Assembly (NCBI GenBank): GCA_023953695.1
Contig: JAMLJG010000003.1
Coordinates: forward strand, 7,012 to 71,011
DNA length: 64,000 nt
Direction: 5' to 3'
DNA from: Kiritimatiellia bacterium
Lineage (GTDB): Bacteria; Verrucomicrobiota; Kiritimatiellia; CAIVKH01
Shown piece after piece: positions 1-64,000 of this stretch. The translations under genes and the position numbers were made by a program. The notes under the pieces are model-generated. The model had not been told where the DNA came from. It saw only the letters and a list, made by a program, of their open reading frames with translations, and searched no databases. Numbering within the stretch: position 1 is the stretch's first letter; every line of letters starts with the position of its first letter.

Positions 1-1134
1 GTGACGGGGCCTTGGACTCGCGAGCTTCCTGGATCAAGCGGATGACCTTGCGCAGCGAGCTTTCGGCCGCGGGCTTAAGAACGCGGACATCCAGCTTGCC
101 CCAGAGGTTTAGCGTGCCGGAGAGCACTCGTTCTCCGGGCGCTTTGTCCACGGGAATGGATTCGCCGGTCAAATTGGATTCATCAGCGGCAGAGGATCCG
201 CGGAGGACGAGGGCATCCACGGGAAACATTTCGCCCGGTCGGACGGCGAGCATGTGCCCCGGGCGAAGTTCGTCCACCGCGATAAGCTCCTCCGAGCCGT
301 CCTCTTTCAAGAGCGTGGCCGTGGTTGGCGCTTCTTTGAAGAGGCTGCTGATGGCGTATTCCGTGCGATGTTGCGCCAGTTCTTCGAATGCGTCGCTGAT
401 GGAAAAGAGGAAGAGGAGCAGGGCGCCTTCCCAGAAGTGTCCGATCGTGGCAGCGCCCACTGCGACGAGAATCATGAGAAAGTGAATGTCGAGAGTTCGC
501 CTGCGCAAGAGGTGCCACGTTTCTTGAACGGGGAACCAGCCGCCGCAAATGAATGCTAACGTGTATAGGATCCGGATGGAGATGGGGAGGTGTTCGCCAA
601 GAGGGAGGGGGTCATGGGGAGCCGACATTAGTCTTTCTGCAATGAACCCTGCCAGTGTGAGAGCGCCGGATGAAATGGCGAGGGCGAGTGGGAGTTTCCA
701 GCCGTGATGGTGATGGTCTTCTCCTTCTCGGTGGGAATGTTCGGCAGGAATCTTTCTCATCACCTCGACACGCATCCAGGGGAACTGCTTCCAGTTCCAC
801 GAGCGCGCGCTTGTGGAGATGGGTTCGCGCTCGAGGAGAAGACCCGAGCCCGGAAGCGCGACAACGCGTATGCCGTCGGGAAGAGGTCTATTGGCGTTCT
901 TCACGCACTGTGCGCAGTTGGACTGCCATGGGGCCGTGGTGCAGGTGGGAATGTCTTCCGGCTTGAATTCGCCCGCGAGTTGCTCTAGCTCGCGTTGGGC
1001 CTCATCGGTCTCCACATTGGCGGCGCTTGCAAAGGCGATTCGACGGGCTTTCGCATCAATGAAAACCGCTTTGATCTTTTCGGTCGTCGCCAGAATTCTG
1101 GCAAAGCCATGGACAATGCACTTCGATTCACTCA
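1..1134 (-). CDS. Heavy-metal translocating P1B-type ATPase, N-terminal part. Gene continues beyond window start.
   Basis: Manual translation of the minus strand from ATG at 1134 gives MSESKCIVHGFARIL... followed by a His-rich stretch (EHSHREGEDHHHHGW), TM helices, and the actuator-domain motif LTGESIPVDKAPGERVLSGTLNLWGKLDVRVLKP...LIQEARESKAPS typical of CadA/ZntA/CopA-type pumps. Not in ORF track as one ORF because it is truncated by the window edge. Confidence 0.8.
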
Positions 1135-1248
1135 TTGCGGAATTGTAGCAGGGCCCACGGCTTTGCGCGTGAGATCATCTCTCCTGAGAACTGAATATTT
1201 TTAACAACTAAACTCAGAAACGGTTGACAAACTAGCCCGCAAGGCGCA

Positions 1249-1264
1249 TTTTGACCAGTCAAAA
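1249..1264. promoter_or_regulatory. Inverted repeat TTTTGAC-CA-GTCAAAA in the divergent promoter region between the P-type ATPase and the metal ABC transporter operon. Candidate metalloregulator operator.
   Basis: Perfect 7-bp arms with a 2-bp spacer seen directly. A TTGACA hexamer lies 20 bp upstream (1224-1229). Confidence 0.3.
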
Positions 1265-1279
1265 AGAAAGATTCGATTA

Positions 1280-2260
1280 GTGAAAATAGCAAGAATCGCG
1301 CTGGGTTTCACCTTGGCGTGTGTAGCGCTGGGGCCATTCGCCCACGCGCAAGAACCCGTGAACGAGCACATGCGGCCGTTTCGAGTCGTGGCGACCGTGG
1401 GCATGGTGGCCGATGTTGTTCGAGCCGTTGGCGGGGATCGCACAGAAGTCGCTCAGCTCATTGGCAGTGGAATTGATCCGCACCTCTATAAGCCGACGCG
1501 GGGCGATGTGGCGCAGATGTTGGGTGCCGAAATTATATTCTATTCAGGGTTGAAGCTGGAAGGAAAGATGGGCGATGCCTTTGCGCGATTGGCGAATAGC
1601 GGGCGCGAAGTGCATGCTTTGACGGAGAAGCTGGGAGAGGGCTATTCGCTGCACAGTCCGGCGAGTGCGCAACACACGGATCCGCACGTCTGGATGGATG
1701 TGCAGGGCTGGATGACGACGATTGGCGTGGTGGCTGAAGTCATGTCTCGCCTCGATCCGAAGCATGCGAGCGATTACGCGCAGCGCGCCGCGACCTATCG
1801 CGCCGAACTGGAAGCCTTGGATCACTACGTTCGCGAGGTCATTGCAACCATACCGGACGATCAGCGGATATTGGTGACGGCGCACGATGCGTTCCAATAC
1901 TTCAGCCGGGCGTATGGCATCGAGGTCTATGGCATACAGGGAATGTCGACGGAATCGGAGGCGGGCCTTGAGCATATCAATCGGTTGGTGGACCTGTTGG
2001 TTGCGCGGCATGTACCCGCAATTTTTGTCGAGAGCAGTGTTGCCGATCGAAACGTGCGCGCCTTGGTGGAGGGCGCGCGTGCCCGGGGTCACCGCGTGGC
2101 GGTTGGCGGAACATTGTTTTCCGATGCGATGGGCAAACCGGGCACCTATGAAGGGACTTATATCGGGATGATTGATCACAATGCGACGTTGATCACTCGC
2201 GCACTGGGCGGAACTGCGCCGCGCGGCGGGTTTCAGGGCAAGTTGGAGGGCATGCCATGA
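1280..2260 (+). CDS. Metal (Mn/Zn/Fe) ABC transporter substrate-binding protein, TroA/ZnuA/MntC cluster-9 family
   Basis: N-terminal signal peptide ([23 protein letters not shown]). Sequence features characteristic of the TroA/PsaA/ZnuA family (DPHVWMD..., His-containing metal site). First gene of an SBP-ATPase-permease-permease operon. Confidence 0.88.
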
Positions 2261-3069
2261 TGTTGCCGTGGAAGATGTCGGGACAGCCAGCGGGCCCGGA
2301 ACATTCGCCCTATGCGCCTGTTTCCATTCACGATGTGACCGTTGCCTATCATCGCAAACCGGTCTTGTGGGATGTGGACCTCGACCTGCCGGAAGGCAAG
2401 TTGGTCGGTGTGATTGGTCCCAACGGCGCAGGGAAAAGCACGCTGATCAAGGCGATCTTGGGCTTGGTGCCCACGGCTTCGGGCGAGGTGAAGTTCTATG
2501 GAGGAACGCTCCGCAAGCACCGCGCATTGGTGGGCTATGTGCCGCAACGCGAAAGCGTAGATTGGGATTTTCCCGTTAGTGCGCTGGATGTGGTGGCGAT
2601 GGGACTCTATCGGCGAATCGGCTGGTTTCGCCGCATTCGTCGCACTCACTATGAAGAGGCGACGAAGGCATTGGCGCGAGTTGGGATGGATAGCCTGGCG
2701 TTGCGCCAAATCAGCCAGTTGTCCGGCGGTCAGCAGCAGCGGGTCTTTCTTGCGCGCGCGCTCGCACAGGACGCACAGATTTATTTCATGGATGAACCGC
2801 TCGTGGGTGTGGATGCGGCGACGGAGCGGGTCATCATCGCGTTGCTTCGCGAACTGCGCAATGCGGGTCGAACAGTGGTGGTGGTGCACCACGACTTGCA
2901 ATCGGTCGCCGAGTATTTTGATCACGTCATTATGCTCAACACCCGCGTTGTGGCAGCAGGGCCGACCGCTGAGGTGTTCACGCAGGATAACTTGCTGAAG
3001 ACCTATGGCGGCCGCCTCACGCTGCTGGATGAGGCTGCGCATGCCGTGGCGAGGACAGGTCAGCGGTAG
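2257..3069 (+). CDS. Metal ABC transporter ATP-binding protein (ZnuC/MntB/TroB-like)
   Basis: Walker [10 protein letters not shown], signature [15 protein letters not shown], Walker B IYFMDEP. Start overlaps the SBP stop (ATGA). Confidence 0.92.
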
Positions 3070-3074
3070 CCGGT

Positions 3075-4511
3075 ATGACCGCGCAGCGACAGAGTCGGGG
3101 TAGCCCTTCGTTTGGCCTCCTGGTGGCGCTTGTCGGCGTGCTGGCGTTTATCGCGCTTACCGTGTGTGCTGAGAGCGCGACGCCCGCGCTGTGGCGGATT
3201 TTTTCGCTGCGCGATTACAACACGCGTGTGGTTATGGGTGGAACGGGGTTGCTCGGCGTCGCATGTGGCGTGATCGGGACCTTCATGGTGCTGCGCAAGA
3301 AGGCCCTGTTGGGAGATGCAATCAGCCATGCGACATTGCCGGGCATTGCGATTGCCTTTTGGGTCATGGTGGCGGCAGGCGGGACGGGAAAGTATCTGCC
3401 GGGGCTCCTCCTGGGCGCGGCGGTGTCGGGTGTGTTGGGAATGGGCGCCATTCTTCTTGTCCGCCATCACACGCGGTTGCCGGAAGATGCGATTCTGGGC
3501 ATTGTGCTGAGCATCTTCTTTGGAGCGGGTGTGGCCATTTTGGGCGTCATCCAAAAGATGAGCACGGCCTCCGCCGCCGGGTTGGAGACGTTTATTTACG
3601 GCAAGACCGCCTCCATGTTGGGCGAAGATGGACGCCGCATCGCGTGGGCCGCGGGTGTGCTCATTGCGATCAGCGTATTGTTGTTCAAAGAGTTTCGCGC
3701 GCTCTGCTTCGATGCAGGCTTTGCGCGCGCACAGGGATGGCCCATTCGTACGCTGGATGCGGTGATGATGGGCATGGTCGTGACGGCCACGGTGATTGGA
3801 CTGCAGGCGGTGGGCCTGATTCTCGTCATTGCTCTTCTAATCATTCCGCCATCTGCCGCACGATTTTGGACGGAAGATTTGGGGATCTTGGTCTGGCTTG
3901 CGGCTGGGTTGGGGGCGCTTTCGGGCGTTGTCGGCTCGGGTGTGAGCGCGGCATTTCCTGAGCTGCCTGCGGGTGGCGTGATTGTTCTTGTGGCCTCTTC
4001 CGTGTTTGTGGTGAGTCTTCTTTTCGGGCGCGCGCGGGGACTCGTATTTCGCGCTGTGACCCACCTGTGGCTTGAAGTGCGAATCACCCGCCAAAATGCA
4101 CTGCGTTCGTTGTTTGAGGTCTCGGAGCGCCACTCTGCTGGCGAGCCTGTGACGGAAAAAGCGCTGCGCGAAGTGCGCTATTGGCGCGGGATGCAGTTGC
4201 ATCGCGCGCTCCGCCGCTTGGAGCGCGAGGATCGGGTGTGTCGGGTCCTCGGCGGCTGGCGTCTCACGCCAGATGGTCATGAGGAAGCGCAACGCATGGT
4301 GCGCAATCATCGCCTCTGGGAACTCTATCTAATCCACCATGCAGCGGTTGCGCCCTCCCATGTGGATCGCGATGCTGACTTGATTGAGCACGTATTGGGT
4401 CATGAAATGGTTGTGGAGCTGGAGAAACTCCTCGACGCAACGGTTGCTGAGCCCGCGGTGCCAGAGAGTCCACACCCCATTGCAGCGCCAGTGGAAGAGG
4501 GGGGGACATGA
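3075..4511 (+). CDS. Metal ABC transporter permease (ABC-3/TroC family) fused to a C-terminal DtxR/MntR-like winged-helix + metal-binding domain
   Basis: Residues ~1-330 are a multi-TM ABC-3 permease. Residues ~334-478 contain ...GGWRLTPDGHEEAQRMVRNHRLWELYLIHHAAVAPSHVDRDADLIEHVLGHEMVVELEKLL, which aligns with the HTH-wing and dimerisation/metal-binding region of DtxR-family repressors (HRLAERLL...HDEAxRWEHV). Confidence 0.85.
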   Translation: MTAQRQSRGSPSFGLLVALVGVLAFIALTVCAESATPALWRIFSLRDYNTRVVMGGTGLLGVACGVIGTFMVLRKKALLGDAISHATLPGIAIAFWVMVAAGGTGKYLPGLLLGAAVSGVLGMGAILLVRHHTRLPEDAILGIVLSIFFGAGVAILGVIQKMSTASAAGLETFIYGKTASMLGEDGRRIAWAAGVLIAISVLLFKEFRALCFDAGFARAQGWPIRTLDAVMMGMVVTATVIGLQAVGLILVIALLIIPPSAARFWTEDLGILVWLAAGLGALSGVVGSGVSAAFPELPAGGVIVLVASSVFVVSLLFGRARGLVFRAVTHLWLEVRITRQNALRSLFEVSERHSAGEPVTEKALREVRYWRGMQLHRALRRLEREDRVCRVLGGWRLTPDGHEEAQRMVRNHRLWELYLIHHAAVAPSHVDRDADLIEHVLGHEMVVELEKLLDATVAEPAVPESPHPIAAPVEEGGT

Positions 4512-5776
4512 ATTGGACGCTTCTGGATACGTGGATGCTCGCCACGGGTATCTTTTCCGCGCTCTCCTGTGCGCTCTTGGGCAATTTTCTCTTCGTGCGC
4601 CGACTTTCCTTGATGGGGGATGCGATTAGCCACGCGGTTCTCCCAGGATTGGCGGCTGCCTTTCTGATCACGGGGAGTCGCGACAGCGGACCGATGTTGA
4701 TGGGAGCCGTCATTGCTGGTGTTCTGACCGCCGTGCTCACGCAAGGGATTGCCCATGCGGGAAAGGTGGAGGAGAGCACCTCAATGGGCATTGTATTCAC
4801 GACGCTCTTTGCCGTGGGTCTCCTACTGATTGTTCGCGCGGCAGACCGCGTTGATTTGGATCCCTCTTGCGTATTGTATGGATCACTTGAGCTGACGCCG
4901 CTGGACACGATCCGCATCGGGGGGATGACGCTGCCTCGCGCGTTCCTGGTCAATACCAGTGTGTTTGCTGTGAACGCGGCAATTGTGTGGCTGCTCTTCA
5001 AAGAGTTCATGATTGGTGCATTTGACCCGATGCTCGCTGTGACACAGGGGTTTCGTCCGCGCTGGATGCACCAGTTGTTGATGGCGCTTGTTGCGCTCAC
5101 GGCGGTTGCCTGTTTCGAGACGGTAGGCAGCATACTCGTGGTGGCCATGTTGATCGTTCCCGCTGCTACAGCTCGGCTGCTTTCGAGCCGATTGCCCGCG
5201 ATGTTGGGTCTGAGTCTCGCTATCGCTGCGGGCAGTGCGATTCTGGGCCACCTTGGGGCGTTGACAATTCCGCGCTTGTTTGGCTTCGAGGATACGACAA
5301 CGTCGGGAATGATGGCCGTTGCCGCGGGCGCAATGTTCTTTCTCGCGCTCATTTTTGCTCCGGGGTCGGGTGTTCTGGCGCATGCGCGCAATCAACTGTC
5401 TTTGCGCCGTCGCATTGAAAACGAGGACGCGCTCGCCGCTCTGTATCGGCGAGGGGAGGGGATGGAGTTGGCAACAGCGGAACTGCCGTCGCCTCGCTTG
5501 CTTCACCGCTTGGAGCGGCGCGGTTTCGCCGCAGAGTCGGCCGGTGTCTGGCAGTTGACCCCTCGTGGGAAAGAGGAGGCCGAGTCTGTGATCCATGCCC
5601 ATGTCTTGTGGGAACGCTTTCTTGTTGATCACGCCAATATGCGTGTGGATCACGCCCACCAATCATCGGAGAGGTTGGAACACGTGACGACGCCGGAGAT
5701 GCGGGAAGTTCTTGCGGAAACGGTGGAAAAGCCGGTCACGCCGCCATCAGACGGCTCGATTTTGCCGCCACGCTGA
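4508..5776 (+). CDS. Metal ABC transporter permease (ABC-3/TroD family) fused to a C-terminal DtxR/MntR-like domain
   Basis: Multi-TM ABC-3 permease, then C-terminal ...VWQLTPRGKEEAESVIHAHVLWERFLVDHANMRVDHAHQSSERLEHVTTPEMREVL resembling the DtxR winged helix + metal-binding region. Start overlaps upstream stop (ATGA). Confidence 0.85.
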   Translation: MNWTLLDTWMLATGIFSALSCALLGNFLFVRRLSLMGDAISHAVLPGLAAAFLITGSRDSGPMLMGAVIAGVLTAVLTQGIAHAGKVEESTSMGIVFTTLFAVGLLLIVRAADRVDLDPSCVLYGSLELTPLDTIRIGGMTLPRAFLVNTSVFAVNAAIVWLLFKEFMIGAFDPMLAVTQGFRPRWMHQLLMALVALTAVACFETVGSILVVAMLIVPAATARLLSSRLPAMLGLSLAIAAGSAILGHLGALTIPRLFGFEDTTTSGMMAVAAGAMFFLALIFAPGSGVLAHARNQLSLRRRIENEDALAALYRRGEGMELATAELPSPRLLHRLERRGFAAESAGVWQLTPRGKEEAESVIHAHVLWERFLVDHANMRVDHAHQSSERLEHVTTPEMREVLAETVEKPVTPPSDGSILPPR

Positions 5777-5861
5777 CATTTTCAGTTGCATATTCGGTTT
5801 TCGCAGTTGAATCTCGCTGGGTTTCCGAGTATCACGGTCAGCTTTTCAAGAGGAAGCAAGC

Positions 5862-6071
5862 ATGCCGGTAAAACACATTCGCAATAAACATCTTCGTCGC
5901 AAGCGCAAGGGAGCTGCGGACAAGCGTCGTCGCGTGAAGGTCCAGAAGAAGCGCGTGGTCGCCCTCGGACTTCCGGCCGAGAAGGCTGAAAAGCTGAATC
6001 AGAAGGAAATTCGCACGCTGCTTCGCAACCCCAAGAAGACCGCAGCGCGCCTGACCAAGAAGTCCGCCTAA
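5862..6071 (+). CDS. Small, very basic hypothetical protein (69 aa, K/R-rich)
   Basis: ORF with AGGAAG Shine-Dalgarno 6 nt upstream. Composition MPVKHIRNKHLRRKRKGAADKRRRVKVQKKR... No family recognised. Confidence 0.5.
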   Translation: MPVKHIRNKHLRRKRKGAADKRRRVKVQKKRVVALGLPAEKAEKLNQKEIRTLLRNPKKTAARLTKKSA

Positions 6072-6087
6072 TCTCTCGGGCATTCCT

Positions 6088-6990
6088 ATGGCGGTTCGCT
6101 TTCGATACCGCGTTGAGTATGCCTTACTGCGCGGCAGCGCAGCCCTGCTAAATGCGCTGCCTTATCCATTGGCCCTCGCCTTCGGCGCGGGCCTTGCTGC
6201 CCTGACCCCGCTCTTCGGTTCGCGCCGTGTCGTAGAAGCGCGCCGTCGTATCGCAGAGGTCTTTCCTGAAAAGTCGCAGCGCGAAGTGCGGCGCATTGCG
6301 CGCATCGCACTGCGAAATTTGGCCTTCAACCTGGTGGAAGCCCTGCGCTTTCCCCATATGACCCGCGAATGGATAGAGCGGCATGTTGATGTCGGCAATT
6401 TTGACGATGCCACCGTGGCGCACATCCAACCGGGGCAAGGCGCCCTATTTGTTGTGCCGCACATGGGCAACTGGGAGATGGCCGGGCTGGTTGCAGGGCA
6501 GCGTGGATTGCCCATATTCTTATTGGTTGGCCGCCAGCGGAATCCTCTGACGGACACTTTTATGAGGGAGATTCGCTCCGCCACTGGCGTCACTGTGGTG
6601 GTGCGCGATCAGCTGGCGGTGCGAAATGTGTTGCGGAATCTGCGAGTTGGTAAGGCGCTGGCTATTTTGCCCGATTTGCGCATGCCCACGACTGGCGTTC
6701 CGGTGAAATTTCTTGGGCGCGATGTCGAGTTTCCCGGCGGCACAGCCCTCTTTGCTCGGCATGCGCATGTTCCGGTTTTCATTGGACACGTCCGGCGGGT
6801 GGGGTGGACAAAACATGTGTGGGAATTTCTGCCGCCAATGTGGTCTGACCCCGCTTTGAGCAAAGAGGAAGACGCACAACGCATTTTGCAGACCGCGGCA
6901 GATCACTTCAGCGAAGCAATCCGTCGGCATCCCGAACAATATTTCTGGTTCAACAAGCGCTGGGTGCTCGAAGCGCGCAAGAAGAGCTAA
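6088..6990 (+). CDS. lpxL: Lipid A biosynthesis (Kdo2-lipid IVA) lauroyl/myristoyl acyltransferase, LpxL/HtrB family
   Basis: LPLAT-family motifs (VVPHMGNWE, PEQYFWFNKRW) typical of LpxL/LpxM. Confidence 0.85.
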   Translation: MAVRFRYRVEYALLRGSAALLNALPYPLALAFGAGLAALTPLFGSRRVVEARRRIAEVFPEKSQREVRRIARIALRNLAFNLVEALRFPHMTREWIERHVDVGNFDDATVAHIQPGQGALFVVPHMGNWEMAGLVAGQRGLPIFLLVGRQRNPLTDTFMREIRSATGVTVVVRDQLAVRNVLRNLRVGKALAILPDLRMPTTGVPVKFLGRDVEFPGGTALFARHAHVPVFIGHVRRVGWTKHVWEFLPPMWSDPALSKEEDAQRILQTAADHFSEAIRRHPEQYFWFNKRWVLEARKKS

Positions 6991-7898
6991 TCCATCTTTC
7001 GATCGAGTCTGCGCGCGACGACCCAATCGAAGAACGATTCGGGCAACAGGCTTCGGGCGAGGGGCGCAGCGTAGGCGGGGAACGTCACCTTGTAGCGGCG
7101 CTTGGGTCGCGCGGACTCCAAAGCGTGCACAATTTTGCTTGCGACGGCGTCGGGCCCCTGAGTGAAGATGGCCGAGCCGTCGCTGTTTGCCGATCGGTCG
7201 GGAAGCGCGATGCGGGTGTTCGTGGGCATTTCTGATTTTCGTATGGCGGCCGAAGTGTTCCGAAACTCGCTTCTGATGGGGCCGGGTTCTACCAGACTCA
7301 AGCCAATCCCTGTGCCGCGCAGTTCGACGCGCTGGGCATCGGCTAGCGACTCCACTGCGTGTTTTGACGCGCAGTAGGCGCCGACCCGTGGAATGGTGAC
7401 GCGGCCCAACACGGAGCTTATGTGTACGATTCGCCCTGAACCGGTTCGCAGCATCGCGGGGAGCACGAGGTTGGTGAGTTCTTGGAGGCCGAAAACGTTC
7501 ACTTCGAATTGACGCCGTAATTGATCGCGACTGAGATCTTCCAGGGCGCCCGGTTGCCCGAATCCTGCGTTGTTCACCAAGGCGCCGAGTTTCCCGTCGG
7601 ACTCCTTCAAGACCTGCGAAGCCGCGGAGTGAACGCGGGTTGAGTCCATAAGATCCATGTTGATGGGATCAAATCCTTCAGCCGCGAGCGCGTTGAGATC
7701 AGCCGGTTTGCGTGCGCCGGCAAAGACACGCCATCCTCGATCGCGCAACACGCGCGCAGTGGCTCGACCAATACCGGTCGAGCAGCCAGTGATGAAGACA
7801 GAACGGTGTTGAACGAGGGGCAACTTCATCCGGGCAGCATCGCCATTCACTTGCGCTGCTGTCAAATCACTCGTGAGTGAACTTGTCAGATTCTCCAT
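6987..7898 (-). CDS. SDR-family NAD(P)-dependent oxidoreductase
   Basis: TGxxxGIG Rossmann motif (VFITGCSTGIGRATAR), catalytic YxxxK (YCASKHAVESL). Confidence 0.85.
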   Translation of the reverse strand: MENLTSSLTSDLTAAQVNGDAARMKLPLVQHRSVFITGCSTGIGRATARVLRDRGWRVFAGARKPADLNALAAEGFDPINMDLMDSTRVHSAASQVLKESDGKLGALVNNAGFGQPGALEDLSRDQLRRQFEVNVFGLQELTNLVLPAMLRTGSGRIVHISSVLGRVTIPRVGAYCASKHAVESLADAQRVELRGTGIGLSLVEPGPIRSEFRNTSAAIRKSEMPTNTRIALPDRSANSDGSAIFTQGPDAVASKIVHALESARPKRRYKVTFPAYAAPLARSLLPESFFDWVVARRLDRKMD

Positions 7899-7916
7899 TC
7901 CAGCTAGAGTGTCTGC

Positions 7917-8738
7917 ATGAAAGCACGCTGGCTGGGCTTTGTTTCAATTGCGCTTCTTGCCCTGGTTTCTTGTTCAACCGTTGACCCGGTCACGGGCAAG
8001 CGCGTCCAGAATATGTATCTCATTCAGGACGACGTTCAGATGGGCCGCGAAGTGATGGCAGACACTGTTGCAGCGATGCGCAAGGAAGGCGTTCGCATCA
8101 ACAAAGATGCCGAGCAGGTCGCCAAGTTGCAGACCATCGTTCGCCGAATCACGACGGTGTCCCACATGCCCGATTTGCCCTATCAAGTGACGCTCTTTGA
8201 GACGAACATTGTGAATGCATTTGCGGCACCGGGTGGGCAAATGGGCGTATTCACTGGGCTCTATCACCCGGAGATGGGGCTGGTGAAAGACGACGATGAA
8301 TTGGCGGCGGTGATTGCGCATGAAATTGCCCATGTCACCTGCCGCCACACGACAGAGGCATTGACGCGCGGGATGCCGCTTCAGCTCGTGCTGCTGGGCG
8401 CATCCATCTATGCGGAGTCCAAAGGGAAGCAGGATTTGGCCATGGGCTTGGCGGCGGGCTTTCTGGTCTACCAGGGGTTAGTGCTTCCCAAGTTTTCGCG
8501 CGCGGACGAGAGCGAGGCGGATTCGGTGGGGTTGATGTATATGGCGAAGGCGGGCTATGACCCGAACGCCGCGATCCGAATCTGGGAACGGGCGGCCGCG
8601 CGCGGAAAAGATCCGAAATTGTTCGCAATGTTTTCCTCGCACCCGACCGATTCTGCCCGCGCATCTGCGCTGCGAAAGTTGCTGCCGAAGGCACTGGCGG
8701 AATATGAACGGGCTCGCGACAACCCCTCGCGTCCGTGA
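7917..8738 (+). CDS. M48-family zinc metalloprotease lipoprotein (BepA/YcaL-like)
   Basis: Lipoprotein signal (LLALVSCS), HEIAH zinc-binding motif, downstream conserved E/D. Confidence 0.8.
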   Translation: MKARWLGFVSIALLALVSCSTVDPVTGKRVQNMYLIQDDVQMGREVMADTVAAMRKEGVRINKDAEQVAKLQTIVRRITTVSHMPDLPYQVTLFETNIVNAFAAPGGQMGVFTGLYHPEMGLVKDDDELAAVIAHEIAHVTCRHTTEALTRGMPLQLVLLGASIYAESKGKQDLAMGLAAGFLVYQGLVLPKFSRADESEADSVGLMYMAKAGYDPNAAIRIWERAAARGKDPKLFAMFSSHPTDSARASALRKLLPKALAEYERARDNPSRP

Positions 8739-8785
8739 CGAGTGTCCGAACCGAAGCTGCGGCGGGAGACGCGAGCGCCTTCTGA

Positions 8786-9460
8786 CTACTCGAACTGTTT
8801 GCGGAATTCGTCCAACTGCGCTCGAAGCGCCGCGAGTTCTTCGCGGAGTGCCGCCACGTCGCTTTCAAGTTGTGCGACCCGCTGTTGGTCGCCACGCAGT
8901 TGTTCGGCGATCGGCTCGGTTGGCGTCCCGACCTCCATGGAGGGCGGCGCCCCGAGCAGGTGAGCATAGCGCGATTCCTTTTGTCCGGGCTGGCGCGGGA
9001 GCCGCACGACGAGTGCGCCAGCCGGGCGTTGAGCCAGTTCATCCAATGCGAGTTGAACTGTGGCGACGTCCGTCATGGGGGTGAACCGCTCGCAGCGAGT
9101 TCGCAGTTCTGCGGCGGTTTGAGGGCCGCGCAGCATCAGCTCGCAGAGGATCGCCGTATCGCGCTTGTCGAGGCCAATCGCTTGTGGAAACTGATGTTTA
9201 TATTTCGGCACTCGACTTCCGGCGACGCCGATGATGACCGCGAGGCGGCGTTCGCGAAGGCGATCCAACGCGCGAGCGACTGTGGCATCGTCAAACGCCA
9301 CGATGGGATCGCGGTTGTTCTTCTGGTTGCAGGCTGCGACAAGCGCGTTTAGCGAGAGCGGGTAGTAGTCTGGCGTGGTGACTTGTTTTTCAATCAGCGC
9401 ACCTAGCACGCGCAATTCTTCCGCGTTCAACGGAAAGTTCGGCGCTTCATTTTCGCTCAT
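8786..9460 (-). CDS. yceH: YceH/DUF480-family protein
   Basis: MSENEAPNFPLNAEELRVLGALIEKQVTTPDYYPLSLNALVAACNQKNNRDPIVAFDD... matches the UPF0502/YceH architecture with C-terminal coiled coil. Start moved to the internal ATG (9460), because the ORF-track N-terminal extension is Pro/Ser/Arg-rich out-of-character sequence. Confidence 0.7.
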   Translation of the reverse strand: MSENEAPNFPLNAEELRVLGALIEKQVTTPDYYPLSLNALVAACNQKNNRDPIVAFDDATVARALDRLRERRLAVIIGVAGSRVPKYKHQFPQAIGLDKRDTAILCELMLRGPQTAAELRTRCERFTPMTDVATVQLALDELAQRPAGALVVRLPRQPGQKESRYAHLLGAPPSMEVGTPTEPIAEQLRGDQQRVAQLESDVAALREELAALRAQLDEFRKQFE

Positions 9461-9554
9461 ATCAAAACTCCAAACATCGTTTGCCGAAGGCGGGAATACC
9501 CATGGGTGGAGGATCGCCGAGGGGCGAACGTCTGGGAATGATTGATAATTCCGA

Positions 9555-10319
9555 TCATGACGATGGGGCTTCCCACGTTCGCTTGAAATCCTGGATGACG
9601 GCGTGATGGGTGAGGTCGAACCAGATCGGCGTGAGGGAGACATAGCCGTCTTCCAGAGCCTTGATATCGGTACCTTCGCCATCGCCAAACTGCTTCATCT
9701 CGCCATCCATCCAATAGTAGACATTGTTGCGCGGGTCGGTTCGACGATGGAAGATTTCGACAAAGCGGGAGCGCCCCATTCGCGTGACACGATAGCCTTT
9801 GATTTGGTCAAAGGGGAGATTGGGGACGTTGACATTGAGGAGTGTGTCGGGCGGCAATCCGTTTTGCGCGAGCTTGGGCACGAGGTCGCGCGCAACTCGG
9901 GCGGGGGTGTCCCAGATGGGGTCTGTGAAGGTGGCGAGCGAAATCGCCATGCTGGGGATCCCGAGAATCATTCCCTCTGTCGCTGCGGAGACAGTCCCCG
10001 AGTAGATTACGCTGATGCCCGCGTTGGGCCCGAGGTTAATGCCGCTGACCACGAGGTCGGGACGTTTTGGCAGAAGGGCCTCCACGGCCAATTTGACGCT
10101 GTCGGCGGGAGTGCCTCCGACGGCGTGACCGAAAAAGTTTCCATCCACTTCCACGGGCCTGCATTTGATCGGATTGGAAAGGGTAATGGCGTGGCCGACA
10201 GCGCTTTGCTCCACGTTGGGTGCGACGACGTGGGTTTCGCCCAAGTCCTGAATTGCCGCGTGAAGAGCCCGGATGCCGGGCGCGTGGATGCCGTCGTCAT
10301 TGCTAATCAAAATTCTCAT
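9555..10319 (-). CDS. surE: 5'/3'-nucleotidase SurE
   Basis: MRILISNDDGIHAPGIRAL...SGINLGPNAG are canonical SurE motifs. Confidence 0.93.
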   Translation of the reverse strand: MRILISNDDGIHAPGIRALHAAIQDLGETHVVAPNVEQSAVGHAITLSNPIKCRPVEVDGNFFGHAVGGTPADSVKLAVEALLPKRPDLVVSGINLGPNAGISVIYSGTVSAATEGMILGIPSMAISLATFTDPIWDTPARVARDLVPKLAQNGLPPDTLLNVNVPNLPFDQIKGYRVTRMGRSRFVEIFHRRTDPRNNVYYWMDGEMKQFGDGEGTDIKALEDGYVSLTPIWFDLTHHAVIQDFKRTWEAPSS

Positions 10320-10420
10320 GGTTGGAATCTCTCATGAGAGGCGGGTGAGGAACAAGCGGGAAGATGCGTGTGGAGCTTGCCAGCGATGGGGTGGGCGGGG
10401 TAGGGTTTGCTCGGCCGTGC

Positions 10421-10702
<282 letters not shown>

Positions 10703-10725
10703 ACTTTTTAGATAGGAAAATAACG

Positions 10726-12462
10726 GTGGCTGAAAAGAAAACAAAAACACACGAAGTGCTGGCGCGGAAATATCGGCCGCAGAAGTTTTCTGATGTTGTC
10801 GCGCAGCAGCATGTCACGCAAACGCTGAGCAATGCCATCCAGTCCGGTCGCATAGCCCAGGCCTATCTCTTTGTGGGGCCCCGCGGCGTTGGCAAAACGA
10901 CCTTGGCGCGCATTTATGCAAAGGCGTTGAACTGCGAAAAGGGCCCAACGCCTGATCCTTGCGACAACTGCGCCATTTGCCAGTCCATCAGCGAGGGGCG
11001 TTGTTTGGATGTGATGGAGTTCGACGCGGCTTCGAACACGCAGGTGGATCGGGTTCGCGAGATCATTTTGGACCACATCGGCTTTGCTCCTGCGCAGACG
11101 AGATACAAAGTGTTCATCATTGACGAAGTGCACATGCTCTCGGCCTCCTCGTTCAATGCGTTGCTCAAGACGCTGGAGGAACCGCCGCCTCATGTGCGTT
11201 TCGTGTTTGCGACGACGGAGCCGCAGAAAATCCCCGCGACCATTCTTTCGCGATGCCAGCGCTTTGATCTGCGCCGCATCCCCACCGCTGCCATTGTCGC
11301 AACGCTCGACAAGATCGCGAAATTGGAGAAGGTGAAGTTGGAGGGCGATGCCGCGCTGGCTATTGCGCGAGGCGCTGAGGGCGGGTTGCGCGATGCGGAG
11401 TCCGCCCTGGATCAGTTGATCGCGTTTTGCGGCAACAATATCACGGAGGCCGACGTGCTTTCCGTATTCGGTCTTGTCGCGTGGAACAGCGTGCAGGAAA
11501 TGGCCACGGCCCTCTTGAGGGGCGATGTTGCGACGCTGTTTCGCTATATCGCGCAGATGGACGATGGGGGTAAGGATTTGCAGCGCCTATCGGTCGAGCT
11601 GCTCGAGTATTTCCGCGACCTCCTGGTGGTCGCCTATGCCGGCGGACTTGGCAGCGATGTTAGCGACAACGAGGCGCGCTTGAGCGTGCTACGCGAGCAA
11701 GCGGCGCTCGCGAGCACCGAGCGGTTGGGGCGAATCGCCGATATTCTTGTGGATGTGCAGGGACAATTGCGCTACGCGCTTTCACGGCGAACGCTTTTGG
11801 AGGTTTCGTTGGCGCGCGCCTCGCGCGCCGCCACGGCCGTTTTGCTTGATGACGTTGTCGCCGCACTTGCCGAAGCTCCGGAAGAGGGGAGATCGGACTC
11901 CGAGTCTTCCCCGCGCGCGCCTTTGGTGTCGCCGGCGGCGCAGCCGAATCCGGTATCGGCGCCGGCGCAGACTCCGTCGCCGCGCGCTGAAGAACCACCG
12001 CCGGTTCCGCGTCGGTCGCGCACGATCGCCGCGCCGGCCGATCCGGCGGCCGAGTTGGCCGCTCTTCATGCGAATTGGAGTGGCGTGGTGGAGAAGGCGG
12101 GCGAGGTCAATCCCTTGATGCGTTCCTCCCTGAAGGACGCGACACCGGTTGGGGTGGATGATGACAGCGTGACGTTGTCTTTCGATCCTGAGTTCGCTTC
12201 GAGTTTGGAAAAGCTGAATGTGCCCCGCAGCATTCGGCTGCTGCAAAAGTTGGTTGAAGAAATACTGCGTCGCCCCGTATCCCTCAACCTTGTTGTGGGC
12301 GCACCTCGCCCCGATGCAGAGATTCTTAACCCAACTGATTCGAAGCCAGCCGGGAAGCATCCGGATTCCTCAGAGGCGGGAAAACGAGACTGGCGCAAGG
12401 AGGATGCGGTTCGCCGCGCGATGGATGCGTTCAATGGCGATATTATTGATGTCCGAGAATAG
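10726..12462 (+). CDS. dnaX: DNA polymerase III subunits gamma/tau
   Basis: AAA+ clamp-loader motifs (GPRGVGKTT, zinc module CDNCAICQ, SRC). Pro/Ala-rich linker, tau C-terminal region. GTG at 10726 chosen (RBS AGGAAAA upstream) because the longer ORF-track start at 10693 overlaps the SRP RNA 3' end. Confidence 0.93.
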   Translation: MAEKKTKTHEVLARKYRPQKFSDVVAQQHVTQTLSNAIQSGRIAQAYLFVGPRGVGKTTLARIYAKALNCEKGPTPDPCDNCAICQSISEGRCLDVMEFDAASNTQVDRVREIILDHIGFAPAQTRYKVFIIDEVHMLSASSFNALLKTLEEPPPHVRFVFATTEPQKIPATILSRCQRFDLRRIPTAAIVATLDKIAKLEKVKLEGDAALAIARGAEGGLRDAESALDQLIAFCGNNITEADVLSVFGLVAWNSVQEMATALLRGDVATLFRYIAQMDDGGKDLQRLSVELLEYFRDLLVVAYAGGLGSDVSDNEARLSVLREQAALASTERLGRIADILVDVQGQLRYALSRRTLLEVSLARASRAATAVLLDDVVAALAEAPEEGRSDSESSPRAPLVSPAAQPNPVSAPAQTPSPRAEEPPPVPRRSRTIAAPADPAAELAALHANWSGVVEKAGEVNPLMRSSLKDATPVGVDDDSVTLSFDPEFASSLEKLNVPRSIRLLQKLVEEILRRPVSLNLVVGAPRPDAEILNPTDSKPAGKHPDSSEAGKRDWRKEDAVRRAMDAFNGDIIDVRE

Positions 12463-12471
12463 GAGAAGACG

Positions 12472-12777
12472 ATGAATGTGATGAAATTGATGAAGCAAGC
12501 GCAGGCGATGCAGCAGAATGTGCAGAAGCTGCAAGAGGACCTCGCTCAGCGCGAATATTCCTTTTCCGCAGGCGGCGGGGCGGTCACGGCAGTTGCCGGT
12601 GGCGATATGTTGGTGAAGCAGGTAACGATTTCACCCCAGGTTGCCGATCCCGATGATCTGGACATGCTTCAGGATCTCGTGATCTCGGCTGTGAATGGCG
12701 CATTGAGCGCGGCGCGTGATGATGCGTCGGCGGAGATGGGCAAGATTACGGGCGGACTCAACATCCCGGGGATGTAA
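12472..12777 (+). CDS. ybaB: Nucleoid-associated protein YbaB/EbfC
   Basis: ~100 aa, MNVMKLMKQAQAMQQNVQKLQEDL... Sits between dnaX and recR in conserved synteny. Confidence 0.92.
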   Translation: MNVMKLMKQAQAMQQNVQKLQEDLAQREYSFSAGGGAVTAVAGGDMLVKQVTISPQVADPDDLDMLQDLVISAVNGALSAARDDASAEMGKITGGLNIPGM

Positions 12778-12783
12778 AATCCG

Positions 12784-13380
12784 ATGCCGGAGGCATTGGA
12801 CAAATTGATTTCGGGACTTGGCCGTCTTCCGGGCGTCGGCAAGCGTTCTGCCGAACGGATGGCCATGGCGATTTTGCGCGATCCTGCGGGTACGGGCGCT
12901 GAGTTGCTCGCGACGCTACAGCACGCGATTCAGCAACTCACGCCGTGCCGCACCTGCGGAAATATCACTCTCCGCAGTCAGGATCCCTGCAGTTTGTGCG
13001 CCGATCCGCGCCGCGATTCCACTTTGCTGTGTGTTGTGGAGGAGCCTGCGGATATTCTCGCGATGGAGCGATCGGGTGCATATCGAGGTCGCTACCACGC
13101 CTTGATGGGGCGCTTGTCGCCCATGAGGGGAGAGGGTGTCCGGCATCTCCGTGTGGATTCTCTAATCGAGCGCGTTAAGCGGGAGGGCATTCGCGAAGTT
13201 CTTCTCGCGCTGAACAGCGATGTGGAAAGCGATGCTACGGCCTCCTATCTCCGCGATGTTCTCGCGAGCATAGACGTCAAGGTCACCCAGCTCGCGCGCG
13301 GCATTCCATCGGGCAGTGGGCTGGCCTATTCGGATGCCACCACACTCTCGCGCGCACTGGCGAATCGCCAAGTTTGGTAG
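12784..13380 (+). CDS. recR: Recombination protein RecR
   Basis: HhH (LPGVGKRSAERMA), C4 zinc finger (CRTCGN...CSLC), Toprim. Confidence 0.95.
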   Translation: MPEALDKLISGLGRLPGVGKRSAERMAMAILRDPAGTGAELLATLQHAIQQLTPCRTCGNITLRSQDPCSLCADPRRDSTLLCVVEEPADILAMERSGAYRGRYHALMGRLSPMRGEGVRHLRVDSLIERVKREGIREVLLALNSDVESDATASYLRDVLASIDVKVTQLARGIPSGSGLAYSDATTLSRALANRQVW

Positions 13381-13502
13381 TGGCCAATCTGCTCCCCGCG
13401 CGCTCATTCCGTTTGTGCAATGGCTTCCTCGCATTGCGCGTAGAAGGGATACCGCTGCTGACTCCGCTCTCCCACTGGCTGTGTGCGAGCGCTGGTGCGG
13501 TG

Positions 13503-15227
13503 TCAGGGAGGCAGGAGGCGTGCTCGAAAAAGCTGGACTGCAGGCCCGGCGCTCACCGGCGCGGTGAGCAGCGGGTCGAGTGCATTGCTCACGGTGGTGA
13601 ACGATGTCCAGGATCCTCCGTTCTCGCTCGCCTCCAGCGCATAGGTGTAGCCTTCCTCCGCCAGTAGGGAGACTGAGTCGGGTTCGATTTGAACCATCTT
13701 CATGCTGGCTCCTCCGGTATAGGCGCCGGGGGGGCGGTGCAACTGGTGGCGCGGGTGCTGATTGCGCTCGCGGGGCACCGCGTTGGAGAGATTGCCCACC
13801 GGGACGAGTGGTGGCGATGGGCGGTCTCCTCCCGGGAACGGTGGAATGGGATAGGTGATGGCCCGAAAGATGTCACCCGTGATGGCGGGCCGAAAATCGT
13901 TCGCGCCCAGGTTCACGAAAAGAGGGTAGAGGGTGTTGAAGTGGTTTTCTGCGCGCAATTGCGATTCATTGCACGTTGGATTGTTCGTCGCGCAGCCCGT
14001 GGAGTCACCCAGCACGGGATGATTGGTGGGGCCATTCCAGATCAGGTTTCCTCGGATATGAAGATTGATATCCCCATACGAAGGGGAGGGGATGTTGGAA
14101 TTGGTGGGTGGTAATGTAGCCCCGCGGATGGCGAACTGCTGCCACTGGCTGTGGTTCGCCGGAGGGTTTAGCACTATGTTGTTGTAGATATAGACGTTGC
14201 GATTGGGAATGTATTGCGAATCGTCCTCCGGGACCGATAGACCCCATCCGCCTGCCAGGCGATTGTTTTCGCAATCTGCCCAATTCCCATCGCATCCGCG
14301 CGCACCATGCACCACTTCAATGACGTGGCTGCGGCTGCCGACGCGAACCAAGGTGTTGTAGGCCAGCAAGATGTTGTAGCCGCCATTGACACCGAGGCCC
14401 GCACCTTCGGTGTCGTGAATTACGTTGTTTGCTATTTTGATATCGTAGGCTTCGTAGTGAAGCCAGGGATTGGTCATGAACTCAAATCCCGTACCCTGAC
14501 CCGCAGTGATACCGCCGGTCCCAGCGTCATACACCTCATTGCCATCAATGAGAATCTGGGCTGAACCGCCTTTTACATAGAGAGCCCAGTCATTGGCTTG
14601 GTGAATTTTCGAGCGAACGATGTGCCCATATTGAACGGCAACAAAGTCCACCGCGTTATCGCCCGCGCCGGAAATGTCGCAGTCTTCAATGTAGATGTTC
14701 TGACACTGGTTAACTTTGACCGTTTCGTGAGCGAAGTTGTAGCCGCGAATGGTGCAGTTCCGAAGAAGAACGAACTGACATTGCTCCAAATGGAAGGCAT
14801 CGCCACCATCGGCGAGCTTGCGGAATTCGATGCCGAGAAAATAGAGATAGGCGCAGTCGAAGATGTTGGGATCCGGCAGAATCACGGATCCGGGCGGGCC
14901 CTCCGCCTGTAGGATGATGGGATGTGCGGCCGTGCCGTACCGAGACTCCCAATAGTTGGGAATAGAAGTGTGCGTACCGGGTTGTAGACGAAGGCGAAAT
15001 CCATTGGTGAGCGCAATGCCCATTGGGATCCGATTCCACGCCTCGGTCACCGTGCGGACAGCCAGATTCGACGTCGCCCCGGAATTGGCGTTATTGCCAT
15101 TGATTGCATCCACCCAGATATCCCGAGTGGTCGGACTCCCAATCGCATAAGAAGTCGGTTCCCATACTTGTGCGGACGATTCCAGACACAGCAACCCAAC
15201 CAGAGTGGCGATCCCAGCATATTTCAT
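13503..15227 (-). CDS. Secreted right-handed parallel beta-helix (pectin-lyase-fold) protein
   Basis: Signal peptide MKYAGIATLVGLLCLESSAQV at the internal ATG (15227). Repeated NxxIxxN/Cx(I/V) beta-helix repeat pattern. C-terminal region resembles a Big/sorting-like domain. The ORF-track N-terminal extension (to 15326) is rejected. Confidence 0.65.
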   Translation of the reverse strand: MKYAGIATLVGLLCLESSAQVWEPTSYAIGSPTTRDIWVDAINGNNANSGATSNLAVRTVTEAWNRIPMGIALTNGFRLRLQPGTHTSIPNYWESRYGTAAHPIILQAEGPPGSVILPDPNIFDCAYLYFLGIEFRKLADGGDAFHLEQCQFVLLRNCTIRGYNFAHETVKVNQCQNIYIEDCDISGAGDNAVDFVAVQYGHIVRSKIHQANDWALYVKGGSAQILIDGNEVYDAGTGGITAGQGTGFEFMTNPWLHYEAYDIKIANNVIHDTEGAGLGVNGGYNILLAYNTLVRVGSRSHVIEVVHGARGCDGNWADCENNRLAGGWGLSVPEDDSQYIPNRNVYIYNNIVLNPPANHSQWQQFAIRGATLPPTNSNIPSPSYGDINLHIRGNLIWNGPTNHPVLGDSTGCATNNPTCNESQLRAENHFNTLYPLFVNLGANDFRPAITGDIFRAITYPIPPFPGGDRPSPPLVPVGNLSNAVPRERNQHPRHQLHRPPGAYTGGASMKMVQIEPDSVSLLAEEGYTYALEASENGGSWTSFTTVSNALDPLLTAPVSAGPAVQLFRARLLPP

Positions 15228-15345
15228 GCGAACACCTCTCGACCTGGACAGAATGTACCGCTGGAGTGGGGGGGCTGTAAAATGGCGGATGTGAAGCGGG
15301 GAAATTGGGAATTCGCGCCGAAACAATTTGAGCTAGGAGCCTTCG

Positions 15346-16272
15346 GTGGATAAATTGCAGCCTTTGGAGAAGGCTGTGGCTGCACATCTAATAGACGGCA
15401 AATTTATCGCTCGGCAAATTCGCGATGAGCTAAGGGCAGACGTGACCGAGCTTGCAACCCGGGGCGTTGTCCCCGGTCTGGGCGTATTGCTGGTCGGCAA
15501 TCATCCGGCTTCGCGCTCCTATGTGACGGCCAAGGAGAAGGCCTGTGCTGAAATCGGAATGCTCTCCCGCGAGATAAATCTACCCGAAACGGCCACCCCG
15601 CGCGAGATTGTGCAAGCCGTTGAAACGCTCAATGCAGCCTCCGACATTCACGGGATATTGGTTCAGCTGCCATTGCCCGACAGCTCAATTGAGCAGGAGG
15701 TTCTACAAACGGTGGATCCGGGCAAGGATGTGGATGGATTTCATCCCGTCAATGTGGGCCGCATGGTGTTGGGTCTGCCTGCCTATTGGCCCTGCACGCC
15801 TCACGGCATCTTGCAGATGCTGAAGCGCAGCAGCATCCCTGTGGCGGGCGCTCATGTGGTCGTTATAGGACGCAGCAATATCGTGGGGCGACCGCTTTCA
15901 ATTCTTCTGTCCATGAAGCATGTCCTCGGCAATGCAACGGTCACGCTCTGCCACACGGGCTCGCGCGACATTGCGAAGCTCACTCGGCAAGCTGACATCG
16001 TGATCGCGGCCGCTGGACGCCCGCACACCCTGACGGCGGACATGGTGCGGCCCGGGGCTGCAGTGATTGATGTGGGAGTGAATCGCGTGGAGGACCCGAC
16101 GCGCGAGCGGGGCTATCGCCTGATCGGCGACGCGGATTTTGACGACTTGCTGCCAATTGCCTCGGCGATTACCCCAGTTCCCGGCGGCGTAGGCCCCATG
16201 ACCATTGCTATGCTCCTCCACAATACGGTGCAGGCGGCGCGCCGCCTGACGAACAACGAAGCGAAGGGCTAA
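15346..16272 (+). CDS. folD: Bifunctional methylenetetrahydrofolate dehydrogenase/cyclohydrolase
   Basis: Canonical FolD motifs (LIDGK...GNHPASRSYV...VVIGRSNIVGRP). GTG start with AGGAG RBS. Confidence 0.93.
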   Translation: MDKLQPLEKAVAAHLIDGKFIARQIRDELRADVTELATRGVVPGLGVLLVGNHPASRSYVTAKEKACAEIGMLSREINLPETATPREIVQAVETLNAASDIHGILVQLPLPDSSIEQEVLQTVDPGKDVDGFHPVNVGRMVLGLPAYWPCTPHGILQMLKRSSIPVAGAHVVVIGRSNIVGRPLSILLSMKHVLGNATVTLCHTGSRDIAKLTRQADIVIAAAGRPHTLTADMVRPGAAVIDVGVNRVEDPTRERGYRLIGDADFDDLLPIASAITPVPGGVGPMTIAMLLHNTVQAARRLTNNEAKG

Positions 16273-16276
16273 TGCC

Positions 16277-17395
16277 GTGCGGGTGCTGAATCGCTATTTG
16301 ATGACCGACTTCTTCGTCTCCTTTGGAATGACGCTGCTCGTTTTCACCTTCGTGATGAGCCTCGGCGCAGTGGTGAAGGCCATTGATCTTGGCGCGCGCG
16401 GAGTTTCGGGGCTGCTCCTCCTGAAATTCTTCAGCTTCAATATCCCGTATATGCTGACATTCACGTTGCCCATGAGCGTCCTCACGGCAACTCTTTTGCT
16501 TTTCGGACGTCTTTCTTTCGACGGCGAACTGACGGCGATGCGCGCATCCGGAATGAGCCTCTGGCAGGTCATCGCACCCGTCGTCTTTATCTCCATCGCC
16601 GTCTCCACGCTCTGCATTGCCATCACAGCGGAGATTGCGCCCCGAGCGCGGCACGCCATGCGATCCGCGCTCGTTCAGCTCGGCGCGGAAGATCCGATCA
16701 ACCTCTTGGAGGCAGGCCGATTTGTCCGCGATTTCCCGGGTCTTATGATCTATATCGGAAGTCGCTCGGGGAGTCGCGTCACGGATGTGATCGTCTACGA
16801 ATTGGCCGACGAGGGCGCCGATCGAAATGTGCGAGCAAAATACGGCACCTTGCGAACGGATAAAGAAGCGAAGGTCATGTATATTGATCTCTACGAAGTG
16901 CGGATTGACCAACGCGACGAGAAGAAACAAGGCGACACGTCACAAACGCAATATATCAATGCGAGCCACTATCCGGTGCGCCTCGATTTTTCGGAAATGC
17001 AGAATAAGACGGTGCGCCGAAAAGTGTCGGATTTGGTCTTCTTTGACCTGCTCAATGCGATACGCGATATCAAGGGAATCTTTCCCGAGTTGAAGAAGGA
17101 AGATATGAATCGCCAGCGCATGACGCTCGTCGTGGAGGCAAACAAGCGCCTGGCCCTTTCCATCTCTTGCTTTGCGTTCACCCTGCTGGCCGTGCCATTG
17201 GGCATGCGATCCAAGCGCAAGGAGTCGTCGGTTGGCATTGGCATAGCCCTGCTGATGGTCTTCTTCTTCTATCTCTTCATCATCGTCGCGAATTCCCTGG
17301 TGAAGCACCCGGAATTTCGCCCCGACCTGATCGTCTGGATTCCCGTCATCGGTGCAGAAATCGCCGGGTATGTGCTCATTCGCCGGATGATGTGA
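16277..17395 (+). CDS. LPS export ABC transporter permease, LptF/LptG (YjgP/YjgQ) family
   Basis: Six-TM YjgP/YjgQ-type topology with large periplasmic loop. Family-typical N-terminus MRVLNRYLMTDFF. Confidence 0.8.
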   Translation: MRVLNRYLMTDFFVSFGMTLLVFTFVMSLGAVVKAIDLGARGVSGLLLLKFFSFNIPYMLTFTLPMSVLTATLLLFGRLSFDGELTAMRASGMSLWQVIAPVVFISIAVSTLCIAITAEIAPRARHAMRSALVQLGAEDPINLLEAGRFVRDFPGLMIYIGSRSGSRVTDVIVYELADEGADRNVRAKYGTLRTDKEAKVMYIDLYEVRIDQRDEKKQGDTSQTQYINASHYPVRLDFSEMQNKTVRRKVSDLVFFDLLNAIRDIKGIFPELKKEDMNRQRMTLVVEANKRLALSISCFAFTLLAVPLGMRSKRKESSVGIGIALLMVFFFYLFIIVANSLVKHPEFRPDLIVWIPVIGAEIAGYVLIRRMM

Positions 17396-17441
17396 TGATG
17401 CTCCTGCGCGCAGCGCCATCTGCATCGCTGCGAATCGAGCG

Positions 17442-18872
17442 CTAGAGTCGTCGCCAAATGGCCACACGCAATCCGCGATGCTCGACTTCGGCCAGGACCG
17501 CCGCATCAGAAGGGGTTTCTGGAAGATGGCTATTCTTCGTGTTCAGCATAATCAAATCGCCCGGTCTCGATTGACGCCATGCCTCTTTCACGGAATCCAT
17601 GTCGGCAATGGGTCGCCCCGCATGGAACTCGATCGTTGCTCGGTGTCTGCCCACCAAGAAGACCCGCTCTGCATCGTGGACCTCGGGTAAGCAGGATTCA
17701 AGGGCTGCGCACAGGGCCTGTTTGGGCTCCGCGCGAGGCTGGGCAATCGAGACAAATACAACATACATAGGGAGAGCGATCGCCACCCCCCACGCGCTCC
17801 TGCGACGGAGCTGCGCCGCCTGTGGGCGGCCCCACAAGAGACCGCCCAGAAACCAACCGACAAGAAGACTGGCTGGAGGAATCAAGAGCGTGCAGTAGTG
17901 GATTTGTTTGCTGCTGGTCGCGGAGAGCGCGAGAAATGAGGTGATGAACCAAATCAGGCAAAACAGCAGAGCGCGCTTCGCTCGCGCGCGCCGCCACACG
18001 GCATAGAGCGCGGAGGGAAGCGCCAGCGACCACGGCAAAAATGCGATCAGGAGAGTATAGACGTAGTAATACCACGCTCCTCGGTGCTGCGACGTCTCGC
18101 CAAATGTCGCGGAGAGTTCCTGGCGCAGTTGCGCCAAGGAACCCGCACGCGCCCACAAATAGAGGTACCACGGGGAAGCGATTGCCAGCGCGATTGCAAA
18201 CCAAACAAACAGACCGATAAGTACCCGTGGCCCATGATGTGACGCGTTGATGCAAGGACGATTCCAAAGGGCAAAGCCCAGCCATGCGAGAAGAGGGAGA
18301 ACAAACGCGGCCGGACCTTTGGTCATGAATCCCAATCCGGACGCGAGCCCAGCCGCGACGATCCACATCCATCCCGCCGAGCGAAAGAAGGCGCGATAAC
18401 CGCTCCATGCGGCCAGCGCGGTCCAAAATGTTAACGGGACATCGGTTTCTGCTACTCGACCCTGACGCAGCATAATCAGGCTGGTTACACAACAGAGGGC
18501 CGCCACACACGCTCGGCGTTGGCCCATGAATCCACGCGCTGCAAAGAAGATCGTCAACGCCAACCCAACGCCAGCCAACGCCGAGGGCAATCGCGCTAGG
18601 AACGCGCTGTCGGTCGCGTTTCCCAAGCGATAGCAAGCCGCGACAGCCCAATACATCAAGGGCGGCTTGCGCAGCCGTATTTGGCCGAGATAGTCGGGAA
18701 GGAGCCAGCTTCCGCCATCCGCCATGCTGCGAGCCGTAAGCGCGACGCGCAGCTCCTGTTCGCGCTGAACAACGGAGGTGCCAAGCGCGGGAAGATAAAA
18801 GAGGAGCGCGATACCAATCACCCAGAACGCAGCGATGCGGCGACTCCGAACGCGCTGCGAATTGGGGTTCAT
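17442..18872 (-). CDS. Glycosyltransferase family 39 (ArnT/PMT-like) membrane protein
   Basis: Multi-TM GT-C fold protein with conserved motifs of the 4-amino-4-deoxy-L-arabinose / dolichyl-phosphate-mannose transferase family (RKPPLMYW...). Start set to internal ATG 18872 (MNPNSQ...). Confidence 0.75.
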   Translation of the reverse strand: MNPNSQRVRSRRIAAFWVIGIALLFYLPALGTSVVQREQELRVALTARSMADGGSWLLPDYLGQIRLRKPPLMYWAVAACYRLGNATDSAFLARLPSALAGVGLALTIFFAARGFMGQRRACVAALCCVTSLIMLRQGRVAETDVPLTFWTALAAWSGYRAFFRSAGWMWIVAAGLASGLGFMTKGPAAFVLPLLAWLGFALWNRPCINASHHGPRVLIGLFVWFAIALAIASPWYLYLWARAGSLAQLRQELSATFGETSQHRGAWYYYVYTLLIAFLPWSLALPSALYAVWRRARAKRALLFCLIWFITSFLALSATSSKQIHYCTLLIPPASLLVGWFLGGLLWGRPQAAQLRRRSAWGVAIALPMYVVFVSIAQPRAEPKQALCAALESCLPEVHDAERVFLVGRHRATIEFHAGRPIADMDSVKEAWRQSRPGDLIMLNTKNSHLPETPSDAAVLAEVEHRGLRVAIWRRL

Positions 18873-18882
18873 GGAATTGAAA

Positions 18883-19203
18883 TCAGCGGCGTGGCCGGGT
18901 TCGAGTATTGGTCGGCGCGTCGTCAATGAACTTGAAGACGGTTTCGCCGGGCTTCGCGAGCCCCAGCTCCTCGCGAGCAATCTTTTCCACGAAGTGCGGG
19001 TCGTTCCGCAAGCGATCCTGCTTGGACTTGAGGTGCTGGAGCATCTCCTCCTCGATCTTCACCTCTTCCTGCAATTCCGCATTGCGCCGCTGAAGGTCCT
19101 GGTGTTGACGAACTTTGGGATAGAAAATGCCCACCAGCCCTGCCAGCAGAATGAGGGCCAGCGCAACCCAGCAGATTCGAATTATGGTCCCCCAAATGTT
19201 CAT
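18883..19203 (-). CDS. ftsB: Cell division protein FtsB (septum formation initiator)
   Basis: ~106 aa, N-terminal TM helix then coiled coil (NAELQEEVKIEEEMLQHLKSKQDRLRNDPHFVEKIAREELGL). Immediately downstream of eno (conserved eno-ftsB synteny). Confidence 0.85.
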   Translation of the reverse strand: MNIWGTIIRICWVALALILLAGLVGIFYPKVRQHQDLQRRNAELQEEVKIEEEMLQHLKSKQDRLRNDPHFVEKIAREELGLAKPGETVFKFIDDAPTNTRTRPRR

Positions 19204-19283
19204 CTGGCACTCACTTCAAGCGGCAAACGGCGGAGCCGCCAGTCGGGTTGCTCCGCCGTTTCCACTTTCCCATCCGCCGAGAA

Positions 19284-20561
<1,278 letters not shown>

Positions 20562-20671
20562 TTATTTATTGAGATACAAAGTCGGGCGAGAGTAGAGCAT
20601 GCCTGCTCATATTTCAAGCGAGGAAGACGCGAAATCCTACTTGCGGTAGCGGTGAAAAACACTGCGGACGC

Positions 20672-21664
20672 CTATGCCTTTTTCGCTTCATTGTCGTTAT
20701 GCGCCACCACCCGGAGGTCGCTGTTTCGGAGAGGGCGGGAATAGAAGGGGAAATCCTCCGGGCGCGACGTATCGGGGCGAAATTTCCAGCGTTTGTAGCT
20801 CCATGCCCAGTGCTCAGGGTGCTGGCGAATCAACTCGGACAAGACATCTGCAATTCGCTGACTGAGTTTCTGAATGGCAAGGTCTTGATCTTCCGACAAG
20901 TCGCTGGTATCCACTGTATGCATCGGCAGCGTTTCGTAGGTGCCCGCCGCGTTCGGAATCATGCAGCCCACGATAACCGGTGCGCCCGTTCGCAGGGCCA
21001 GCAGGGCTGGAGCGGAAGAAATGGGCGCCGGGCGGCCGAGAAAATTGACGAACACACCTCCATCAACAGGCTTGGTGTTTTGATCCAGCACCAGTGCAAT
21101 CTTCCGGCCTTCGCGCAGGGTCTTGAGGAGAGACCTCACCGCTCCTTTTCTCGCCACAATGTGCTGCCCCGTTCGCTGCCGCAAATCGTTGAAGAGCGCA
21201 TCCACCCGCGGGTTTTTGATTGTGGCTGCAACGCTGGTGAGGGGTTCGCCACCGCGCCGACTTACAGCCATTCCGAGTAGTTCCCAGTTTCCCATGTGGG
21301 CCGTGATGCAAATGACCGCGCCCGGTTGAAAGAGCTGTTCATAGCTGGGGTGAAACGCTACGAGCGCTTCCAGTTTGCGCAGCGGTTCCCTCGTGACCCA
21401 GAAAACATCCAGCATGGACAGAGCGAACGATTGGAGCGCTTTGATCGAGAGACGCCGCCGCTCTCGGTCGCTCAGTGTGGGGAACACCAACTTCAGATTT
21501 GCATCGGCGACATCGCGCGTCCGGCTCCCGCCCAATAAATAGGCCGTTCGACCGAGGAAGCGGGCGAGGTAACAAAGAGTAGGGCGGGTCAGGGTGGGGA
21601 TCACCCGCAGCGCCCATTGAGCGAGCCGCACTTCCATTCCAGCTCTCAGTCGGCGTTTCTTCAT
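20672..21664 (-). CDS. Lysophospholipid/lipid A acyltransferase, LpxL/LpxM-family paralog
   Basis: LPLAT motifs (ITAHMGNWE, HPEHWAWSYKRWK). Start placed at ATG 21664 (MKKRRL...) because the longer ORF overlaps the tRNA-Lys gene. Confidence 0.78.
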   Translation of the reverse strand: MKKRRLRAGMEVRLAQWALRVIPTLTRPTLCYLARFLGRTAYLLGGSRTRDVADANLKLVFPTLSDRERRRLSIKALQSFALSMLDVFWVTREPLRKLEALVAFHPSYEQLFQPGAVICITAHMGNWELLGMAVSRRGGEPLTSVAATIKNPRVDALFNDLRQRTGQHIVARKGAVRSLLKTLREGRKIALVLDQNTKPVDGGVFVNFLGRPAPISSAPALLALRTGAPVIVGCMIPNAAGTYETLPMHTVDTSDLSEDQDLAIQKLSQRIADVLSELIRQHPEHWAWSYKRWKFRPDTSRPEDFPFYSRPLRNSDLRVVAHNDNEAKKA

Positions 21665-21673
21665 GCGAAAAAT

Positions 21674-21749
21674 TGGTGAGCCGGGAGGGACTCGAACCCT
21701 CGACCACAAGATTAAAAGTCTCGTGCTCTACCAACTGAGCTACCGGCCC
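21674..21749 (-). tRNA. tRNA-Lys (anticodon UUU)
   Basis: Minus-strand sequence GGGCCGGTAGCTCAGTTGGTAGAGCACGAGACTTTTAATCTTGTGGTCGAGGGTTCGAGTCCCTCCCGGCTCACCA. Cloverleaf with 7-bp acceptor stem, D-loop, anticodon loop CUUUUAA, T-loop GGTTCGAGTCC, encoded CCA. Confidence 0.93.
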
Positions 21750-21862
21750 ACAGCGCTTGGGAAATTGGGAAGGTAATGAACTGTGCTGCGGATGTCAAAA
21801 AAAGCATTCCGGTTTTTGAGCAGTAACTGGAGCGAAGCGGTCGAATATGCTGTACTCAAATT

Positions 21863-22678
21863 ATGCGCATTAATTCATGGCGGATTCGGATGGGGCTGCC
21901 TCCAGCGACCTTCTGGCTTCTTTTTTCCTTGGTGGCCGTCTACCTGCTCCAAGTCTTCAACGCCTACGTGATTCATCTGCCACTGGAGTCGTTCTTTGGC
22001 CTCAGTATTTCCGGCATCATGCAGGGTCACCTTTGGCAATTCCTGACCTATCAATTTTTGCATGGCGGCACGATGCATATTGTAGTGAATGGGCTCATGT
22101 TCTACTTTCTCGGCGCCGAAGTGGAGCGCGCAATGGGACGCCGCCACTTCTTGCTCCTCTATTTCCTTTCCGGCGTGATTGGCGGCCTCGGATGGACCCT
22201 GTTCACCTATCCCTATGCCGGGGTCTGCGTTGGCGCATCGGCAGCCATTTTTGGTCTGCTCTCCGCCTTCGCTGTTCTTTATCCCCAGCGCGAGGTAACG
22301 CTGCTCTTGATGTTTGTGTTTCCGGTGACGCTGAAGGCATGGGTCCTGGCACTGGGGCTCGGGCTGATTCAGGTGCTTTTCACCATATCGCCCAGCGGTG
22401 GCGGCATTGCCTATTCGGCCCATCTCGCGGGCGGTTTGGCCGGACTGATCTATACAATTACAGTTTTCCGCCCCGAGCTGTGGGGGGCGCTGGTGGGACG
22501 GTCGAAATCGGTTATCGCCACACATACACAGGCGCGCACCATCCGTCATGCGGAAGCGAATCGCGAGGAAATGGACCGCCTCCTCGACAAGATCAGCAGG
22601 GATGGCATTCATGCCCTCACTCCGGCCGAGCGCCGCCGCCTTGAAGAAATAAGTCGGGCTCGCGGCAAGTCGCGCTGA
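21863..22678 (+). CDS. Rhomboid-family intramembrane serine protease
   Basis: Rhomboid core with GASAAIFG (Ser) and AHLAGGLAG (His) motifs. C-terminal charged extension. True start may be the ATG at 21890. Confidence 0.85.
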   Translation: MRINSWRIRMGLPPATFWLLFSLVAVYLLQVFNAYVIHLPLESFFGLSISGIMQGHLWQFLTYQFLHGGTMHIVVNGLMFYFLGAEVERAMGRRHFLLLYFLSGVIGGLGWTLFTYPYAGVCVGASAAIFGLLSAFAVLYPQREVTLLLMFVFPVTLKAWVLALGLGLIQVLFTISPSGGGIAYSAHLAGGLAGLIYTITVFRPELWGALVGRSKSVIATHTQARTIRHAEANREEMDRLLDKISRDGIHALTPAERRRLEEISRARGKSR

Positions 22679-22689
22679 GCGCTGCGATC

Positions 22690-23370
22690 TCAGCTCAACG
22701 CGGCCGTATCGGCCCAGAGCATAACCTGTGCGTTACCTCGAACGGCCTTTCCAGCCGTGATCGTTTCCGGCGCGTGCAGGAGGTTGTGGACCATTTTTGC
22801 TTTGCTGGCGCCGGAGACGACGAAAATCAGCTCCTCAACGGAATCCAGCACTTCGGGCGAAACGCTGATTCCCTTCAATCCATCCGGGCGCTGCACGCCA
22901 ACGGCATTCACTCCGACGCTGCGGGCCAAATCGCCGTCATTGAAGAGAGACGCGGTGTGTCCATCGGCGCCGAGGCCGAGAAAGCCAATGATCATTCTTC
23001 CGCCGGACGATGAAAACGCTGCGATTTGCCTATCATAATCGCGCACCGCATCCTCGATAGCCCACTCGCCGCGCACGCGAACAATTTGCTCGTCCGCGAT
23101 GCCAGCCTTGTGGAGGGAAGGGGCAATGTTGTGATAGTTGCTCTGCGCGTGGTCCGGTGGAACGTGCCGATCATCGGAGAAGAATACGAGGACGTGTGGG
23201 GACACAACGCGCTTCTCCCTGGCGAGTTGGGCATATGCGGCCAATGGCGTGGAGCCCCCGGCAAGCATGATGCCGACAGGGGTCGAGTAGGGGCCTGCCA
23301 AGACGGAGACGAGCCGATCCGCGAGCGCTTGGGAAAGCGCTGCGTCGTCGGGAAATCGCTGTGTCCGCAT
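22690..23370 (-). CDS. pgl: 6-phosphogluconolactonase
   Basis: DevB/Pgl family motifs (LAGGSTP...GFLGLGADGHTASLF). Confidence 0.85.
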   Translation of the reverse strand: MRTQRFPDDAALSQALADRLVSVLAGPYSTPVGIMLAGGSTPLAAYAQLAREKRVVSPHVLVFFSDDRHVPPDHAQSNYHNIAPSLHKAGIADEQIVRVRGEWAIEDAVRDYDRQIAAFSSSGGRMIIGFLGLGADGHTASLFNDGDLARSVGVNAVGVQRPDGLKGISVSPEVLDSVEELIFVVSGASKAKMVHNLLHAPETITAGKAVRGNAQVMLWADTAALS

Positions 23371-23381
23371 CGCTCGGAGGT

Positions 23382-24845
<1,464 letters not shown>

Positions 24846-24847
24846 GA

Positions 24848-25138
24848 TTACTTCCTGTCAGCCGACTTGGACTTGAACATCCCGAGCATGCGGTGGGTGA
24901 CGAGGTAGCCGCCCACAACATTGATCATCGCCGCAGCCACGGCGATGACGCCCAACACAGTGACCAGTGGGCCTCCATGGCTGAAACCGACGGCGACCAG
25001 TGCGCCCACGATGGTGATGCCCGAGATGGCATTGGAGCCCGACATCAGTGGCGTGTGAAGCTGGGAGGGCACCTTCGAGATCAGCTCGAAGCCCAGGAAG
25101 ATGGCCAGCACAAATACAAAGAACAATAATCCCATCAT
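24848..25138 (-). CDS. pntA: NAD(P) transhydrogenase subunit alpha part 2 (membrane domain)
   Basis: 96-aa three-TM protein between pntA1 and pntB, as in split pntAA/pntAB systems. Confidence 0.9.
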   Translation of the reverse strand: MMGLLFFVFVLAIFLGFELISKVPSQLHTPLMSGSNAISGITIVGALVAVGFSHGGPLVTVLGVIAVAAAMINVVGGYLVTHRMLGMFKSKSADRK

Positions 25139-25155
25139 GATGATGCGCTCCTGAA

Positions 25156-26298
25156 TCAGCTTTTCGGCTGAAAAACCTTGAGAACCGTTTCGTTCACGAT
25201 CTTGCCCTCGCGCGTGACGAGGCTGCCCTTGATGATGTCATCCTCAAGCCGCAGTTCGAACGCCTTCTGCTCTTTGTTCCAGAAGTGCTCGATGAAGTTT
25301 GTGAGGTTGCTCGAAAACATCTGACTCGCGTGAACGGGAACACGACCGGGCATGTTGGACAGGCCGAGAATGCGCACGCCATTGACATCCACCTCTTGAT
25401 CGAGCACCGCGCCCTCCACGTTGCCGCCCGTCTCCACAGCCAAATCAACAATGATGCTGCCCGGCTTCATGCCCTTGACCATGTCTGCGGTCAAGATGAC
25501 CGGAGCGCGACGGCCAAAGACCTGCGCAGTCGTGATGACCACATCCGCATTGGCACAGTGGCGGGCCATCACTTCGCGCTGCTTGGCGAGTTGCTCATCT
25601 GTGAGGGCCTTGGCGTAGCCGTCTTTTGTTTGGCCCGTTTCGCCGAGATCCACTTTGACAAACTTTCCGCCGAGCGATTTGACCTGTTCCTCCACAACGG
25701 GCCGCGTGTCGAATGCCTCCACGATGGCGCCCATGCGCTTGGCCGTCGCTATGGCCTGGAGCCCCGCGACGCCTGCGCCGATGATAAAGACGCGCGTCGG
25801 CGCAATCGTGCCGGCTGGCGTGGACATCATGGGAAAAATCTTGTCGAGCCGCTGGGCCGCCAACACAACGGCGACATAGCCAGCCAGGTTCGCCTGCGAG
25901 CTGAGAACGTCCATCTTTTGGGCGATGGTGGAGCGGGGGATCAGCTCAAGGCTGACCGCGTTGACTCCCGCGTCCGCGAGTTTTCCAACGATCTCCTTCT
26001 CATTGAACGGATCGAGATAGCTGACGTGGATGGAGCCCTTCTTGAGGTGGGGGATATCGGCGACTTCCGGTTTGCGGAGCCGCAATACCAAGTCAGCCTC
26101 GCTCAGCGTTGTTGCGCGATTGTCAAAAATCTTCGCGCCCACCTTGGTGTAATGCTCGTCGCTCAGCCCAATCGTTTGCCCGATATTGTGCTCAACGAGC
26201 ACTTCGGCTCCCAGTTTCACCAACTTTTCGGCGGATGCAGGAATCAACGGAACCCGTCGTTCTCCCGCAGCTGTTTCTCGCAGTGCAACAATCTTCAT
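25156..26298 (-). CDS. pntA: NAD(P) transhydrogenase subunit alpha part 1 (NAD(H)-binding domain I)
   Basis: Alanine-dehydrogenase/PNT N- and C-domains, Rossmann motif IIGAGVAGLQAIATAKRMGA. Confidence 0.95.
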   Translation of the reverse strand: MKIVALRETAAGERRVPLIPASAEKLVKLGAEVLVEHNIGQTIGLSDEHYTKVGAKIFDNRATTLSEADLVLRLRKPEVADIPHLKKGSIHVSYLDPFNEKEIVGKLADAGVNAVSLELIPRSTIAQKMDVLSSQANLAGYVAVVLAAQRLDKIFPMMSTPAGTIAPTRVFIIGAGVAGLQAIATAKRMGAIVEAFDTRPVVEEQVKSLGGKFVKVDLGETGQTKDGYAKALTDEQLAKQREVMARHCANADVVITTAQVFGRRAPVILTADMVKGMKPGSIIVDLAVETGGNVEGAVLDQEVDVNGVRILGLSNMPGRVPVHASQMFSSNLTNFIEHFWNKEQKAFELRLEDDIIKGSLVTREGKIVNETVLKVFQPKS

Positions 26299-26440
26299 GT
26301 CTTCCCTTCGCGGTATTCGTGCATCAAATCAGGTGGCAAGGATAGGTCAAGCCTTGAGATGCAGGAAGTTGCATTTGCAAGGAAGAGGCTGGGACCAAAA
26401 TTTCTTGTCAGCAGCGGCCGTGTCATGCGTCATTAAACCC

Positions 26441-27217
26441 ATGAGGTTCCTTCAAATCATTCTTATCGGTTTGGCGCTTTGCCTCGCGATTCCCGCGCGC
26501 GCCGATCGTCTCGCCGACGCCGATGCGCTCTATGGCGACTTGCTGTCCCGCTTTGTTCGCAATGGGCGGGTGGACTATCGCGGTTTGAAAGCGGCAAGAA
26601 AGGACTTGGATGCCTGTCGGGAGGCCTATGCTGCGATTAGCGAGCGGGAATTCGAAGGGTGGATCGTCTCGACACGATTGGCCTACTTAAGTAACGTCTA
26701 TAATCTGACCGTTCTTGAGATCATCGCGGACGACTATCCAGTATCCCGCATCCAAAAGGCGGGCGGCTGGTTTTCCGGAGATCCGTTTGAGTGGCCATCC
26801 GTGAGCCTGTTCGGCCGCTCCATCTCGCTGAAAATTTTGCAGGAGAACTACATTCGCCGCGACTATGCATGGCCCCTGGCATATTTCGCCCTCTGCCAAG
26901 GCGCGCGCGGCAGCCCTCCGCTCCGCTCCGAGCCCTATACAGGAGCACGCTACTACGAGCAGGCGGCCGATCAGGCAACGCAGTTCCTTCGCTCCCCTGC
27001 GCACAACCGACTCGACGCCGAACGCGGGAAACTATACCTTTCGCCGCTCTTCCACTGGTACGCGAGTGATTTTCGGCGTGAGGCAAAGAGTGTGGAAGCG
27101 TTTGTTCGCAAGGTCAGTCCGGAGGAATGGGGCCTTCGCGATTCACCCAGGAAATTGTCTGTGTCTTATGGTAAGTTCGACTGGCGGCTCAACGACGCCG
27201 CGACATCGAAGAAATGA
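26441..27217 (+). CDS. DUF547 domain-containing secreted protein
   Basis: Signal peptide MRFLQIILIGLALCLAIPARA. Conserved DUF547 core (AYLSNVYN...ALCQGARGSPPLR...LFHWY). Stop overlaps zwf start (ATGA). Confidence 0.7.
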   Translation: MRFLQIILIGLALCLAIPARADRLADADALYGDLLSRFVRNGRVDYRGLKAARKDLDACREAYAAISEREFEGWIVSTRLAYLSNVYNLTVLEIIADDYPVSRIQKAGGWFSGDPFEWPSVSLFGRSISLKILQENYIRRDYAWPLAYFALCQGARGSPPLRSEPYTGARYYEQAADQATQFLRSPAHNRLDAERGKLYLSPLFHWYASDFRREAKSVEAFVRKVSPEEWGLRDSPRKLSVSYGKFDWRLNDAATSKK

Positions 27218-28791
27218 GTGAAATAGTGCAAACCGAAACAAAGCAGGGGAGGGGCCCGGAAACAATACCTCCGACGACGATTCACCTCTCCCAGCCCGTG
27301 ACCATCAATATCCTCGGGGCTTCCGGCGACCTGACGCAGCGCAAATTGCTGCCGGCTCTCTTTGCGATGTACGTGCAGAAGTTGCTGCCAGACGAATTCG
27401 CAATCCTCGGTTTTGCCCGCCGGGATTATACCGATGAAACCTTCCGGCAATTCGCTGGAGAGGCGATCCGCCAGTTCGCCCGGCTCCCTGTGGAAAGCGA
27501 GGCGCTCGCAACGTTCTGCGAGCACGTATTCTATCATCGAGGCGACATTGAGGAATATGCCTCCTTCCGCAGTCTCTACACGAAGCTGTTCGATCGCCGC
27601 CTATTTCCCGCGAATCACCTGCACTATCTCTCGATCCGCCCCGAGCTTTTCGCCACGGTGCTGAGTCACATGAAGGCGTCCGGCCTCATCAATCCGATAG
27701 ACGCGCCCAACTGGTCGCGCGTCGTCATTGAGAAACCTTTCGGACGCGACTGGGAAACCGCGCATGCGCTGAACCAATCCGTCTTGCAACACCTTCACGA
27801 ATCGCAGGTTTATCGCATTGACCATTTCTTGGGGAAAGAAACCGTCCAAAATATTCTCTCCTTCCGATTCGCCAACGCTATTTTCGAGCCGCTCTTCTCA
27901 AGCCACCTCGTAGATCACATCCAAATCACCGCGGCTGAGACCGTTGGGATGGAGAGTGGGCGAGGGGCATACTACGATGCCAGTGGCGCCCTGCGCGACA
28001 TGCTGCAGAACCATCTCCTCCAACTGATGTGCCTCGTCACCATGGAACCGCCTGCCAGCATGACGGCCGATGCCATTCGCAATGAAAAGGTGAAAGTCCT
28101 TCAATCCGTTCACCCGCTCTCCGATGTAGACCTAAAGAAGGCTGTAGTTCGGGGGCAATACGTCGCCAGCACAGATGCAAATGGCAAGGAACGCCCCTCC
28201 TACCGCAGTGAAGATCGCGTCGCCACCGATTCGAAAACGGAGACCTTTCTCGCCGTCCGCCTCTCCATTGATAACTGGCGCTGGGCAGGCGTTCCAATTT
28301 ATCTCCGGACCGGAAAGCGCCTCGCCCGCCGCGTCACAGAAATCGCCGTACAATTCAAGAAGCCTCCACTGCAACTCTTTCAGACGGTCGAATGCGACGG
28401 CGACGTCTGCGATCTCACCGGCACGAGCCCGAACCAACTCGTGTTTCGCATTCAACCCGATGAAGGCATCTCGCTTCGTTTCGCGGCCAAGCGCCCGGTC
28501 ATGCAAGTGCAGGTCGAGAATGTCGCCATGGATTTCTCCTATTCCGAGACGTGGCAGAACCAACTGCCCGAAGCCTATGAGCGCCTCCTCCTCGATGTCC
28601 TGCGCGGCGACACTACGCTATTCACTCGCTCCGACGAAGTTGAAGCGGAGTGGCGCGTCGTGGATCCGATCCTCAAGGCTTGGGCGAGCAATGGCGACTT
28701 TCCGCTCGCCGAATACCCTGCCGGGAGTTGGGGCCCCACAGAGGCCGATGCCCTCATGCACGGGACCGATGAAGAGTGGCTGAATCGCTAG
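27214..28791 (+). CDS. zwf: Glucose-6-phosphate 1-dehydrogenase
   Basis: GASGDLTQRKLLPALF NADP-binding motif, RIDHFLGKE active-site motif, EKPFG. Confidence 0.96.
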   Translation: MSEIVQTETKQGRGPETIPPTTIHLSQPVTINILGASGDLTQRKLLPALFAMYVQKLLPDEFAILGFARRDYTDETFRQFAGEAIRQFARLPVESEALATFCEHVFYHRGDIEEYASFRSLYTKLFDRRLFPANHLHYLSIRPELFATVLSHMKASGLINPIDAPNWSRVVIEKPFGRDWETAHALNQSVLQHLHESQVYRIDHFLGKETVQNILSFRFANAIFEPLFSSHLVDHIQITAAETVGMESGRGAYYDASGALRDMLQNHLLQLMCLVTMEPPASMTADAIRNEKVKVLQSVHPLSDVDLKKAVVRGQYVASTDANGKERPSYRSEDRVATDSKTETFLAVRLSIDNWRWAGVPIYLRTGKRLARRVTEIAVQFKKPPLQLFQTVECDGDVCDLTGTSPNQLVFRIQPDEGISLRFAAKRPVMQVQVENVAMDFSYSETWQNQLPEAYERLLLDVLRGDTTLFTRSDEVEAEWRVVDPILKAWASNGDFPLAEYPAGSWGPTEADALMHGTDEEWLNR

Positions 28792-28803
28792 AAGGAATCC
28801 TCG

Positions 28804-29595
28804 ATGAAAAAGAATGCGCAAATCATCACCGGGCTGGGAGAGGGCGATGTCGCGGGCTACGCATTTCTGCCGGGCGACCCCGGTCGCGTGCCCAAAATTT
28901 CGGAAGGCTGGGACGATCTTCAGGAAGTCTGCCGCGTTCGCGAATACGTCGTCCACACCGGTACCGTGCAGGGCGTTCGCATGACGGCAGCCTCCACCGG
29001 AATAGGGGGGCCTTCGCTCGCAATTCTCGTGGAAGAAATGGCGAAACTCGGCACACATACCTTCATCCGCCTCGGCAATAGCGGCGCCATCGCCGATCAA
29101 GTGCAGCTTGGCGACTACGTCATCTCCACGGGCGCCGTGCGCGACGAAGGCACCTCGCGCAGCTATGTGGGACTGGAATATCCCGCCGTCGCCGACTACC
29201 GCGTCGTTTCCGCGTTGGTCGAAGCGGCAAGCGAGTCGGGCGAGCGTTTCCACACCGGGCTAACCGTCTCTGTGGATGGCTTCTACTCGCGAAACAAAGT
29301 CTATGGCCCGAACCGCAGCATTCTTCCGATGTCGTTCAATGGTTACGAGCAAAGCGGCATGAACGACGTTTGCGCCGACTGGAAACGCGCGCGCGTGCTA
29401 AACGTCGAGATGGAGTCCGCCACACTCTTCACGATGGCAAATCTTTTCGGCCTCCGCGCGGGCACCATCTGCACCGTCTCGGATCGAACCCCGTGGAGCG
29501 AGCCGGGACAGGACGCGCTCTCACTCGATCGCAACATTCGCGGAGCCATCAAAGTGGCCATCCAAGCCGTTCTCAAACTCGATCGCGCTCGCTAG
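28804..29595 (+). CDS. Nucleoside phosphorylase, PNP/UDP family 1 (uridine-phosphorylase-like)
   Basis: Fold-typical motifs ([36 protein letters not shown]...[10 protein letters not shown]). Confidence 0.75.
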
Positions 29596-29602
29596 GCTCC
29601 CT

Positions 29603-30397
29603 GTGAAGGCATACCTCGACTTGCTTCGCCATGTCCGCCAGCACGGCGCCCAGCGCCCGGATCGGACGGGCACCGGAACCCTCAGCGTTTTCGGCCACCA
29701 GATGCGATTTGATCTCGCGGAAGGATTCCCCGCAGTCACCACGAAGAAACTTCATTTTCGATCCATCATCCATGAGCTCCTCTGGTTCCTCATGGGCGAC
29801 ACCAACATCCGCTACCTCAAGGAGAACAACGTCACCATTTGGGATGAATGGGCCGATGCAGATGGCAATCTGGGCCCCGTGTATGGCGCACAATGGCGTT
29901 CGTGGAAGACCGCTGACGGGCGGACGCTGGATCAAATCGCAACTGTCGTCCATGAAATCAAAACGAATCCCGATTCTCGCCGACTGCTCGTCAGCGCGTG
30001 GAACCCTGGCGACCTCGACCGAATGGCGCTCGCGCCGTGCCACTGCCTCTTCCAGTTCTACATCGCCAACGGCAAGCTCTCGTGTCAGCTCTATCAACGC
30101 AGCGCCGATATCTTCCTCGGCGTTCCCTTCAATATCGCTTCCTATGCCATGCTCACCCAAATGATGGCGCAAGTTGCGGGACTAAAGCCCGGCGACTTCG
30201 TTCATACCATTGGCGATGCGCACCTCTACCTAAACCATCTCGAGCAGGCGGATCTGCAACTCACTCGCGAGCCGTATCCACTGCCAACCCTCGCGCTGAA
30301 TCCCGCCGTCTCCTCCATCTTCGACTTTCGCTTCGAGGATATCGCCATCGAGAATTACCAAAGCCACCCCGCCATCCGCGCGCCCATCGCCGTCTAA
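29603..30397 (+). CDS. thyA: Thymidylate synthase
   Basis: Canonical ThyA motifs (RTGTGT..., PCH(C)LFQFYV, active-site Cys). Confidence 0.97.
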
Positions 30398-30891
30398 TGA
30401 CCACACTTTCCATCGTTGTCGCCGTCGCAGCCAATCGCGTCATCGGGCGCAACGGCGCTCTGCCGTGGCGCCTCTCTGAAGATTTACGCCACTTTAAGAA
30501 AGTCACCATGGGAAAACCGATCATCATGGGACGGCGCACCTGGGACTCCATCGGCAAGCCTCTGCCCGGTCGCCGCAATATCGTCGTGACGTCGAGTGCC
30601 CACTTCAACGCGCCCGGCGCTGAATGCGCGCACTCGCTCGCCGACGCTCTGCACCTCGCGGAACCCGCGCACGAAGCCGCCGTCATCGGCGGCGCCCGCC
30701 TCTTTGCCGAGGCCCTGCCCATTGCCGACACTCTCTATTTGACCGAAATCCACGCCGACTACGAGGGCGACACGTTCTTTCCGCAGTGGAACCGCGAGGA
30801 GTGGCGCGAAGGCGAGCGCCAGGAGCATCCCGCCACCGATACTGCCCCCGCATTCACCTTCCTCACGCTCAAGCGCGCTCAAGCCGAGTGA
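30397..30891 (+). CDS. folA: Dihydrofolate reductase
   Basis: [53 protein letters not shown]... ATG overlaps thyA TAA (TAATG). The ORF-track longer frame is rejected. Confidence 0.93.
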   Translation: MTTLSIVVAVAANRVIGRNGALPWRLSEDLRHFKKVTMGKPIIMGRRTWDSIGKPLPGRRNIVVTSSAHFNAPGAECAHSLADALHLAEPAHEAAVIGGARLFAEALPIADTLYLTEIHADYEGDTFFPQWNREEWREGERQEHPATDTAPAFTFLTLKRAQAE

Positions 30892-30995
30892 TCCATCGCT
30901 GCCCCGGAGAGGGGCCAATCATTTTGCGCGACTTGAAAATAAATGAACGCCCGTGTACGTTTATTGTCTCAGTAAGAAAAATCGGAGGAAGTGTT

Positions 30996-31325
30996 ATGCG
31001 GTTATCATTGATGTTTGTTGCAGCCTCACTCGTCGCCATGACGGCTGTTTCCAGTTGGGCCTGTGGAGAAGGGCATTCGAAGGACAAGGCGGATTGCAAA
31101 TCTCTCTTTTCCAGCTTGAACCTCACCGAAGAGCAGAGCGCCAAGATCGCGGAGATTCAGGCAAACTGCGAGGCGTCCGGTGAATCACCCGAGGCCTGTA
31201 AAACGGCCATGAAGGACATCCGCTCCGTCTTGACTGCCGAACAGCTTGAGCAGCTCGATGCCAAATGCGGAAGCAAGGCATCCAAGAAGATGAAGTGCGG
31301 CGCGTCGAAGCGCTCTTGCGAATAA
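30996..31325 (+). CDS. Small secreted Cys-rich LTXXQ-motif protein (Spy/CpxP/ZraP-like periplasmic protein)
   Basis: GGAGGA RBS 5 nt upstream of ATG. Signal peptide MRLSLMFVAASLVAMTAVSSWA. Two LTxxQ motifs (LTEEQSAKI, LTAEQLEQL). Seven Cys in 87 mature residues. Confidence 0.65.
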   Translation: MRLSLMFVAASLVAMTAVSSWACGEGHSKDKADCKSLFSSLNLTEEQSAKIAEIQANCEASGESPEACKTAMKDIRSVLTAEQLEQLDAKCGSKASKKMKCGASKRSCE

Positions 31326-31352
31326 GCACTTCGCCATAAACCAATCGAAAAA

Positions 31353-31379
31353 GGCGGTGACTCAGTCACCGCCTTTTTT
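31353..31379. terminator. Bidirectional rho-independent terminator
   Basis: GGCGGTGACT-C-AGTCACCGCC hairpin flanked by an A-run (5') and T-run (3'). Sits between the convergent genes 30996..31325 (+) and 31390..31593 (-). Confidence 0.85.
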
Positions 31380-31389
31380 GCTATCGAGA

Positions 31390-31593
31390 TCAGCGGAAGA
31401 CGCCTGCGAGAATCAAGACGAGCAAGAGCGCCAGCATCAAGAGCGCGCCCCAACGTTTCATACCGTGCTGGCGCGGCGTGGGGTTGGGAAACTCGTAGCG
31501 ACAAATGGGGCAGCGATTCTCATTCGCCGGCACCTCGCTCGCGCACGCGGGGCACTCGCGAGTTCCAAAGTCCTTTTTCTCATCAATCCGCAT
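31390..31593 (-). CDS. Small zinc-ribbon membrane protein (CxxC...CxxC + C-terminal TM helix)
   Basis: MRIDEKKDFGTRECPACASEVPANENRCPICRYEF... followed by hydrophobic WGALLMLALLLVLILAGVF. Confidence 0.55.
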   Translation of the reverse strand: MRIDEKKDFGTRECPACASEVPANENRCPICRYEFPNPTPRQHGMKRWGALLMLALLLVLILAGVFR

Positions 31594-31618
31594 CGCGCAG
31601 GCTCATCGCGGATCCGAC

Positions 31619-31667
31619 ATTTCCAATCGTTGGAAGTCGCTCCACCCGCAATTTCCAATCGTTGGAA
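31619..31667. promoter_or_regulatory. Two copies of palindrome ATTTCCAATCGTTGGAA spaced 32 bp centre-to-centre, upstream of the zinc-ribbon gene
   Basis: Identical 17-mers at 31619-31635 and 31651-31667, each containing the perfect inverted repeat TTCCAA-TCG-TTGGAA. Confidence 0.4.
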
Positions 31668-31671
31668 CTTT

Positions 31672-34374
31672 CTATTTCGCCATCGCGTCGCGCAGCACGT
31701 ATTGCAGAATCCCGCCGTGGCGCAGGTATTCCACTTCGACGGCTGAGTTCACGCGGGCTTTGACATCGAAGGCTTTGATCGAGCCGTCCGGATTCTGGGC
31801 GACCACTTGAAGGCGCTTGCCCGGAACAAAGGCTTCGGCAATGCCTGTGATGCTGATGACTTCTTTGCCCGTGAGGCCGAGCGAGGCCGCATTCTCGCCG
31901 TCCAGGAATTGGAGAGGAAGCACGCCCATCTCCACGAGGTTGCTGCGATGAATGCGCTCAAAGCTCTCCGCAATGACGGCTTTCACGCCGAGGAGATAGG
32001 TGCCTTTTGCCGCCCAATCGCGCGAGGAGCCGGCGCCATACATCTTGCCGGTGAGCACGACCAGCGGTGTTCCCGCTTTTGCGTACTGCATCGCGGCATC
32101 GTAGATGGAGAGGGTTTCTCCGGTGGGCTGATAGATCGTGTTGCCGCCCTCGGCCCCGTTCATCATTTCGTTCTTGATGCGGATGTTGGCAAAGGTGCCG
32201 CGCATCATCACTTCGTGGTTGCCGCGTCGCGAGCCGTAGGAGTTGAAGTCGTCCTTCGTTACGCCGTGAGCCAGCAGATATTTTCCAGCGGGCCCGGCGG
32301 CGGCGATGGAGCCGGCGGGCGAAATGTGATCGGTTGTGATAAAGTCGCCGAAGACGGCGAGGACGTTGGCCGATCGAATATCCGTCAGAGGCTGTGGCTC
32401 TGCAGGCATATCGAGCATAAACGGGGGTTCTTGGATGTAGGTGGAGTGGGGGTTCCACGTGTAGACCGGATCGCCGCCGCCGGGGAGCTTGTTCCACGTC
32501 GGGTTCGACTCGGTGATGTCTTTGTAAAGGCGACGGTAAGTCGCGGGATCAGAGGCCAAGCCGAGGTGCTTCTTGATCTCTTCTTCGGCGGGCCAGACGT
32601 CTTTGAGGAATACCGGTTTGCCATCGCTCCCGATGCCGAGGGGCTCCGTTGTGAGATCAATATCCACTTGGCCCGCGAGCGCATAGGCGACGACGAGGGG
32701 AGGGGAGCAGAGGTAGTTTGCCTTCGTGAGCGGGTGTACGCGTCCCTCGAAGTTGCGGTTGCCGCTCAACACGGCCGCGACGACAAGGTCCTTGTCCTTG
32801 ATGGCGGCTTCAACGGATGGGTGGAGCGGGCCGCTGTTTCCGATACAGGTGGTGCAGCCGTAGGCCACCACATTGAAGTGCAGCGCAGAAAGTGCATCGA
32901 GCAATCCCGCTTCCTTGAGGTATTCGGTGACGACACGCGAGCCCGGCGCCAGGCTGGTTTTCACAAATGGAGGAACCGTCAGTCCGCGCGCGGCGGCCTT
33001 CTGTGCGATGAGTGCAGCGGCGATGAGGACGTGTGGGTTGGATGTGTTGGTGCAGCTCGTGATGGCGGCAATGACGACGGAGCCATTGTGGAGGGTGCCG
33101 CGGTTTCCCTGCACTTCCGAGGTTGCGCCGAGCTTGTCCGAGCTGAGGGCGAAGCCTCGCTCCTTCACCGGAGCCGTCAAGGCCTTTTCAAACGCGGGCT
33201 TCAACTCGTTGATGAAGAGGCGGTCCTGCGGACGCTTTGGTCCGGCGACACTCGCCGTTAGGGTGGTGAGGTCGAGATCAATGACCTGAGAGAACTCGGG
33301 ATGTGGCGAGTCCTTCGTGTGCCAGAGTTTCTGGGCCTTGCAATACTTCTCCACGCGTTCCACTTCTTCATCTGTGCGGCCCGTGTTGCGGAGGTAGCGA
33401 AGCACTTCGTCATCCACGGGGAAGAATCCGCACGTCGCACCATATTCCGGCGACATGTTGGCAACCGTTGCGCGATCGGCGGCGGAGAGGGATTCGATTC
33501 CGGGGCCGAAGAACTCGACGAACTGTTCGACCACGCCGACTTTGCGGAGCAAATGGGTGATCGCCAGCGCGAAGTCAGTGCCCGTCGCGCCCGCCGCCAA
33601 TTTGCCCGTCACGCGAACGCCAGTGACTTTGGGAATCATTAGCGGGATGGGCTGGCCGAGCATAGCGGCCTCGGCCTCGATACCGCCGACGCCCCAACCG
33701 AGCACTCCGAGGGCGTTCACCATGGTGGTGTGCGAATCGGTGCCCACGAGGGTATCGGGGAATGCGATTTCGCGACCGGTCGCGTCCTTGTCGGAACGAA
33801 CCACTTTCGCGAGATATTCGATGTTCACTTGGTGGCAAATGCCGAGGCCGGGCGGGATGATGCGCAACTTCTTGAATGCATTTTGGCCCCAGCGCAAGAA
33901 GACGTAACGCTCGGTGTTGCGCTCAAACTCTTTTTCCACATTCAGCTCGAATGCCTCGTCCGTGCCATAGGCATCCACCTGCACGGAGTGGTCAATGACG
34001 AGGTCCACGGGGATTTGCGGCTCGATTTTCGAGGGGTCTCCACCCGCGCGATGCATGGCGCTGCGAAGGGCCGCGAGGTCGGCGATACAGGGAACGCCGG
34101 TGAAGTCCTGCAGCAAGACGCGCTCGGGTTGATAGGGGAACTCTTTTTCCGCAGGATTTTTCGCATCCCAGTTCAAGAAATAGTCCACATGCTCTTCGTG
34201 AAATGCCGGATGCCCTTGATTGCGAATCAGCGACTCCAGGAGCACGCGGATGGAGAAGGGGAGGCGGTCCAATTTGACCAATCCTGCCTCTTCGAGCGCA
34301 GGTAGACTGTAGTAATGGAGCGTGCGCCCGCTATTCAGCGCAAACGACTTCAGCGTGAAATCAAACCGTGCCAT
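31672..34374 (-). CDS. acnA: Aconitate hydratase A
   Basis: Full-length aconitase (MARFDFTLKSF... swivel and Fe-S ligand regions). Start at internal ATG 34374. Confidence 0.96.
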   Translation of the reverse strand: MARFDFTLKSFALNSGRTLHYYSLPALEEAGLVKLDRLPFSIRVLLESLIRNQGHPAFHEEHVDYFLNWDAKNPAEKEFPYQPERVLLQDFTGVPCIADLAALRSAMHRAGGDPSKIEPQIPVDLVIDHSVQVDAYGTDEAFELNVEKEFERNTERYVFLRWGQNAFKKLRIIPPGLGICHQVNIEYLAKVVRSDKDATGREIAFPDTLVGTDSHTTMVNALGVLGWGVGGIEAEAAMLGQPIPLMIPKVTGVRVTGKLAAGATGTDFALAITHLLRKVGVVEQFVEFFGPGIESLSAADRATVANMSPEYGATCGFFPVDDEVLRYLRNTGRTDEEVERVEKYCKAQKLWHTKDSPHPEFSQVIDLDLTTLTASVAGPKRPQDRLFINELKPAFEKALTAPVKERGFALSSDKLGATSEVQGNRGTLHNGSVVIAAITSCTNTSNPHVLIAAALIAQKAAARGLTVPPFVKTSLAPGSRVVTEYLKEAGLLDALSALHFNVVAYGCTTCIGNSGPLHPSVEAAIKDKDLVVAAVLSGNRNFEGRVHPLTKANYLCSPPLVVAYALAGQVDIDLTTEPLGIGSDGKPVFLKDVWPAEEEIKKHLGLASDPATYRRLYKDITESNPTWNKLPGGGDPVYTWNPHSTYIQEPPFMLDMPAEPQPLTDIRSANVLAVFGDFITTDHISPAGSIAAAGPAGKYLLAHGVTKDDFNSYGSRRGNHEVMMRGTFANIRIKNEMMNGAEGGNTIYQPTGETLSIYDAAMQYAKAGTPLVVLTGKMYGAGSSRDWAAKGTYLLGVKAVIAESFERIHRSNLVEMGVLPLQFLDGENAASLGLTGKEVISITGIAEAFVPGKRLQVVAQNPDGSIKAFDVKARVNSAVEVEYLRHGGILQYVLRDAMAK

Positions 34375-34483
34375 GTGAGAGCTCCCTTCAGAAAGGTTCC
34401 AGAAAGCGCTCACCGTAAGTATTAAGCCGGTTTCTGTCAATGCAGCCACGAGCCGACATTAGCTGGAGTGTGGGCGATAGAGG

Positions 34484-36553
34484 GTGTATACAAGAGGGAT
34501 TGTGTCCAATAGTCCTTTTCATATCTCGGCGGATTATTCGCCCACGGGGGATCAGCCGGAGGCGATTGATCAGTTGGTGTCGAGCTTGGAGGCGGGCAAT
34601 CGCTTCCAGTTGTTGGAGGGGGTGACGGGGTCGGGAAAGACGTTCACCATGGCGAATGTGATTGCGCGGTATGGAAAGCCGACGCTGCTGATTTCGCACA
34701 ACAAGACGTTGGCAGCGCAGCTCTATGCGGAGTTGAAGACGTTTTTCCCGAATCACGCCGTCGAGTATTTCGTCAGCTACTTCGACTACTATCAGCCCGA
34801 GGCGTATATCCCGCAGACCGATACCTTCATTGAGAAGGACTCGGCGATCAATGAGGAGATTGAGCGGCTTCGCCTCGCCGCGACGGATTCGCTGATGAAT
34901 CGAAGAGATGTCATCATCGTCGCTTCGGTTTCGTGCATCTACGGATTGGGATCGCCGGAGGATTATCAGGCGATGGTGGTGGAGGCCAAGGTGGGCGATT
35001 TGTTTGATCGCAGCGACCTTCTCCAGCGATTCGTGGATATTCAGTATTCGCGGAATGATATTGAGAACAAGCCGGGTACATTTCGCGTGCGGGGCGACAC
35101 GATTGATCTCTTTCCTTCGTACGCGCGCTATGGGCTGCGTCTTGAGTTCTTCGGCGATACTCTGGAGCGCATCCAGCGCATCGAAGCGCTGACCGCCAAG
35201 GCGGAGGCAGAGTTGGACGAAGTGGTGATTTCGCCGGCGAAGCATTTCGTTACTCCCTACTCGAAAGTGGAACGCGCGATGGCGGCGATCCGAACAGAGC
35301 TGGATGCGCGCGTGCAATGGTTTGAAGAGCGGCAGAAATTGCTGGAGGCGCAGCGGATCAAACAGCGAACGCTGTATGATTTGGATATGATGAAGGAGTT
35401 GGGCTATTGCTCCGGTATCGAGAACTATTCCCGCCACTTGACGGGGCGCGAGGAGGGGGAGCGGCCGTTCACGCTGATTGACTATTTCCCGGAAGGGTTT
35501 CTGACAATCATTGATGAATCGCACGCGACGACGCCTCAATTGCGGGGCATGTATAACGGCGATCGCGCGCGAAAATTGGTGTTGGTGGAGCATGGTTTCC
35601 GTCTGCCGAGCGCGCTGGACAATCGCCCGCTGCAATTCAATGAGTTTCTCGATGTGACAGGGCCGATGCTGTTTGTTTCCGCGACTCCATCGGCCTATGA
35701 ACGCGAGGTCAGCGCGGTGTGCGCGCGTCAGGTGATTCGGCCCACAGGCCTCCTGGATCCAGAGGTGGAGGTGCGCGCGCTGAAGGGGCAAATTGACGAC
35801 GTGATCGAAGAGATTCGCGTGCGTGCGGAGCGGAAAGAGCGCGTGTTGGTCACAACGCTGACGAAGAAGACGGCGGAGGATCTGACGGACTATCTGAGCA
35901 AGCTGAACATTCGCGTGAAATATATCCATTCGGAAATTGACGCGATTGAGCGCGTAGAGATTTTGCGCGGTTTGCGGAAGGCGGACTTCGATTGTCTGGT
36001 GGGTATCAATCTCTTGCGCGAGGGACTCGACTTGCCAGAGGTCTCGCTCGTGGCGGTTCTGGATGCAGATAAGGAAGGGTTTCTGCGTTCGGAGACTTCG
36101 CTGGTTCAGACGGCAGGTCGCGCAGCGCGCCATGTGAGCGGACATGTGATCATGTATGCGGACAAGATCACCGATTCAATGAAGCGGATGATGGACGTCA
36201 CCCAGGCGCGGCGCGCGAAGCAGATGGAGTATAACCAGGCGCACAACATCACGCCGCGCGGAATTCAGAAGGCGATTCAAGACAGTCTCGCGGTCCTCAA
36301 GCAGGCCGAAGAAGCCGAGTCCATGGTGGTGCGAGAGGTCGGTGTGGACGTGGATGTGCAGGAAGTGCTTGCGCAGATGGAGCGCGAGATGATGGAGGCC
36401 GCCGAGGCGTTGGAGTTTGAGCGTGCGGCGTTGCTGCGCGACCAGATACGGGAGTTGCGCAAGGCACACAATGTTGAGGCGGGAGTGCCGGAGAAGCAAC
36501 CCGTGCGCTATGATCGTGCTCGCGGCCGTAAGAAAAGCGCGCGTAAGAAATAA
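34484..36553 (+). CDS. uvrB: Excinuclease ABC subunit B
   Basis: GDQPEAI, Walker A GVTGSGKT, helicase motifs, C-terminal UVR domain (ALEFERAALLRDQIRELR). Confidence 0.97.
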   Translation: MYTRGIVSNSPFHISADYSPTGDQPEAIDQLVSSLEAGNRFQLLEGVTGSGKTFTMANVIARYGKPTLLISHNKTLAAQLYAELKTFFPNHAVEYFVSYFDYYQPEAYIPQTDTFIEKDSAINEEIERLRLAATDSLMNRRDVIIVASVSCIYGLGSPEDYQAMVVEAKVGDLFDRSDLLQRFVDIQYSRNDIENKPGTFRVRGDTIDLFPSYARYGLRLEFFGDTLERIQRIEALTAKAEAELDEVVISPAKHFVTPYSKVERAMAAIRTELDARVQWFEERQKLLEAQRIKQRTLYDLDMMKELGYCSGIENYSRHLTGREEGERPFTLIDYFPEGFLTIIDESHATTPQLRGMYNGDRARKLVLVEHGFRLPSALDNRPLQFNEFLDVTGPMLFVSATPSAYEREVSAVCARQVIRPTGLLDPEVEVRALKGQIDDVIEEIRVRAERKERVLVTTLTKKTAEDLTDYLSKLNIRVKYIHSEIDAIERVEILRGLRKADFDCLVGINLLREGLDLPEVSLVAVLDADKEGFLRSETSLVQTAGRAARHVSGHVIMYADKITDSMKRMMDVTQARRAKQMEYNQAHNITPRGIQKAIQDSLAVLKQAEEAESMVVREVGVDVDVQEVLAQMEREMMEAAEALEFERAALLRDQIRELRKAHNVEAGVPEKQPVRYDRARGRKKSARKK

Positions 36554-36565
36554 GGATCCCGTTTT

Positions 36566-37258
36566 ATGGACCCGGAGTTGAACAAACAGCGGCTGCCAGA
36601 TTGGGCCTTCGCGCTTCGCGACGGCTTGGAAACAGAGAGCATCGGTCAGCCGGTGTTGGCGTTTGATGAGGTCGGTTCGACCAACGATGTTGCCAAGCAA
36701 ATGGCCCTTCAGAATGCGCCGGACGGACTTGCCGTTGTCGCGCGAAATCAAACCGGCGGGCGCGGCCGACGCGGACGGACGTGGGCCTCATTTCCAGGTC
36801 AAGCGGTCTATCTCTCTGTGTTGCTTCGACCTCCGGCATGGCCGCCCGGTGAGGTGAGTTGGTTGGGCGTGCTCGGCGGCGTGGCGGCGGCGAATGCGCT
36901 GCACGAACTTGGCGTGAAGAATCTGCGCATCAAGTGGCCGAACGATGTCTTGATTGAGAGCCGCAAAATTGGCGGCATTTTGGTCGAGCCGCGGCTGGGG
37001 GAGGGGGCGTTGGCATTTGCCGTCCTGGGGATTGGAATCAACGTGCAGCAAGAACACCGTTCGTGGCCTGCTGACCTGCAGGCCATCGCCACATCGTGCG
37101 CGATTGAGGGAGTGGCGGTGAGCTGCGACGAGGTTATTCGCGCCACGCTGCTGTGGATTGATCGTTGGTATTCTCGGCTGCTGAAGGGCGAGAGGCAGAC
37201 GTTGATGGATGATTGGTCGCGCTGGGGCGGCACGGATCAAATGCCTGTGCTGGACTGA
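36566..37258 (+). CDS. birA: Biotin--[acetyl-CoA-carboxylase] ligase (group I, no HTH)
   Basis: GRGRRGR motif, KWPNDV motif. Confidence 0.9.
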   Translation: MDPELNKQRLPDWAFALRDGLETESIGQPVLAFDEVGSTNDVAKQMALQNAPDGLAVVARNQTGGRGRRGRTWASFPGQAVYLSVLLRPPAWPPGEVSWLGVLGGVAAANALHELGVKNLRIKWPNDVLIESRKIGGILVEPRLGEGALAFAVLGIGINVQQEHRSWPADLQAIATSCAIEGVAVSCDEVIRATLLWIDRWYSRLLKGERQTLMDDWSRWGGTDQMPVLD

Positions 37259-37313
37259 CGCTTGACTCGATCGCTGTGCGCGAAGAGGATTCTCGCTTTC
37301 TGAAGGGATCGCC

Positions 37314-38075
37314 TTGTCAGTCATTGTCATTGATATTGGGAACACGAGCACCACGGTGGGTCTTTTTCGCGGCGGTCGAGTGATTCGCGTGCGGCGTCTG
37401 GATTCGAGCGGGATCACGCAGAGCGCGGTTCGGAAGATCGCGCGCCTCGTCGCAGGGAATGCGAAGTTGAGGGGTGCGATGATCGCCTCGGTGGTCCCTC
37501 ACGTGGATGCCACATGGAAGCGCGCCCTGGAGCCGATTGTGGATGGGCCGGTGGACTTTGTTCGTCACTCGTTGCGCCTGGGCGTTTCTATCCGCTACCC
37601 ACGGCCCGAAAAAATCGGCGCGGATCGCCTGGCAAATGCCGCCGCAGGTGTGCATTTATTCGGAGCGCCTTTGCTGGTCGTAGATTTCGGCACGGCGGTG
37701 ACGTTTGATGTGGTGACAAGGCGCGGCTATGAAGGCGGGATTATTGCGCCGGGTCTTCCGCTCGTATTCGACTATCTCGCAGAAAAGACGGCGAAGCTGC
37801 CGCATCTGAAAGCTCTGCCCGCTAAGGGCGCATGGGGTCGCTCCACGGAGCAGGCGATGCAGTTGGGTGCCCGTTGGGGGTATCCAGGATTGATTCAGGC
37901 GATCTTGGCGAATTTGAAGAAGCGCCCAGCCCTGCGGCGGGCACGCGTTGTCCTGACCGGTGGCCATGCGCGCACAATTGCACCCTCATTGGACAAGTCG
38001 GCAGTGGTAGATTCGGCGCTGACCTTGTATGGTATTGGGCTAATTTTCGAATTGAACCACGGGACCACGGAATGA
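37314..38075 (+). CDS. coaX: Type III pantothenate kinase
   Basis: VIVIDIGNTSTTVGLF N-terminus, ASKHA fold. Conserved birA-coaX linkage. Confidence 0.92.
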   Translation: MSVIVIDIGNTSTTVGLFRGGRVIRVRRLDSSGITQSAVRKIARLVAGNAKLRGAMIASVVPHVDATWKRALEPIVDGPVDFVRHSLRLGVSIRYPRPEKIGADRLANAAAGVHLFGAPLLVVDFGTAVTFDVVTRRGYEGGIIAPGLPLVFDYLAEKTAKLPHLKALPAKGAWGRSTEQAMQLGARWGYPGLIQAILANLKKRPALRRARVVLTGGHARTIAPSLDKSAVVDSALTLYGIGLIFELNHGTTE

Positions 38076-38878
38076 TGACGCGGATTGAGAAGCGCTTCGG
38101 TGCACTAAAAGAGAAGAAACAGAAGGGGTTCATCGCCTACATCACGGCGGGCGATCCCTCGTTGGGCGCCACCGAGGATTTCGTTCTGCGTCTGGAGGAT
38201 GTGGGCGTTGATGTCGTTGAGCTGGGGATTCCCTTTTCTGACCCACTCGCGGATGGGCGCGTGAATCAGGAATCAGCAGCGCGCGCACTCGCGGCCGGAA
38301 CAACGCCTGCCGGGATTTTGGAGATGGTCGCGCGTATTCGCGAGCGAAGCGAACTCCCGCTCATGGGCTATACCTATATGAACCTGGTCCACGCGCGAGG
38401 GACCGAGCGCTTCATTCGCGACGCGGCGAGCGCGGGTCTCGATGGCTTGTTGCTCCTCGACTTGCCTGCCGAAGAGGCTGGGCCCTACGCGAAGTCGCTG
38501 ATCCAACATAAGCTCAACTACATTGCTCTCGTCACACCGACCACGCCTGATGAGCGCATCGCCATGATTTCCAAGAATGCCAGCGGCTTTGTCTATTGCG
38601 TTTCACGCGAAGGTGTGACGGGGGCGCAGGACAAATTGAGTCCTGCTGCGCTCAAGCTGGTGCGCCGAACGCAGCGTCGGACTCAATTGCCGGTGGCGCT
38701 TGGCTTCGGCATCGGAACACCGGAACACGCGCGCACGGCCGCAGAAGTTGCAGACGCCGTTGTCGTGGGCAGCGCTATTGTGCGGCGCCACTTTGAATCG
38801 CCACACACGCCAGAGGGTCGGCAAGATGCTGCCCGGTGGGTGAGCACGTTGGTCAAAGCTGTCAAAGGAGTTTCGTAA
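38072..38878 (+). CDS. trpA: Tryptophan synthase alpha chain
   Basis: MMTRIEKRFGALKEKKQKGFIAYITAGDPS...VELGIPFSDPLADG... ATG overlaps coaX stop (ATGA). Confidence 0.93.
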   Translation: MMTRIEKRFGALKEKKQKGFIAYITAGDPSLGATEDFVLRLEDVGVDVVELGIPFSDPLADGRVNQESAARALAAGTTPAGILEMVARIRERSELPLMGYTYMNLVHARGTERFIRDAASAGLDGLLLLDLPAEEAGPYAKSLIQHKLNYIALVTPTTPDERIAMISKNASGFVYCVSREGVTGAQDKLSPAALKLVRRTQRRTQLPVALGFGIGTPEHARTAAEVADAVVVGSAIVRRHFESPHTPEGRQDAARWVSTLVKAVKGVS

Positions 38879-39960
38879 TGGGAGATCACCGATATGCAGT
38901 CATTTTGGCGGGTGGGCGCGGGGAACGTTTTTGGCCGCTGAGCCGCGCGGCGCGTCCGAAGCAGCTTCTGGCGCTTGTTGGAAATCGCCCCTTGCTCGCT
39001 CAAGCGGTGGGGCGCTTGGAAGGCTTGATTCCACCCGAACGCGTCCTTGTTCTGACCAATGCGGATTTGGTGCAGGCATCGCGCGAAGCAGCGCCCGAGT
39101 TGCCCCCGGCCAACATCATCGGCGAACCGGTGGGCCGCGACACGGCGCCCGCGGTCGCACTTGCAACGGCGCTGGTCAAAGCCCGCGATCCCAAGGGCGT
39201 CTTCGCGATTCTAACCGCCGATCACGTGATGGGAGACTTGCCACACTTTCGCGAGACGCTGGCCGCGGGAATGGATATTGCCGAGAGTGGCGATTACCTC
39301 GTGACAATTGGCATCCAACCGAACGAGCCGAGCACGGGGTTTGGCTATATTGAACAAGGCGACGACTTTTCAACCGTGCGCGGCATTCCCTTCAAACGAG
39401 TTCGCCGCTTTGTGGAGAAACCTGATCGCTCGACGGCGGAGTCCTATTTGGCCAGCGGCCGTTTTGCGTGGAACTCGGGCATGTTCGTGTGGTCTGTCCC
39501 CTCGATTCAGTCGGCTCTCCAAAAGTACCACCCCGAGCTAGGTTCCAAGATTGATGAATGGGCGCTCGCGGCAGTTCAGCCCAATTTTGCTGAACAGCTC
39601 GCAGAGTCATTCGCCACTGTTCGCAAAATCTCGATAGATTATGCAGTGATGGAGAAAGCGGACAACATCGTCGTTGCCGCAGGAACCTTTGCATGGGACG
39701 ACGTCGGATCGTGGCCGGCCCTGGAGCGCCACTTTCCAGCCGATCATGCGCAGAATGTGCTCATCGGCGATGCGACCGCAGTGGCCTCTGCACAGAACAT
39801 CGTCTATTCGCAAGGCCGCCTCACGGCATTGGTCGGCGTGAAGGATTTGATCGTGGTACAGGCGGAAGATGCGACGCTGGTCTGCCATCGCGATCACGCG
39901 CAGAATATCAAGGAATTGCTGGCAACACTGCGTGAAGCGGGCCGCACCGAGGTTCTCTGA
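38878..39960 (+). CDS. Mannose-1-phosphate guanylyltransferase (GDP-mannose pyrophosphorylase, no PMI domain)
   Basis: YAVILAGGRGERFWPLSRAARPKQLL nucleotidyltransferase motif. AGGAG RBS. ATG overlaps trpA TAA. Confidence 0.88.
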   Translation: MGDHRYAVILAGGRGERFWPLSRAARPKQLLALVGNRPLLAQAVGRLEGLIPPERVLVLTNADLVQASREAAPELPPANIIGEPVGRDTAPAVALATALVKARDPKGVFAILTADHVMGDLPHFRETLAAGMDIAESGDYLVTIGIQPNEPSTGFGYIEQGDDFSTVRGIPFKRVRRFVEKPDRSTAESYLASGRFAWNSGMFVWSVPSIQSALQKYHPELGSKIDEWALAAVQPNFAEQLAESFATVRKISIDYAVMEKADNIVVAAGTFAWDDVGSWPALERHFPADHAQNVLIGDATAVASAQNIVYSQGRLTALVGVKDLIVVQAEDATLVCHRDHAQNIKELLATLREAGRTEVL

Positions 39961-39961
39961 G

Positions 39962-40390
39962 ATGCCGCGCTGGTTGGGAATAGATTTGGGAGAAAAGCGA
40001 GTCGGAATTGCCATCAGTGATCCGGACGGATTCCTTGCCAGCGCGCGCGAAGTCTGCGAGTTGAAGAATCCGAACGAAGCGCTGAATCGCGTGACCGAAA
40101 TCTTTCGCGCCTCCGGAGCGACCGGCGTCGTTGTGGGTCTTCCGCTCAACATGGATGGCTCGCGTGGCCCCGCCGCGCAGAAGGCCACGCAATTTGCCGA
40201 AGATCTGAAAACCCGGCTCAACGTGCCCGTCAAATTGTGGGACGAGCGGCTGACCACAAAGACTGCGCACGATGTGATGATTCAGGGCGGCGCTCGCCGC
40301 GAGAAACGCCGCGTTACCGTGGATAAACTTGCCGCTCAGTTGATGCTTCAGAGTTTCCTTGATGCACACACCGCGCTGCCGCCACTATGA
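39962..40390 (+). CDS. ruvX: Holliday junction resolvase-like / pre-16S rRNA nuclease YqgF
   Basis: WLGIDLGEKRVGIAISD RNase H-like motif, ~142 aa. Confidence 0.9.
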   Translation: MPRWLGIDLGEKRVGIAISDPDGFLASAREVCELKNPNEALNRVTEIFRASGATGVVVGLPLNMDGSRGPAAQKATQFAEDLKTRLNVPVKLWDERLTTKTAHDVMIQGGARREKRRVTVDKLAAQLMLQSFLDAHTALPPL

Positions 40391-41151
40391 GCCGCCGCTA
40401 TCGTGCCATTATTTCCTACGACGGAACTGACTTTTCCGGCTGGCAGGTGCAGGCGGGCAAACGCACGGTGCAGGGCGTCTTGGAGGCGGCGATCGAGTCG
40501 GTTGTGTGCGAAAGGATTCCCGTTTTTTGCAGCGGGCGCACTGATCGCGGTGTTCACGCGCGAGGGCAAGTTGTTCATTTCGACCTGACCGAATACCGCC
40601 CGGCGCGAAAGCTATTTCTCGCCTTCAATGCTCGCTTGCCGGAAGACATCCGAGTCGAGCGGATCGCCTCTACGCGCCGGGATTTCGATGCTCGATTCGA
40701 TGCGACGGGGAAAGAGTATCGCTACATCATTTGGAACAATCCCGTTCCGACACCCGACACGCGCCGCACAACCGCGCATGTTCGGCAAAAGTTGAATGTT
40801 AAAGAAATGAACGCGGCCGCGTCGCAACTCGTCGGGCGACACGACTTCGCTGCGTTCTGTGCAAACCCCGGCTATGAACGAGACGGAACGGTGCGCACGC
40901 TCTTCAAGCTACGCGTCACCAAACGCGGAAACCAAGTGGTCATCTCTGCGCTCGGAGAGGGCTTCCTGTATAAGATGGTGCGAAGTCTTGTCGGCTATCT
41001 GATTCGCGTGGGGACCGGTGAACTGCCGGCTAAAGATGCCGCCGTCATTTTGGCGTCAAAGACGCGCACCGCACGCGTGCCCTCTGCACAGCCACAAGGC
41101 TTGTTTCTTTGGCGCGTTTTTTACGGCAAACTGCCCGTCTCGTTGCCTTGA
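40387..41151 (+). CDS. truA: tRNA pseudouridine(38-40) synthase
   Basis: YRAIISYDGTDFSGWQVQ...GRTDRGVHA catalytic Asp motif. Confidence 0.95.
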   Translation: MSRRYRAIISYDGTDFSGWQVQAGKRTVQGVLEAAIESVVCERIPVFCSGRTDRGVHARGQVVHFDLTEYRPARKLFLAFNARLPEDIRVERIASTRRDFDARFDATGKEYRYIIWNNPVPTPDTRRTTAHVRQKLNVKEMNAAASQLVGRHDFAAFCANPGYERDGTVRTLFKLRVTKRGNQVVISALGEGFLYKMVRSLVGYLIRVGTGELPAKDAAVILASKTRTARVPSAQPQGLFLWRVFYGKLPVSLP

Positions 41152-41201
41152 CGGATGGGGTGGGGTGGGATAGCGTCGCGAGCTTCATGGGTAAAACCGA
41201 A

Positions 41202-41867
41202 ATGCCTGTCATACAGATACTACCATCGCTTTTGGCCTCCGACTTCGGCCATTTGGCCGCGGGGTGCCGGGCCGCCGAAGAAGCGGGCGCTGATGCGCTG
41301 CATCTCGACGTGATGGATGGGCATTTTGTACCCAATCTCACCATGGGCCCCGATGTGGTGCGCGTAGCGCATCGCACGGTGAAGATTCCCCTGAGTGTGC
41401 ACCTCATGTGTACGCATCCGGCGGTCCTATTGGATGCATTTCTCGAAGCGGGGTCGGACCTCGTTCTAGTCCACGTCGAGGCACACGATGACCCTCATCC
41501 CATGCTCGAGAAGATTCGATCCAAGGGTCGCCGTGCAGGCGTTGTCCTGAATCCGGAGACGCCCGCGATGGCTGCATGGGACTATGTGGAGCATGTGGAC
41601 GAGATTCTTCTGATGACCGTGCACCCCGGTTTCGGGGGACAGGCCTTTCTGGAACATGTGCTTCCAAAGATTTCCGAAATTAGAGACCGCGCGCCCTATC
41701 TCGATCTCTCCGTGGACGGCGGCATCACAGTAGAAACAGCCGAAGCGGCCGCTCGTGCCGGCGCCAACGCCTTCATCGCAGGGACTTCGCTCTATCGCGC
41801 TGCGAATATGCAAGCCGAAGTGAAGGCCATGCGGGCGCGCTGCGAAAAAGGCTTCGCCGAAAGATAG
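41202..41867 (+). CDS. rpe: Ribulose-phosphate 3-epimerase
   Basis: MPVIQILPSLLASDF..., MDGHFVPN..., VDGGI motifs. Start chosen by homology to typical Rpe N-termini. An alternative ATG lies at 41187. Confidence 0.9.
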   Translation: MPVIQILPSLLASDFGHLAAGCRAAEEAGADALHLDVMDGHFVPNLTMGPDVVRVAHRTVKIPLSVHLMCTHPAVLLDAFLEAGSDLVLVHVEAHDDPHPMLEKIRSKGRRAGVVLNPETPAMAAWDYVEHVDEILLMTVHPGFGGQAFLEHVLPKISEIRDRAPYLDLSVDGGITVETAEAAARAGANAFIAGTSLYRAANMQAEVKAMRARCEKGFAER

Positions 41868-41878
41868 ACTTCAACTCC

Positions 41879-43681
41879 ATGCAAGACCTTTCCCACATAC
41901 GCAATTTTTGCATCATCGCCCACATTGACCACGGCAAATCCACCTTGGCCGACCGGCTCCTCGAGCTGACGGCCACAGTGGAGAAGCGAGATATGCAGGC
42001 CCAACTTCTCGACTCGATGGACTTGGAGCGCGAACGCGGGATCACGATCAAGGCCCATCCGGTGACAATGTTTTACACCGCAAAGAACGGGCGTCGCTAC
42101 ACCTTCAACCTGATTGATACGCCAGGCCATGTGGACTTCTCATACGAAGTTCAGCGCAGCCTGTCCGCATGTGAGGGAGCTTTGTTGATTGTTGACGCGA
42201 CACAGGGTGTCGAAGCGCAGACCGTGGCGAATACCTACATGGCCATGGGTCAGAATCTGGCGCTGATCCCCGTGTTGAATAAAGTGGACATGCAGAACGC
42301 CCACATCGAAGAGGTGGAGAACCAGCTAGAGGAAATCCTCGCGATCCCGGCGAAAGATTCCTACAAAGTGAGCGCGAAAACAGGCCTGGGTGTGGATGCG
42401 CTGCTTGAAGGGATCGTTGAACACATCCCGCCGCCGAAATCTACAGGCGACAAGGTCCGGGCCCTCGTTTTTGACTCAACCTATGACGTCTTCCGCGGTG
42501 TAGTCACCTATGTGCGCGTGGTGGATGGCTCCTTCAAGATGGGCGACCGCATTCGCATGCTCAGTACCGGGCAGGATTACGAAGTCAAAGAAGTCGGCAT
42601 CTTTACTCCAGACCCGGAGAAAGTGGATCAACTGGGCCCCGGTGATGTGGGCTATTTTATCGGCAATATCAAAGATCCGTCTGAAATCAAGATCGGCGAT
42701 ACCGTAACCCTTGCGCGCTTCCCGACGCAGGATCCGCTGCCCGGCTTCAAAGAGATTCACCCAATGGTGTTCAGCGGGATCTATCCGATCAACACTGCAG
42801 ATTTCGAAAAACTCAAGGTGAGTCTGGAGAAGTATAAGCTCAACGACAGCTCCTTCAGTTACATGCCGGAAAACTCCATCGCGCTAGGCCTCGGCTTCCG
42901 CTGCGGCTTCTTGGGTCTATTGCACATGGAAATTGTGCAAGAACGGCTCCGTCGCGAATACGATGTGGATATCATCTCCACATATCCCAACGTGATTTAT
43001 CGCGTATTTATGACAGACGGCTCCATGGAGGAGATCGAGAATCCCACGAAGTTGCCTGACCCATCGCGCATTTCGAAACTGGAAGAGCCGATGATTAAAG
43101 CGTTCATCATCTGCCAGAACGAACATATCGGCGACCTGATGCAGCTCATCATGGACCGTCGTGGCGCGATCGAGAAAACGGAATCTTTGGATACGCGTCG
43201 CGTAATGTTGACCTGCACTCTGCCGCTCAACGAGATCCTTATTGATTTTCAGGACAAGCTGAAGAGTATCAGCCGCGGCTATGCCTCGATGGACTATGAA
43301 CACGCGGGCTATCAGGAATCCGACCTCGTCCGCATGGACATCCTTGTTCACGGTGAACCCGTAGAAGCATTCTCCTGCATTCTTCACAGGAGTAAATCTG
43401 AGGGACGCGGGCGTCAGCTCTGTGCTGCCTTGAAAGAACTGATTCCGCCCGCCATGTTTCCCATCGCGTTGCAGGCGGCCGTGAACAAGAAGATTGTCGC
43501 CCGTGAGACTATCCGAGCTCTCCGCAAAGATGTCACCGCCAAATGCTATGGCGGTGACGTATCGCGAAAGCGGAAGCTGCTTGAGAAGCAGAAAGAGGGC
43601 AAGAAGCGCATGAAGCAAGTGGGGAATGTGAGTATTCCACAAGAGGCGTTTGTCAAGGTTCTCAAAGGCGGCGTGGAGTAA
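41879..43681 (+). CDS. lepA: Translation elongation factor 4
   Basis: IRNFCIIAHIDHGKSTLADRLL G-domain. LepA-specific C-terminal domain. Confidence 0.97.
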   Translation: MQDLSHIRNFCIIAHIDHGKSTLADRLLELTATVEKRDMQAQLLDSMDLERERGITIKAHPVTMFYTAKNGRRYTFNLIDTPGHVDFSYEVQRSLSACEGALLIVDATQGVEAQTVANTYMAMGQNLALIPVLNKVDMQNAHIEEVENQLEEILAIPAKDSYKVSAKTGLGVDALLEGIVEHIPPPKSTGDKVRALVFDSTYDVFRGVVTYVRVVDGSFKMGDRIRMLSTGQDYEVKEVGIFTPDPEKVDQLGPGDVGYFIGNIKDPSEIKIGDTVTLARFPTQDPLPGFKEIHPMVFSGIYPINTADFEKLKVSLEKYKLNDSSFSYMPENSIALGLGFRCGFLGLLHMEIVQERLRREYDVDIISTYPNVIYRVFMTDGSMEEIENPTKLPDPSRISKLEEPMIKAFIICQNEHIGDLMQLIMDRRGAIEKTESLDTRRVMLTCTLPLNEILIDFQDKLKSISRGYASMDYEHAGYQESDLVRMDILVHGEPVEAFSCILHRSKSEGRGRQLCAALKELIPPAMFPIALQAAVNKKIVARETIRALRKDVTAKCYGGDVSRKRKLLEKQKEGKKRMKQVGNVSIPQEAFVKVLKGGVE

Positions 43682-43686
43682 CACCG

Positions 43687-44787
43687 ATGAGAGCTTGGCT
43701 AGCGCGCAGACGCCTGCGGAAAACGGCGAAACAGTTATGCAACGAAGCCCGGCGTCTGCGCAACATGCACGAAGACATCGCAGACCCGAAGCTCCTTGCG
43801 GCCGTATCCGAGGCCGAGCAGCAAGTAAAGGAAGCTCAGAAGGGTGGGGCGCCAAGCGCCATTGAAGCGGCATTGGAGACTCTCAATACGGCAATGGAAG
43901 TGCTCTCGCCGCCCCGACCACATGCGCGCATTCGCGAAAATGTTGAGATATTTGTCGTCGCCATCGTTGTGGCGATGGGCTTCCGAACCTATTTCATACA
44001 GCCCTTCAAGATTCCCACCGGCTCCATGCAGCCGACGCTCTACGGCATTTATGTGGATCCTCAAATGGGGAAGCAATGGTATGACCACATGCCCTTCAAG
44101 CTTATCCCGCTCGCGCTCTTCGGCGAAAGCTATCAGGAGGTGCACGCACGTGCGAGCGGCTCTGTCGCCGAGCGCTATGAAGAAACCGAGGAGTCCATAC
44201 GTCTCTACATTGCTGGAGTCCCTCATGAAATGCCGCGCCGGATGACGCGCTATGTCCAGCCGGGCCTGACACATGTTGAGAAGGGGCAAATCATCGCAAG
44301 CGGCCGAGTTCGCAAAGGCGACCACATCTTTGTGAATAAGGTGCGCTATAACTTTCAGAAGCCCAAGCGTGGCGATATTTTCGTTTTCAGCACTTCCGGC
44401 ATCAACTACGACCGCATTCGCCCCGACTCGTTCTATATCAAGCGAATGGCCGGCATGCCCGGCGAGACGTTGCGCCTTGAGCCCCCATATCTCCTGGCTA
44501 ATGGCGTCCGGGTCACGGAGCCATATCCATTCCATCGCCTTCTGACGGCGAGAGAACAGGGGTACCTCGGATATCAGCTTCCGTATTCAGATAAGACGTA
44601 TCGGGTTGCTCTGGGATACCTTGACCAGGAACTGCATCTGGCCAACGACGAATATCTACCCCTAGGCGATAACACACGCTCCAGTCTCGATGGCCGATAC
44701 TTTGGTGCCGTCAACCGCCGGAGTATCGTCGGACCGGCCTTCATGGTCTACTGGCCATTCGGACCGCGCTGGGGCTTCGTCCAATAG
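43687..44787 (+). CDS. lepB: Signal peptidase I
   Basis: S26 catalytic Ser (IPTGSMQPTL) and Lys box (YIKRMAGMPGE). GDNTRSSLDGRYFG box E. Conserved lepA-lepB synteny. Confidence 0.92.
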   Translation: MRAWLARRRLRKTAKQLCNEARRLRNMHEDIADPKLLAAVSEAEQQVKEAQKGGAPSAIEAALETLNTAMEVLSPPRPHARIRENVEIFVVAIVVAMGFRTYFIQPFKIPTGSMQPTLYGIYVDPQMGKQWYDHMPFKLIPLALFGESYQEVHARASGSVAERYEETEESIRLYIAGVPHEMPRRMTRYVQPGLTHVEKGQIIASGRVRKGDHIFVNKVRYNFQKPKRGDIFVFSTSGINYDRIRPDSFYIKRMAGMPGETLRLEPPYLLANGVRVTEPYPFHRLLTAREQGYLGYQLPYSDKTYRVALGYLDQELHLANDEYLPLGDNTRSSLDGRYFGAVNRRSIVGPAFMVYWPFGPRWGFVQ

Positions 44788-45355
44788 GGCTGAACGTCGG
44801 CTCTCTGTGCTACACCCACGGAACTCCGGCGGAACTGGTGCGCCGCGCGAGCAGCCTCATGGTCTGGCCGTCCAATCAAGGGCACATAAGGCCGAACCAG
44901 GCAGACCTCACGCAACAAAGCGCATTGACGTCAGCAGTGTCACTCACGCCAATGTAGAGGTCTGAACCTGTAGAGAGTGCGAAGACAATCCGGCAGAGGC
45001 GCACGCCGCTGCAATGTGGCGATGGAATTGCACGGTTGGACAACACGAACCAAAAGCAATACCGACGAGAACGTTGACACCCAGACTGGCGTGGTGACAT
45101 CTAGGCCGCAACGCAACCGAGGCATTTAGAGTGGCGAAGGCGGTATAATTCCAAATGGGCCGAGGGCGATACCAACACTTGGGAAAATCGAATTGCGCCC
45201 AAGGAAGTACCTAATTTGTGGCCAAATGACGGCATTTCATGGCAGCACAAGCAACGTCGCATAATACATATTATGTCTATTGATAGACGCGCGGAAGCGC
45301 TAGGGATTGCGGTGAGGTGCTATTTGCCAGGGCTCCCGGCACTATGATAACTCGG

Positions 45356-46801
45356 CTAGAGCGTGGGCAAAAGTCGCTCGTAGAGCTGCTCGTACTGTGT
45401 GGCCGCTTTTCGCCATGAGACATCTGTGCTCATCATGCCGCGGACCATTTCCATACGGATTGAAGGCGACTGAAGTAGCTGCACGCCTCGATCAATGGCC
45501 GAAAGGAATTCAGAGGCCGAATAGGCAAAGAATTTGATCCCGGTTGGCGTGCTGCTTTCGGCGGGATCCAGAATGGAATCTCGGAGGCCCCCGACAGCGT
45601 GCACGACGGGCAACGTTCCGTAGCGCTGGCCACAAAATTGCGTGAGCCCACAGGGTTCCGACTTCGATGGCAAGAGGAGCATATCCGCACCCGCCTGAAT
45701 TTCGTGGGCAAGGGGAGCGTTATATTCAAGGCGTACCCCCACCCTGCCCGGCCATTGTTCGGCCCACTGACGAGCGAGATTCTCGTACTTCTGCTGGCCT
45801 GATCCCAGGATGACGAGCGCGATATCGCGTTTCAAAAGGTCAAAGATGATGTCCGAGAGCAGATCAATACCCTTGAGGTCCACGAGTCGCGATACCATCG
45901 CGAGAATGAGCGTGTTCTTTCCTAGCTGAAGATTCATGCGCGCGACCAACCGATCACGACAAAGTATTTTGCCCGCCAGGTTGTGAATGTCGTAGTTGGC
46001 TGCAATATCGGGATCGGTTGCAGGATCCCACATCTCTGTATCAATTCCGTTCAATATCCCGACGAGTCGGTCCTGCACTCCGCGCAAGACGCCATCCAAA
46101 CCGAATCCGCCTTCCTCCGTCAAAATTTCGCGGGCGTAGGTGGGGCTAACGGTTGTGACAGCATCCGCTCCGGTGATGCCTGCCTTGAGGCAGCCAATCT
46201 TCCCATAGTACTCAAAGGTATCAACGGAGAACGCGCTAAAGGGCAAATTCGTCAGCGCAAAGTCGCTGTCGGGAAAAAGACCCTGATACGCGACGTTGTG
46301 CAGCGTGAAGACGACTCGCTCTCTACGCCCTCGCCGACGTCCCTGAACGCCGTACTCCAGGAAATACGGCATCAATCCCGTCTGCCAATCGTTACAGTGA
46401 ATGATATCGGGATTCAGCTCCAACCGGTCAATGAGCGCGATCACCGCTTTCTGGAAAAAGACAAAGCGTTCGAAGTTGTCTTCATAATCGCGATCTGGAA
46501 GATTGTAGAGTCGCGACCGATCAAAAAATTCATCGCGCCGGATGAAGTAGGTTGGCACCCCGCCCTCTTCTATCCGCATGATGTCAGCAGTGAACGTGCG
46601 CATACCGACCGGGACTGATATTTTGATATCGAGCGCTTCGAGGGGGCGTGGCCCTTCGAGAACGCGGCGATAGCACGGCATGAAACGCACAACTTCGTGG
46701 CCGGCTGCTTTCAGAACCATGGGGAGAGAAGCAGCGACCTCTGCGAGCCCCCCGGTTGATGCGTACGGGGTAATTTCACTCGATATGTAGGCTAACTTCA
46801 T
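45356..46801 (-). CDS. glgA: Glycogen synthase (ADP-glucose type)
   Basis: MKLAYISSEITPYASTGGLAEVAASLP (KTGGL-like motif), GT5 family core. Start at internal ATG 46801. Confidence 0.93.
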   Translation of the reverse strand: MKLAYISSEITPYASTGGLAEVAASLPMVLKAAGHEVVRFMPCYRRVLEGPRPLEALDIKISVPVGMRTFTADIMRIEEGGVPTYFIRRDEFFDRSRLYNLPDRDYEDNFERFVFFQKAVIALIDRLELNPDIIHCNDWQTGLMPYFLEYGVQGRRRGRRERVVFTLHNVAYQGLFPDSDFALTNLPFSAFSVDTFEYYGKIGCLKAGITGADAVTTVSPTYAREILTEEGGFGLDGVLRGVQDRLVGILNGIDTEMWDPATDPDIAANYDIHNLAGKILCRDRLVARMNLQLGKNTLILAMVSRLVDLKGIDLLSDIIFDLLKRDIALVILGSGQQKYENLARQWAEQWPGRVGVRLEYNAPLAHEIQAGADMLLLPSKSEPCGLTQFCGQRYGTLPVVHAVGGLRDSILDPAESSTPTGIKFFAYSASEFLSAIDRGVQLLQSPSIRMEMVRGMMSTDVSWRKAATQYEQLYERLLPTL

Positions 46802-46859
46802 CCCAGCCGTTGGACTTTCCTTGTATGAATACCCGCTTCTGGGCGTATAATCTATCGCC

Positions 46860-49085
46860 ATGACCACTGGGGCAAGCCTTGAAACCACCCTTTATGCGCT
46901 TTTGGCCCAGCCCGGGTATCGGCCTCTCCGGCAGCATGAACTGGCTCGTGCGCTCCATGTCAAGTCGCGCGACCGCGCCCTATTTCGCAGTCTCTTGCGA
47001 AAAGGAATGGCCGATGGGCGTCTGGTTTGTCTGAGAAAGAACCGCTGGGCTCTTCCTGCGAAGGACCGATTTATCCGAGCAAGAATCAGCGTCCTTCCGA
47101 ACGGTGGCGCAATTGCCACTGTCCTCTCCTCCGAAGACGCAACACCACAGGAATATTTCATTGGTCGAATGGGCCTGGCGGGCGCGATTCATGGTGACAC
47201 CGCGTTGCTTGAATTGGTCTCGCGGCGAACCAGAATGGACCGCTCCAATCGCGTGGAAGCGCGAGTTGTTCGCGTGGTGGAACGCAGCCAGGCGCAACTC
47301 GCGGGGCAATTGCAGCGGAATCGCTTCCAGTGGTATCTCATTCCCGATCATCCACACATTCGGAACAACGTCTATCTGGAGCCGCCTCCCGCCTCTCTTC
47401 AACTGGAGGCCGGCCTTTATGCGGTGGCCGAACTGGACGACTGGGTCGGGCCGGACCTTCCTTTGCGCGGCCGTGTTCGTGAGATTCTCGGAGATAGTGA
47501 CCTGCCGGGCCTCTCAGCGCAAATGCTTCTGAAAAACCATCAACTGTCCAAGAGGTTCGACAATGCCGTCAGCGCCGCTGCCCGCGCCACTCCTGCGGAC
47601 CTGAGCGAAGGCGATCTGCGTGGGCGAGAAGATTGCCGCGCACTTCTCACCTTCACAATTGATCCTGCTGATGCGCGCGACTTTGATGATGCTGTTTCTC
47701 TCTCGCCAATTTCAGAGGGCCTTCTCCTAGGCGTCCATATCGCCGATGTTTCTCACTTTGTCCCTATCGGATCCACGATTGACCGCGAGGCCGCGCAACG
47801 AGGCAACAGCGTCTATCTGACGGGCGATTTCGTTCCCATGCTTCCGCACTATCTAACATCGGAAGTATGCAGCTTGCGCCCCGATGTGGATCGCTTGGCA
47901 TACACAGTCTGGATCACTCTCGATGAGAAGGGTCGAATACTTTCCCACCGCTTCGCGCCGACCGTCATCCGATCCAGCGGACGCCTTACCTATGATCAGG
48001 TGCAGAGCCATTTCGACCAGCCGACATCTGATTCAGTGCCGTTGCACCTCCGCGCGGCTTTGGATCAGATGCGCTCTCTTGCGCGAGAAATCCGCGAACG
48101 CCGTATGAGGGCGGGAGCCCTGAATCTCGCCATGCCCGAGGTTAGGTGCAAGTTGAATGAAGACGGCGACGTTCAATCCATTCACTTGCGCGGTGCGCCA
48201 GAGGCCTATCAACTCATTGAGGAGTTCATGCTTCTCGCCAACATTGCCGTTGCTGAGCGTCTCGCTTCGCGGCGTGTGCCGATGATCTATCGGATTCACG
48301 ATGAGCCCGCCGCAGAGCAATGGGAAGCAATGGCTACTGCGCTCCGCATGCTCGGCATCCATCAGGCAGTCCAAACCCCTGATGACATCAATCGAATCTG
48401 CAAACGCGTGGAGGGGACGCCTTCGGCCTACCTGACGAATCTCGCCATTCTTCGCAATCTGAAACGAGCGGCTTACTCCACTAAACACATCAAACACTTC
48501 GGCTTGGGCTTCCCCTCCTACACTCACTTCACCTCCCCCATCCGCCGATATCCCGATCTGTTGATTCATCGCATCCTGAAGGCAAGTGAAGCGAACGCGC
48601 GCACACCTTATCGGCATGAAGACATTGAGCGTTTTGCTCTGCACTGCTCCGAAACTGAACGCAATGCCGACGAAGCAGAATCGGAGAGCCTCAAGCTGAA
48701 ATGCCTCGAGTACTACGGGGCACAAATGCGGGCTGGCGATGTGGGACCCCATCCCGCGCTTATTGTCGGCGTGCTCGCGCGCGGCGTGCTTGTTGATCTG
48801 ACCGAGTCATTAGTGCGCGGCATGATTCCGCTTCACGCTCTTGGAGAGGACTACTTCGAGGCCTTCCCTGATCAAGGGTTTGTGAGGAGTCGGCACACAA
48901 AGCGACAACTGAGAATCGGTCAGCTCGTCGAGGTGGAGTTGATGCGGATTGATTTGACACGCCGACGGCTGGACCTCCGCATGGTTTCACCGCGCAAGAC
49001 CGCTAACGGATCAGATAAATCATCTTCTGCTCGCTCCCGCCCCGCTCCACGTCAAAAACGAGGGCGTTCACGCGGTTCTTCATAA
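46860..49085 (+). CDS. rnr: Ribonuclease R
   Basis: Cold-shock/OB domains, RNB catalytic domain, C-terminal S1 domain, Lys/Arg-rich tail. Confidence 0.93.
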   Translation: MTTGASLETTLYALLAQPGYRPLRQHELARALHVKSRDRALFRSLLRKGMADGRLVCLRKNRWALPAKDRFIRARISVLPNGGAIATVLSSEDATPQEYFIGRMGLAGAIHGDTALLELVSRRTRMDRSNRVEARVVRVVERSQAQLAGQLQRNRFQWYLIPDHPHIRNNVYLEPPPASLQLEAGLYAVAELDDWVGPDLPLRGRVREILGDSDLPGLSAQMLLKNHQLSKRFDNAVSAAARATPADLSEGDLRGREDCRALLTFTIDPADARDFDDAVSLSPISEGLLLGVHIADVSHFVPIGSTIDREAAQRGNSVYLTGDFVPMLPHYLTSEVCSLRPDVDRLAYTVWITLDEKGRILSHRFAPTVIRSSGRLTYDQVQSHFDQPTSDSVPLHLRAALDQMRSLAREIRERRMRAGALNLAMPEVRCKLNEDGDVQSIHLRGAPEAYQLIEEFMLLANIAVAERLASRRVPMIYRIHDEPAAEQWEAMATALRMLGIHQAVQTPDDINRICKRVEGTPSAYLTNLAILRNLKRAAYSTKHIKHFGLGFPSYTHFTSPIRRYPDLLIHRILKASEANARTPYRHEDIERFALHCSETERNADEAESESLKLKCLEYYGAQMRAGDVGPHPALIVGVLARGVLVDLTESLVRGMIPLHALGEDYFEAFPDQGFVRSRHTKRQLRIGQLVEVELMRIDLTRRRLDLRMVSPRKTANGSDKSSSARSRPAPRQKRGRSRGSS

Positions 49086-49914
49086 ATTCAGTAATGAAGT
49101 ATTCGGCCCTGCGCTGACTCACCATCCGCATCGAATTGACTCGACGAATGACATCTCCCTCCTGCAGGCCAATCGCGCGAAAGAGATCCCCCTCCCCTTC
49201 CGTATCGAGATAGTATCCCTGAATTTCGTTTTCCTTGTATTCAGGCTTGAGCGAGGCATAGACATTGGCGATCCGCTCAGGATCCTCCAGCAATTCAGAG
49301 TAATAGCGCAGCAACTCTTCGCGCTTCATCACCCAGCGATTTTCACCCACTCGCTTTCCAAAGCGGCTCGTCTCCAGCGCCGGCATATCCTCCATAGACA
49401 CATTCTCGGCCGGTTTCGCTTCGGGTTGCGTGCCCGCCAGAGCGGCACTCACCGGACTGAAGCTCAGCGCGAGTTCATACTCCGTCCCATCGCGCAATAG
49501 ATGCACTCGATCTTCTTCTATGCGGGTAACCAGATAGCCATCAATTTCCTGATTTTCTCGAACGAGCACCTGCATTTTCGCGGCGAGATCATCTACGATC
49601 GCCCGCCGGTGTTCTTGCTCTGGATCGTTTTCAGAGGCATCGCTATACAGAAAAAATGTGCCCGCGAGCCGAAAGCGCTCGGCCAAGGGCCCGCTCGACT
49701 CGGTGGGACGCGTTGCCGTTTGAATCTGCAGCCACTCCTCCTGGCTGAGTGGAGCGGCACGCTCTTGCACCGACGCAGCAATGGAGGGTGCGCTTTCGCC
49801 GGGCTCGCGAGCGACACGCATCATGCGGTTTGCGAAATAGATCGCTTGCCCCACCGCAGTTGCGATGAGCAAGGTGGCGACTAGCGGCAGTGCATTGGCA
49901 GATATCGTTCTCAT
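49003..49914 (-). CDS. GspC/PilP-like membrane protein (N-terminal TM helix + HR domain + C-terminal PDZ-like domain)
   Basis: TM helix (LPLVATLLIATAVGQAIYFA). HR-like segment (RFRLAGTFFLYSD...DGYLVTRIEEDRVHLLRDGTEYELAL). PDZ-like C-terminus (GLQEGDVIRRVNSMRMVS...). Start set to ATG 49914 because the upstream sequence is rnpB. Confidence 0.55.
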   Translation of the reverse strand: MRTISANALPLVATLLIATAVGQAIYFANRMMRVAREPGESAPSIAASVQERAAPLSQEEWLQIQTATRPTESSGPLAERFRLAGTFFLYSDASENDPEQEHRRAIVDDLAAKMQVLVRENQEIDGYLVTRIEEDRVHLLRDGTEYELALSFSPVSAALAGTQPEAKPAENVSMEDMPALETSRFGKRVGENRWVMKREELLRYYSELLEDPERIANVYASLKPEYKENEIQGYYLDTEGEGDLFRAIGLQEGDVIRRVNSMRMVSQRRAEYFITEFMKNRVNALVFDVERGGSEQKMIYLIR

Positions 49915-49926
49915 TTCCCTAAAGTA

Positions 49927-50323
49927 GTGAGCTGCAAGGTGCAGTAAGCCGGATTCTGTTCCTGCCAACGGCAGCCAGTCATTTATCTATGCGATCAACC
50001 CGAGGTCTTCCGCAAGCAAAGCTTGCGGTCCCCCGCAATCGCGGGAGGAAACGGGCCGCTTCAGACCTCCTATTCGATCTTGCTCCGGGCGGGGTTTGCC
50101 TTGCTCTGCACCTCGCGATGCAAAACGGTGGTCTCTTACACCCCCTTTTCACCCTTACCTTCCGGAATCCGGATGGCGGTATGTTTTCTGTGGCACTTTC
50201 CGTCAATGCGGTTTACCGCACCGCTCCCGAATGTTTCCATTCTGGACGCCCTGCCCTGTGGAGTCCGGACTTTCCTCTCTCGCACTCCAAAGAGAACAAG
50301 AGCGACCGGTCACCCTGCAGCTC
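49927..50323 (-). ncRNA. rnpB: RNase P RNA, bacterial type A
   Basis: Minus strand contains GAGGAAAGTCCGGACTCCACAGGGCAGGGCG (P4 5' strand), GGTAAGGGTGAAA, GTAAGAGACCACC, ACAGAATCCGGCTTA (P4 3' strand). P1 formed by GAGCTGCAGGGTG (5' end) and CACCTTGCAGCTC (3' end). Confidence 0.9.
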
Positions 50324-50341
50324 GCCGAAGAGAATAGCGGC

Positions 50342-51043
50342 TCAGCTTCGCCAGTACAAGAGGCGACCGCAATAGGAGCAGGTCGTCATGGTGCCACTGC
50401 GTTTGGCGTCCTGAATCAGGTGTGGCGGGATTTTCATGTGGCACCCCCCGCAGGATCCACCCTCGACAGGCACCAATGCAAAATCACCCAAGTGCTTAAA
50501 AATGCGCGTATAGCGATTGAGCCAGTCGGCATCAATTTCCTTCTCCATGGCGGCGCGCTCCGTCTGCAAACGCGCGATCTCGTCGCGGATGCCTGCCAAT
50601 CTCTGCTCCAATGCGTGGGAGTCGGAGTCCACTGTCTTCTGCTCTTCCTTCACGCGCTGCTCCTGCATCGCAAGGTTCGTGCGAAGTCCTTCCGCCTCCT
50701 CCATTAGGGCAAGCGCCTTGTCCTCTTCCGTTCGAATGATCTTTTCAACCATCGCAATCTCTTTCTCGATTGCTCGGTATTCGTCATTTGTCCGAACCGT
50801 GTTCTGCTGAACACGCAGTTTGCCAATCCGCTGCCGCTGTGTTTCGACTTCGAGCTCAACCGCCTTGATTGCCGTCGCGTTGTGCTTCAGAAGACTTTGC
50901 GAAGCTTCAGCAGTGGCCTTGTATTGCTGCAAGGTTGCCTCGCTCAACTTCTTCCTCGCGGGAATCTGCTCTGTGTCGCGAGCTAAATCCCGAATCCGCC
51001 GATCGCGCTCTTGTAAGATCAATAACTTTTCAATTGTCGTCAC
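50342..51043 (-). CDS. Zinc-ribbon/coiled-coil protein, COG1579 (putative nucleic-acid-binding Zn-ribbon) family
   Basis: Long coiled coil followed by C-terminal CGGCHMKIPPHL...CSYCGRLLY zinc ribbon. Confidence 0.75.
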   Translation of the reverse strand: MTTIEKLLILQERDRRIRDLARDTEQIPARKKLSEATLQQYKATAEASQSLLKHNATAIKAVELEVETQRQRIGKLRVQQNTVRTNDEYRAIEKEIAMVEKIIRTEEDKALALMEEAEGLRTNLAMQEQRVKEEQKTVDSDSHALEQRLAGIRDEIARLQTERAAMEKEIDADWLNRYTRIFKHLGDFALVPVEGGSCGGCHMKIPPHLIQDAKRSGTMTTCSYCGRLLYWRS

Positions 51044-51117
51044 GTGACAGGTTCCTGCGGCAAAGTCCTGACCATACGGACGCGCCCATCAGTTGTCAAC
51101 GGCGACGCAACCCATTT

Positions 51118-51738
51118 TTAAGGAGAGTTGGGATCGGGAAGGTCATGCATGCGCAGCGCAATGGCACGTTCCACGTATTTTCCCAACATATCCGTTTCCA
51201 AGTTCACCGGAGAGCCCAGCTTAAGGTCTCCGAGGGTGGTGTTCTCCCATGTGTGCGGAATCAAGTGAACAGAAAACCCGTCTGGCATCAAATCCACCAG
51301 CGTTAAACTCACGCCGCAAACTGCAATTGATCCCTTCCCTACCATCTGCGCCATCCATTTCGCAGCGCATGCCACCTCGATGATATGATCGCGCCCCACA
51401 GGTGTGATTCGCCGAACATGCCCCGTTCCGTCCACATGGCCCGTCACAAAATGTCCGCCCAGCGCATCCCCCATCCGCAGGGCCCGTTCAAGATTAACTC
51501 GATCTCCAACGCCCTTGCTTCCGAGATTCGTTCGGTCAAACGTTTCTTTGAGCAGATCGAAAGTGATCACCTCGCCAGGTTCGCCGGTCACCGTCAAACA
51601 CACCCCCTCGACGGCAATACTCTCACCCAAGACGAGCGGGGGATCCCACGCGCCACCACGCACTCGCAACTGCCCATGGCTACCGCGGTGTTGCACATCT
51701 TCAACCGAACCCAATTTCTGGATAATTCCTGTGAACAT
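51118..51738 (-). CDS. ribE: Riboflavin synthase (alpha subunit)
   Basis: MFTGIIQ N-terminus, duplicated lumazine-binding domains. Confidence 0.93.
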   Translation of the reverse strand: MFTGIIQKLGSVEDVQHRGSHGQLRVRGGAWDPPLVLGESIAVEGVCLTVTGEPGEVITFDLLKETFDRTNLGSKGVGDRVNLERALRMGDALGGHFVTGHVDGTGHVRRITPVGRDHIIEVACAAKWMAQMVGKGSIAVCGVSLTLVDLMPDGFSVHLIPHTWENTTLGDLKLGSPVNLETDMLGKYVERAIALRMHDLPDPNSP

Positions 51739-51741
51739 AAT

Positions 51742-52869
51742 TTATTGCTCCGGCCTCACTCGCACCCACACATCATCTCCAACTCGCTCTGCGCTCAAGA
51801 GCTTCCACGCAGGCGCATTCCTCAAGGTCCAGCCCGGTCCGCCAACGGCGGGCACCGCGTTCGCGCCCAACAGCCGGGGGGCATAAAAGAACCACGCTTC
51901 ATCAACCAATCCATCGCGAATTAGAGAACCCGCCAATGCGCCACCCCCCTCGCACAAGACATGCAGCAAACCACGCCGTCCGAGCATCAGCAGCAGTTGG
52001 CGCATTGCAAATTGACCGCGCTTTGTTGGAAGCACCTCGACCTCAACTCCGCGCGCGCGCAGGGAGGCGCGATAGCGCAGCTGGCTGCGAGAACTCGTGA
52101 CTACCAAGGTCTGCCGCCCCAACCCATCCGCAAACAGGCGGCTGCGCAACGGCAAGTTCCCCGCCGCATCCAAAACCACGCGCCACGGTTTTCGCCCGCG
52201 CGAGGGCACAGGAACGAGAGACGGGTTGTCTCTTCGCGCCGTGTTGTGTCCCACCAGGATCGCGTCCACGCGACGTCGCAAATCGTGAACCGCTCGCCGC
52301 GACCCCGGCCCTGTGATCCATCGCGACGCACCGCGCTCATCCGCAATGCGACCATCCAGCGTCAACCCCAGCTTGAGCGTCACAAACGGACGTCCCTCCC
52401 GCATAAGCAGTGCAAAAGGCTCAATCAATTCCTCGCAGGCTGCCCGACAAACATCCGACTGCACTTCGACACCCGCGCGCCGCAATAGGCGAATCCCACG
52501 CCCCGCGTGGCGCGGATTGGGGTCCGTACACCCGATGACCACGCGCGCCACGCCAGCCTCTACAATCGCCTTCGTACATGGCGGCGTTCGCCCCCACGTG
52601 CAGCAGGGTTCCAGCGTCACATAGACAGTTGAGCCACGCGCGCGCTCGCCTGCTTTTCGCAACGCGTTGACCTCCGCATGGGCTCCGCCCGCCTTTTGGT
52701 GATAGCCCTCGGCGATCAATTGCCCCGACCTCACCACAACGGCGCCCACGGGAGGATTAGGTCGCGTCAGTCCCTCGCCCTTGCGAGCCCATTCAAGAGC
52801 CCGCTCCATCCAAACCTCATCCCGACTGGGCAGCGGCGTTCGAGTTGATTTCTTTGTACGGTGATTCAT
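51742..52869 (-). CDS. ribD: Bifunctional diaminohydroxyphosphoribosylaminopyrimidine deaminase / 5-amino-6-(5-phosphoribosylamino)uracil reductase
   Basis: Deaminase zinc motifs (HAEVNAL, TLEPCCTWGRTPPC) plus reductase domain. Start uncertain: 52869 gives a 53-nt overlap with the ftsY 3' end, 52809 gives none. Confidence 0.88.
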   Translation of the reverse strand: MNHRTKKSTRTPLPSRDEVWMERALEWARKGEGLTRPNPPVGAVVVRSGQLIAEGYHQKAGGAHAEVNALRKAGERARGSTVYVTLEPCCTWGRTPPCTKAIVEAGVARVVIGCTDPNPRHAGRGIRLLRRAGVEVQSDVCRAACEELIEPFALLMREGRPFVTLKLGLTLDGRIADERGASRWITGPGSRRAVHDLRRRVDAILVGHNTARRDNPSLVPVPSRGRKPWRVVLDAAGNLPLRSRLFADGLGRQTLVVTSSRSQLRYRASLRARGVEVEVLPTKRGQFAMRQLLLMLGRRGLLHVLCEGGGALAGSLIRDGLVDEAWFFYAPRLLGANAVPAVGGPGWTLRNAPAWKLLSAERVGDDVWVRVRPEQ

Positions 52870-53767
52870 ATCCCAACAATGCATTCACAAATGCGAGCGG
52901 TTCGAATGGAGCGAGATCCTCCATGCCCTCCCCCAAGCCAACATAGCGAATCGGGAGCTTCAACTCTCTTGCGATTGAAAAGAGGAATCCAGCCTTCGCT
53001 GACCCGTCGAGCTTCGCCACAATCACGCCCGTCAATGGCGCAGCCTCGTTAAACATCCGCGCCTGAACAATCGCGTTCTGCCCCAAGGCCGCGTCAAGCA
53101 CGAGCCATATTTCATTCGGCGCCCCCGCGATACATTTCGCCATGGATCGCCGAACTTTCCCCAACTCTTCCATCAGCGGTTGCTTCGTGTGCATGCGACC
53201 TGCCGTATCAATCACCGCAACGTCGCAGCTTCGCGTGCGCGCGGCCGTCAACGCATCGAATGCGACCGCAGCCGCGTCCGCCCCTGTTTGACCGACCACC
53301 GCCTCACACCCGATCCGTTCCGACCAAATGCGCAACTGCTCTGAACCCGCCGCACGAAAAGTATCCGCTGCACCCAAGAGCGGGCGTCGCCCCGCGCGCT
53401 TCGCGAGCCCTGCGAGCTTTGCGCAGGTCGTTGTCTTTCCCGATCCATTAATCCCGACCACAAGAACGCTCAGCAAAGGATCTGCGAACGGCCATGAATA
53501 GGGCTGCACATCTCCTAGCGCGCGCACCAAAAGCTGCCGCAACATGTCCCGGCCATCCACGCGCAAGCCCTTATAGGCCTTTTCCATCTCCGCTGTCAGC
53601 TCAGCCGCCAAGGCGGCAGGCAAATCCGCCAAGAGCAGCGTCGCCTCAAGCTCTTCGAGCGCCTCCGCATCAAGACGCTCACCCTTCTCGCCGCGATTGA
53701 AGACAGAGGCGAGCGCCCCAGCGACTTTCTGGCGCGTGCGCGACAGCGCATTAATCCACGATACCAT
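52817..53767 (-). CDS. ftsY: Signal recognition particle receptor FtsY (short form)
   Basis: NG domain with GINGSGKTTTCAKLAG, DTAGR, conserved SRP GTPase motifs. Confidence 0.93.
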   Translation of the reverse strand: MVSWINALSRTRQKVAGALASVFNRGEKGERLDAEALEELEATLLLADLPAALAAELTAEMEKAYKGLRVDGRDMLRQLLVRALGDVQPYSWPFADPLLSVLVVGINGSGKTTTCAKLAGLAKRAGRRPLLGAADTFRAAGSEQLRIWSERIGCEAVVGQTGADAAAVAFDALTAARTRSCDVAVIDTAGRMHTKQPLMEELGKVRRSMAKCIAGAPNEIWLVLDAALGQNAIVQARMFNEAAPLTGVIVAKLDGSAKAGFLFSIARELKLPIRYVGLGEGMEDLAPFEPLAFVNALLGYESPYKEINSNAAAQSG

Positions 53768-53770
53768 CGT

Positions 53771-54229
53771 TCACCCGGCTGCCGATGCGGATGACTTCGT
53801 TTCAGCGCCTGTGGCTCGCGCCGGGCGTTGGAGATCGCGGCGGGCTCGATCCAAGATGCCGTTCACAAAGCGCCCTGACTCATCCGAACTCAGTTCCTTT
53901 GCCAATTCGACAGCCTCGTTGATCGAAACCACTGGTGGAATATCCGACCGATGCAGCATTTCAAATAGCGCAACCCTCATCACATTGCGATCCACGCCAC
54001 CCATCCGATGAATGTCCCAGTGATCCGCACACTGCTGCAATTGTTTATCGAGCAACGCGCGCTCCGCCTCGACGCCACGAATCAGAGATTCAGCAAATTC
54101 CCGCACCTTCTTGCTGGAGCGGTGATCGCTCCAGAACTGGAGTAGCGCCTCATCCAACTCGCCCGCATTGAAGTCGCGCTGAAATAGAAATTGTACCGCT
54201 AGAGTGCGGCCTTCTCGCCTCGCGCTCAT
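53771..54229 (-). CDS. nusB: Transcription antitermination factor NusB
   Basis: RREGRTLAVQFLFQ... is the canonical NusB fold sequence, ~150 aa. Position after ribH. Confidence 0.9.
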   Translation of the reverse strand: MSARREGRTLAVQFLFQRDFNAGELDEALLQFWSDHRSSKKVREFAESLIRGVEAERALLDKQLQQCADHWDIHRMGGVDRNVMRVALFEMLHRSDIPPVVSINEAVELAKELSSDESGRFVNGILDRARRDLQRPARATGAETKSSASAAG

Positions 54230-54702
54230 AAATGTCCACCGCTCAGCTTCTTAAGTACATTGGCCATCTCAATTGCCGTTTCGGCCACACTCGATCCTCG
54301 GTTGCCCTGCTTTCCGCCCGATCGCTCCATGGCCTGCTCAGTCGTTTGAGCGCCGATCACGCCGTCAATCACCGGAACCCCCGTGTCAGCCGCAATCTGC
54401 GCAATACTAGCTGCCACCTGCCCATTGATGATCCCCGCATGCCCCGTGGACCCCTGAATCACAACGCCCAACGCAATGAGCGCATCATAGGATTTGCTCA
54501 CCGCCATCGGCCGGAGAACAGAAGGCAATTCAAAGGCGCCCGGCACCCAGACAACACTAATGTCGTCAGGGTTGGCTCCGTGGCGCTCCAAGGTTTCCAG
54601 TGCGCCCGCCAGCAAATTGCGCGTGAACAAATCGTTAAATCGGCTAATCGCGATTCCAATTCTTAGGCCCTTCGCCGACGCCTCTCCGATGATAACCTTC
54701 AT
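54226..54702 (-). CDS. ribH: 6,7-dimethyl-8-ribityllumazine synthase
   Basis: GLRIGIAISRFNDLFT...VWVPGAFELP are canonical RibH motifs. Confidence 0.95.
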   Translation of the reverse strand: MKVIIGEASAKGLRIGIAISRFNDLFTRNLLAGALETLERHGANPDDISVVWVPGAFELPSVLRPMAVSKSYDALIALGVVIQGSTGHAGIINGQVAASIAQIAADTGVPVIDGVIGAQTTEQAMERSGGKQGNRGSSVAETAIEMANVLKKLSGGHL

Positions 54703-54714
54703 ATCGCACCTCAT

Positions 54715-56013
54715 CTACATCAAATGACCCAATTTCGCGCGCTTCGTATCCAAGTAGCGCCCGTTATACTTCGTCGGCGGCCGCACGAGTGGAACCCGCT
54801 CCTGCACATGCACGCCATACTCCTCCAAACCAGAAATCTTGCGCGGATTGTTGGTCAGCAGGCGGCAGGTCGAAATCCCCAACGCGCGCAACATCTGCGC
54901 CGCAATCGCGTAATCGCGCGCATCGGCTTCAAATCCAAGTTGTTCATTCGCCTCTACGGTGTCGAGCCCCCTCTCTTGTAGCGCATAGGCTCGGATCTTC
55001 TGTTCGAGTCCAATCCCGCGCCCCTCCTGGCGCAAATACAAAAGAACACCGTTTCCACTCTCCGCAATCAGCTTCATCGCGACCTGCAGTTGCGAGCCGC
55101 AATCGCAGCGCAACGAACCAAACGCATCCCCCGTCAGGCATTCACTGTGAATGCGGACCAGCGGATTCGGGCTCTCATCGGGCGATCCAAAGATCAACGC
55201 CAAATGAGATTTTTGATCGAGAGTCGAGTGATACATCTTCAAACGAAAGGCCCCGAACTCCGTCGGAAGATTGATTTCCTCCTCCAGACGCACCAAGCTC
55301 TCCGTCTCGCGGCGATGATGCGCGATGGCATTGACACTCGTGATCCGCAGCTTGTGCTCTCTCGCGAAGGTCAATAAATCTGCGCGCCGCGCCATCTCGC
55401 CATCCGGGCGCAAAATTTCACACAACACACCCGCCGGTAGAAGACCTGCCAGTCTAGCCAGGTCCACCGCCGCTTCGGTATGCCCCGGTCGTCGAAGCAC
55501 ACCACCATCCATGGCCTCCAGCGGGAAAATATGCCCCGGCCGAATAAAATCTGATGGCCGCGCCTCCGGACTCACGAGAAGGGCAATTGTATGCGCGCGG
55601 TCAGCCGCGCTAATCCCCGTTGTGATTCCCGACCGCGCGTCCACCGACTCCATGAACGCCGTTCGAAAAGAATCCCCACTGCCATACGATCCCATTCGCG
55701 CAATACCCAGTCGGAGCAGCTGCTCGCGCTCCATGGCCGTACAGATCAGTCCACAGCCGTGCCTCGCCATAAAATTGATCGCTTCAGGTGTGACCTTTTC
55801 AGCCGCCACAATGAGGTCTCCTTCGTTCTCTCTCCGCTCATCATCGAGAACCACCACCACCTCACCGCGCCCAATAGCCGCGATAACCTCTGGAACCGGA
55901 TCGAAATCCGACTTCTCTACTTTACCTGCTGCCGCACTTTTCATAGCCATAAAAAAGCCCCAAAGGGCAGCAACTTCGGGGCAGAATACACCACAGGTGT
56001 AACCAATCTTCAT
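54715..56013 (-). CDS. ribBA: Bifunctional 3,4-dihydroxy-2-butanone-4-phosphate synthase / GTP cyclohydrolase II
   Basis: DHBP synthase motif DDERRENEGDLI and GTP cyclohydrolase II motifs (CDCGSQL). ATG 56013 lies inside the riboswitch P1 3' strand. Alternative downstream ATGs at 55950/55944. Confidence 0.92.
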   Translation of the reverse strand: MKIGYTCGVFCPEVAALWGFFMAMKSAAAGKVEKSDFDPVPEVIAAIGRGEVVVVLDDERRENEGDLIVAAEKVTPEAINFMARHGCGLICTAMEREQLLRLGIARMGSYGSGDSFRTAFMESVDARSGITTGISAADRAHTIALLVSPEARPSDFIRPGHIFPLEAMDGGVLRRPGHTEAAVDLARLAGLLPAGVLCEILRPDGEMARRADLLTFAREHKLRITSVNAIAHHRRETESLVRLEEEINLPTEFGAFRLKMYHSTLDQKSHLALIFGSPDESPNPLVRIHSECLTGDAFGSLRCDCGSQLQVAMKLIAESGNGVLLYLRQEGRGIGLEQKIRAYALQERGLDTVEANEQLGFEADARDYAIAAQMLRALGISTCRLLTNNPRKISGLEEYGVHVQERVPLVRPPTKYNGRYLDTKRAKLGHLM

Positions 56014-56164
56014 TTCATCCCGACTTTACGGTCGGCGACAGATGACTCGCCCTATCGAGCTAGCTGACTGTCTCCGTCCTCTATTAGAGGAGTCGCGGGC
56101 TACACCGCCGGTCGGGACTTCCCACCCTCAACGAGAAATGAGTCACCCGGCCCCCGAAGATTGC
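56002..56164 (-). promoter_or_regulatory. FMN riboswitch (RFN element) controlling the rib operon
   Basis: Minus strand reads AATCTTCGGGGGCCGGGTGA...GGGAAGTCCCGACCGGCGGTGTAGCCCGCGA...GCCGACCGTAAAGTCGGGATGAAATGAAGATT, matching the conserved RFN core (CTTCGGGGCAGGGTGAAATTCCCGACCGGCGGT...GCCGACAGTAAAGTCTGGATG). P1 closes with AATCTTC/GAAGATT. Confidence 0.9.
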
Positions 56165-56256
56165 TATCTCGTTGTACATTAAGACCGGGAACCGCCTTTC
56201 GCAAGAGAAGAAAAGCGAGAATTGCGAAACTCCTTCAGAGTCAGTAGGCTGCGCCC

Positions 56257-57162
56257 ATGATCACCGCCCGAATAACCCTTGCCCACCTCCTCGTGCTTTC
56301 AGCATGGACGCATCTTTCCTGGTTCACACTGGCAACCAAATCCGCCCCCCTCCCCGCAAATCCTGAGGCCAGCCCAGCCAGTGCCCCAGAACTGCCATCG
56401 GTCCACCCCCCGCTGTATCAGTTGGCCCCCTCGCCCTCTATCGCTCAACCACCTGCCTCTGCTGCCTCGCGATCTCGCGAACGCCTCAAGCAGCTCGAAG
56501 AAATGTCGGCGACGAATTCCTACTCCAACCCTCTCGTCGGATCGAATCTCTTTGCGCTACAGGCTGACACGGCTCCCACGCCCGATCAGCCCATCCGACA
56601 GGCCGAGCTCAAATTGCTCCGCGAGCGAGTGGACCGAGCCAATCAGCTTTTCAGTCAAGGACAGCAGAATGAAGCGCTCGAACTCATTCTCGACAGCAAG
56701 CGACTTACGCAAGACCCACGGTTGCAAGCGAAGCTGCTGAATCAACTCGCCCTTTACCACTTTCGACTTCAACAGTATTCAAATGCCCTTGATTACGCCA
56801 ACCAAGCCACAGACATCCTCCCCGACGATCTCGCAAGCCAAGCCAATCTCGCCGCCGCTCTCCTCACAACAGGCGAAATCCCCCTCGCCATAGAACTCCT
56901 CCAACACAATTCCGAGCGCATCGCGCTGGCTCCCCGTTTTGCCTTTGTCACCTTCTTCAATCTGGCCTGCGCCCACAGCCTCCAGGGCGACGACGGCAAG
57001 GCCTTCCAATACCTCCGGCGCGCGGCCTATGCCGATCCAGCCTCCACCCTCGCCTCCCTGGGCGATCCCCAGTTGGACGCCATCCGCGACCGACCCGACT
57101 TCCAGACCCTCCGCGATTTCCTCCTCCGCACCCCATCAGGGCCCTCCACTGCGTCGCCGTAA
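56257..57162 (+). CDS. Secreted TPR-repeat protein with Pro/Ala-rich linker
   Basis: Signal-like N-terminus, low-complexity Pro/Ser/Ala region, then TPR-like helical repeats (QNEALELILDS..., YSNALDYANQA..., ...). Confidence 0.6.
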   Translation: MITARITLAHLLVLSAWTHLSWFTLATKSAPLPANPEASPASAPELPSVHPPLYQLAPSPSIAQPPASAASRSRERLKQLEEMSATNSYSNPLVGSNLFALQADTAPTPDQPIRQAELKLLRERVDRANQLFSQGQQNEALELILDSKRLTQDPRLQAKLLNQLALYHFRLQQYSNALDYANQATDILPDDLASQANLAAALLTTGEIPLAIELLQHNSERIALAPRFAFVTFFNLACAHSLQGDDGKAFQYLRRAAYADPASTLASLGDPQLDAIRDRPDFQTLRDFLLRTPSGPSTASP

Positions 57163-57235
57163 TTGCGCTTGAATGCCGCGCTCCGCGCGATTATCTCATT
57201 CCCGTTCCAAACCTCGAACCCCAACCAGGTCTTCA

Positions 57236-57652
57236 ATGAAAAAACGAATCTATCTCTGCGGTCCCATCATGGATGAACACGAGGGCCATGCGCGCGCTTG
57301 GCGTCAACGCGCCAAGGAGCTGCTCTCCAAGAACTTCACGCTGCTCGATCCCATGCGCCGCAACTTCAAAGATCGCGAAGTGGATAGCGCCAACGAAATC
57401 GTTGAGTTTGATCTGCAAGACATTCGCGACGCCGACATCATTCTCGTCAACTACAACAAGAACTCCATCGGCACCTCGATGGAAGTGTTCTATGCCTCGC
57501 ACGATCTCAAGAAGTTCGTCGTCGCCTTCTCCCCCTTCACCTTCAAAGACTCCAGCCCTTGGATGGTGCGCTTCTGCACCAAAATCCACCCCACCCTCGA
57601 GAGCGCCTGCGCCTACATCACGGAGCACTTCATCACGCAGCATCACGCCTGA
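57236..57652 (+). CDS. Nucleoside 2-deoxyribosyltransferase-like / DNPH1 (Rcl)-family 2'-deoxynucleoside 5'-phosphate N-hydrolase homolog
   Basis: MKKRIYLCGPI... Rossmann-like start and IVEFDLQDIRDADIILVNYNKNSIGTSMEVFYASHDLKKFVVAF match the NDT/DNPH1 core including the catalytic Glu in the GTxME context. The ORF-track N-terminal extension is rejected. Confidence 0.65.
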   Translation: MKKRIYLCGPIMDEHEGHARAWRQRAKELLSKNFTLLDPMRRNFKDREVDSANEIVEFDLQDIRDADIILVNYNKNSIGTSMEVFYASHDLKKFVVAFSPFTFKDSSPWMVRFCTKIHPTLESACAYITEHFITQHHA

Positions 57653-57696
57653 GACCAAATGGCACGCGAGTCAAAACGGCCGCAGATTAAACGAAA

Positions 57697-57732
57697 AGCG
57701 CGGGAGCCCCGAGTGCATCGGGACTCCCGCGC
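57697..57732. terminator. Rho-independent terminator, mainly for the minus-strand nrdR operon
   Basis: GCGCGGGAG-CCCG-agtgcat-CGGG-a-CTCCCGCGC hairpin followed on the minus strand by UUUUCGUUUAAU. Confidence 0.75.
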
Positions 57733-57750
57733 TTTCGTCAACCTCCTCAA

Positions 57751-57903
57751 TTAGGTGGTCTTCGTCTTCGGCAAACCGAACGCGCGGTCGCCGTCCTTCC
57801 ACTTGCCCTTCTTCCGCATAATGTCAACGCGCTCATAGCGCTTCAACACATTGCGTTTGACCGTAATGCGAGTGGCCGACTTCAAACTAGGATGCATGGA
57901 CAT
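57751..57903 (-). CDS. Small basic hypothetical protein (50 aa), not in ORF track
   Basis: Minus-strand ORF MSMHPSLKSATRITVKRNVLKRYERVDIMRKKGKWKDGDRAFGLPKTKTT with AGGAG RBS 8 nt upstream of ATG at 57903. Terminator immediately downstream. Confidence 0.6.
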   Translation of the reverse strand: MSMHPSLKSATRITVKRNVLKRYERVDIMRKKGKWKDGDRAFGLPKTKTT

Positions 57904-58041
57904 GGCTTCTATCTCCTAAACAATATTGCCTCCCCCTCATCAGGGCTAAACAGGCAAGCGTTCCCTTGTATCAGACTGGCACTGGCTGTCAACACCCCGC
58001 AGGGCATAAAATTAAGGAAATGCGGCTCGGGGCGTCCTCCG

Positions 58042-58668
58042 CTAATCCACCCACATCACTTCCGGCCGCAGGAAATCTACCGCCTCCCGGTCCACGACCG
58101 CATCCACAAAGGCTCTTCGCTCAGCGCGCGCCGACTCGGTTTCACCCGCAGACCAACCGCGAAAAAGCAACAACCCGCGCCGGTCCGTCATCGCCATCAA
58201 CTCCAGCGCGGTGCGCACCAGCGAGCGCAACACCGGAAGCAAAGCAATGGCCATCGCATAGTTCTCGTCGCGCTGAAACCGACTCCCATCCACGACAAGC
58301 ACCAATCCCTGGCTCAACGAGGACTCCTGCACTGGGCGCAACGATCCCGAAGCCAACGCTTGAATCGCATTCAGCGACAACCGCTCCACGCTCACGTGTC
58401 GCGCCAGCGGAACCGCACAAGGAGCCATGTGCGCAACCTCACGCGCCACCTCCGACTGATTGCACGCCGCGAGCGCGCGCGCATAAAGCAGAAGAGCCGC
58501 TTCCGGTTCGCGCAGGATGCCGCGGTCGCGTTCTTCAAAAAAATGAAGAACAGAATCCCATGCCGCGCGCAGCGCGTCTTTCGATGCAGGGTGCGCGCCG
58601 ATCGCCGATTGAACCAAAGGCTCAATCGCGTGTGACCACTTCAACTCGCCCTGAGAAGGAACAATCAT
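58042..58668 (-). CDS. Hypothetical protein, translationally coupled to nrdR (ATGA overlap)
   Basis: 208-aa ORF with protein-like composition on the same strand as nrdR. No family recognised by eye. Confidence 0.55.
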   Translation of the reverse strand: MIVPSQGELKWSHAIEPLVQSAIGAHPASKDALRAAWDSVLHFFEERDRGILREPEAALLLYARALAACNQSEVAREVAHMAPCAVPLARHVSVERLSLNAIQALASGSLRPVQESSLSQGLVLVVDGSRFQRDENYAMAIALLPVLRSLVRTALELMAMTDRRGLLLFRGWSAGETESARAERRAFVDAVVDREAVDFLRPEVMWVD

Positions 58669-59120
58669 TCGCGCCCAATCAATCCTTCCACTTCGCTCAA
58701 AAACTGATTCACATCGCGGAAGCGGCGATACACAGATGCGAAACGAACATACGCGACTTCATCAAGCTCTTCCAATTTATCCATCACCTTCTGCCCGATC
58801 ACCGTCGAAGGCACTTCGCGCTCATACTCGCTCTCCAATTCATTGACGATGGTGTCCACCAGCGTTTCGATCTGCTGAGTGCTGATGGATCGCTTCTCGC
58901 ACGCGCGCGCAATGCCACTCATCAACTTTTGGCGATCCAACTCCTCGTGACGTCCATCCCGTTTAATTATGCGAAGCCCGGCCTTCACAACCTCTTCATA
59001 AGTCGTGAAGCGATACCCGCACTGCAGGCAAACTCGCCTCCGCCGAATGACATCGCCGTCCCGGACCGTCCGGCTATCAATCACTTTATCGTCCTGATGG
59101 CTACACTTTGGGCATCGCAT
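58665..59120 (-). CDS. nrdR: Transcriptional repressor NrdR
   Basis: MRCPKCSHQDDKVIDSR...RRRVCLQCGYRFTTYE zinc ribbon plus ATP-cone domain. Confidence 0.96.
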   Translation of the reverse strand: MRCPKCSHQDDKVIDSRTVRDGDVIRRRRVCLQCGYRFTTYEEVVKAGLRIIKRDGRHEELDRQKLMSGIARACEKRSISTQQIETLVDTIVNELESEYEREVPSTVIGQKVMDKLEELDEVAYVRFASVYRRFRDVNQFLSEVEGLIGRE

Positions 59121-59234
59121 GGAAAAACCTCGCTACTAGATATAGCGTGTGGCCCAGCCTTTACCCCATTGGGAGGGGGGGTGTCAACTTCTTCCTAAAA
59201 CCACCTTGCCACGCCCGGACCAGTGGCGGTATGT

Positions 59235-59284
59235 AAAAAATGAAATGACGACTCTTTGACTGTGACATCGCGAGTCGTCATTTC
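59235..59284 (-). terminator. Strong rho-independent terminator (13-bp stem) on the minus strand
   Basis: GAAATGACGACTC / GAGTCGTCATTTC perfect inverted repeat with a 17-nt loop, followed on the minus strand by AUUUUUUA. Confidence 0.75.
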
Positions 59285-59324
59285 ACGTCCTGGCTGGAAA
59301 CAGCCAGGATCCTTTTAAGGCAGC

Positions 59325-59393
59325 CTATTTTTTCTTCTTCGCGGCCTTCTTCGCAGGCTTCTTGGCAGCCTTCTTAGCAGCTTTCTTTGCCAT
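59325..59393 (-). CDS. 22-codon Lys/Ala-rich small ORF (MAKKAAKKAAKKPAKKAAKKKK): small basic protein or leader peptide
   Basis: Strong SD GGGAGGGA 5-6 nt upstream of ATG 59393. TAG stop followed by GAAA-tetraloop hairpin (59289-59308) and the terminator above. Confidence 0.4.
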   Translation of the reverse strand: MAKKAAKKAAKKPAKKAAKKKK

Positions 59394-59720
59394 CTGTCAT
59401 CCCTCCCTTCCGTGTTGTTTGTGGTTCTCTTCAGCGATTGATAACGACGACATCCTGGCTATGCGGAGAAATGTCCGCGCATGAATTGGTTGACGACGAT
59501 CAGTTGCTGATCACGTGGCTCTCGATCAGCGATCTCGCGCACGCATCGAGAGCGAAACAAACGGAAAGAAAAAATTGTTAAATCAGAAAGCATAGTCGAA
59601 CGATGTGGAGCGCACGCGTATCTGTCGTTTAGCTGTCATCATTGCTACTCTGTTGACGAGAGAATAGGACCACTCGGAAATGACGTCAACATTCGTGATG
59701 CAAAATGTTGAAACTATTTT

Positions 59721-60344
59721 TCAGTCCTCATTTTTCAACAAACGATGATGCTCAGCGACAACGATGGAGCGCAGCGCATCATACGAAGCATCCAAACGAT
59801 CATTCACAATCAGATACTTGTACTCGCGCCAGCGACGCATTTCGTTCTCCGCCTGCTGCAATCGTCGCTCGATTACTGCGTCAGCATCTTTGCCGCGAAG
59901 ATGAAGTCGTTTGCGCAGAACTTCGATAGAAGGCGGAGCAATGAATGCATCCACAAAACCCCGACGCAATGCATCACTTGCAGGCAATGTCGAAAGCTTC
60001 TCGCGTATTTGCGAAGCGCCCTGAACATCAATATCCATCAGCACATCGCGGCCAGAGGCAAAACCGCGTTCGATAAAGCGACGCAGGGTGCCATAGCGAT
60101 GACCGTGCACCGTTGCATGCTCAACAAACTCATCGTTTTGCACGCGTCGCTCGAACTCCTCTTCAGAGATGAAGTAGTAGTCCGTTCCATCAATCTCCCC
60201 ATCGCGCGGCGCGCGCGTTGTGCAGGAGACGGAATAGACCATCTGGTGAAACTCGGCGAGCAAACGCTCGCAAAGAGTTGTTTTCCCGCCTCCAGAAGGC
60301 GCCGACACCACCACCAACAGCGAACGCACAGGCAATTCGATCAT
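59721..60344 (-). CDS. gmk: Guanylate kinase
   Basis: P-loop SAPSGGGKTT, YSVSCTTRAPRDGEIDGTDYYF. Confidence 0.95.
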   Translation of the reverse strand: MIELPVRSLLVVVSAPSGGGKTTLCERLLAEFHQMVYSVSCTTRAPRDGEIDGTDYYFISEEEFERRVQNDEFVEHATVHGHRYGTLRRFIERGFASGRDVLMDIDVQGASQIREKLSTLPASDALRRGFVDAFIAPPSIEVLRKRLHLRGKDADAVIERRLQQAENEMRRWREYKYLIVNDRLDASYDALRSIVVAEHHRLLKNED

Positions 60345-61225
60345 TGTATATTCTGGACCTGCTCGCGCAGGCGCTCCAGCTCCGTCTTGAATTGAACGAC
60401 CCGCTGCGCAATGGCGGCATCATTCGCTTTTGATCCGATAGTATTAATCTCGCGATTCAGCTCCTGAGCGAGAAAATCAAGAGCCTTTCCGGCGGGCTGA
60501 GTCCCGCGCAGCCATTCGCGCACTTGCTTGAGGTGGCTGGCAATCCTCGTCGTTTCCTCCGTGATGTCTGAGCGATCCGCAAAGAGAAGCGCTTCGCGCT
60601 CTAATCGCTCATCGGAAATGCCCAACTCGTCCCGCATCGAAGCCAGTCGGCCCTTCAGCGCCTCTCGGAACCGCACCACGGCCGCCGGACTCAGCTCAGA
60701 TATCTCATTTGCCAATGTTTCCAGCACCTTCACCCGAGCCTGAAGATCGCGCGCCAACGCAGCCCCTTCTTTTTGCCGCATTCGATCCAGTCGCTCCAAC
60801 GCTTTGCTCAACGCGACCTGCAACACGGTCCAACTTCGCTCGATATCCTCCTCCGGCGAACGCACATGCACCACGCCGGGCAGTGACAAGAGATGCGACA
60901 ATCCCAAATCATCGCGCACTTGGAGCTTGTTCGCCTGCTTGCGCAGCGTGGTGAGGTAAGCCCGGACCAACGATTCGTTCAAAACAACTTCATGCCCCGC
61001 GTCGCGAGCGGAATAGCGAACGACCACATTCACGGAAACGCGGCCGCGACTCAACACGCGCGCGATCTCGTCGTGTATGCGAGATTCCAGAATGGAAAGA
61101 GACCGCGGCAAAGAGAGCACAATATCGAGTTGCTTCCGGTTGACCGAACTGACCTCCACCTCCGCGTGAAGACCCTCCTTTTGCGCGGTGGCGCGCCCAC
61201 AACCGGTCATGCTGCGAATACTCAT
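60341..61225 (-). CDS. yicC: YicC/YloC-family stress-induced protein
   Basis: [13 protein letters not shown]-terminus (YicC_N) and conserved C-terminal DUF1732 region. Conserved yicC-gmk linkage. Confidence 0.88.
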
Positions 61226-62442
61226 GCGCCCTTGCCTCCACTCTGGGTGTGCGCTGCATCCCATGCCTCCATCTGCTGCACATCCTTGTCTCCGCGACCC
61301 GATAAATTGATGATGACGATGTCGCGCGGCTTAAATTGCCGCTTCGACTTCAATGCATACGCGACGGCGTGCGCCGATTCCAACGCAGGCAGAATCCCTT
61401 CAAGTCGGCAGAGTGTGTTGACCCCGCGGATTGCATCTGCATCACTGATGTGATGATATTCCGCGCGCTTCAAATCGCGCAGCAACGCGTGCTCCGGTCC
61501 CACCGCAGCATAGTCGAGCCCCGCGCTAACCGAATGCGTCAATTGAATCTGCCCATCGGCATCCTGCAAGACATACGTCTTCGTCCCCTGCAGGATACCC
61601 ACGTGCCCACCGGCAAATCGCGCGGCATGACGGCCCGGCTTGATCGCCTCCCCTCCCGCCTCCACACCGATCAAACGAACCTTGGTGTCCTTAATGAAAG
61701 GATAGAAAATACCGATAGAATTGCTCCCGCCCCCCACGCACGCGATGATGTGCGTCGGCAAACGTCGTTCTGCCGCCAGTATCTGACGCCGGGCCTCGCG
61801 TCCAATCACGCTTTGAAAATCGCGCACCATCATCGGATAAGGATGCGCACCTAGCGCGGAACCCAAAATGTAATGAGTCGTGCGAACATTCGTCACCCAG
61901 TCGCGCATCGCCTCGCTGATTGCCTCTTTCAGCGTCTGCTGTCCCGCCGTCACCGGAACAACCGTTGCGCCCAACCGCCGCATGCGCGACACGTTGAGCG
62001 CCTGCCGCTCCATATCCACTGCGCCCATGTAAATAACGCACTCGAGACCAAACATCGCGGCAACAGTCGCCGTGGCGACACCATGCTGGCCTGCTCCAGT
62101 CTCGGCGATGACGCGATGCTTCCCCATCCGTCGAGCCAGAAGCACTTGCCCCATCGAGTTGTTGATCTTGTGCGCGCCGGTGTGACAAAGATCCTCGCGC
62201 TTCAAGTAGACCTTGGCGCCAATCTCCTTCGACAATCGCTGTGCATGATAGAGCGGAGTCGGACGCCCCACAAAATTGCGGAGATAGTAGTTCAACTCCC
62301 GATGAAACCCCGCGTCGCGGCGAATTCGCGCGTACTCCGATGCCAACTCCTGGAGCGGCGACATCAGCGTCTCCGGCACAAACATCCCACCATAGGGTCC
62401 AAACCGCCCCAGCGAATCAGGCTCTGTTATTCCGCGCGGCAT
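61222..62442 (-). CDS. trpB: Tryptophan synthase beta chain (TrpB1 type)
   Basis: [35 protein letters not shown] motifs. Confidence 0.96.
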
Positions 62443-63047
62443 TGTTCAATAAACCTTTTCACTTTCTCCATATCCTTGCGCCCGGGCTCCGCCTCCACAC
62501 CCGAACTCACATCCGCTCCCCACGGATGCACATTCTTCAGCGCCTCGCGCACATTCTCCGGCGTCAATCCGCCCGCCAGAATAACCGGCTTCAGCGAATG
62601 AGTCACGAAGTGGCGAGCCGCAGTCCAATCCGTCAATTGACCGGTTCCACCCGGTGCCTTCGGACTGTAGGCATCCACCAGAAAAGCCTCAACAGACCAG
62701 CGATCCGGCGGCACAGCCGGATGATGAGGCGCCAAGCGCACCGCACGCCAGAGGGGTCTCGGAAAATTGAGGAAATCAGCAGGCTGCTCCGATCCGTGCA
62801 GTTGGGCGATATCCAAATTCGCCAACTCCATCGTCCGCAAAACATCCAGGGCTTCCGAATCCACAAAAACGCCGACCTTCTTGATGGTCGGCGGAAGATC
62901 GCGCGTCCACACCGCAACATCGTCCGCATGGACAAAGCGCCTCGATCCCGGCCAAAAGACAAAACCAATCGCGTCGGGTGACAAAGCGGCGACCGCTTCA
63001 ACCTCTGCCTCGCTGGTCAGGCCACATATTTTGACAAAACACTTCAT
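62427..63047 (-). CDS. trpF: Phosphoribosylanthranilate isomerase
   Basis: [11 protein letters not shown]... TIM-barrel PRAI signature. Confidence 0.9.
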
Positions 63048-63823
63048 ACCCGTTGCATCAACTCGCGCGCCGCTTTTTCGACATCCGGCTTCCGCAAAAG
63101 CGACTCGCCCACCAACACCCCGCGCACTCCCGCCTCTTTGAGATGAAGCACGTCTTCGGGCGTCGCAATTCCACTCTCGCTAATCAAGCACACATCATTC
63201 GGAACACTCTCCACGAGCAAATAGGTAGTCTCCAGCCGAGTCTCAAACGTCTTCAGATTCCGATTGTTCACACCAATGCAGCGCGGATTCAAGTCTAACG
63301 CGATCTCCAACTCCTCCCGCCCATGCACCTCAATCAGTGGCGTCATCCCCAACTCCAGAATGTGTTGGTGCAGCTCGCGCAGGCGTTCCTCCGATAATGC
63401 TGCAACAATCAGCAAGACCGCCGATGCCCCAATCGCGCGCGCATGCGCCACTTGCCACGGATGCACCACAAACTCCTTGTAGAGCATCGGCAAACGAACC
63501 GCCGCTCGAACAGCGGAAAAATCATCCTCGCCCCCGCCAAAATGCGCCCCGTCCATCAACACCGAGAGGGCCTGCGCCCCACCCCGCTCATAGCTCAACG
63601 CAATCTCGACCGGATCAAACGGCGTCCGGATCAACCCCGCTGACGGTGAACGCCGCTTCACCTCTGCGATCAATCCCACGGAACGCACACGCAGCGCGGC
63701 AAGAAAATCCACCGGCGTTTGCGCCAGCGCCGCACGCCTTTCGATCTCCGCAATCGAAACGGTCTCCATGCGCCGCACCAGCTCCCGCTCCTTGTCCGCA
63801 ATAATTTGATCAAGAATGCTCAC
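63044..63823 (-). CDS. trpC: Indole-3-glycerol phosphate synthase
   Basis: [12 protein letters not shown]... N-terminus, IGPS barrel. GTG start overlapping prfB stop (GTGA). Confidence 0.92.
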
Positions 63824-64000
63824 GTCTTCTTGTCCATTTGCAGATAGGCCTCAATGAACCCATCCAATTTGCCATCCAACACCGCGTCAGCCTGCCCCGT
63901 TTCATGATCGGTGCGGTGATCCTTCACCATCGTATACGGCTGCAAGACATAGCTCCGAATCTGCCGACCCCACGCGATCTCGCCCTTCTCCCCATAAAAC
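63820..64000 (-). CDS. prfB: Peptide chain release factor 2, C-terminal fragment. Gene continues beyond window end.
   Basis: Minus-strand translation of the window end: ...[65 protein letters not shown] and LDGxLDxFIEA are RF2-type C-terminal signatures. Confidence 0.8.

Follow-up and report, generated by a model that had tools for sequence, protein, structure and literature searches.

DtxR/MntR-like domains on both permeases of a TroABCD-type metal importer: candidate in-cis metal sensors encoded beside a free-standing regulator

A TroABCD/YtgABCD-type metal ABC importer operon was analysed in a 64,000-nucleotide stretch of DNA (the window) from a verrucomicrobial MAG. Both permeases of the importer end in a DtxR/MntR-like domain (tail 1 and tail 2), and the metal-binding residues of these tails are far better kept than their DNA-binding parts. 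From the sequences and the structural models, the tails may sense cytoplasmic metal and act in cis on the transporter, with a free regulator controlling transcription. This reading is preferred tentatively, at rather less than an even chance. Tails on both subunits, with this bias towards metal binding, are the unusual feature; the fusion as such is known from Chlamydia and is common in related phyla. The locus unites two tails, metal binding kept above DNA reading, and a neighbouring regulator of the normal type with a conserved operator.

The four ORFs of the operon were found in the order first described, substrate-binding protein (SBP)-ATPase-permease-permease.

1280 to 2260, plus strand: SBP of the ZnuA/TroA/PsaA family, periplasmic and metal-binding (PF01297, E 6e-75)
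2257 to 3069, plus strand: ABC ATPase subunit (PF00005; MntA/AztA-like in NCBIfam)
3075 to 4511, plus strand: permease 1, 478 aa (ORF; ABC-3 and PF02742)
4508 to 5776, plus strand: permease 2, 422 aa (ORF; ABC-3 and PF02742)

The first-pass annotation had taken the operon for a TroA-type metal importer, and the PF01297, PF00005 and ABC-3 matches together with the PsaC-like permease fold bear this out; Pfam, NCBIfam and Foldseek place it in the TroA/PsaA class. The putative SBP ligands, by motif position, are H68, H136, H202 and D282, a His/His/His/Asp set resembling that of TroA. The AztC and MntC models of NCBIfam match the SBP below their cut-offs. The stop codon of permease 1 and the start codon of permease 2 overlap as ATGA. 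Such translational coupling implies that the tails are made 1:1, which was counted in favour of the in-cis sensor reading. A Lip_A_acyltrans pair flanking the locus was considered as a recent duplication or island boundary and was rejected, the mutual identity being 28 %.

In both permeases a short junction leads from the membrane domain into the tail.

3075 to 4025, plus strand: membrane part of permease 1, residues 1-317 (ABC-3, PsaC-like fold by Pfam, AF2 and Foldseek)
4026 to 4130, plus strand: permease 1 junction, loop G318-RAR-G322 (5 residues), then 30-residue helix 323-352 (AF2, alignment)
4508 to 5356, plus strand: membrane part of permease 2, residues 1-283 (ABC-3, PsaC-like fold by Pfam, AF2 and Foldseek)
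5357 to 5455, plus strand: junction in permease 2, a short APGSG loop leading into long helix 289-316, which comprises linker and α1 (AF2, alignment)

The ABC-3 match spans residues 53-317 of permease 1 (E 1e-57) and 10-283 of permease 2 (E 5e-43) in Pfam, and PsaC (7KYP) was the Foldseek match of both membrane parts (TM 0.8-0.88). AF2 predictions were made on single chains; full-length pLDDT was 89.4 for permease 1 and 91.7 for permease 2, with the tails above 90. In the models, helix 323-352 of permease 1 runs on into DtxR helix α1 (pLDDT ~94-97) and bears N341 at the DtxR Met10 position as well as R344 and E348. Helix 289-316 of permease 2 bears the invariant D307 at the position of DtxR Met10 and MntR Asp8. 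In both permeases about 5 residues separate the helix of the tail from the last TM helix, and the tether is confidently predicted to be helical.

The tails themselves are made up as follows.

4155 to 4265, plus strand: tail 1 winged HTH, α2 361-367, α3 374-384, β-wing 388-397 (AF2, phmmer)
4266 to 4445, plus strand: tail 1 dimerisation/metal-binding helices with H412, E416, D431, D435, E438 and H439 (PF02742, alignment)
4446 to 4508, plus strand: tail 1 Pro-rich C-terminus with invariant S465-P466-H467 (phmmer, alignment)
5456 to 5557, plus strand: tail 2 degenerate HTH, 12-residue loop 317-328 in place of α2 (AF2, alignment)
5558 to 5773, plus strand: tail 2 dimerisation/metal-binding helices with H365, E369, H384, E388, E391 and H392, and Pro-rich end (PF02742, phmmer, alignment)

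The C-terminal extensions had been estimated at about 130-145 residues, which holds for permease 2 (139), whereas that of permease 1 is slightly longer (161). The proposed DtxR-family domains were recovered on both permeases by Pfam, phmmer and Foldseek alike. PF02742 (Fe_dep_repr_C) covers residues 398-456 of permease 1 with 51 bits and 351-418 of permease 2 with 58.7 bits, against a cut-off of 27. Among PDB sequences, phmmer aligned tail 1 with ScaR residues 4-123 (E 1e-8) and tail 2 with DtxR residues 42-123 (E 9e-7). Foldseek on the AF2 models matched both tails to ScaR, DR2539, DtxR, IdeR, SloR and MntR over 115-124 columns. The alignment of tail 1 thus covers the whole winged HTH and the dimerisation domain; the earlier description as wing plus helix bundle was right about the bundle but left out the rest of the tail 1 winged HTH. 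PF00950 and PF02742 were found on both proteins as anticipated, but PF01325, the HTH domain, matched neither tail at E<=1. The ABC-3 plus PF02742 architecture is shared by all 240 top homologues listed. A precomputed PF01325 match was present in 0 of these 240, as against every neighbouring free regulator.

At the positions of DtxR Met10, His79, Glu83, His98, Cys102, Glu105 and His106, tail 1 has N341, H412, E416, D431, D435, E438 and H439, and tail 2 has D307, H365, E369, H384, E388, E391 and H392. All positions are therefore occupied, in line with the ligand conservation claimed at first. They are invariant or at least 90 % conserved in 118 homologues of tail 1 and 120 of tail 2 at 50-84 % identity, and the homologues with conserved tails span several phyla. 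Asp at the Cys102 position had been likened to MntR; D435 is indeed found in tail 1, but B. subtilis MntR presumably aligns with Glu, not Asp, at this position. Acidic residues at this position still agree with a site of the non-thiol Mn/Fe type.

The tail 1 HTH is a complete, confidently predicted fold with an Arg-rich α3, and its sequence is poorly conserved. In tail 2 the loop is followed by a short α3 (329-337) and a β-wing (341-350) in the AF2 model. The underlying deletion of ~15 residues is common to 19 of 120 homologues; in a long-lived clade tail 2 is without α2 and has retained the ligand residues. The S465-P466-H467 region of tail 1 aligns with the DtxR tether and with ScaR Cys123-Pro-His125, and the protein has no SH3/FeoA domain after it. 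Tail 2 reads PPSD at its C-terminal end, where the family consensus is DPHG.

Region-wise mean pairwise identities were compared in 15 genomes that encode both tails along with a free regulator. The dimerisation/metal helices gave 0.63-0.64 for tail 1 and 0.59-0.64 for the free regulator. For α2, α3 and the wing, the values were 0.22-0.32 in tail 1, 0.10-0.25 in tail 2 and 0.44-0.53 in the free regulator, and the DtxR-type recognition helix 'PGT(V/A)T(T/S)M' was kept by the free regulators only. Conserved metal/dimer helices beside an HTH that is variable, and truncated in tail 2, fit a sensor freed from operator recognition. The weaker HTH conservation could instead reflect co-evolution with lineage-specific operators. 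The degenerate HTH and the deletion in tail 2, with the loss of tails from one or other permease in some lineages, would also suit decaying relics of an ancestral fused repressor, redundant beside the free regulator and now functionless. This explanation is very improbable, as the ligand and dimerisation residues are invariant in ~120 homologues of each tail across several phyla, the ORFs are intact and the tails are modelled with pLDDT >90, a signature of purifying selection rather than decay.

The tails have, by Foldseek, the domain 1 and 2 fold, and further PF02742 and the H79/E83/E105/H106 set of the free regulators DtxR, IdeR, MntR, ScaR/SloR/MtsR, DR2539 and TroR, and like these an acidic or His residue at positions 98 and 102. 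Unlike them, the tails are not soluble free-standing factors: they are joined covalently to a membrane protein by a helix ~5 residues from the last TM, have no SH3/FeoA domain, and carry a variable recognition helix that does not have the family signature. The TroABCD-TroR system of T. pallidum and PsaBCA-PsaR of S. pneumoniae belong to the same transporter class, with a PsaC-like permease and a PF01297 SBP; there, however, a distinct protein serves as the DtxR-family regulator, and no tail extends the permeases.

A free-standing regulator is encoded here too. The operon faces a divergent gene across a short intergenic region.

1 to 1135, minus strand: gene for a heavy-metal P-type ATPase of the P1B type, 5' part with the start codon at 1135 (translation, blastn)
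1136 to 1279, no strand assigned: 144-bp divergent intergenic region between the ATPase/regulator and importer operons (sequence, gene tables)
1224 to 1229, plus strand: TTGACA, -35-like hexamer (sequence)
1249 to 1264, no strand assigned: candidate operator, perfect palindrome TTTTGAC-CA-GTCAAAA (sequence; conserved across loci)

The P1B-ATPase carries a His-rich stretch, EHSHREGEDHHHHG, and its gene runs off the window. Contigs 99.8 % identical to the window by blastn (L007, L009 and L010) were used for the sequence beyond the edge. In L007 the full-length ATPase has 779 aa (TIGR01525, 570 bits; PF00122/PF00702). In all three contigs it is followed by a DtxR/MntR gene of 224 aa with PF01325, PF02742 and FeoA, at about -1891 to -1217 in window-equivalent coordinates. 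The two genes form one divergent operon, head-to-head with the importer operon. The first-pass annotation had stated that no mntR- or dtxR-type gene lies in or next to the operon. Within the 64,000-nt window no free-standing DtxR-family regulator was indeed found, but the 224-aa gene lies 1.2-1.9 kb upstream of base 1, just where that annotation had said a separate regulator would speak against its proposal.

A strict scan called no sigma-70 promoter in the intergenic region. The TTGACA hexamer is followed after 17 nt by a weak -10-like CATTTT (1247-1252), which overlaps the palindrome; the pair is only promoter-like. Relative to the SBP start codon, the palindrome sits 16-31 nt upstream. Within the window alone its occurrence is not significant (1 match seen, 0.48 expected), and its significance derives from conservation across loci. 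Upstream of the SBP gene, 15 of 66 related loci have a perfect TTTGAY-NN-RTCAAA, as against 0 of ~1,400 shuffles, and 22 of the 66 match at no fewer than 13 of the 14 positions. The palindrome tends to occur where a three-domain DtxR gene is close by (odds ratio 5.4, p 0.004), and, across phyla, loci with very different tail-1 α3 sequences share it. By these sequence comparisons, it follows the conserved recognition helix of the free regulator and not the variable ones of the tails. Ten loci have a perfect or near-perfect palindrome and no free regulator within 10 kb, which was counted against the in-cis sensor reading; the regulator of such loci may lie elsewhere.

The architecture had been thought uncharacterised, which is not the case. 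YtgC-YtgR of Chlamydia trachomatis is an experimentally studied ABC-3 permease-DtxR fusion that is cleaved, and YtgR represses ytgABCD and trpBA in an Fe-dependent manner; ABC-3-DtxR fusions were reported from 11 phyla (PMC5599777, PMC6504234, PMC7755916). The cleavage product in Chlamydia is 28-30 kDa (PMC5599777, PMC7755916), larger than a bare tail, and cleavage would thus fall inside the membrane domain. Studies of the fusions come from Chlamydia only, and there the tail is regarded as the iron repressor of the cell. Our literature searches on the permease-DtxR fusion found Chlamydia papers only; the survey of such fusions in 11 phyla is reportedly that of Thompson et al. 2012 (PNAS).

The present locus shares with YtgCR (CT069) a DtxR-like domain at the C-terminal end of the first permease, the SBP-ATPase-permease-permease order and the PVC superphylum, and from gene order only we infer that tail 1 is orthologous to YtgR. 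Unlike in YtgCR, the YtgD equivalent, permease 2, bears a tail as well, and the HTH is missed by Pfam and cut down in tail 2. By analogy, one or both tails could be cut off, dimerise (tail 1 with itself or with tail 2), bind metal and act as repressors at the importer promoter or on other genes; repressor dosage would then be tied to transporter synthesis by the fusion. Besides the Chlamydia experiments and the shared gene order and superphylum, 19 of 80 loci with the exact Chlamydia pattern, a complete tail 1 winged HTH aligned to ScaR/SloR from residue 4 and a candidate palindromic operator at the promoter favour such released repressors. The reading is nevertheless rather unlikely. In the tails, HTH and wing are much less conserved than in co-resident free regulators and do not have the recognition-helix signature of the family, PF01325 is absent from all 240 homologues listed, α2 is missing from tail 2 here, and the conserved operator tracks the free regulator. 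Moreover, the modelled 5-residue loop between TM and tail helix leaves little exposed linker for a protease. If the tails were released, the locus would offer a natural system of two fused DtxR-like domains and a free paralogue for heterodimerisation or division of labour.

Regulation of an ABC importer by substrate within the transporter has precedents. In E. coli, a zinc-sensing domain at the C-terminus of ZnuC with the motif CxxxHxxCC, on the ATPase, locks ZnuBC at high Zn through metal-dependent dimerisation (PMC12236471). The ATPase of the present operon contains no Cys over the whole subunit, so a ZnuC-type zinc-sensing motif is not possible there. The C2 domain of MetN and the regulatory domain of ModC are in-cis trans-inhibition domains of the ABC importers MetNI and ModBC. 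As in ZnuC, MetN and ModC, a cytoplasmic domain is fused to a transporter subunit here, for which substrate binding and gating may be supposed by analogy. The known domains, however, are on the ATPase and have a fold unrelated to DtxR, whereas the candidate sensor lies on the membrane subunits.

In the preferred in-cis reading, transcription of the importer would be controlled by the free-standing regulator at the candidate palindrome TTTTGAC-NN-GTCAAAA, over -10/+1, and the permease tails would sense cytoplasmic metal with a full DtxR/MntR ligand set and dimerisation helices. In DtxR, IdeR and MntR, metal bridges α1 to the dimerisation domain and thereby repositions the N-terminal domain. In the tails, the residue at the α1 ligand position (tail 1, N341; tail 2, D307) is predicted to lie on a continuous helix of 28-30 residues that starts ~5 residues past the last TM. 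Movement of α1 and a pairing of the two tails stabilised by metal could together be passed straight to the transmembrane domains, and high cytoplasmic metal would slow or lock import (trans-inhibition). The winged HTH would be retained as a scaffold, no longer bound to read one operator, with α2 gone from tail 2 in this lineage. In its strictest form the model leaves the tails no role as transcription factors: each transporter would hold a single metal-dependent tail1:tail2 dimer that gates the importer mechanically through α1, and a separate DtxR/MntR would serve transcription at the divergent promoter common to both operons. This form is advanced with more reserve. A single DtxR-like dimer per transporter acting in cis had been raised by the first-pass annotation, and the conservation pattern lends it indirect support.

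The fold, ligand conservation, an HTH more variable than in free regulators and without PF01325, the missing α2 of tail 2, an operator that follows the free regulator, the short helical tether and the ZnuC precedent in the same transporter class were counted for the in-cis sensor reading. Counted against it were the YtgCR experiments, which show cleavage and metal-dependent DNA binding and not gating, and the complete tail 1 winged HTH with its Arg-rich α3. If the reading is true, a repressor fold has been reused as an in-cis trans-inhibition clamp on membrane subunits. Action of the tails on the transporter would be a new coupling of cytoplasmic metal status to uptake, and the role of uncleaved YtgCR in Chlamydia would then deserve re-examination.

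Planctomycetota, Verrucomicrobiota and neighbouring phyla are rich in permease-DtxR fusions. Both permeases are fused in 45 of 80 species-level loci, the first alone in 19 (the Chlamydia pattern) and the second alone in a few. Since the tail is on one permease only in those 19 loci and in Chlamydia, an intramolecular tail-tail dimer cannot be universal. Three operons with a single permease bear a tail (L049, L056, L086), which would give two identical tails per transporter and was counted for the in-cis reading. In 19 of the 45 double-fusion loci a free regulator is encoded within 10 kb.

This co-occurrence, and the dimerisation domain common to tails and free regulator, would also suit tails that are membrane-tethered partners of the free three-domain DtxR/MntR, sequestering it and coupling transporter abundance or state to transcription. 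Contacts could be made through the shared dimerisation helices, or by the Pro-rich tail C-termini on the SH3-like FeoA domain of the regulator. The DtxR tether binds its own SH3-like domain, and both tails end in a Pro-rich tether segment but, unlike the free regulator, have no SH3 domain. Such a partnership is improbable, given that tail and free-regulator dimerisation domains are only 0.29-0.32 identical, that DPHG has degenerated to PPSD in tail 2 here, and that many loci have no regulator nearby.

Separate tail 1 ORFs in L027, L080 and L048 were considered as natural fissions and rejected as evidence of a soluble tail, being artefacts, one due to a frameshift, one to a stop codon in frame within the permease domain and one to the end of a contig. 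The 150 best representatives include short proteins, which were likewise rejected as free-standing tails; they match at the extreme C-terminus with residual residues upstream and were read as truncated gene calls. The resemblance between tail 1 and tail 2 is slightly above that of either to the free regulators, and the sequences hint weakly at a single ancestral fusion that predated the permease duplication.

The importer region is formed by four open reading frames, all in one direction:

1280-2260, + strand, ZnuA/TroA-family binding protein (PF01297, E 6e-75)
2257-3069, + strand, ABC ATPase
3075-4511, + strand, permease 1, ABC-3, 478 aa
4508-5776, + strand, permease 2, ABC-3, 422 aa

The stop codon of permease 1 is overlapped by the start codon of permease 2 (ATGA). 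By Pfam, permease 1 has its ABC-3 domain at residues 53-317 and permease 2 at 10-283, and Fe_dep_repr_C (PF02742, cut-off 27 bits) was matched at residues 398-456 (51 bits) and 351-418 (58.7 bits), respectively; PF01325, the model of the DNA-binding domain, had no Pfam match on either permease. When PDB sequences were searched with phmmer, the C-terminal extension of permease 1 (tail 1) aligned to ScaR residues 4-123 (E 1e-8), a span comprising the entire winged-HTH and dimerisation domain, and also matched SloR and MtsR. The extension of permease 2 (tail 2) aligned to DtxR residues 42-123 (E 9e-7). The SH3/FeoA domain is absent from both tails. The first-pass annotation, which had placed DtxR-like C-terminal domains on both permeases, is therefore confirmed by the PF02742 matches and PDB alignments; the DtxR-like assignment stands, and tail 1 comprises a larger part of the DtxR fold than had been supposed.

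AF2 models were built from alignments of 118 (permease 1) and 120 (permease 2) homologues and are confident, with pLDDT values of 89.4 and 91.7, respectively. In the permease 1 model, a 5-residue loop separates the last TM helix (299-317) from a 30-residue helix (323-352) that contains DtxR helix α1; α2 (361-367), α3 (374-384), the β-wing (388-397) and three dimerisation-domain helices come after it. The counterpart of this long helix in the permease 2 model is 289-316. There, a 12-residue loop stands in place of α2 and leads into a short α3 (329-337), after which come the wing and the helices of the dimerisation domain. With Foldseek, the membrane domains matched the pneumococcal Mn importer subunit PsaC (7KYP; E about 1e-14, TM 0.8-0.88), and the tails matched ScaR, DR2539, DtxR, IdeR, SloR and MntR over 115-124 columns. 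PsaC, a protein of nine TM helices, was produced and purified with GFP fused to its C-terminus (PMC8346216), which is consistent with a cytoplasmic C-terminus; this reading is ours and is not stated in that paper. Permease 1 also has an N-terminal extension (residues 1-40, window 3075-3200; pLDDT 49-77, low confidence) with an additional hydrophobic helix at residues 12-30, absent from permease 2 and PsaC.

The metal-ligand positions of the tails were aligned with reference sequences of DtxR and B. subtilis MntR; of these, segment 42-123 of DtxR was confirmed by the PDB alignment. The residue numbers of the tails were checked.

Metal-ligand positions (DtxR; tail 1; tail 2)
M10; N341; D307
H79; H412; H365
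E83; E416; E369
H98; D431; H384
C102; D435; E388
E105; E438; E391
H106; H439; H392

Among homologues of 50-84 % identity these positions are invariant or at least 90 % conserved; the exceptions are N341 of tail 1, where relatives have N or H, and E388 of tail 2, where E or D occurs. The Pro-rich end of tail 1 carries an invariant S-P-H467, aligned with the Cys123-Pro-His125 region of ScaR. That the tails are a non-functional relic is very unlikely, as the invariance of the ligand residues contradicts it.

An ABC-3 permease fused to a DtxR-like repressor has been published for Chlamydia trachomatis as YtgC-YtgR (YtgCR), whose C-terminal domain is released by cleavage as a 28-30 kDa product; the released YtgR shows iron-dependent binding to the ytgABCD and trpBA promoters, and fusions like YtgCR have been reported from 11 phyla (PMC5599777, PMC6504234, PMC7755916). 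The architecture had been put forward as uncharacterised, a claim that therefore fails for the single fusion. In Chlamydia only the first permease is fused, whereas at the present locus both are.

For each permease, the 120 best homologues all had PF00950 together with PF02742, and none had PF01325; the named sources were Verrucomicrobia, Kiritimatiellia, Planctomycetes, Phycisphaerae and Sumerlaeia. Tail 1 alone, searched with phmmer against 1.84 billion representatives, hit 348 clusters at E≤1e-10. Eighty loci, one genome per species, were classed by HMMs built for this analysis; as the sample is biased to the best permease 2 matches, the class counts are not natural frequencies. Double fusions numbered 45 complete and 3 cut by contig ends, and fusions of the first permease only, the Chlamydia pattern, 19 and 2 cut; the latter are common in Puniceicoccaceae, Akkermansiaceae and Limisphaerales. 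Only the second permease is fused in 4 genuine cases (loci L016, L030, L075 and L083), the reverse of the Chlamydia pattern; the two subunits have therefore lost or gained tails independently. A lone fused permease gene occurs in the operon in 3 cases (loci L049, L056 and L086; about 10.0-11.3 kb in L049 and L086). Its tail is of the tail 2 type, which implies a homodimeric transporter with two identical tails, and this is possibly the ancestral state.

The first 12 kb of the window are 99.7-99.8 % identical to four contigs, L007-L010, of which L009 and L010 stop short of 12 kb. Upstream of window base 1, L008 reaches 201 nt; L007, L009 and L010 extend farther. A P1B heavy-metal ATPase of 779 aa, whose N-terminal part has a His-rich stretch (EHSHREGEDHHHHG), lies upstream of, and divergent from, the binding-protein gene, and is co-transcribed with a free DtxR/MntR regulator:

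1135-1, - strand, P1B heavy-metal efflux ATPase, first 378 codons (continues in L007 4289-6628)
window-equivalent about -1891 to -1217, free regulator, 224 aa, seen in the near-identical contigs
1249-1264, perfect palindrome TTTTGAC-CA-GTCAAAA, candidate operator, in the 144-bp divergent intergenic region

The regulator gene follows the ATPase gene and scores 42 bits with PF01325, 108 bits with PF02742 and 50 bits with FeoA/SH3; its top NCBIfam match is Thermus-type MntR. The statement that no free-standing regulator lies next to the operon is thus overturned. Inside the 64-kb window, no further DtxR-like or Fur-like ORF was found (the Fur query was an approximate sequence). The regulator-ATPase-importer arrangement recurs in an 81 %-identical relative (L005) and in a Kiritimatiellia locus (L001), and a free DtxR-family gene lies within 10 kb in 19/45 double-fusion and 9/19 single-fusion loci. 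In a planctomycete locus (L003) the regulator is 4 kb upstream; there (2163-5400) it stands beside a multicopper oxidase and two cupredoxin-like genes, not a P-type ATPase. Sequestration of the free regulator by the tails, or pairing with it, is an improbable role for them.

Owing to the divergent pairing of ATPase and importer, import and efflux genes share one 144-bp control region. The palindrome within it precedes the binding-protein start codon by 16-31 nt and shares bases with a weak -10-like hexamer that follows TTGACA (1224-1229) at a distance of 17 nt. A perfect TTTGAY-NN-RTCAAA pattern occurs in 15/66 upstream regions of related loci and in 0 of about 1,400 shuffles; at least 13/14 positions are matched in 22/66 regions against 0.35 % of shuffles. 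Loci bearing it come from Verrucomicrobiota, Kiritimatiellia, Phycisphaerae and Spirochaetia and include single and double fusions. It is enriched near the three-domain free regulator (12/20 vs 10/46, odds ratio 5.4, p 0.004). The locus is a double permease-DtxR fusion, its second HTH degenerate, alongside a canonical regulator and its conserved operator.

Tails and free regulators were compared in 15 genomes encoding all three.

Mean pairwise identity (tail 1; tail 2; free regulator)
α2: 0.27; 0.10; 0.44
α3: 0.32; 0.25; 0.53
wing: 0.22; 0.23; 0.53
α4: 0.64; 0.52; 0.59
α5-α6: 0.63; 0.40; 0.64

Across phyla, α3 of the free regulators begins PGT(V/A)T(T/S)M, and the α3 sequences of tail 1 are very different among loci that have the perfect palindrome in common. 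The α2 deletion of tail 2 is common to 19/120 homologues, so it persists in a clade that keeps all ligand residues. From these sequences we infer that it is the free regulator that reads the conserved candidate operator, and that the tails are under selection for metal binding and dimerisation, not for operator recognition. The main rival, that the tails are freed by proteolysis and then bind DNA as YtgR does, fits the complete winged HTH of tail 1 and has the sole experimental support within the fusion family; for this locus we consider it possible but doubtful.

We tentatively prefer a model in which the tails sense cytoplasmic metal in cis. The activation switch of the DtxR family is a metal bridging α1 to the dimerisation domain. 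Each tail has one ligand position, N341 of tail 1 and D307 of tail 2, on α1, which in the models is continuous with the helix starting about 5 residues past the last TM helix; in the fusion, movement between α1 and the dimerisation domain would be passed on to the membrane domain. Translational coupling supplies each transporter with one copy of each tail. In E. coli, ZnuBC is locked when the zinc-sensing domain of ZnuC dimerises in a metal-dependent way (recent preprint, PMC12236471). The ATPase here (2257-3069) cannot carry the motif of that domain, since its sequence is free of Cys. Demonstration of an in-cis gating role would raise the interest of the locus substantially.

Directly downstream of permease 2 (5862-6071, + strand) lies an extremely basic 69-aa ORF (MPVKHIRNKHLRRKRKGAADKRRRVKVQKKR...), without a Pfam or NCBIfam match; it is called as a gene at the equivalent place in L001, L005 and L007-L010. 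On each side of the whole metal locus, which comprises an OmpA-like gene, the regulator, the ATPase and the ABC operon, lies a 300-aa Lip_A_acyltrans gene, and the two point the same way (L007 800-1702 and 11581-12483, the latter equal to window 6088-6990). With only 28 % identity, they are old paralogues and not the product of a recent duplication. Over the whole window, the sign of the GC skew switches at about 16-18 kb, 32 kb and 44-46 kb, probably tracking gene-orientation blocks.

Follow-up and report, generated by a model that had tools for sequence, protein, structure and literature searches.

A conserved, uncalled gene between gmk and nrdR in Kiritimatiellia encodes a candidate polycationic microprotein of 22 residues

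The gap between gmk and nrdR in the window (the whole stretch of 64,000 nt of Kiritimatiellia DNA analysed here) contains a 22-codon ORF which, as judged from its pattern of substitutions, is a conserved gene whose amino-acid sequence is under purifying selection. The interpretation that we favour, with a confidence somewhat better than even, is that this ORF would be a free-standing, monocistronic and strongly expressed gene for a polycationic microprotein of 22 residues that binds DNA or another polyanion. An ORF listing combined with a reading of the strand over positions 58500–60500 gives the order gmk, 22-codon ORF, nrdR on the minus strand (Table 1). The initial annotation described the 600 bp between gmk and nrdR as one structured element. 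All the components that it listed (ORF, Shine-Dalgarno (SD) sequence, hairpin and inverted repeats) are located where it placed them, with small corrections. However, the gap is not a single element, as it contains two separate promoters, that of the small gene and that of nrdR.

Table 1. Coordinates of the genes and of the predicted or conserved elements of the gmk–nrdR region (positions in the window)
Feature	Position	Strand	Description or basis
gmk	60344..59721	minus	TIGR03263, E = 1e-65
A/T-rich tract, UP-element-like (putative function)	59692..59722	minus	Upstream of the -35 box; base composition
Small-gene promoter, TTGACG-N17-TATTCT	59689..59661	minus	-35 at 59689-59684, -10 at 59666-59661, 17-nt spacer
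5' leader, ~260 nt, fast-evolving	59654..59394	minus	From the predicted start to the ORF
Upstream ORF, 19 codons, MMTAKRQIRVRSTSFDYAF (weak candidate)	59642..59583	minus	Start, stop and length kept
CU-rich tract AAUUUUUUCUUUCCGUUUGU, candidate anti-SD	59576..59557	minus	Base-paired to the SD region in the MFE structure
Extended Shine-Dalgarno sequence GGAAGGGAGGGA	59411..59400	minus	CA-rich spacer on its 5' side; 6 nt from the ATG
Lys/Ala-rich ORF MAKKAAKKAAKKPAKKAAKKKK, 22 codons plus stop, 69 nt	59393..59325	minus	Conservation and codon-position bias
3'-UTR hairpin, perfect 9-bp stem, UUUC loop	59309..59288	minus	Arms 59288-59296/59301-59309
Intrinsic terminator, 14-bp stem, 17-nt loop, U6	59285..59235	minus	Arms 59285..59272/59254..59241
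nrdR promoter, -35 TTGACA, -10-like TAAAGG	59187..59158	minus	-35 at 59187-59182, -10 at ~59163-59158 (putative assignment)
NrdR-box-like palindrome ACGCTATATCTAGTAG (box 2)	59148..59133	minus	Core C.A.AY.T.G, -28 from nrdR
nrdR	59120..58665	minus	TIGR00244, E = 1e-56

The evidence for a gene comes from 80 loci collected by an NrdR protein scan of species-representative genomes, nearly all of which belong to MAGs of Kiritimatiellia or of other members of the PVC group (top NrdR identity 94%). Equivalent Lys/Ala/Pro(/Val) ORFs of 17–96 aa are found in 29 of these 80 loci, most of the closest loci being among the 29, and the conservation in relatives that the initial annotation proposed to look for is therefore present. 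These ORFs are located upstream of nrdR, on the same strand and at a distance of 109–331 nt. The exception is locus L066, where the two genes are pushed 1.9 kb apart by an insertion, possibly a mobile element, that has long ORFs on the reverse strand; the small gene and its terminator remain intact despite being separated from nrdR. The conserved neighbourhood of nrdR and the small gene could be mere synteny.

The alignment of the ORF from the window with those of L001–L007 has the signature of a coding sequence. Variable columns are distributed as 3/3/18 over codon positions 1/2/3, pairwise comparisons give 207 synonymous versus 18 non-synonymous codon differences, and the only indels (3, 9 and 15 nt) are all in frame. 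The orthologues are built from the repeat units KKAA, KKPA and KKVA, and a metagenome contig (L153) encodes a peptide identical to the 22-mer of the window. The exact NrdR of the window and an identical 600-bp gap are carried by GCA_024102575.1 and GCA_023953705.1. As the initial annotation supposed, nothing is annotated here: the identical contigs at NCBI show no gene call between gmk and nrdR. Furthermore, an exact look-up of 10 orthologous peptides in a collection of 15 billion proteins found none on record, and this family is therefore not called as a gene in these resources. In the literature searched, neither peptides of this kind in Kiritimatiellia nor stand-alone poly-Lys microproteins were described.

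The small gene appears to have its own expression signals. In the alignment of the gap, the -35 and -10 hexamers and their spacing are all conserved directly after gmk. This promoter matches sigma-70 at 9/12 positions and is the sole sigma-70-like match that a promoter scanner returned in the region; 24 of 30 sequences have a single TTGAC-N17-19-TAnnnT match, located 143–386 nt ahead of the ORF. Such hexamers, separated by a spacer within the 16–18 nt range and kept at a conserved position, are those of a sigma-70-type promoter, whose activity is predicted and whose transcription start would lie near 59654. A+T makes up 65% of the 40 nt preceding the -35 box, against a G+C content of 57% for the locus. 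In most of the relatives with a promoter match (those 24/30 sequences), the corresponding tract is 57–78% A+T, despite an overall G+C content of about 56–63% for their loci. The GTTGACG/CGTCAAC repeat (59651-59658/59684-59691), initially taken for a structural hairpin, is present in the DNA but is not conserved, and it does not form an RNA hairpin because it extends across both the -35 box and the predicted start of transcription.

The SD sequence was initially claimed to be the strongest of the window, and the motif AAGGGAGGG is found only once in these 64 kb. Most orthologous loci keep either GAAGGGAGGGA or GAAAGGAGGGA at 5–8 nt from the ATG. The SD of the window would form about nine base pairs with what we take to be the usual 3' tail of 16S rRNA (CCUCCUUUC, a generic tail that may not be that of the host). 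From the promoter and SD signals, we infer that the small gene would be strongly expressed.

At its other end, the predicted transcription unit is closed by a stem-loop followed by a U-run, i.e. by an intrinsic terminator, whose hairpin has an energy of -22.9 kcal/mol and which ends ~115 nt before nrdR. The inverted repeat reported initially is perfect and is followed by a T-run as described, but its stem is 14 bp long rather than 13 bp. A simple terminator scanner missed it because the loops that this scanner accepts are limited to 3–8 nt. Covariation was evaluated on 13 stem pairs kept in register in 14 distinct orthologous sequences: 97.8% of the cells are paired, versus 86.9% in shuffled alignments (0/500 shuffles reach the observed value), compensatory changes affect 7 of the 13 pairs, and the proportion of paired cells falls to 34–54% in slid-register controls. 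The lower stem (AAAUGRCG/CGYCAUUU) has an unusually constant sequence. Relatives carry one or two hairpins of variable sequence between the stop codon and the terminator, and all the close ones have a hairpin at the same position of the 3' UTR as the window, with different stems and loops. The hairpin initially described as having a GAAA tetraloop does exist, but GAAA is found on the plus strand only, the loop of the mRNA being UUUC. As the loops differ in every relative (AUUGCU, GUGA, AUA, UUCG and others), there is no conserved GNRA tetraloop.

The leader of the small gene evolves rapidly. It is poorly conserved even among loci whose NrdR proteins share 87–94% identity, its conservation being limited to its ends and to the CU-rich tract. 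Its length varies from 114 to 357 nt across the family; the presence of a promoter match upstream of the ORF in 24/30 sequences indicates that a long leader is a feature of the family. The inverted repeats noticed initially were recovered by a repeat finder (59518-59526/59545-59553 and 59506-59512/59524-59530), but individual hairpins are not conserved. This rapid divergence among close relatives argues against a riboswitch aptamer. The comparison with Rfam suggested in the initial annotation matched no family: at E <= 10, the best scores obtained for the region were 21–22 bits, against implausible families whose gathering scores are 52–68, and none of twelve related or analogous loci had a match at gathering score.

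Two other ORFs are found in the leader. The 19-codon upstream ORF keeps its start, its stop and its 60-nt length without indels in the window and L001–L006, and is absent from a more distant subclade. It is retained as a mere possibility, as it has no coding signature (16/17/16 variable columns at the three codon positions; 48 synonymous versus 283 non-synonymous differences) and its peptide is not conserved. If it matters at all, this would be through the act of being translated, and it may equally have arisen by chance. A 44-aa ORF (59593..59459) was rejected as a gene: it is poorly conserved, matches neither Pfam nor NCBIfam and owes its open frame mainly to the CU-rich tract that it crosses.

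The CU-rich tract might control the access of ribosomes to the SD. In an RNAalifold consensus of seven sequences, its pairing with the SD is the only substantial helix of the leader (10 pairs, with one-sided changes only); as the SD does not vary, no compensatory change is seen in this helix. When the leader was dinucleotide-shuffled with the SD and the ORF held fixed, the probability that the SD of the window is unpaired was 0.25 +/- 0.12, versus 0.01 for the native leader. Among 21 loci, six have a native SD less accessible than in all 25 shuffles (0/25 as low as native), with a mean z of -0.71 over the 21, and no occlusion of the SD was found in L009, L015, L019-L021 and L034. The energy of the duplex between the CU tract and the SD does not differ significantly from that of mononucleotide shuffles. 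These data make leader-gated translation through occlusion of the SD plausible in the subclade of the window, but not universal in the family.

Downstream of the terminator, nrdR has a conserved promoter of its own. Whether or not the small ORF is present, nearly all loci have AGTTGACA at a constant distance from the ATG of nrdR; this promoter is still there in L012, L016, L018 and L023, which lack the ORF. The -35 box is accompanied by a TAnnnG-type -10 box and by palindromes resembling NrdR boxes. In the window, box 2 has the core at the position (-28) where relatives have it, and box 1, located 31 bp upstream of box 2, is degenerate; among the loci having two matches to the core, the starts of these matches are 31 bp apart in 6/7. 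The NrdR operator is described in PMC13584703 as a pair of 16-bp boxes, each partially palindromic, with a linker of 15–16 bp between them, a layout that the predicted boxes of the relatives fit. NrdR often regulates its own transcription, as reported in PMC9110341. The best explanation of this arrangement would be that nrdR is transcribed from its own NrdR-box promoter and that the upstream terminator insulates it.

This organization bears directly on the proposal of the initial annotation that the ORF could be a leader peptide whose lysine codons control a terminator/antiterminator switch attenuating nrdR. The layout recalls the trp, his and thr attenuators, since hairpins and a terminator come between a short ORF, here rich in Lys codons, and a gene read in the same direction. 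In the window, a segment of the leader (~59452-59437) is also complementary to the 5' arm of the terminator (-14.3 kcal/mol, z = -3.3). However, this alternative partner is significant in the window only: in the closest relative and 13 others, none of the 14 has a significant partner for the 5' arm, the best partners having z values of -2.3 to +1.9 and lying at scattered positions. Moreover, purifying selection acts on the amino-acid sequence of an ORF whose length ranges between 17 and 96 codons, the promoter and the boxes of nrdR are conserved downstream of the terminator even where the ORF is missing, and the insertion in L066 splits the ORF from nrdR while leaving the small gene and its terminator unharmed. 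Finally, we know of no link between nrdR and lysine supply. As nrdR has its own promoter with NrdR-box-like palindromes and there is no conserved antiterminator, the attenuator reading fails, three of the features that define such a system being contradicted, and we regard it as highly improbable.

The composition of the product directs the interpretation. The 22-mer contains 12 Lys for a net charge of about +12 and has no acidic residue and no hydrophobic core residue; it therefore cannot fold alone and must act as a polycation. Judging from composition only, DNA compaction is its most likely role, but such a short peptide might bind RNA, ribosomes or polyphosphate instead. The 22-mer matches nothing in Pfam (E <= 10) or NCBIfam (E <= 1), and a search for protein homologues of a 40-aa orthologue gave none at E <= 1, probably owing to low complexity. 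The longer orthologues (40–96 aa) have matches that all remain below the cut-offs: to PF07382 HC2 (12–27 bits, best E = 4.5e-6; cut-off 40), to the H1-like family of Burkholderia NF038053 (E = 9e-6, <=26 bits; cut-off 80), to NF038052 for Hc2 (<=18 bits; cut-off 135) and to NF050153, the Rv3852 family (E = 1e-4, below the curated cut-off). As these matches reflect composition, membership in these families is not claimed. Among the three readings put forward initially, that of a basic protein resembling histone H1 or the tail of HU is nevertheless the best one, given the conserved ORF, the purifying selection and these sub-threshold Hc2/H1-like matches.

A ribosome- or RNA-associated mini-protein similar to bTHX, bS22 or bL37 is the main rival of this interpretation, because the expression signals of the small gene would suit it too: an UP-like A/T tract, a promoter close to the consensus and an extreme SD are typical of genes of the translation apparatus. 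These ribosomal proteins are very basic and highly expressed, are easily missed by annotation and have ~24–33 aa, a range of sizes in which the 22-mer broadly falls. In addition, a second, 17-residue Lys-rich family that shares this layout and whose leader is conserved in part (see below) suggests a housekeeping role. On this reading, the long leader could be an autoregulatory binding site for the peptide. However, bTHX, bS22 and bL37 are non-repetitive, Arg-rich (Arg/Lys-mixed) and of fixed length. The 22-mer resembles them in size and basicity without any sequence similarity: it is a simple KKAA/KKPA repeat, and the gain and loss of repeats that takes its family from 17 to 96 aa would be unusual for a protein lodged in a fixed rRNA pocket. 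The small gene is also not linked to ribosomal genes, and the ribosomal models of NCBIfam gave no match. This alternative is thus considered rather unlikely.

That the functional product would be an RNA, small or dual-function, with an ORF that is incidental or secondary, appears very unlikely. The 545-nt minus-strand RNA of the region folds more stably than its shuffled versions (z = -4.0, 0/100), and the sequence conservation of the 3' UTR and of the terminator's lower stem exceeds what termination needs. However, the strongest constraint of the region bears on the amino-acid sequence of the ORF, whereas the leader evolves fast and no Rfam family matches; the conserved spacing between the SD and the start codon also indicates translation. 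The related idea of a protein-coding small RNA with a long structured leader holds in part, as the predicted transcript, at ~420 nt, is a short mRNA that carries a single cistron behind a long leader, but the structured part of the claim did not survive comparison, for want of conserved hairpins and of an Rfam family.

If the small gene does encode a polyanion-binding microprotein, the following model for its expression and action can be drawn. Transcription would start at the conserved promoter located just past gmk and preceded by the A/T tract, would proceed through the ~260-nt leader and would stop at the strong intrinsic terminator ahead of nrdR. Translation would be driven by the extended SD of the nine-base-pair class lying behind the CA-rich spacer. 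In the subclade of the window, the CU-rich tract of the leader would pair with this SD, so that translation is probably gated. The peptide would then behave as an abundant counter-ion, binding and compacting DNA or another polyanion.

The closest known counterpart of such a peptide belongs to the same PVC superphylum. Hc2 (HctB; PF07382, NF038052) is a chlamydial protein that, like the Kiritimatiellia peptides, consists of short Lys/Ala-rich repeats whose number sets its length. According to PMC2848022, this length ranges from 165 to 237 aa and varies through Lys-rich pentamers, whereas the Kiritimatiellia protein has only 17–96 aa (22 in the window). Furthermore, Hc2 is found in Chlamydiae, while no developmental cycle is known for the Kiritimatiellia hosts. 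In this likeness, homology cannot be separated from convergence. The H1-like proteins of Burkholderia (NF038053) and Bordetella, AlgP from Pseudomonas and, in mycobacteria, Rv3852 and the tail of HupB share with the small peptide KKAA/PAKK-type repeats, a polycationic nature and a presumably disordered state. However, these H1-like proteins exceed 100 aa or are tails attached to folded domains, whereas here the repeat peptide is the whole protein. Proteins of the AlgP type may organise polyphosphate granules rather than DNA, as proposed in PMC9239181. What is new here is therefore an ultra-short form of this H1-like kind of protein, which is missing from the gene calls and from the collection checked.

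Peptides of this kind are not limited to the NrdR loci. A metagenome scan with a pattern combining the SD and the start codon retrieved two true orthologues, L153 and L160, and also about 25–30 contigs from soil or rhizosphere that encode a different peptide, MAKKAAKGGKKKGGKKR. This second peptide has 16–17 aa, with variation at third codon positions. Its contigs successively carry an upstream terminator, a leader of ~130 nt, a CA-rich spacer, GAAGGGAGGGA, the mini-ORF and a strong terminator. The leader includes a conserved GCC-loop-GGC hairpin; RNAalifold applied to this leader yields a hairpin of 3 bp only, and the family has no match in Rfam. As regards the neighbouring genes, whose functions were judged by eye, ddl-, tgt-, yajC- and secD-like ORFs are located upstream, and a large convergent ORF ending in ...RVRIWDG lies downstream. 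Both families have in common a strong promoter, a long leader, an extreme SD, a mini-ORF and a terminator. These data suggest that stand-alone poly-lysine mini-genes are more widespread than a single clade of Kiritimatiellia. The broader proposal that poly-lysine peptides of 17–23 aa are widespread, unannotated and abundant polycations, acting in the manner of protamines or polyamines as counter-ions of the nucleoid, RNA or polyphosphate and regulating their own translation via their leaders, is speculative and, for the time being, seems improbable.

For the annotation of the locus, the gap turns out to be made of ordinary parts, i.e. the promoter and terminator of a small gene and a probably autoregulated nrdR promoter, and the idea of an unusual attenuator is removed. 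As all standard gene callers and similarity filters drop tiny genes of low complexity, a conserved gene with strong predicted expression signals has been overlooked in this lineage, as is probably the case in others. Should its product prove to be an abundant polycation, this peptide would be a minimal equivalent, encoded by a gene, of protamines or of H1 tails and would bear on DNA compaction in PVC bacteria outside Chlamydiae.

In the terminator of the small gene, the lower stem, AAAUGRCG...CGYCAUUU, is near-invariant in sequence across deep divergence, whereas the upper stem covaries, in the window as in all the orthologous terminators. This conservation of the lower stem exceeds what termination alone would need. 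The leader contains a segment, GAUGUCGUCGUUAUCA, that is complementary to the 5' arm of the terminator (-14.3 kcal/mol, z = -3.3). This complementarity is probably due to chance, as it is confined to this genome and was found in no relative.

Downstream of the terminator, nrdR has its own TTGACA promoter together with overlapping NrdR-box-like palindromes. The region upstream of nrdR was compared between the window and six related loci (L008, L009, L011, L019, L029 and L036). The relatives carry two such palindromes, 31 bp apart; in the subclade of the window, box 1 is either altered to a G+C-rich palindrome (e.g. CCTACCGCCGGTAGG in the locus L002) or degenerate. Two loci show variant arrangements. 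In L066, ~1.9 kb separates nrdR from the small gene, the nrdR promoter and the NrdR box remaining on the small-gene side; this stretch contains long ORFs on the opposite strand and is possibly a mobile-element insertion. In L012, which lacks the small Lys-rich ORF, a ~130-nt repeat (GCGACTGGGTTATCCAGCCAGC...GGGAGGGTC) is found upstream of nrdR in three tandem copies.

Features and their coordinates in the window and in compared loci
Feature	Sequence	Positions	Strand
69-aa Lys/Arg-rich ORF	window	5862-6071	plus
208-aa ORF	window	58042-58668	minus
nrdR promoter and NrdR-box-like palindromes	window	59133-59187	minus
Terminator stem	window	59241-59285	minus
Leader segment	window	59437-59452	minus
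Region of the possible mobile-element insertion	L066	1643-2701	
Tandem repeats	L012	2400-2760	
Apparent tandem duplication of the mini-gene	L092	1583-1785	minus

On the other side of nrdR, a 208-aa ORF overlaps its stop codon by 4 nt. This ORF is annotated as a gene on NCBI contigs, belongs to no family in Pfam or NCBIfam and may be co-transcribed with nrdR. The sole further Lys-rich ORF of the window, a 69-aa Lys/Arg-rich one (MPVKHIRNKHLRRKRKGAADKRRRVKVQKK...), has no match in NCBIfam.

A metagenome scan with an SD-plus-start pattern also yielded ORFs of 16-17 residues (MAKKAAKGGKKKGGKKR and its variants), which form a family of their own. Its contigs (L086, L088, L090, L092, L098, L100, L101, L103, L108, L115, L116, L120, L124, L130, L131, L133, L144, L146-L148, L156, L161, L164, L165 and L167) are G+C-rich and all originate from soil or rhizosphere; the family has no match in Rfam. 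The ORFs are preceded by a partly conserved leader of ~130 nt and by the SD GAAGGGAGGGA, identical to that of the small gene, and the mini-genes possess a strong terminator. Their 5' neighbours resemble, by eye, ddl, tgt, yajC and secD; on the 3' side lies a large convergent ORF ending in ...RVRIWDG. L092 seems to carry two tandem copies of the mini-gene for 17 residues, a second ...KKR stop and terminator being located ~190 nt upstream of the copy first located. Variation at wobble positions suggests that the ORF of this soil family is translated.
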